A stretch of 63,853 bases of DNA, the filler included, from Reclinomonas americana ATCC 50394 (lineage: Eukaryota), in assembly GCA_048213135.1 (NCBI GenBank). It is 6 parts of 2 records of this genome, joined end to end, with 100 filler letters (N's around TTAATTAATTAA, not from the genome) between each part and the next. Parts side by side here need not be neighbours in the genome. Positions count along the whole stretch, not along the records: positions 12,419 to 40,277 come from PS015339.1; 5 more parts are not named here. One strand, written 5' to 3'. A program made the position numbers and the translations under genes. A model generated the notes under the pieces. It saw only the letters and a list, made by a program, of their open reading frames with translations. It was not told where the DNA came from and searched no databases. This document shows, piece by piece, positions 1 to 63,853 of this stretch. Each line of letters opens with the position of its first letter. Positions within the stretch are counted from its first letter, which is position 1.

Positions 1-25100: not shown

Positions 25101-28100
25101 CCCCGACGCGCCTGTGCCTCCCGACGCTCCAGTGCCACCCAGTGCACCGACGCCGCCCGACGCTCCGACGCCTCCCACGCCTCCCGACGCGCCGACGCCT
25201 CCCACTCCACCCGATGCCCCCGTGCCGCCGACGCCACCCAATGCCCCTGTGCCACCCGATGCGCCGGTGCCACCGACGCCACCCAACGCTCCAGTGCCGC
25301 CCGATGCGCCGGTGCCACCGACACCGCCGAACGCTCCGGTGCCACCCGATGCTCCCGTGCCGCCGACTCCACCCGATGCACCCACCCCACCGACGCCGCC
25401 GGATGCGCCTGTGCCTCCAACACCACCCAATGCGCCGACGCCGCCGACGCCACCGGATGCGCCAACACCACCTACGCCGCCGGATGCGCCAACACCGCCG
25501 ACGCCACCCAACGCGCCGACGCCGCCGACTCCACCGGATGCACCGACGCCACCGACGCCGCCCGATGCGCCCACACCCCCCACGCCGCCTGGTGCACCGA
25601 CGCCGCCGACGCCGCCGGACGCACCCACGCCACCCACGCCACCCGACGCGCCGACCCCGCCCACTCCACCTGGCGCGCCGACCCCGCCCGACGCCCCAAC
25701 TCCACCAACTCCCCCTGACGCACCGACGCCGCCGACACCACCCGATGCTCCCGCGCCACCCACACCACCGGGTCCTCCGTCGCCTCCCGACGCGCCCACG
25801 CCACCGACTCCACCGACCCCACCGGACGCACCGAGACCGCCACAACCGCCGGGCCCCGACGGCCCCTGGCTAGTGCAGTCGCAAGAGTACGGCGTCCCGC
25901 AGGTGGAGCCAGCTCCGCAAGGTTACGGTGCACCGCAAGTCGTTCCCGCNNNNNNNNNNNNNNNNNNNNNNNNNNNNNNNNNNNNNNNNNNNNNNNNNNN
26001 NNNNNNNNNNNNNNNNNNNNNNNNNNNNNNNNNNNNNNNNNNNNNNNNNNNNNNNNNNNNNNNNNNNNNNNNNNNNNNNNNNNNNNNNNNNNNNNNNNNN
26101 NNNNNNNNNNNNNNNNNNNNNNNNNNNNNNNNNNNNNNNNNNNNNNNNNNNNNNNNNNNNNNNNNNNNNNNNNNNNNNNNNNNNNNNNNNNNNNNNNNNN
26201 NNNNNNNNNNNNNNNNNNNNNNNNNNNNNNNNNNNNNNNNNNNNNNNNNNNNNNNNNNNNNNNNNNNNNNNNNNNNNNNNNNNNNNNNNNNNNNNNNNNN
26301 NNNNNNNNNNNNNNNNNNNNNNNNNNNNNNNNNNNNNNNNNNNNNNNNNNNNNNNNNNNNNNNNNNNNNNNNNNNNNNNNNNNNNNNNNNNNNNNNNNNN
26401 NNNNNNNNNNNNNNNNNNNNNNNNNNNNNNNNNNNNNNNNNNNNNNNNNNNNNNNNNNNNNNNNNNNNNNNNNNNNNNNNNNNNNNNNNNNNNNNNNNNN
26501 NNNNNNNNTCCGCAAGGCTACGGAACCCCGCAGGTGGAACCGGCGCCGCAGGGCTACGGAACACCCCAGGTGGAACCGGCTCCGCAGGGTTACGGCTCAC
26601 CGCAGGTGGTGCCTGCACCGCTCGGTTACGGCACGCCGTCGGTTGAGCCCGCACCGCTTGGTTACGGCTCGCCGCAGGTGGCGCCGGCACCGCTCGGCTA
26701 CGGCTCGCCGTCGGTCGAACCTGCACCGCTGGGCTACGGTTCACCTTCTGTGGAGCCGGCGCCGCAAGGCTACGGCTCACCTTCTGTGGAGCCGGCGCCA
26801 CAAGGCTACGGCTCACCGCAAGTCGAACCGGCGCCTCCGGGCTATGGATCGCCACAAGTCGAACCGGCGCCGCCAGGCTACGGATCGCCGCAAGTGGAGC
26901 CGGCACCTCCGGGTTCCGATGCACCGCAAGTGGAGCCACCAGTTGTCATCAGTTGTGTGTTTGCCTGTGGAAGGGAGAGAACTGCATATTCTTGGTGTGT
27001 AACATGACGTACTGCAGGTGGCCAGACGACAGTGCAGGAGAATGCCGAGGTCGCCGACCCAATGCCCACAGTGGAGGCGCTGCCGGGATCTCCCGAAGGC
27101 CGAGGTGAGAAGCAGTGGTGGGGCGTGGTTTTGGAGTCAGTGACCTTACTCACTAGCACGGCGCAGCGATTGAGGTGACGCTCGACGAAGAGACAAGCGG
27201 TTTGCGATCGTCCCTGCAAGGGAATGTTGGTGCTTTTGACTCACATGAATTGCAGCAGACGACGTTGCTGTGCCGGTGCATGTGGAGGAGGGAGAACAGG
27301 AGGCAAGCGCGAGTGCGGCTGCAGTGGAGAAGAAGCAGGGTGCGTATCCCTTGGCCCTTGACCATTTCTCGTTCGTATTGTTGACGTCTTTTGCCTGCAG
27401 TTATTGCCACCAGCCGCAGCGACAGGAAAGGTGCGAGTGGCGCTGTATTTCATTCTCTTCTTCTCTTTCCTCATCATTCTCTGTTTGCGTCGCAGAAACC
27501 AAAGGTGTGCCGTGGATGACGTCGGCTCGTTTCTGTCACGCTCCTCACCTGTACTCCCCACACAGAGACGCTGCGCTCCATGCTCTCCACCCTGGCGCAT
27601 CTGCAGGCCGCTGAGCGACTGGTCGACCACGCCGCCGCCGTGGACCACCGCGCCTTTGTCGACGGTGTCGCCATCACATCGCTGACCCAGGTCGACAGTG
27701 GTAGCGTGTTTACCGACGAGGATAACGAGGAGCTCACCGATCTGCTGTACTACCAAGCGGCGGCGTACACCGAGGTGAGGGGCAAGGGAAAGGGAAGTGG
27801 AGATGCAGGAGTGAGGAGGTCATTGAGGGAAAGGGAGGTGGAGATGCAGACTTGTAGAGATTGCTGAGAGAAAAGGGGAGTGAAGATGCAGACGAGAGGA
27901 GGTTATTGAGGGAAGGGGAGTGGAGATGCAGACGGGAGGAGGTTATTGAGGGAAAGGGGAGTGAAGATGCAGGAGTGAGGAGGTCATTGAAGTGGAGATG
28001 AAGACGCGAGGAGGTCATTGAGGGAAAGGGAAGTAAAGAAATGCAGACATGAGGAGGTCATTGAGGGAAACGGAGAGTGGAGATGCAGACGTGAGGAGGT

Positions 28101-28762
28101 CATTGAGGGAAAAGGGAAGTGGTGATGCAGACGTGAGGAGGTCACTGAGGGAAACGGAGAGTGGAGATGCAGACGTGAGGAGGTCATTGACGGGTTTGTC
28201 GAGCAGGCACAACGAGAGACATATAGGCAGGTTCAGCACTTGTACACGTGCAATGGGAGATCACTCATGTGAACGAGAGCAGCAAACAGATAGGCGGATT
28301 CATAGAAGAAGAAAAACAAGTGAGCATGCAGTGGGAGTGCGCTGATGTGTGCAATGAACGTCAGACAAACAGACAGATTCAGAACAGAAGTGCAGACAAT
28401 CTCTCCTTGAAGAGGGCTCCGTTTAACATCGACCACAGTCTTTGTCGTAAAACCACACGAAATATGCTGACAGATCACTGCATGCTCATTCATGTGGGTG
28501 TTCTCATCTGCCTTTCGTTGCCTGCAGCACGATTCCGAGACAACAGCTCTCGCCGAGCTGGAGGTGAGGTGTCCCTTTCGCCACCTGTACTCGTCGCATG
28601 ACGCTCATCATGATATCCACACTAAGCACTTGGAATCCAACGACGAACTGCTGGCGCAGGTGAGTCGTCATGTTGCCACTGTACATCCGAAATTGTCTCA
28701 CCAACATGCAACTGCAGTACGACGAGTTCCTCGCACTTGTTCAACTCAATGCTCCTTTCTAA
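21908..28762 (+). CDS. Secreted proline-rich repetitive protein, many small exons
   Basis: Signal-peptide-like [30 protein letters not shown] at 21908; (PT/PV)PP(D/N)A-type repeats 25092-25850; [12 protein letters not shown] repeats 25885-26940; chain of GT-AG micro-exons ending [18 protein letters not shown]. Confidence 0.7.
27775..28190 (+). repeat. Intronic ~43-bp minisatellite
   Basis: Repeated gaggaggtcattgagggaaa..gagtggagatgcagacgt units. Confidence 0.85.
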
Positions 28763-28815
28763 TATGTGCCACAGTGAAATGCCCTCGTGGCCTTGTTTTC
28801 TTGTAATCACTACTG

Positions 28816-31200
28816 TCATGTATTCGCTCTGGCTAACCTCCCACACGCCTCCTTCCACAGACAGCCATACAGCACGCTCCACACCAATGTCCGTCGCATT
28901 CCGTGGCTAGGCAAGGTGCGACCCTTCATCAGAGTGGCCATGCATCGTTCCACGCAACTCAGCTCCTCGTCCAGGAGCACCCACACTGCAACAACTTTTG
29001 AAACACAAAATGGGAAGCACAACGATGCAGCGCGGCGCACCTGGGTCACCAGCTTTGTACACACGCAGCACTCCGGCAGCCTTATCCACTGCGGCAATGT
29101 GCGTCCCGTGCGGTGACACCGCCATGGGCACCGCGCACACCGGCAACGTGTACAACAGTTCCATGTTGCGTGCATCCCAGACGCGCAGCGTGCGGTCCTC
29201 GGCCGACGACGCCACCAGTCGACTGCACAGCAACCAGCCGAGGGCCACAATCTCGGCCGAGTGGCCCACCCCGCTGCCCTCCAGCTCACCGCTGCTCAGG
29301 TTCCACACGTCGACCGTGTCGTCGTCAACCTGGGGGAGGGAAAGGGAGGCGAAGGGAGGGGAGGGGAAAGGGGAGAGAAAGGAGATTAGAGGAGGGAAGG
29401 GAGGGAAAGGAGACGAATACGGGAAGGGGAAGAGAAGTCAATAGAAGTGAAACTGTAAGCGGCAGCACGTGGAGAGGAGAGGTTGGAAAGGACATGTGAG
29501 ACTTGGACTGCGGAATGGGGATGGTACGAAGTAGAGAGTGATAAATTGAAGAGTGAAAGACAGGAAGGGCAGAGAGGCGATCTCTCTTGCTACCCCTTGT
29601 GCTCTGTTCCCTCCTTTCCTAAGTTCTTACCAGATATTGCTCTCTAATACACCCACTCACTCCTCTTCCGCAACCTCCCTGTCTCATTCCCCTGCACTCA
29701 CTCCCTTGCCTGTGTCTGTTGCCCCTCTGTCTCCTCCCTTCCCCTCGACCCCACAAACCAGCGAATTTGAGGCCACGGCAAGCCTCTCATCATCGCTGCT
29801 CCACGCTGCCGCCGCGCACCACCGGCGGGTGGAGGTCGGTGAGCAGGAGGTGAGCACACGCGGTGTGACACCAGAGTCGTCCTCGTCTTCGTCATCACCG
29901 TGGCTGGCCAGACTCCTCCGACTCAACTGGCTCTCCTCCCACGCATGCTGCGGCCAGAGGGACACGTCGCCGTCGAGGGACGAGGAGGCGAGATGAGAGC
30001 CAGAGTGATTGAAGACGACCTGTGATACGCGTTTAATATGGGAAGAGGGAGATAGAGGCAAGAGAGCAACGTGGCGCAACACTGGTCACTGCCGATTTGT
30101 GCACGCCAAGCGTCACTGAGCTCCCCATTCCGTCGCCGGCCACCTGCACCACTCGCACGGCGCCCGTCTGCAGGCCCATGGCGACGAGCGATCCATCTCG
30201 CGTCACACTCAAGCCTGCGTGTTTTGTTAACCGTGATGAGAAACTCACAACAAGAAACCTGAGCGCGACACGCAACTGTTCACGCGAATCGAGTGCTTTC
30301 TACTGTCGACGTCGATCTCGAGCACTGTTGTCTCCTCGTCACCGCGGAGCATCGACAGCGATCCGGCAGTGCTCGCGGTGAAAAGCACATCACGCGCACT
30401 GGCCATGACGTGCACGCTGCTGGTCAGTGACGTGGCGCGCAAATCACTGTCTTCGTTGTGTGTGTCGCAGAGGGATCTGGGCGGGCGAAGGGAAGGAGAT
30501 GAGCCTGGAATCAAAAGAGGAGTTGCTCCGCTCTCCTTCTCTCACTGCAGTCACTCTCCCTTCTTCTCCCTCTCTCTCTCATCCTGCTCTTTCAACAGTC
30601 TGTCTCTCAGCCCCTTCTCTCACAACATCAGCAAATGACATGCTCTTCTCCTCCTGTTCTCTCACCTTCAACAGTGTGCCTCTCCCCTTTCACACTGCAT
30701 CACTCTCCCTTCTTCTCCCTCTCTCGACTCCTGTTCTTCAACAGTCTGCCACTCAGCCTTGAAGCACCTCACTCACAACATCAGCAAAAAGGCATGCTCT
30801 TCTCCTCCTATCCTCTCTCCTTCCCTCACTGCACTCACTCTCCTTTCCTCTCCGTCTCTCTCTCGAATCCTGCTCTTCAGCAGTGTGCCTCTCAGCCTTG
30901 AGCACCTCAGCCCCTTTCTCTCACAACATCAGCATAAGGCATGCTTTCTCCTTTCCTCTCTCTTGCCGCTCTCTCTCACTCTCTCCTTCTCCCTTCCCCT
31001 TCCCCCTTCTCCCCCACCACGACTCACACTCCTCCATTCCCCTCCACTCCCACCGCCACCTGTCGCGCCTCCCAGTTCCCTCCAAAGAAGCACACCGCCT
31101 GCACCGCCTGCGCCGACTTTATCCCTCTCAACAATCGCCACGCGCCAACCAGTGCAGGCGCCCGTAATATCCGCAAATTCGGTCTCCTTTGCTGCTGCTG
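28816..31200 (-). CDS. Intron-rich divergent WD40 protein carrying the same C-terminal module as the arrays
   Basis: WD exons SHLASSSLDGDVSLW and GHSAEIVALGW..VASSAEDRTLRVWD; intron 28986-29040 gives GDP/VWVLLDEELSCVERCM...RRTLVWSVLYGCLWKEA; 5' end uncertain. Confidence 0.75.
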
Positions 31201-32534
31201 CTGCTGCTTACTTCCTCTCTTCTTATCATCGTCGCCATCATCATCATCATCATCAACAAGAGACTGATTGCCAAAATATTCGTGGGGAAATTGAGAGGCA
31301 GGCGGGTAATGAGAGGCAGCAGTGCATGGGCATGTGTGTGTGTGTGCAAGTGCAAGGCAGGGAGAGGGCATCACAACCTGTTTGTTGCCTCCGCGTCGGC
31401 GCATTTTTGGTTTCGTGTCCTGTGTGTTTGGGGACGTGCAGCAACGTTTTCTGCGAGTGTTTGTTGAGTGTGGTGCAGTGCACCGGGGAGTGGAAGTGAT
31501 GCGCTACAAGGTGGGCTGGGTGGCTGTGCATGTGCGCGTCGGGAACGGTGGGGTTTTCACTGCGGGACAACGTGACGTTGAGTTGTTTTTGCGGAAACTG
31601 AGGGAGTCGTGTGGAGCCATCATGAGGGTGCAAAAGCGTGCAGGTTAGGTACCACTGAAAGGAACCCTTCATTGAGAGAATTGAAGTTAGTAGAACGTCG
31701 ACGTCGACGTCGCTGAGAACTGGTGTGGCAAGATGGCTTCGAAGCGGCCCTGCATTCACTTCCTGCATGTGAAAGACACGGGCAGCCACATGCGCTTTTG
31801 GCGAAGTGGACGCCGATTGGCCCGAAGACGAGAACACTGTCATCTCCTGGATGCTGGACAAGCGACTGGACCTTGCAAGTAATATAATAAGTTATTTTCA
31901 CAACTCAGCACCATCACTGATGACACCCACCCACTGCACCGTCCCGCCCCTTCACCATGCAGCGCGCGACAGTCGAGAATTGTACACGTGTCCATTTTTG
32001 GCCTCCGACTGCCCACGCGCTTCCGGACGATCTGCAGTCTCCCCATGTGGCACCCTCTGTGCGCATCCCTCCTGCACCTCGTGACGCACACGCAAGAGCA
32101 AGTCGCTGTTCGGACAACCGCATGTTCGATGCAATTTCGATATTTGTCCACCGTCGACGACGATCCACAAGCGGCCTGCAATCCGTGCCGATGTGAGACA
32201 GAGTCCTCGCCCTTCTCTCCCTCCCGCCAGACATGTAACACTCACCCTCCTGATCCTGCTGTGCTTTAAATCACGTGTCGACGAACACGACAAATCACCA
32301 TCCTCGAGCTCCTCCTCCTCCGTCCTCCTCCTCATCCACATCCACCTCCGCCCCTTCGTCCTCCATGAGATATCTCCACCAGCCACCACACGCCACTCCA
32401 CCTCCAGGGTCCTCTGGCGTTTTCGTCGCATTTTCAGTCACGTCCAGCCCGTCGTTGTGTTATTTCTGCATTTTTTGGACAGCAACTGTTGATATTCCCC
32501 TTGTGGCGTGAGCCAAGACAACGACACATCACAC

Positions 32535-35358
32535 ATGGATCCACTACTTCAACAGCACGCACCAGCCGAGGCGACGCAGTCGACACTCATGTCGCAGATC
32601 ATCTTCGGCACCATGCTGGCCTTCTTTCTCACGGTGGCGCAGGGTGCATTCCACCGACTGCTGAACTGGCTGCTGGACATTGCACTGTTCCCGCTGCGGC
32701 GTATCGTGCGGACCTACACCTTTGATGCAGTTGCGTCGCACCGCGTACGGGCCAGGGGGGAAAGGCACTGACTCCCATGTCGGCAGGGCCACAAGCACTT
32801 CAAGACACTGCGACGCGCCGTCAAGGCACTGGTCACCGAGGCCGGTGTCAGTCGATCCACGATGCCAATGGTGATGAAACCGGCGCGTGGTGGCAAGCCG
32901 GCCCGCGTCACCATTTCCACCGAAGACAACTTCAGCAAGATGCTGTGGATCGAGGGCATGCCCGCGTGGTGCGTGAGCAACGAAGTGGCGATCACCTTGT
33001 CTCTTCTTTTTACCTTTCATTCTCCCCCCACAGGCTGACATATGACAATGGCGAGAAGGCTGGAAGTGCGGTACGACGGTGAGCAGAAGCACGCAACTCT
33101 TCTGTACTTCTTCTTGTCTTCTCACCTCTCTGGCGATGCGCAGCGTGGACGGCTCGGCGGCTCGTGTCAGTGCCAATTTCCGCCTCACAGGCGTGCTGCT
33201 CGACTTGGATCGCCTGCAGCGCTTCCTGGCCAAGCACCAGAGTCGCTCGACGTACCTCCACAGCAATCGCTCCGTGTATCCTCGCCGTGTGCCACAGGCG
33301 AATTCTGTGTACGCGCCAGAGGTGTGGGAACGCGTCTGCAATCACCTGGAGTCCTTCCTCGACTTGAATCAGACCGACAGCAAGCACACGGGCATTCTGC
33401 TGCATGGACCTCCAGGGTGAGTGTGCGAGTTGCACGAGGGAGGGGGAGATGAAAGCGAGTTGCTCACCGGCTGTATTTTCTTCGCTGCGTGCAGAACGGG
33501 CAAGACAACGGTGAGTGAAACATGCGCGCAGACTCACAGCGACAAAGGAGTACTCACTTTGTGTGCGCACAGCTCGTGTGGACGCTGAGTCACAAGTACC
33601 AGGTGCGGGAAACCACGATTCACGCACATCTCATGCCTCTTTCGCTCACCTCCGTCGCCACAGATGAACGTCATTGCACTGTCGCACTCGGCGCTCGAGT
33701 CCAGCATGACGCCGCCCGTGTGCCAGGAGGATACCATCATCCTGCTCGACGATATCGATGTGATTCTTGACAACAGGTGGGAGGAGAGAAGGGCTGAGGG
33801 GGGAAGGGGGAATGGGGGAGAGGGGGAATGGGCAAAGGGGGCAAAGGGGGCGGGAGGGAGAGAGAGAGAGAGAGAGTTGCAATTGATGGCTGTCATGTTG
33901 CTTCGCTCTCTGGTCACTCTCCATCTCACTGTCATTCTCTGCCATGATTTTCACTCTCACTCTCCACGTTCCATTCACTGTGTTCCACTTTCCATGTTGC
34001 ACTCTCCATGTTCCAATCTCTCCATGCTCCGCTCTCCGCGTTTCACTGCCTTATTCAACAATCCATGCTTCATTCTCCATATTCCACTCTGCTTGTCTCC
34101 ACTCTGCTTGTCTCCGCTCTGCGTGTCTCCGTTCTGCGTGTCTCCACTCTGCGTGTCTCCACTCTGCGTGTCTCCGCTCTGCACGTCTCCACTCTGCTTG
34201 TCTCCACTCTGCTTGTCTCCACTCTGCTTGTCTCCACTCTGCTTGTCTCCACTCTGCTTGTCTCCACTCTGCTTGTCTCCACTCTGCTTGTCTCCACTCT
34301 GCTTGTCTCCACTCTGCTTGTCTCCACTCTGCTTGTCTCCACTCTGCGTGTCTCCACTCTGCGTGTCTCTACTCTGCATGTCTCTACTCTGCATGTCTCT
34401 ACTCTGCATGTCTCTACTCTGCATGTCTCTACTCTGCATGTCTCTACTCTGCATGTCTCTACTCTGCATGTCTCTACTCTGCATGTCTCTACTCTGCATG
34501 TCTCTACTCTGCATGTCTCTACTCAGCATGTCTCCACTCTGCGTGTCTCCACTCTGCGTGTCTTCACTGTGCTTGTCTCCACTCTGCTTGTCTCCACTCT
34601 GCTTGCATCGAGCACTGCTCATTTCTCCACGCTTCCTCCAATCCCTCCTTTCCCCCTCCCTCTTTTTCCCCTCTTCATATCTCCCCCTCCTCTCCCTTTC
34701 CCTTTATCCCCCTTCCCCCTACTCTTCCCCTGCATCTCCCTTCTCACATCGCTTCTCCTCCTCTCCGCGCAGCAAAATCGTGCACAGCGTGCAACAAATC
34801 CTGGAGGAAGACCATCCGGGCAAGATCGTGTACATCCTCACCACCAACTACCGCGACAAGTTGCCGCCGGCACTGCGCCGCCGCGGCCGTGTCGATCTGG
34901 AGGTGGAGATTCCGCTGATGAGTCTCCCCGAGGCCACCGCCCTGGTGGCCCGGCACTTTGCCGATCCCGGCGACGCGCAGCAAGTGCTGGCCAAGCTCAA
35001 GCCGCACCTTCCACTGGCGCCGTGTGTGGTGCGCTCGATTCTCCTGCGGCGCGGCGGTCTGCACGAGGTGCTGCGTGAGCTGTCGGGCGATCTGTCCGAC
35101 GAGAAGAAGCTGTACACGTCGTGGATCAAGGCCACCAATCCGGAACCGGTGCTCGTCACACACGACAGCGGAAGCAGCAGCGCGAGCGCAAGTGAGGGAA
35201 GCGTGAGTAGCGACGACGACGACGAGGAAGATGAGAAGGAGGAGGACGTGGCTGCGGAGGTGGTGGTGGTGGCGGAGGTCGAGAGTGGCAAGCCGCACAT
35301 CAATGTGCGCCGGCGCGTCAAGACGACGAGCGCCGTCCCAGTTGAGCAGAGTGTGTAA
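32535..35358 (+). CDS. BCS1-like AAA+ ATPase with N-terminal TM segment
   Basis: Walker A GILLHGPPG/TGKTT (spliced), Walker B IILLDDID, second-region ILTTNYRDKLPPALRRRGRVD. Confidence 0.88.
34083..34605 (+). repeat. Intronic 15-bp minisatellite (about 35 units)
   Basis: Blocks of tctccactctgcttg, tctccactctgcgtg and tctctactctgcatg. Confidence 0.95.
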
Positions 35359-35661
35359 CGGAGACGAGATAATCATGTGTGACCCTATAGTGTATTCTTT
35401 CTTGTTCATAGGCACTGGAAGGAGGGGAGTCAGACAGCGGATAATGAGCGCAAGGGGGGAGATTGATTGGCTCACTAACCTCTCACTGGCCTTGTCGGCA
35501 CCAGCGCCGTGAATGCGATTTTCCTCTGCTCACCTCCGGATGGGTTGCAGCTGCTGCACCTCAAGCATACTCCAGAGAGGCGATCTGCGGGCCTATTGTC
35601 AAAAGAACATGCAAAGCAAGGCGATTCACAACTGCCACACTCACTGTGGCTATCGCATGCG

Positions 35662-38600
35662 TCATCGTGTTCCAAGATCGTCGCGAACAAATGCCAACAC
35701 TGCAGAACAATAACATGAATCAGCATGATCCACACACTCACTGTCGAAGCACACTAATACCTTGCATCAACAGGAACGACGGAGACCAAACGGGCGCCAG
35801 CTTGTCATAGTTGAGCCACAGGCGCGTGTCAGCGTCAATGGAGGGATGATCGAGATCGGAAACGACGCGAATGAGCGGCGGCGACCAAGGATAGTCGTCG
35901 GAGAGCACCATTCGTATCTCCTCCGTGTGGTCATCGAGCTACATCCGATAGTACGGAAGGAGAGTGAGCAAAGGGTACAGATGGAAGCACACATCACCTA
36001 AAGGTGTACCTCCATGCGACCCGCCACGCAGCGAGGGTTGGTGGGCAGAATCTCCAGCCGCAAGCCATCAGTGTCACCGACGGAGGGCCACGCGCGACTC
36101 TCTTGCGCCATTCGCGCGGCAAGGGCGGCCGGTGGTTGGGCGCTGGCGTCGCTCAGCGAGTCGTAGACAGCCAGGAGTTGCTGCGGGGAGGCGCCTGCAA
36201 AAGAGACGGGTGGGCAAGAGAGGGGGAGAAGCGGGAAGGGAGAGGGGGAGAGCGGAAGGGAGAGGGGACAGCAGCGAGAGGAGGAGGAGCGAGAAAAGGA
36301 GAGAGCGAGAGGAGCAGAACAGCAAGAGGGGGAGAGAGCGAGAGGAGCACAGCAGCGAGAGGCGGAGCAGCGAGAGCAGGAGCAGCGAGAGCAGGAGCAG
36401 CGAGAGCAGGAGCAGCGAGAGGAGCGGAACAGCGAGAGGAGAGAGCAGCGAGAGGAGCAGAACAGCGAGAGGAGAGAGCAGCGAGAGGAGCAGAACAGCG
36501 AGAGGAGAGAGCAGCGAGAGGGAGCAGCGAGACGACGAGCAGAGAGAGGAGAAAGCAGCGAGAGGAAGAGGAGCGAGAGGGGGAGAAGCGAGAGGGAGGA
36601 GNNNNNNNNNNNNNNNNNNNNNNNNNNNNNNNNNNNNNNNNNNNNNNNNNNNNNNNNNNNNNNNNNNNNNNNNNNNNNNNNNNNNNNNNNNNNNNNNNNN
36701 NNNNNNNNNNNNNNNNNNNNNNNNNNNNNNNNNNNNNNNNNNNNNNNNNNNNNNNNNNNNNNNNNNNNNNNNNNNNNNNNNNNNNNNNNNNNNNNNNNNN
36801 NNNNNNNNNNNNNNNNNNNNNNNNNNNNNNNNNNNNNNNNNNNNNNNNNNNNNNNNNNNNNNNNNNNNNNNNNNNNNNNNNNNNNNNNNNNNNNNNNNNN
36901 NNNNNNNNNNNNNNNNNNNNNNNNNNNNNNNNNNNNNNNNNNNNNNNNNNNNNNNNNNNNNNNNNNNNNNNNNNNNNNNNNNNNNNNNNNNNNNNNNNNN
37001 NNNNNNNNNNNNNNNNNNNNNNNNNNNNNNNNGAGAGCTAACCCGTGTGTTTTCGCTCTTTCCCACTATTTGTCCTTTCATCTTCCTTCTCCCGTTTCCA
37101 CCTCACTCCCTTCTCCCATTCCACACCTGGCTCCACAAGGGGTGGCGGTCTTCGCACAACAATCATCAGTGGCTCATCCTCGTAGCTCCCAATCGCGTAG
37201 TCGCGCAGAGTCTTGCCGTCGGCCAGCCAGTGCTCGCGAAAGCGAATACGCATGCGGTCGCGCAGCTCGCCAAACTGCATCGCAGACTGTCAACACAAGA
37301 CAGTGGCGCTGGAGAATAACATTCTCCCTCTCCCACCTGCATCTCCAACAAGTACTTGAACTCGTCCACCGTGAGACTGGCGAAAGACCACACGCGGCAG
37401 TAGCCGTGGTCGCCGAGGCCCGTGACCAGCACCTGTACGGGACCGTCGTAGATGGTGACTCGTGGCAGCGAGGCTTGGAGCGCGGCAACCAGGTGACGAT
37501 GCTGGCCGAGTTCGAGGGTTTGTCGGATGGAGATGGACTGCAGCAGAGGGCACTGTGCAAAATTTGTGGTCAGAGAAACGCAACAAAACAGACAACTCGA
37601 TGTGTGCGCACCTGTGCCGCCGCCTGCACGATGCCATCGAGGGACAGATTCGGGCCGCTGCATCCGTCCAGCACCACGTGACGCACAGTATCTGTTATGC
37701 ACACACGACTGTTGAGTGGAAGCAAGCGATACATGAATTCCGTTTCAGCTCGTCGTCACCTTGGCAGTGCTGCACGCGAGGGGAGAATGAGCAACACACA
37801 AACACACAGGGGAATATGCAAACACCGAGGAAGGGTCACGCACGAATAATATCTGTCGAAGTGCGGCGTCGGGCAGCCGAAACATGCAACGCTCGGGGAC
37901 ACCTGTGCAAAAGTCAAGCGTGCTGCGCAGTCGGAGCACGCGATTGACACGCTGCGCACGACATTGGAAGCATGGAAATGGGCGACGGTACATCACAAAA
38001 AACAGACAGTGTCAGCTCACCACTCGCAGCCGACCGCACACAGAACTTAGTTTGACCACGCACGGCGTGCTCAAGTATGAGAGCATGTGCACAAAGGCGT
38101 ATTCGCAGAGGCCCCTGGTGGGAGTGGGCAGTGAGTGGAGAGAACAGAAGCAAAGGAAGGAAATGAGCGCACCACAGTGTGGCCTCCTCTTGCCGCGCGT
38201 CGACCTCACGTAATCTCAACACGGGGGAGGGAGCGTCGCGGAACTTGATCAGATGTACTGAATGGGGACAAGGGGAAGTGAGGACAAGGGGCAGCGAGGA
38301 CAAGGGGCAGCGAGGACAAGGGGCAGTGAGGACAAGGGGAAGGGACGACAGGGACAGGAATGAGAAGAACAAGAAGAATTCAGAGAAACGGACAGGGGAG
38401 AGATAGTGAGGAACGGAGAGCACCAATATAAGAAGGGAACGACGAATCAGCGAGGCGAGCAGCAAGCAAAGGAAGACAAGACAAGCAGGAAGAAGAGCGA
38501 CAGAAGAAAAGGAAAGGAACGCAGCAAGAGATGAAGAGAACAAGCGAAGAGAAGCGAGCAATGAGAGTGGACAGGACGAAGATGAGTAAGAGAGCAGACC

Positions 38601-40111
38601 GCAGGAAAGGACCACAAGAACAGGATACATCATCGATTCGTCACATCAAGCTCACCTTCCATTGGCGTCTTGCGCTCGAAAAACATGTGCAGCGTCGCAC
38701 AGAAGCCACTGCGCAATGGCAGCGGTCTGTGTCGTACATCTCCGAGCTGCATGATGGAAGAAGAGACAAGCTGTGGTTGAGACACAGCAAGACCTTTCCT
38801 CTTTCTCTTCCCCGTTCCCCTCCCTTCTCTCCTCCTCCCCACGCAACATGGGCCACCGCCAAATGCGGCACATGCGCATACACATGACTGCCGCGAACCG
38901 ACAAATCGTCGTCGCCCGTGTGGCCCATCACAATCGGGCGACAAAACTCGACGCCGCCCGCTGTCTCGTCGCGAAACGAGCCACCGAGGCACACGCACAC
39001 CGTCACCAACGAGTCGTCGGCCGTGAAAACACCGCACGGAGGCGCCTCCGCACTGGGCGAGTCGCGAAACGTGTCGTCCCACTGCGCCCGACGCCAGCGA
39101 ATGACAGCGCGCATGGTGATCTCATTGGCGCCGCCAAAGAGCTCGCGTCGCGGCCGCGCCAAATGCTGCACGACCGGGAACAGGTGCGTGCACAGCTCGT
39201 CGAAGAACGAAGGAGGAAAGGCGAGGTCTTGCGCGAGGTCGATCTCGGAGCCTGCGAGAAGGGGATGAGCAGAGAGAGAGAGAGAGGGAAGGAGATTCTC
39301 GCCGGAGCTGGAGCCGCAACTTGCAGGCAACCCGTGCGCCAGGTAATTCTCCAGTTCCTCCATCAGCGCCTCGCAAAAGTCCGCGCTGAAGGGGGTGAGG
39401 TTGAAGACGTACGGATCGGCGCCGGCCATCACGGGGGAGAGGACCACGGGGGTTTTGCCGGACTGCAGGAGAAGGGAGGGAGAAGGGAGAGGGAAGGGTA
39501 AGCTTCAACTGCTTCCTTGCTCGACAGCTCTCTGTGTCTTGTGTGTGCGTGCTGGCGTGTGTATGCTGTGTCTCCGCTGGTGATGTGCGAGCTTCGATTG
39601 TCTCTTTTTCTGGTGTGCGTTGCTGCCATTGTGGAGTGCTGCGCATTGCCCGGCCTGCAGTCTATGTCTGTCTCGTTCTCTGTCTCTCTCTTTCTAGGTC
39701 AGTTTGAGTCTCCATCTTTGCTGCTTCAGCTCTCAGCAAGCTCTCTCTTTGTTTGCCAGACTGCAAGTCTCTTCTCTGCTCTCTGTGCTCTCTCTTTCTC
39801 TCAGTCTGCCTCCGCACTCAGCCTGAGTCTGTCTCGTTCTCTCTCTCTCTCTCTCATTTGCTCAGTGGGTAACGAGCTTCCTCACTCAGTCTGAGTGTGT
39901 CTTTGTCACTATCATTGCTGCTTCAGCTCCCAGCAAGCCTCTTCTCTCATTCTTTGCCAGACTGCAAGTCTTCTCTCTCTGCTCCTTCTTCATTTCATCT
40001 CTCTCTCTCTCTCTCTCTCTCTGTGCATCACTCACCGAGGTCCGATCCACATATCGCCAGTCGACAAAGCGCGTGGCGCGCGGTTGCAGCTGCACATCGC
40101 GACGCACAGGC
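35662..40111 (-). CDS. Multidomain protein: degenerate 2OG-Fe(II) oxygenase - F-box - LRR - ubiquitin-like - inactive E2 (UEV); 5' incomplete
   Basis: Phase-consistent exon chain: PFSADFCEALMEELE / ADDSLVTVCVCLGGSF..GGVEF / LGDVRHRPLPLRSG; LWGLCEYAFVHMLSYLSTPCVVKLSSVCGRLR; LRQILFHCQDTVRHVVLDGC..CPLLQSISI; TVDEFKYLLEMQ..LADGKTLRDYAI; DDYPWSPPLIRVVSDLDHPSIDADTRLWLNY..WSPSF. Confidence 0.78.
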
Positions 40112-40224
40112 CTACACAAAGAGAGAGAGAGAGAAGAGTGTGTGTGAGAGAGAGAAGGAGAGAGAGAAGAGTGAGAGAGAAGAGAGTGAAGGACAGACAG
40201 AATGTGAGCGAAACAGTGAAAGAA

Positions 40225-40261
<37 letters not shown>

Positions 40262-40746
40262 GAGAGAGAGGAGGACGNNNNNNNNNNNNNNNNNNNNNNN
40301 NNNNNNNNNNNNNNNNNNNNNTTAATTAATTAANNNNNNNNNNNNNNNNNNNNNNNNNNNNNNNNNNNNNNNNNNNNGAGAGAGAGAGAGAGAGGAGGAG
40401 GGGAGGAGGATGGAGAGGGAGAGGAAGGGAGACAGAGAACGCGTGTGATCGACCGCGTGTTCTGCGTGCGTGTGAATGCAGTCCTTGTGTTGGAGGACGA
40501 TTGATTGCTCCGTTGTCGAAGTTCGTGAAGGGTTTGTGGTCAACCTGGACCTCCTAGCGTGCACTCAGAACGTGTGCTTCGCCCTGCACACCTCGACTTA
40601 ACAGAGGTCCACCCCAGTTGCACGACTATTCATACATTACGAGACTACCAGAAGGCTTCGTGAGACGCAACACGACAAGCAACAAGAGAACACAGAAGAA
40701 AACACAACATCCTCTCAACACATGTGTCCATTCCTTTTCCCCACAA

Positions 40747-41832
40747 TCACAGGCTGTCGTTCGTGAAGCACCGATGCACGACGACCTCTGCCTCCTCCAC
40801 CACAAAACAGCGCATTACAATCTCCACCAAACAGCGCGGATCTGGATCGTCTTCCCCTTCACCCTCAACCTGCATCTCCTGCACTGCTTGCATCGCCGAC
40901 TGTGCGCATTCGAGCTCCTGTCGAGCGAGGCCGTAAGGTGTGGACCACACGCGCACTGCGTTGTCCTGGCTTCCACTCACGATGTGTTACCCATCTGGGG
41001 AGACGGCGACAGAGTTCACTTGCCCAGTGTGCCCTACCAACCGCCACACTTCCTCGCCACTCGCCATTAACCAGATGCGCACTGTGTTGTCCCAGCTGCC
41101 ACTCACAACGTGGCGACCATCGGGAGTGACGGTGACAGACGTAACCGCGCGCGTGTGCCCCATGATTTGTCGCACTTCCTCGCCGCTCTCCACGCACCAT
41201 ACTAGAACCGTCTTATCCCAGCTCCCGCTCACCACGTACCGTCCGTCAGGAGTGACTGCGACAGAGGTCACAGTTCCCGAGTGTCGGTCCCACCGTTGCA
41301 GTTGTTCTCCACTCGCCAGTGACCACACGCACACTGTCTTGTCCGCACTGCCGCTGACAACGCGCTGCCCGTCGGGGGTGACGGCGACAGAGTACACGGC
41401 AAGAGTGTGCCCCTCCAGCCGTTGCACTGTCTCGCCACTCGCCAGCGACCACACTCGCACAGGCATGTCACTGCTCCCACTCACAATGAACTGTCCGTCG
41501 GGAGTGACCGCAACACACAGCACTGCCGCGGTGTGTCCCTTCAACTGCTGTACTTCCTCTCCGCTCGCCAGCGACCACACACGCACAGTACCATCAGCCG
41601 CTCCACTCACAATGTGCACACTGTCTGGAGTGACGGCGACCGCATTCAACCAAATTGTGTGTCCCCGCAAGTGCAGCACTTGCTCTCCACTCGCCACAGA
41701 CCACACTCGCACGATGTGGTCAGCACTACCAGTCACCACATGCTGACCAGTGGGAGTGACTGCGACGGAATAGACGGTGTCGGGGTGTCCATGCAGGCAC
41801 CGAGAAGGGAGAGATGGACTAGCAACGGACAT
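40747..41832 (-). pseudogene. WD40-array copy A with in-frame nonsense codon in blade 7
   Basis: TAA at 40987-40989 where paralogues have Gln (DGQHIVSGS); the frame continues intact to the conserved tail. Confidence 0.8.
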
Positions 41833-42990
41833 GAAGTGTGAGTGTNNNNNNNNNNNNNNNNNNNNNNNNNNNNNNNNNNNNNNNNNNNNNNNNNNNNNNN
41901 NNNNNNNNNNNNNNNNNNNNNNNNNNNNNNNNNNNNNNNNNNNNNNNNNNNNNNNNNNNNNNNNNNNNNNNNNNNNNNNNNNNNNNNNNNNNNNNNNNNN
42001 NNNNNNNNNNNNNNNNNNNNNNNNNNNNNNNNNNNNNNNNNNNNNNNNNNNNNNNNNNNNNNNNNNNNNNNNNNNNNNNNNNNNNNNNNNNNNNNNNNNN
42101 NNNNNNNNNNNNNNNNNNNNNNNNNNNNNNNNNNNNNNNNNNNNNNNNNNNNNNNNNNNNNNNNNNNNNNNNNNNNNNNNNNNNNNNNNNNNNNNNNNNN
42201 NNNNNNNNNNNNNNNNNNNNNNNNNNNNNNNNNNNNNNNNNNNNNNNNNNNNNNNNNNNNNNNNNNNNNNNNNNNNNNNNNNNNNNNNNNNNNNNNNNNN
42301 NNNNNNNNNNNNNNNNNNNNNNNNNNNNNNNNNNNNNNNNNNNNNNNNNNNNNNNNNNNNNNNNNNNNNNNNNNNNNNNNNNNNNNNNNNNNNNNNNNGA
42401 GAGAGAGAGAGAGAGGGTGAGGGAGAAGAAGAAGGAAAGGGAGAAGGGAGAGGAAGGGAGAGGATGGAGAGGGAGAGAGAGAAGAAGAAGGAGAGGGAGA
42501 GGATGGAGAGGGAGAGGAAGGGAGACAGAGAACGCGCGTGCTCGATCGCGTGTTCTGCGTACTTGCGTGTGAATGCAGCGTCCTTGTGTTGGAGGACGAT
42601 TGATTGCTCCGTGGTCGAAGTTTGTTACACGAAGGAGTTTGTGGTCAATCTCAACTCCGTAGCGTGCACCCAGAACGTGTGCTTTGCCCTGCACACCTCG
42701 ACTCAACAGAGGTCCACCCCAGCTGCACGATTCGACGTATTCGTACACTTCATTCGCCACATTCGTCCACAAATCCCTTGCCAACAATGACCAACCTTGG
42801 CACACCAGCAAGTATGCGAAACTCACAATTCCTCTTCTCCAACAATTATCTTCCCTTTCAGGAGGCAACGTCAAACGAGGACACATACATGTATGGTACT
42901 GGGGGACTGCTGGAAGGTACCAAGCGCGACAGAAAGGGACAAGAAATCACAACATCCTCTCAACCCTTATCCCTCGCCTTCTCCTCAAAG

Positions 42991-44085
42991 TCACAGACGA
43001 TGGCTGCCGTCCGGAAAGTATCGATGCACGATGACCTCAGCCTCCTCGACCATGAAACAACGCAGCACGATCTCCACCAAACAGCGCGGATCTGGATCGG
43101 CTTCCCTTTCACCCTCCTCTCGCTGCAGATCCTGCACTGCTTGCATGGCCGACTGCGCGCATCTGACCTCCTGTTGCGCGAGGCCGTAAGGTGTGGACCA
43201 CACGCGCACAGTCTTATCCACAGATCCGCTCACGATGTGCTGACCGTCGGGAGAGACGACGACAGCGAACAGGCTTCTAGTGTGCCCCTCCAGCCGCCGC
43301 ACTTCCTCGCCACTCGCCATGGACCACACTCGCACTGTCGCGTCCCAACCACCACTCACAACGTGTTGGCCATCTGGTGTGACAGCAACAGAGTTTATCG
43401 ACGCAGAGCGCACATCCAGCCGTCGCAATTCCTCTCCACTTGCCAGCGACCACACCCGTATCGTTCTGTCATTGCTCCCACTCACCACGTGCTGGCTGTC
43501 GAGAGTGACGGCGACACAAATCACCAGTCCAGTGTGTCCCTCCATTCGGAGAACTTCATCTCCAGTCGCCAGAGACCACACCCGCACTGCCATGTCACCG
43601 CTCCCGCTGACGATGTAGTGACCATCAGAAGTGACAGTGACAGAGTACACCACGCCAGTGTGTCCCTCAAACCGCCGCACCTCTTCCCCACTCGCCAGAG
43701 ACCACACACGCACCGTCTGATCATGGCTCCCGCTCACTACGTGCTGGCTGTCGGGGGAGATAGCGACAGACATCACCCAGCCAGTGTGCCCTCTCAGCCG
43801 CCGCAACTGTTGCCCACTTGCCAGCGACCACACTCGCACAGTTCGGTCACGACTCCCGCTCACCACGTGCAGGCCATCGGGAGTAACAGCAACAGAGAAC
43901 ACCAACCCCTTGTGTCGTTGCGAGTGCTGTACCTGTTCTCCACTCGCCAGCGACCATACGCGCACAATCGCGTCGTCGCCCGCACTGACAACATGTTGGC
44001 CGTCCACAGTGACAGCGACGGAGTGGATGGCGCTGGTGTGCCCGCAAAGGCATCGGTAGGGGAGATATTGAGGCGCCAGGGACAT
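42991..44085 (-). CDS. Intronless 7-blade WD40 protein with conserved tail (copy B)
   Basis: MSLAPQYLPYRCLCGH..., seven repeats, tail STPYGLAQQEVRCAQSAM...RCLVEIVLRCFMVEEA. Confidence 0.92.
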   Translation of the reverse strand: MSLAPQYLPYRCLCGHTSAIHSVAVTVDGQHVVSAGDDAIVRVWSLASGEQVQHSQRHKGLVFSVAVTPDGLHVVSGSRDRTVRVWSLASGQQLRRLRGHTGWVMSVAISPDSQHVVSGSHDQTVRVWSLASGEEVRRFEGHTGVVYSVTVTSDGHYIVSGSGDMAVRVWSLATGDEVLRMEGHTGLVICVAVTLDSQHVVSGSNDRTIRVWSLASGEELRRLDVRSASINSVAVTPDGQHVVSGGWDATVRVWSMASGEEVRRLEGHTRSLFAVVVSPDGQHIVSGSVDKTVRVWSTPYGLAQQEVRCAQSAMQAVQDLQREEGEREADPDPRCLVEIVLRCFMVEEAEVIVHRYFPDGSHRL

Positions 44086-44390
44086 GTTGCGTGTGTGTGG
44101 AGCAGAGGGAGGGAGACAGAGAGATTGTGTTCTCAGGATGTTCGAGTGTATAGTGTAAACACGGTCCTGCTCCATTGTCGAAGTTCCTTGCATGAAGTGG
44201 TTTGAGCACCCTCAACTCCTAGCGTACGCCCAGAAACATGTACTATGCCCTGCGCACTTCGACTCAACGAAGGTCCACCCCAGCTGCACGAATCGACGTA
44301 TTCATGCATTACGAGTCATCACAACAGAAAAAGACAAATAAAACACAACATCCTCAACTCTCATCCCTCTCCTTCCTCAAAAAGTCACAG

Positions 44391-45476
44391 CTAGAAGTAG
44401 CCGTTTGCAAAGCATCGATGCACAACAACCGCGGCCTCCTCGACCATGAAACAACGCAGCACGATCTCTGCGAGGCAGCGCAAATCGCGTTTCTCCTCCA
44501 CTTCTTCTTCCTCCCGACGCTCCTCTCGCTGCATCTCCTGCACCGCGCGCATCGCCGATCGCGCGCAGTCGAGCTCCTGTTGCGCGAGTCCACATGGTGT
44601 GGACCACAGTCGCACTGTCTTATCCACAGATCCGCTCACGATGTGCTGCCCATTGGGAGAGACAACGACAGAGTTCACTTGCCCCTCCAACCGCCGCACT
44701 TCCTCCCCACTCGCCACGGACCACACTCGCACGCTCTTGTCCCAACTGCCACTCACGATGTGCTGGCCATCTGGGGTGACGGCGACAGAGGACAAAGAGC
44801 GCACCTCCAGCCGTTGCAATTCCTCTCCACTCGCCAGTGACCACACCCGTACCGTGCCGTCATTGCCCCCACTCACCACGTGCTGGTTATCGAGAGTGAC
44901 GGCAACACGAATCACCAATCCAGTGTGTCCCTCCAGCCGTCGCACCTCTGCGCCACACTCCAGCGACCACACCCGCACTGTCTTGTCTCCACTCCCACTG
45001 ACGATGAACAGACCATCGCGCGTGACGGACACAGCGTACACCACACTAGTGTGTCCCTCCAACCGCCGCACCTCTGCGCCACTCGCCAGAGACCACACAC
45101 GCACCGTCTGCTCATGACCTCCACTCACCACGTGCTGGCTGTCGGGAGTCACCGCGACAGAATACACCGTGTGTGCATGTCCCCTCATTTGGTGCACCTC
45201 CACCCCACTTGCCAGTGACCACACTCGCACCGTCTGGTCATAACTCCCACTCACCACGTGCTGGCTGTCGGGAGTGACAGCAAGAGAGGATATCGCTTCC
45301 GTGTGTCCCTGCATCTGTTGCACCTCCTCGCCACTGGCCAGCGACCATACGCGCACAATCGAGTCATCGCCCGCACTGATGATGTGCAGGCTGTCGGCGG
45401 TGACAGCGACTCTTTCCACGGAGTGGGTGAGTACGCACAGGCATCGGGAAGGGAGAGATGGAGGCGCAGCGGACAT
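44391..45476 (-). CDS. Intronless 7-blade WD40 protein with conserved tail (copy C)
   Basis: MSAAPPSLPSRCLC..., seven repeats with small deletions in blades 6-7, tail RCLAEIVLRCFMVEEA. Confidence 0.9.
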   Translation of the reverse strand: MSAAPPSLPSRCLCVLTHSVERVAVTADSLHIISAGDDSIVRVWSLASGEEVQQMQGHTEAISSLAVTPDSQHVVSGSYDQTVRVWSLASGVEVHQMRGHAHTVYSVAVTPDSQHVVSGGHEQTVRVWSLASGAEVRRLEGHTSVVYAVSVTRDGLFIVSGSGDKTVRVWSLECGAEVRRLEGHTGLVIRVAVTLDNQHVVSGGNDGTVRVWSLASGEELQRLEVRSLSSVAVTPDGQHIVSGSWDKSVRVWSVASGEEVRRLEGQVNSVVVSPNGQHIVSGSVDKTVRLWSTPCGLAQQELDCARSAMRAVQEMQREERREEEEVEEKRDLRCLAEIVLRCFMVEEAAVVVHRCFANGYF

Positions 45477-45847
45477 GAGGTGTGTGTGAGAGAGAGAGAG
45501 AAGGGGGAGAAGAAGAAGGAGAAGGGAGGGAGTCGTGTGTGTGCTTGATCGAGTGTTTCTGCGCGTGTTCGCCGCGAGGACAAGATTGTTCGGTTGTCGA
45601 AGTTTGTTACATGAAGGGGGTTTTTGAGCAACCTCGACCTCCCAGCGTGCACCCAGAACGTGTGCTTTACCCTGCACACCTCGACTCAACAGAGGCTCAC
45701 CCCAGTTGCACGACTCGACGTATTCATACATTACGAGACGTACCAGAAGGCTTCCTGATCAGGAGAAGCAACACGACAAGCAACAAGAGAACACAGAAGA
45801 AAACACAACATCCTCTCAACACATGTGTCCATTCCTTTCCCCCACAA

Positions 45848-46933
45848 TCACAGGCTGTCGGTCGTGAAACACCGATAGACAATGACCTGTGCCTCCTCCA
45901 CCACAAAACAGCGCAACACAATCTCCACCAAACAGCGCGGATCCGGGTCGTCTTCCCCTTCCCCCTCGATAGGCATCTCCTGCACTACTTGCAGGGCCGA
46001 CTGTGCGTATTCGAGCTCCTGTCGAGCCAATCCACACGATGTGGACCACAGTCGCACGGCCTTGTCCTGGCTTCCACTCACAATGTATTGACCGTCGGGG
46101 GAGACGGCGACAGAGTTCACTTGCCCAGTGTTCCCGTCCAACCGCCGCACTTCCTCGCCACTCGCCATGAACCAGATGCGAACTGTGTTGTCCCAGCTGC
46201 CACTCACAACGTGGCGACCATCGGGAGTGACGGTGACAGACGTAACCACGCGTGTGTGCCCCTCTAATCGTCGCAATTCCTCGCCGCTCTCCACGCACCA
46301 TACTAGAACCGTTTTATCCCAGCTCCCGCTCACCACGTACCGTCCGTCAGGAGTGACTGCGACAGAGGTCACAGTTCCCGAGTGTCGGTCCCACCGTCGC
46401 AGTTGTTCTCCACTCGCCAGGGACCACACGCACACTGTCTTGTCCCCACTCCCGCTGACAACATGCTGACCGTCGGGGGTGACGGCGACAGAGTACACGG
46501 CGCGAGTGTGCCCCTCCAGCCATTGCACTGTCTCGCCGCTCGCCAGCGACCACACTCGCACACGCACGTCATCGCTCCCACTCACAATGAACTGTCCGTC
46601 GGGAGTGACCGCAACACACAGCACTGCCGCGGTGTGTCCCTTTAACTGCTGTACTTCCTCTCCGCTCGCCAGCGACCACACACGCACAGTACCATCAGCC
46701 GCTCCACTCACAATGTGCTCACCGTTGGGAGTGACGGCGACTGCATTCAACCAACTTGTGTGTCCCTGCAAGTGCAGCACCTGCTCTCCACTCGCCACAG
46801 ACCACACTCGCACGCTGCTGTCAGCACTACCAGTCACCACATGCTGACCAGTGGGAGTGACTGCGACGGAATAGACGGTGTCGGGGTGTCCATGCAGGCA
46901 TCGAGAAGGGAGAGATGGACGTGCAACGGACAT
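45848..46933 (-). CDS. Intronless 7-blade WD40 protein with conserved tail (copy D)
   Basis: MSVARPSLPSRCLHGHPDTVYS...; close paralogue of copy A. Confidence 0.92.
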   Translation of the reverse strand: MSVARPSLPSRCLHGHPDTVYSVAVTPTGQHVVTGSADSSVRVWSVASGEQVLHLQGHTSWLNAVAVTPNGEHIVSGAADGTVRVWSLASGEEVQQLKGHTAAVLCVAVTPDGQFIVSGSDDVRVRVWSLASGETVQWLEGHTRAVYSVAVTPDGQHVVSGSGDKTVCVWSLASGEQLRRWDRHSGTVTSVAVTPDGRYVVSGSWDKTVLVWCVESGEELRRLEGHTRVVTSVTVTPDGRHVVSGSWDNTVRIWFMASGEEVRRLDGNTGQVNSVAVSPDGQYIVSGSQDKAVRLWSTSCGLARQELEYAQSALQVVQEMPIEGEGEDDPDPRCLVEIVLRCFVVEEAQVIVYRCFTTDSL

Positions 46934-47201
46934 GAAGTGCGTGAGAGAGAGAGAGGGTGAGGGAGAGGATGGAGAGGGAGAGGAAGGGAGACAGCGTGTG
47001 CTCGATCGCGTGTTCTGCGAACTTGCGTGTGAATGCAGCGTCCTCATGTTGGAGGACGATTGATTGCTCCGAAGCTCGTGAAGGGTTTGTGGTCAACCTG
47101 GNNNNNNNNNNNNNNNNNNNNNNNNNNNNNNNNNNNNNNNNNNNNTTAATTAATTAANNNNNNNNNNNNNNNNNNNNNNNNNNNNNNNNNNNNNNNNNNN
47201 N

Positions 47202-47555
47202 ACTCACAATAAACTGACCATCCGGAGAGACGGCAACGCAACGCACTGAAGCACTGTCTATCTTCAACCGCTGCACTTCCTCTCCGCTCGCCAGCGACCA
47301 CACACGCACAGTGCCATCAACCGCTCCACTCACAATGTGCTCACCGTTGGGAGTGACGGCGACCGCATGCACCCAATGTGTGTTTCCCTGCAAGTGCAGC
47401 ACTTGCTCTCCACTCACCACAGACCACACTCGCACGCTGCGATCAGCACTCCCAGTCACCACATGTTGGCCAGTGGGAGTGAATGCGACGCAATGGACAT
47501 TGCTAGGGTGTCCGTGCAGGCATCGTGAAGGGAGAGATGGAGGCGCAACGGACAT
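47202..47555 (-). CDS. WD40-array copy E (blades 1-3, truncated by contig end)
   Basis: MSVAPPSLPSRCLHGHPSNVHCVAFTPTG...DGQFIVS. Confidence 0.85.
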
Positions 47556-47959
47556 GAGGTGTGAGTGAGAGAGAGAGAGAGAGAGGGTGAGGGAGAAGAA
47601 GAAGGAGAGGGAGAAGGGAGAGGGAGAGGAAGGGAGACAAAGAACGCGTGTGCTCGAGTGCGTTCTGCGTACTTGCGTGTGAATGCAGTCCTTGTGTTGG
47701 AGGACGATTGATTGCTCCGTTGTCGAAGTGTTACATGAAGGGGGTTTTTGAGCAACCTCGACCTCCCAGCGTGCACCCAGAACGTGTGCTTTGCCCTGCA
47801 CACCTCGACTCAACAGAGGTCCACCCCCAGCTGCACGACTATTCATTCATTAGGAGACTGCCAGAAGGCTTCCTGAGAAGCAACACGACAAGCAACAAGA
47901 GAACACAGAAGAAAACACAACATACTCTCAACACATGTATCCATTTCTTTCCCCCACAA

Positions 47960-49899
47960 TCAAAGGCTGTCGCTCGTGAAGCACCGATGCATGACGACCT
48001 CTGCCTCCTCCACCACAAAACAGCGCATCACAATCTCCACCAAACAGCGCGGATCCGAATCGTCTTCCCCTTCTCCCTCGACCTGCATCTCCTGCACTAC
48101 TTGCAGGGCCGACTGCGCGCATCTGACCTCCTGTCGAGCGAGTCCATACGATGTGGACCACACGCGCACTGTCTTATCCACGGATCCGCTCACAACGTGT
48201 TGACCGTCAGGGGAGACGGCGACAGAGTACACTGGCCCAGTGTGCCCTACCAACCGCCGCACTTCCTCGCCACTCGCCATGAACCAGATGCACACTGTGT
48301 TGTCCCAGCTGCCACTCACCACGTGGCGATCATCGGGAGTGACGGCGACAGTCGTAACCCTTTGCGAGTGCCCCTCCAATCGTCGTACTACCTCGCCGCT
48401 CTCCATGCACCATACTAGAACCGTCCTATCCCAGCTCCCGCTCACCACGTGCCGACCGTCGGGAGTGACTGCGACTGAGGCAACGGCTGCCGAGTGACCT
48501 CTCCACCGTCGCGGTTGTTCTCCACTCGCCAGTGACCACACGCACACTGTGTTGTCCGCACTCCCACTGACAACATGCTGACCGTCAGGAGCAAAGGCAA
48601 CAGAGTACACGGCACGAGTGTGCCCCTCCAGCCGTTGCACTGTCTCGCCACTCGCCAGCGACCACACTCGCACACTCTTGTCACCGCTCCCNNNNNNNNN
48701 NNNNNNNNNNNNNNNNNNNNNNNNNNNNNNNNNNNNNNNNNNNNNNNNNNNNNNNNNNNNNNNNNNNNNNNNNNNNNNNNNNNNNNNNNNNNNNNNNNNN
48801 NNNNNNNNNNNNNNNNNNNNNNNNNNNNNNNNNNNNNNNNNNNNNNNNNNNNNNNNNNNNNNNNNNNNNNNNNNNNNNNNNNNNNNNNNNNNNNNNNNNN
48901 NNNNNNNNNNNNNNNNNNNNNNNNNNNNNNNNNNNNNNNNNNNNNNNNNNNNNNNNNNNNNNNNNNNNNNNNNNNNNNNNNNNNNNNNNNNNNNNNNNNN
49001 NNNNNNNNNNNNNNNNNNNNNNNNNNNNNNNNNNNNNNNNNNNNNNNNNNNNNNNNNNNNNNNNNNNNNNNNNNNNNNNNNNNNNNNNNNNNNNNNNNNN
49101 NNNNNNNNNNNNNNNNNNNNNNNNNNNNNNNNNNNNNNNNNNNNNNNNNNNNNNNNNNNNNNNNNNNNNNNNNNNNNNNNNNNNNNNNNNNNNNNNNNNN
49201 NNNNNNNNNNNNNNNNNNNNNNNNNNNNNNNNNNNNNNNNNNNNNNNNNNNNNNNNNNNNNNNNNNNNNNNNNNNNNNNNNNNNNNNNNNNNNNNNNNNN
49301 NNNNNNNNNNNNNNNNNNNNNNNNNNNNNNNNNNNNNNNNNNNNNNNNNNNNNNNNNNNNNNNNNNNNNNNNNNNNNNNNNNNNNNNNNNNNNNNNNNNN
49401 NNNNNNNNNNNNNNNNNNNNNNNNNNNNNNNNNNNNNNNNNNNNNNNNNNNNNNNNNNNNNNNNNNNNNNNNNNNNNNNNNNNNNNNNNNNNNNNNNNNN
49501 NNNNNNNNNNNNNNNNNNNNNNNNNNNNNNNNNNNNNNNNNNNNNNNNACTCACAATGAACTGACCATCCGGAGAGACGGCAACGCAACGCACTGAAGAT
49601 TTGTCTATCTTCAACCGCTGCACCTCCTCGCCACTCGCCAGTGACCATACGCACACAGTGCCATCAACCGCTCCACTCACAATGTGCTCACTATCGGGAG
49701 TGACGGCGACGGCTTTCAGCCTACTTCTGTGTCCCTGCAAATGCAACACCTGCTCTCCACTCGCCACAGACCACACTCGCACGCTGCATCCACTCGCAGA
49801 CACCACATGTTGACCAGTGGGAGTGACTGCGACGGAATAGACGGTGTCGGGGTGTCCATGCAGGCATCGGCAATGGAGAGATGGATGTGCAACGGACAT
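47960..49899 (-). CDS. WD40-array copy F (two halves flanking an N-gap; may be two genes)
   Basis: N-half ends QFIVS at 49549; C-half starts GSGDKS at 48691 and runs to the conserved tail. Confidence 0.8.
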
Positions 49900-61964: not shown

Positions 61965-63752
61965 TCACTCTGCCGCCGACTTGGCCTTATTGCTGCTGCT
62001 CTTCTTCGTCCGTCTCTTCGGCTTCTCCACCTCCTTCTTCTCAGCCGCCACGACCGCCTGCTTTGGCTCCACATCAATCTCCTCAATCTCCTCCTCCTCC
62101 ATCATCTCCAGCCGATCAATGGCCGACTCCAGCTCGGTGAGCACCACGCGGCCATCACCGTCCGGGTCCAGCCGGCTGACAATGTACGCCACCACCTTGT
62201 CGTCGCTCGGGCGGTCACGCAGCAGCGACAGCACCATTTGCAGCTCCTGCACAGTCACAATGCCGTCGCGGTCCTTGTCGAGCAGGTTGAGGCCGGTGCC
62301 GATCTGCCGGTCAACGGCGCGAATCTCCTCGTCGAGCTTCACAATCATGCGCGACAGCTTCTGATCCAGCGCGCCCAGCTTGCGCAGCTCCGGATCCACC
62401 GTCTCCGCGGCGTCCGGGTACAGACGAGTGGCCAGCAGCGAGGCCAGCAGGTCGGCACGATCGCGCTTCAGTTCCTCCAACTCGGTCGACTCGCGCAGCG
62501 TGGCGCTGGCGGCGGCCAGCACCGACACAGCCTCGCTGATCTCGCGAATCTTTGTCAGTGTCACCTCCTCGTCGGCATCGTCTTCTGGCATCACTGTCGA
62601 CGCCGTCGTCGCTACCGCATCGCCCGTGACGGTGGCGGTGGTTGACGGAGCAGTCTCCGCCGCCGCCATCGTCGACGCCGCCGACGATGACAACACCACT
62701 GGTGACTCCACGGCCGACGGCACAGGCGGAAGGCTGGCCGCCTGCGCTGCCTGCTCGGCCTGCCGCTCGGCGGTCTCGGCGGCCTCCTTGGCCGCAGCCA
62801 CGGCCTCCTGCTCGGTCAGCACATGGTGGTGCTCGGCAGCGGCCTTCTTGCGCTTCTGCTCATCCTCCTCCGCAATCAGTTCCTCCTGCCGCTGAATGGC
62901 CTCCAGACGCGACTCGCGACGCTTGGCCTCGTTGTCGGCACTGAGCACCGAGTCGACGACCTCGTCGGGGAGCGAGCCAATGGTCTCTTGCAGGGCGCGG
63001 AAGGTGCTGCAAGAAGGAAGAAGGTGAGGGAGAATCAAAAGAAAGGAGGAGGAGCTAACGGAGTAGGAGTACCTCGAGGTAAAGGCAAACGCCCGCGACA
63101 TGATGAGCAACGTGGACGGCACGCTCTTCTGGTTCGACAACTCGAGCCACTCCTGCAGCTCACGCTGCAACTTGGCGCGCGCCACACCCTTGGTGTTGAT
63201 GCCGCGGTCCAGACACGCCTGCGTCAGCTCCTCCACCGAGAGCGACGCCACACCCTCCCACCAAATCAGCTTGTCGTCCGAGTTGATCTGGCGCAGGCGG
63301 CTGCGCAGACGGAAACGCAGCAGAGCGTCGGCACCGTAGGCATTCAGACCGAGGAAGCGCGCCATGGCCACCAGCTGCGGACGCGACAGGTTGTCGAGAG
63401 TGATTTCGTCGGAGAAGAGCGGCGAGAAGCGCAGCAGGTCCTCGTTGGAGACGGTCTTGCCCTCACGCACAGCCTCAATGAAGGACTGGAGAGCGGCGGC
63501 CTCGGCGGCACGCGGACCCTTGATCTGCGTCGCCATCTCCTCCACCGTGTCCTGCAGGAACTTGGCCAGCTCCAGCTTGGCCTTCAGGGCGCGCTTCAAA
63601 TCCTCCTCCTTTTTCAGCTTGTCCTCGAAGGTCGACGGCAGCATGTTGGGGAAGAGTTTCAAGCAGATTGGTAGCAGCAGCTCCATGAAGGGCACAATGA
63701 CGAAGACGGCCATGGGGACCATGCGGAAGAGGTCCGCGCTGGTGCCCAGGAG
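61965..63752 (-). CDS. LETM1: LETM1/Mdm38 mitochondrial inner-membrane protein with EF-hands (5' part outside window)
   Basis: DLFRMVPMAVFVIVPFMELLLPICLKLFPNMLPSTF, FSDEITLDNLSRPQL, ACLDRG, WLELSNQKSVPSTLLIMSRA, EF-hands DKDRDGIVTVQEL and DPDGDGRVVLTEL; intron 63007-63072. Confidence 0.95.
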   Translation of the reverse strand, partial: LLGTSADLFRMVPMAVFVIVPFMELLLPICLKLFPNMLPSTFEDKLKKEEDLKRALKAKLELAKFLQDTVEEMATQIKGPRAAEAAALQSFIEAVREGKTVSNEDLLRFSPLFSDEITLDNLSRPQLVAMARFLGLNAYGADALLRFRLRSRLRQINSDDKLIWWEGVASLSVEELTQACLDRGINTKGVARAKLQRELQEWLELSNQKSVPSTLLIMSRAFAFTSRYSYSVSSSSFLLILPHLLPSCSTFRALQETIGSLPDEVVDSVLSADNEAKRRESRLEAIQRQEELIAEEDEQKRKKAAAEHHHVLTEQEAVAAAKEAAETAERQAEQAAQAASLPPVPSAVESPVVLSSSAASTMAAAETAPSTTATVTGDAVATTASTVMPEDDADEEVTLTKIREISEAVSVLAAASATLRESTELEELKRDRADLLASLLATRLYPDAAETVDPELRKLGALDQKLSRMIVKLDEEIRAVDRQIGTGLNLLDKDRDGIVTVQELQMVLSLLRDRPSDDKVVAYIVSRLDPDGDGRVVLTELESAIDRLEMMEEEEIEEIDVEPKQAVVAAEKKEVEKPKRRTKKSSSNKAKSAAE

Positions 63753-63853
63753 CTGCGAGGGGGAATAGGGGGGAAGGGTGTGAGGGGAAGAGGGGGAAGG
63801 GGAATAGAGGAGGGGGAAGGGGGAAGGGGGAAGGGGGAAGGGGGAAGGGGGAA

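Follow-up and report, generated by a model that had tools for sequence, protein, structure and literature searches.

The array WD40 genes in a 63,853-nucleotide stretch of Reclinomonas americana ATCC 50394 DNA (the window) end in a shared tail, which is a real, unnamed, lineage-restricted two-helix module. Judging from its sequence, the last exon of a divergent, intron-rich WD40 gene in the same window is probably homologous to this tail, by a marginal match. The similarity was above chance only when the helices were scored as blocks or at their fixed place after the last blade.

The array tail and its relatives

The window is eukaryotic scaffold sequence that bears introns, N gaps and contig spacers:

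12319, 40278, 47102, 52909 and 59275: 100-nt spacers (44 N, TTAATTAATTAA, 44 N), contig joins

Because the spacers are contig joins, the spacing in the window between the divergent gene and the second array is no guide to their real distance. The array tail described in the original prediction was present in eight copies:

12510..12701 (+): array tail copy, from a sequence search of the window
13526..13729 (+): array tail copy, from the same kind of search
14882..15073 (+): array tail copy in gene 13994-15076, by sequence search of the window
40750..40947 (-): intact array tail copy; an in-frame stop interrupts the last blade of its gene (40750-41832), upstream of the tail
42994..43200 (-): array tail copy, by sequence search of the window
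44394..44606 (-): array tail copy, by sequence search of the window
45851..46048 (-): array tail copy whose protein was modelled with AlphaFold2
47963..48160 (-): array tail copy, by sequence search of the window

Searching 1.84 billion protein representatives with the tail profile gave three matches, P0001 (E 8e-25), P0002 (4e-8) and P0003 (1e-4). All are WD40 proteins with a C-terminal tail carrying Arg-Cys-Phe. P0001, the nearest relative of the array tail, is an EST-derived protein of R. americana itself (EukProt), with 58% identity to an array protein, the same as between array copies. P0002 and P0003 are unnamed Logan proteins with very divergent propellers (29% and 22% identity to an array protein), and they were the sole matches when 8,000 longer proteins were scored with the tail profile. 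Viral contigs (none of 20 stretches) and metagenome contigs (none of 328) gave no match to the profile. A word-index search with the tail region returned 34 candidates, none of them at E ≤10. The ESM Atlas gave nothing usable for the array tail, and a PDB sequence search gave chance-level matches only. Pfam and NCBIfam offered no library name, with DUF4761, ANAPC5 and GreA far under the cut-off, and no description of the tail was seen in the literature search listings.

The AlphaFold2 model, calculated from a 10-row alignment, has 28 strands, then helices at residues 299-319 and 332-356. As modelled, the fold is a seven-bladed propeller followed by two helices. The mean pLDDT was 88.5, with 60-75 per block in the tail and 60-71 in helix 332-356. 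Helix 2 was the most constrained part, with a dN/dS of 0.11, compared with 0.34 for helix 1 and 0.31 for the propeller (eight tails, four complete genes). The linker between the helices is variable and acidic. The occurrence of the tail on two very divergent propellers (those of P0002 and P0003), the constraint on helix 2 and the two modelled helices all support the earlier claim of a real domain, for the most part with evidence that was not available to that claim. A decayed blade was ruled out as an identity for the array tail by the blade-profile z-scores of the 11 true tails (-1.0 to 1.9).

A different tail was observed in L003 (7480-11194), where two adjacent Vermiphilus WD40 proteins carry a helical-looking tail of their own with no match to the array tail family.

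The divergent WD40 gene and its last exon

The divergent gene was modelled on the minus strand from the following features:

28816..28985 (-): predicted last exon, a candidate distant tail (56 codons plus stop), from frame and profile tests
28828..28896 (-): candidate helix 2 of the divergent tail, from MAFFT alignment to the tail family
28924..28977 (-): candidate helix 1 of the divergent tail, amphipathic (helical moment 1.48)
28986..29040 (-): predicted 55-nt GT-AG intron, from splice-site sequence and frame
29041..29329 (-): WD40 exon, Pfam WD40 27.2 bits (cut-off 27)
29759..30019 (-): WD40 exon, Pfam WD40 26.3 bits (cut-off 27)
30081..30214 (-): WD40 exon flanked by 62- and 61-nt introns, from the gene model
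30277..30504 (-): exon in which one blade is visible by eye only (z 0.7) and the next begins; acceptor 30504 or 30476
31060..31189 (-): candidate upstream exon, readable as blade-like (z 0.3), that joins 30504 in frame

The 55-nt intron proposed earlier at 28986-29040 was confirmed in the sequence, starting with GTGCGC and ending with TTGCAG; its splicing is predicted. Its removal keeps the frame, as had also been proposed, and leads from the last WD40 exon through the tail to the stop at 28816-28818. Reading through it unspliced leads to a stop at 28910-28912. A five-exon model (30476-30277, 30214-30081, 30019-29759, 29329-29041, 28985-28816) with introns of 62, 61, 429 and 55 nt is open through to the stop. 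Verified introns as short as 55 nt are described for another jakobid (PMC7050145). In the list of 88 YAG donor-acceptor pairs, donor 29040 was the only one with a cag|GT context, and acceptor 28986 was both the first YAG and the richest in pyrimidines.

Codon evidence on the tail frame of the last exon was mixed. GC3 was 0.70 in the tail frame versus 0.54 and 0.52. The codon score was -0.05 in the tail frame and +0.07 in the unspliced one; of 4,129 random frames, 14% were equally high.

Several other genes were seen in the window. A small spliced gene at about 27580-28762 (+), its first exon without a Pfam family, lies tail-to-tail with the divergent gene, about 54 nt from its stop. A proline-rich repeat protein at 25092-27140 (+) has two repeat types (PTPPDA-like, then a 15-residue one), and its end is probably a transmembrane or anchor region. 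Ordinary neighbours were a TLDc-domain gene at 9486-10037 (-), an ankyrin protein at 20296-21075 (-), an AAA ATPase piece at 33589-35355 (+) and a LETM1 with EF-hand at 61968-63851 (-).

Tail, blade or chance match

The earlier claim that the divergent gene shares the tail, which called for a profile match between the two, stood only in part. It fell below threshold with standard tools: BLASTP gave E 0.07 and hhalign 1.3% and 0.8%, both in another (blade) register, and local HMMER gave 2.3 and 3.5 bits on the tail models. BLAST, hhalign and full-length HMMER all picked the blade register for this exon. A word-index search with it among longer proteins gave one candidate and no match, and the ESM Atlas gave three unnamed clusters below 0.9, which are a lead only.

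Block and anchored profiles placed the exon above chance. With a free linker, a two-block profile gave it the top score, 32.8, of the 752 non-array ORFs (760 window ORFs), equalled in 2 of 10,000 shuffles; with a profile from 11 sequences it was again the best non-array ORF (19.4; 3 of 5,000 shuffles). The score of the divergent tail was reached at 1-2 of about 27,000 start positions in a small control set of 67 proteins (29,794 residues, mostly bacterial), at none of their 67 C-termini and in 0-3 of 10,000 shuffles. A profile built from P0002 and P0003 only, two sequences that the original prediction had not used, picked the same start in the exon, at a level reached by 5 of 26,578 positions and 11 of 10,000 shuffles. 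The anchored HMM gave +3.6 to +7.0 bits, equalled by 0-3 of 1,876 real-protein control windows, and here the tail model beat the blade model by 4.4-7.8 bits; the three entropy settings are identical models and count once, and the two blade rows are one model. In left-out tests, verified distant members scored 55.6 and 45.3 bits compared with 3.6 for the divergent tail. Without the position anchor, the score of the exon lay at the upper edge of the noise, at 6.8 versus 6.3 and 6.1, or at 10.1 behind 11.4.

Alignment with MAFFT recovered the register proposed earlier and retained an invariant Arg beyond the motif given there. Of 22 columns that at least 10 of 11 tails conserve, the divergent tail keeps eight, one of these probably an alignment-end artefact. 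Its helix 2 has the family Arg, Leu, Val, Ala and last Arg, and lacks Arg-Cys-Phe and both conserved Glu positions; Tyr-Gly-Cys and Lys stand where the family has its invariant Arg-Cys-Phe and Glu, the face under the strongest constraint. A one-residue shift of this helix regains Cys and Glu and loses the last Arg. The divergent tail follows the last blade directly and is C-terminal, having three extra residues before its amphipathic helix 1 and a linker of 8 residues, compared with 7-16 in the family.

In the register picked by the standard tools, the last exon would be a degenerate WD40 blade: it would close the propeller, a short stub would come after it, and its likeness to the tail would be due to chance. 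We consider this unlikely. The Trp of the exon follows the previous c-strand aromatic by 41 residues, a normal repeat period, and Gly..Ser..Thr..Val-Trp-Ser..Gly occur at repeat spacing, with Val-Trp-Ser inside candidate helix 2. On the blade profile the exon reached z 3.7, compared with 3.3 for the preceding blade and the far lower range of the true tails, and one glocal test favoured the blade models (z 3.9-4.7) over the tail models (3.0-3.2). Only five blades are clear by score without this exon; against this, two more are readable upstream by eye (z 0.7 and 0.3). The exon also lacks Gly-His and Asp, carries Pro in the would-be b strand and has no Pfam WD40 match. Besides the log-odds deficit of the blade model given above, a softer blade model was equalled by 17 of 1,876 control windows. 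The first half of the exon is strongly amphipathic-helical: the helix 1 moment of 1.48 falls within the 1.00-1.64 of array tails and relatives and exceeds that of every one of 45 blade segments (1.25 or less). Hydropathy correlations were 0.67 and 0.52 in the tail register versus 0.10 in the blade register.

Alternatively, the exon could encode an unrelated helical C-terminus, or the intron could be retained and the protein end 50 residues past the last strand, so that the match is due to chance. Such an origin is quite unlikely: at the anchored position the probability of chance is about 1 in 1,000 or less, and the best local donor and acceptor produce exactly the tail frame. On the default and eset1 tail models the unspliced end lost 39-42 bits, its shorter length being part of the cause. 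Chance would fit the failure of every standard tool to detect the match and the lack of a codon-score advantage for the tail frame. DNA similarity was absent in four of five array tails tested, the fifth being at 18 of 500 shuffles, and the unrelated ribosomal protein eL34 reached about 10 bits on the tail profile. When intron 28986-29040 (-) was read unspliced, a Pro-Arg-Cys...Cys-Phe stretch was the best non-array helix-2 match of the window, at 22.5 versus 12.6 for the exon. No DNA similarity was seen there, and the likeness is probably due to chance. That it outscores the exon on helix 2 shows that such chance matches arise easily.

Proposed docking, possible cullin recruitment and known systems

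We lean towards the array tail being a lineage-restricted two-helix docking module behind a seven-bladed propeller, and the divergent gene a far-diverged homologue. Homology as a whole, counted over this reading and the cullin reading below, is probable. In the docking reading, the propeller would bind cargo, amphipathic helix 1 would pack against helix 2, and helix 2 could dock one shared partner or a second copy through its conserved Arg-Cys-Phe/Glu face; the partner would be something other than Elongin C bound through a canonical BC-box. The divergent tail may have kept the helical pattern and lost the conserved face, and would then probably no longer bind the partner of the array proteins. 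In this large WD40 family, from a little-studied eukaryote branch, the tail alone is constant while the rest varies, and its partner would tell the function of the family. If the intron-rich gene, with its unrelated-looking propeller, carries a true copy, the module predates the arrays. Being marginal and lacking the conserved face, this copy would be of little help in naming the partner.

The cullin recruitment proposed earlier for the array tail is a weak idea. In this reading, which we regard as distinctly improbable, the tail would be homologous in both gene types and act as a substrate-receptor box of the cullin-RING kind; it would most likely be a degenerate first helix of an F-box, binding a Skp1 paralogue. 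Substrate receptors combine a variable propeller with a constant tail, the layout also found here. An F-box starts with the consensus LPxE(I/L)xxxI(F/L). No tail of 12 fitted it strictly; a relaxed Leu-Pro-Glu fitted two, P0001 and P0003, the divergent tail not being among them. In these two, helix 2 begins with Leu-Pro-Glu and has hydrophobic residues at consensus F-box positions 5, 6, 9 and 10. The Pro is missing in the other 10 tails, and F-box Leu13 is replaced by Glu or Asp. We know of no counterpart in the F-box to the Arg-Cys-Phe-x-x-Glu of the array tail. The DWD box of DCAF and DWD proteins is a 16-residue element with WDxR; WDxR occurred in none of seven array sequences, one WDAR was found in the divergent gene, and the full box was searched for in tails only.

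The BC-box proposed earlier for helix 2 was not supported: the consensus (S,T,P)Lxxx(C,S,A)xxx-hydrophobic, as used here (PMC4878042, PMC6232478), fitted none of 12 tails with strict or relaxed patterns. Of the downstream cullin-box patterns (LPxP or hydrophobic-Pxx), LPxP fitted none of 12 tails, and no Cul5 box was seen in any of the 12; the Cul2 pattern fitted two of 12, but at the start of helix 2 with no BC-box ahead. According to PMC12816148, Cul2 and Cul5 are specific to animals. The conserved face is missing from the divergent tail. Pfam F-box and PRANC models matched none of 11 tails, nor the divergent exon; this test is weak because it also missed a control from the window, an F-box-like first helix alone. 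The model has one 25-residue helix (332-356, at pLDDT 60-71), against an F-box that breaks into short helices (PMC9414399), two or three of which would be expected after Leu-Pro. Poxviral C-terminal F-boxes are truncated, and the first helix alone suffices for CP77-Skp1 binding (PMC4353913). In Discoba, cullin receptors of a non-canonical kind are described, trypanosome cullins using novel Skp1 paralogues and non-canonical receptors (PMC12816148). Single-helix binding to Skp1 and such receptors are why the F-box reading keeps its small share. Still less probable is that an F-box first helix was remodelled into a new kind of cullin-adaptor box, tying the large jakobid repertoire of variable WD40 propellers to a lineage-specific Skp1-cullin ligase, with the intron-rich gene as an old member and the intronless arrays arising by retroposition.

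An F-box-like start was also seen elsewhere in the window, at 37769-37902 (-) in a multi-domain gene, split by a 74-nt intron with a donor similar to that of the 28986-29040 intron. Its first helix alone had no Pfam match, and at the E2-like end of the gene the tail was not seen by eye.

WSB1 and WSB2 have a WD40-SOCS-box architecture, in which, as here, a short C-terminal helical module follows a propeller. The VHL and SOCS boxes (PMC4878042) are alike in this respect. Unlike them, the tails here have no BC-box (12 of 12), no Cul5 box and no Pfam SOCS match. The best fold matches of the array propeller were two highly repetitive WD40 propellers, PDB 2ymu (Z 49.4, rmsd 1.7, 289 aligned) and 5yzv (Z 48.3, rmsd 1.1, 286 aligned), at 40-41% identity. 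They differ in that the matches stop near array residue 297; propellers filled the fold searches, and the tail was barely covered. The poxviral and Orientia ankyrin-F-box (PRANC) proteins (PMC4353913, PMC9414399) differ in having ankyrin repeats where WD40 is found here, and the array tail has one long helix in the model and no F-box or PRANC match. They are alike in that an enlarged family of repeat proteins keeps its C-terminal helical element constant, and the Leu-Pro-Glu start of two of the 12 tails adds to the likeness.

Follow-up and report, generated by a model that had tools for sequence, protein, structure and literature searches.

A candidate gene joining oxygenase-like, F-box, repeat, ubiquitin-like and E2-like domains in Reclinomonas americana

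Results

A chain of 14 exons in a single open frame

In Reclinomonas americana ATCC 50394 we reconstructed a chain of 14 exons, all on the minus strand (positions 40111-35662 of the window, the whole 63,853-nucleotide stretch of DNA analysed here), that has the appearance of a real, intron-rich and split protein-coding gene. Read as one gene with five domains, a reading to which we give roughly even chances, it would have at least 617 codons, with the 5′ end missing. Spliced together, the rebuilt exons give 1854 nt that run without an internal stop to a TGA at 35664-35662. All 13 introns have GT..AG borders, and at no point did a frameshift or stop need to be skipped over. The original prediction of about 14 exons with consistent splice phases and no internal stop was therefore borne out, and its domain coordinates agree with the rebuilt exon borders. 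A donor for exon 3 at 38843 was dropped because it broke the frame; the donor GTTGCG after 38848 keeps it.

We also scored reading frames with a codon table trained solely on the neighbouring WD40 and AAA genes. Stop codons were left out of the scoring, which makes the frame support independent of stop avoidance. By this neighbour-trained table, 10 of 12 exons scored highest in the model frame (binomial P = 5e-4), and exons 4 and 7 were ambiguous.

The 5′-most exon of the model (exon 1r, 40111/40110-40036) is coding, follows an acceptor tgtag at 40112 and scores 0.12 in the model frame versus -0.25 and -0.21 in the others. It contains no in-frame ATG and no Pfam match, and no start codon was located for the gene model. 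Upstream lie a CT/GA-rich tract and a contig join (40278-40377; two runs of 44 N around TTAATTAATTAA). The ATG at 40097 was dropped as a start, being out of frame with exon 2; it would open a 31-codon upstream ORF.

Domain content of the predicted product

Profile scans were all run exon by exon, which mainly accounts for scores below the curated cut-offs: 3 of 11 exon pieces had a Pfam match at E ≤ 1, the remaining 8 had none, and no match reached its cut-off. PHROGs and NCBIfam scans of the exon pieces gave no match. Each of the five domain types originally proposed was at least weakly recovered, in the proposed order, with every Pfam score sub-threshold. Word-indexed searches found no relatives of exon 13 or of exons 2-3 (the latter as a read-through translation, at E ≤ 1), and a phage tblastn match (one record, E = 5, tail tube gene) was discarded.

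Exon 2 (39462-39321), the putative N-terminal part of an OGFOD2-like domain, aligned with positions 37-69 of the 123 in the Pfam PF25238 profile at E = 4.7e-4 and 20.6 bits, below the cut-off of 31, and the 205-residue translation of exon 2, the read-through intron and exon 3 scored 17.1 bits against the same profile (cut-off 31). In a protein-language-model Atlas this read-through had its top neighbour at 0.94, with a recognition value of 2697, and all of its ten best named neighbours belonged to the OGFOD2-like family or the 2OG-oxygenase clan. PF25238 was the sole profile match of the N-terminal part, and the nearest Atlas clusters were likewise OGFOD2-like; the match, however, falls short of the curated cut-off, and the core in exon 3 is without a detectable relative. 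No JmjC match was found in the exon pieces (E ≤ 1) or in the exon 2-3 read-through (E ≤ 10), and a single-sequence AlphaFold2 model of the 205-residue read-through was unusable (mean pLDDT 34.6). We consider the OGFOD2-like assignment of exons 2-3 a prediction of moderate strength.

Exon 3 (39251-38848), the largest exon at 134 codons and the presumed oxygenase-like core, scores best in the model frame. It had no relative at E ≤ 0.001 among 1.84 billion representatives and no match in a separate word-indexed search, and its best PDB match was at E = 0.29 (OTU1). A metagenome scan with exon 3 gave 163 pattern matches, of which tblastn upheld one locus; this was judged a chance match because its frame (3969-4160, plus strand) lies opposite a 543-codon GroEL-like-looking ORF on a contig that, by eye, looks bacterial. 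Reading exon 3 by eye rather than from an alignment, we found "FTADD" at the expected position of the His-x-Asp iron motif, which, on the usual motif spacing, presumably places a Thr where the first iron-binding His would be; the Arg that binds 2-oxoglutarate is likewise not evident by eye in the oxygenase-like domain. Judged in this way, the domain may be inactive. Exon 4 (38746-38656; donor GTGAGC) presumably supplies the final strands of the fold.

After a linker exon, exon 6 (38114-38021) carries a weak but specific candidate F-box, which covers positions 10-32 of the 47 in Pfam PF12937 at E = 0.038, scoring 14.2 bits against a cut-off of 24.3, and has no match in the PDB. The usual F-box consensus has Leu-Pro-x-Glu at a site where, by eye, exon 6 has Leu-Cys-Glu-Tyr. 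The end of the F-box and the first leucine-rich-repeat-like unit, the latter recognised by pattern only, fall in exon 7 (37951-37844). It is followed by the 10-nt micro-exon 8 (37769-37760; His-Cys-Gln), and skipping this exon or retaining intron 7 gives four internal stops. The micro-exon had been part of the original prediction, and it does keep the frame open, but other solutions do so too, namely exon 7 donors after 37903 or 37891. A second repeat-like unit lies in exon 9 (37691-37612), which has the top codon score of all exons (0.49), and the last unit is in exon 10 (37552-37337), a continuous 72-codon frame in which the repeats end and the ubiquitin-like domain starts, its first half lying within this single exon. 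Pfam gave no matches in exons 7, 9 and 10. The Atlas neighbours of exon 10 were LRR_6, LRR_FBXL15 and FBXL17 clusters at only 0.81-0.83, with a recognition value of 1917 (below the 2300 mark), and the PDB held no ubiquitin or leucine-rich-repeat match for it; its best PDB row was a repeat lectin (E = 2.3e-4 over seven weak stretches, the best single stretch at E = 4.7). The leucine-rich repeats, about three short Cys-containing units, are a prediction from pattern only.

Exon 11 (37274-37127; donor GTGTGG) would provide the second half of the ubiquitin-like domain. Its residues 6-39 align with residues 39-70 of ubiquitin, with E-values of 0.25-0.67 for single ubiquitin, 0.064 for UBL4A and about 5e-4 for di-ubiquitin, the last inflated by the repeat; no Pfam ubiquitin-family match was found in this exon. 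The ubiquitin-like domain is a weak but specific prediction. It ends "...VVRRPPP" inside exon 11, where the frame runs on, and it lacks Gly-Gly, from which we predict that it is not conjugatable.

The C-terminal E2-like domain is divided among three exons. Exon 12 (36194-36010) consists of a linker and the presumed N-terminal half of the fold; taken alone it had no UBC match in Pfam or the PDB, its best PDB match being a flavin reductase (E = 0.19). Exon 13 (35938-35761) holds the core of the fold and matched UBE2T in the PDB at E = 2.6e-6, among 240 distinct E2 sequences that reached E ≤ 1, and Pfam UQ_con (PF00179) at E = 3.4e-5 (23.9 bits, cut-off 27) in what was a scan of half a domain. 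As a sequence-based prediction, the UBC fold in exon 13 is a good one. Exon 13 contains His-Pro-Ser where active E2 enzymes carry His-Pro-Asn ahead of the catalytic Cys, and in its alignment to UBE2T a Trp occupies the column of the catalytic Cys ("rlwl" in "TRLWLN" versus "RICL"), which together indicate a UEV-type domain rather than an active E2 and agree with the earlier proposal of a UEV. Exon 14 (35699-35662) adds the last 12 codons and the stop TGA. The E2-like domain finishes early, the model ending 16 residues past the core aligned to UBE2T, without the C-terminal helices that are also absent in Mms2/Uev1. A complex prediction with the products of exons 12 and 13 as two half-folds scored 0.00.

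One gene or several

The case for a single gene consists of three kinds of evidence: splice phase, the distribution of ATG codons, and intron style. Intron 11 (37126-36195) is 932 nt long as assembled and may instead mark a boundary between genes or a wrong join in the scaffold. This interval has a purine-rich 5′ end, a CT-rich 3′ end and a 15-nt minisatellite (36270-36601) that runs into a gap of 431 N (36602-37032), within which further exons, a border between genes or a false join may be concealed. A first gene comprising the oxygenase-like part, F-box, repeats and ubiquitin-like domain could end at 37038 or in the gap, and a second, small UEV gene could start at an ATG at 36111 or in the gap; we regard this arrangement as rather unlikely. 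An A at -3 and a G at +4 make a favourable start-codon context, and the ATG at 36111, the first in exon 12, has both and is in frame, making a separate UEV gene of 105 codons possible. Small stand-alone UEV proteins do exist, Mms2/Uev1 among them, the gap with its flanking minisatellite separates the two parts and may mark a scaffold error, and without splicing at the exon 11 donor the frame halts after 29 codons at 37038. However, that read-through frame scores -0.25, and the sequence past the donor is purine-rich, as at the start of other long introns. Exons 11 and 12 are compatible in splice phase, the exon 12 acceptor is strong, and the 27 codons preceding the ATG have their highest score in the model frame (-0.15 versus -0.52 and -0.61). 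Initiation at 36111 would also leave the first E2 helix shortened, as inferred from the positions aligned to UBE2T.

The neighbouring AAA gene provides a comparison for intron style. A proven intron of 996 nt splits its AAA domain; the purine-rich start of this intron (0.90) resembles that of intron 11 (0.85), and a pyrimidine-rich end and a 15-nt minisatellite are common to both. The same gene requires a 16-nt micro-exon to form its Walker A motif. We counted these minisatellite introns and the micro-exon in favour of the single-gene reading. No useful match came from scanning 33589-33840 and 34897-35355 against Pfam.

Intron 4 (38655-38258; 398 nt, CT-rich, with a 16-nt minisatellite at 38266-38350) could likewise be a gene boundary. 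The oxygenase-like part would then stand as a gene of its own, or form the 3′ end of one with 5′ exons past the contig join, stopping at 38630, and the F-box gene would begin downstream. We consider this improbable. It would fit the stop reached at 38630, eight codons past the unspliced exon 4 donor, the completion of the oxygenase-like fold at exon 4, and the combination in exon 1r of an upstream acceptor with no ATG; a C-terminal oxygenase domain would also be ordinary. Same-strand WD40 genes upstream lie about 200-300 nt apart, as measured from putative starts, a spacing at which 398 nt could be intergenic. Set against this is the lack of a usable start for the F-box gene. Intron 4 scores negatively in every frame and has ATGs only at 38646, 38633 and 38630; the last two of these overlap with the putative stop, and the frame that they open, 125 codons rich in Leu, Ser and Pro, also has negative codon scores. 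No ATG occurs between 38627 and 38087, and the first later one, at 38086, is the sole ATG of exon 6 and falls within the F-box match, at about position 12 of the 47 in the profile, such that a start there loses the beginning of the motif. Both splice sites of intron 4 are good (donor GTGAGC, acceptor ...CATTCAG), and exons 4 and 5 are compatible in phase. Exon 5 (38257-38173), the linker before the F-box, has no ATG in any frame and scores 0.12 in the model frame versus -0.66 and -0.09, and we counted its coding character, together with the absence of a usable ATG before the F-box, in favour of an oxygenase/F-box fusion.

We give very little credence to a decayed pseudogene or a hand model over-fitted to GC-rich DNA: searches found no relatives, exon 3, the largest, is an orphan, a start codon was not located and a stop-avoiding GT..AG chain can always be picked, but the stop-independent codon-frame test favours the model in most exons, three different ubiquitin-system or oxygenase profiles match the chosen frame in a sensible order, and no frameshift or stop needed to be ignored.

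Discussion

Read as a single gene, the chain would encode an F-box protein of the FBXL (leucine-rich-repeat) class with, from N- to C-terminus, an OGFOD2-like fold, an internal F-box, about three Cys-containing repeats, a ubiquitin-like domain and a UEV. The original prediction held that no such protein had been described; the full five-domain set was indeed not found in the literature, but pairs of its domains are already in print.

KDM2A shares the arrangement of KDM2B, in which several of these parts also meet. KDM2B (FBXL10) joins a JmjC oxygenase with an F-box and leucine-rich repeats, and as in our model the 2-oxoglutarate oxygenase is N-terminal to an internal F-box followed by the repeats (PMC13591259). 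KDM2B differs in having JmjC, CxxC and PHD domains, with no ubiquitin-like domain or UEV in the cited account, whereas the model has an OGFOD2-like and possibly inactive oxygenase. In Dictyostelium and other protists, JcdI/Fbxo13 and JcdH are F-box proteins with a non-haem dioxygenase, of which JcdI/Fbxo13 combines an F-box and a JmjC dioxygenase across protists, and both bind Skp1 (PMC9485057). Their F-box is N-terminal, however, their enzyme is a JmjD6-like JmjC domain, and the cited text describes no repeats, ubiquitin-like domain or UEV tail (PMC9485057). FBXO7 resembles the model in pairing a ubiquitin-like domain with an F-box in one protein, but there the ubiquitin-like domain is N-terminal and the cited passage mentions neither an oxygenase nor a UEV (PMC3814724). 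Drosophila Morgue combines a zinc finger, an F-box and a UEV, and shares with the model an F-box and a Cys-less E2 variant in one protein, with the UEV C-terminal (PMC3787007). Morgue, as described there, has a zinc finger and a Gly at the active site, where the model has a Trp and no zinc finger was seen. The model goes beyond that description of Morgue in its repeats, ubiquitin-like domain and oxygenase-like domain, and the two are likened by domain content, not by sequence.

The product may reasonably be viewed as an SCF receptor with its own ubiquitin mimic, a UEV and a ligand-sensing oxygenase fold. The F-box would anchor the predicted protein on Skp1/cullin, and the repeats and oxygenase-like domain would select a target or a small ligand. 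At the C-terminus, the shortened E2-like domain, with Trp for Cys, would be unable to form a thioester, and the UEV, as in Morgue, would hold ubiquitin or chains of it. The ubiquitin-like domain would contact the proteasome, as proposed for other adaptors that carry one; alternatively, it may be held by the UEV, forming an internal lock.

More tentatively, and with the balance somewhat against it, OGFOD2-type domains may have been wired repeatedly to a module of F-box, leucine-rich-repeat and ubiquitin-like domains in distant protists, with a UEV added here. If that wiring is true, the orphan OGFOD2 family would act on or with SCF ligases, and in R. americana one polypeptide would dock on Skp1, read ubiquitin chains and carry a ubiquitin-like handle. 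Should the parts belong to separate genes, the locus would be an ordinary cluster of small ubiquitin-system genes, of interest mainly for the quality of gene models in an intron-rich and repeat-rich genome. A single protein made of all five parts would instead be an adaptor for ubiquitin ligases that is unusually self-contained, uniting a target or ligand module, a Skp1 anchor, a ubiquitin reader and a ubiquitin-like handle, and it would offer a lead to the function of the uncharacterised OGFOD2 oxygenases, a family that includes a human enzyme.

Exon structure and coding evidence

The window has a GC content of 0.58, 24 N gaps, and short GT..AG introns, as in a eukaryotic assembly of protist type. 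On its minus strand we rebuilt from sequence the exon chain of the original prediction: 14 exons between 40111 and 35662 join into 1854 nt (617 codons, closed by a TGA stop) with consistent phases, no internal stops, and GT..AG borders in 13/13 introns. Ten introns are short (58–101 nt each) and three are long, at 573, 398, and 932 nt; a 431-N gap falls in the longest of these. For exon 3, a donor at 38843 was rejected as breaking the frame, and a GTTGCG donor after 38848 keeps it open. Because a chain picked to avoid stops is in itself little proof of coding, we scored codon usage independently, with stop codons left out and a table drawn solely from the WD40 and AAA genes nearby. Of the three frames, that of the model came out highest in 10 of 12 exons (P = 5e-4), with exons 4 and 7 ambiguous, and intron sequences scored negative in every frame. 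Thus the exons are coding, and the minus-strand interval 40111–35662 is a real coding locus. An ATG at 40097 on the same strand opens a frame that, once spliced to exon 2, ends after 31 codons; it could be an upstream ORF, provided that the transcript takes it in.

The chain includes a 10-nt micro-exon (exon 8, 37769–37760, His-Cys-Gln). Skipping this exon or retaining intron 7 introduces four stops, but the micro-exon is not a unique solution, since two donors inside exon 7 (after 37903 and 37891) likewise give an open frame. The micro-exon is credible because the neighbouring AAA-type ATPase gene (33300–35358, plus strand), which converges on the 3′ end of this locus, requires one of its own: a 16-nt exon (33495–33510) has to be spliced in to complete its Walker A motif (GPPGTGKT).

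Domain composition

Pfam scans covered contiguous translations of single exons (11 pieces, hits at E ≤ 1), and all domain scores are lowered because these pieces were scanned in place of the spliced product. Three of the 11 pieces gave matches. Among the five domain types originally proposed, the E2 variant is clearly present and the other four are plausible. Exon 13 matched UQ_con (E = 3.4e-5; 23.9 bits, below the cut-off of 27) and, in PDB, 240 different E2 sequences, UBE2T most strongly (E = 2.6e-6). Its alignment places Trp in the catalytic-Cys column, with His-Pro-Ser as the motif before it, and the model ends 16 residues past the UBC core; the domain is predicted to be a shortened, Cys-less E2 variant (UEV). 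Exon 12, the presumed N-terminal half of the fold, had no UBC match when searched alone.

The other two Pfam matches were F-box-like in exon 6 (E = 0.038; 14.2 bits, below the cut-off of 24.3) and OGFOD2-like in exon 2 (E = 4.7e-4; 20.6 bits, below the cut-off of 31). Exon 3, the 134-codon core of the oxygenase-like domain, had no relatives at E ≤ 0.001 among 1.84 billion representatives, and further searches found none for exon 3, PDB included, or for exons 2–3. By protein-language-model features, exons 2–3 fell with OGFOD2-like and other 2OG-oxygenase clusters (top score 0.94), and the ten best named Atlas matches all belonged to one family or clan (10/10). An AlphaFold2 model made without an alignment was not usable (pLDDT 34.6). 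The domain may be inactive, since 'FTADD' stands, by eye, where the usual motif spacing would place His-x-Asp.

Exon 11 aligns to ubiquitin residues 39–70 (E = 0.25–0.67 against single ubiquitin and 0.064 against UBL4A; polyubiquitin gives very low E-values, inflated by its repeats). If this register is right, the beta-grasp begins about 38 residues earlier, inside exon 10, and the ubiquitin-like domain (Ubl) would start directly after the last repeat-like unit of that exon and have ubiquitin's length. It lacks the Gly-Gly end. A Cys-containing leucine-rich pattern runs through exons 7–9 and the N-terminal half of exon 10. The Atlas neighbours of exon 10 are F-box-type LRR families, a weak match (0.81–0.83) and the sole tool support for the repeats; its best PDB row is an unrelated repeat lectin.

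Neighbouring genes and contig joins

Upstream, 40747–47092 (minus strand) holds at least four WD40-repeat genes in tandem, nearly identical to one another and apparently without introns (WD40 E = 1.5e-70 in the one scanned), each with a CT-rich tract before it and the same C-terminal tail after it; the spacing from stop to next ATG is apparently only ~200–300 nt. Five joins (12319–12418, 40278–40377, 47102–47201, 52909–53008, and 59275–59374) each consist of two 44-N runs around 12 bases; in the one join read, these bases (40322–40333) are TTAATTAATTAA, with stops in six of six frames. The joins look artificial, and therefore adjacency across them is not assured. Just upstream of one, minus-strand 40378–40600 resembles the segment preceding each WD40 gene, so that the contig seems to end inside a WD40 repeat unit rather than within 5′ sequence of the gene described here. 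Minisatellites of period 15–16 occur in long introns of both the studied gene and the AAA gene (36270–36601, 38266–38350, and 34083–34605), one of them adjoining the 431-N gap, and may be the cause of assembly breaks there.

One gene or several

Fusion of the oxygenase-like and F-box parts is probable. The intron between them (intron 4, 38258–38655, 398 nt) has compatible phases and good splice sites. The minus strand has no ATG anywhere in 38627–38087, and the next, at 38086, falls within the F-box match; a separate F-box gene would therefore have no sensible start. Three ATGs shortly past the exon 4 donor lead to an immediate stop or to a 125-codon frame that is rich in Leu, Ser, and Pro and scores negative for codon usage.

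Fusion of the Ubl to the UEV is somewhat favoured. Exons 11 and 12 have compatible phases, and the 27 codons ahead of the first ATG of exon 12 score best in the model frame. Intron 11 (36195–37126) has a purine-rich start (0.85), a pyrimidine-rich end, and a 15-nt minisatellite entering the N gap (36602–37032). The same design is seen in a 996-nt intron of the AAA gene (33777–34772, with about 35 copies of a 15-nt minisatellite), which demonstrably splits one domain: Walker A and B lie upstream, and the exon beyond matches PF00004 positions 99–131 of 131 (22.6 bits, above the cut-off of 21.2).

That all five parts form one gene we hold to be an even chance, against the alternative that they belong to separate genes; the searches turned up no orthologue with which to compare the model. 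Consistent with the latter, leaving the donors of exons 4 and 11 unused leads to stops 8 and 29 codons on, the first ATG of exon 12 is in frame and in good context, the upstream WD40 genes are apparently closely spaced, the gap in intron 11 may conceal sequence or a mis-join, and the micro-exon has open-frame substitutes.

Comparison with known proteins and possible function

In the literature we found no described protein with the full five-domain set; to that extent the claimed novelty stands. Pairings of such domains have already been published. Morgue, which binds SkpA and K48 chains, pairs an F-box with a UEV (PMC3787007), FBXO7 pairs a Ubl with an F-box (PMC3814724), KDM2B brings together a JmjC oxygenase, F-box, and LRRs (PMC13591259), and a dioxygenase carrying an F-box, JcdI/Fbxo13, is conserved among protists (PMC9485057).

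In a single product, the F-box would dock on Skp1/cullin, the repeats and N-terminal oxygenase-like domain could serve in target selection or ligand sensing, and the UEV tail might bind ubiquitin or ubiquitin chains, while the internal Ubl could contact the proteasome or be held by the UEV. If it is indeed a single gene, it would represent a novel multi-domain variant of F-box protein, not a novel kind of system.
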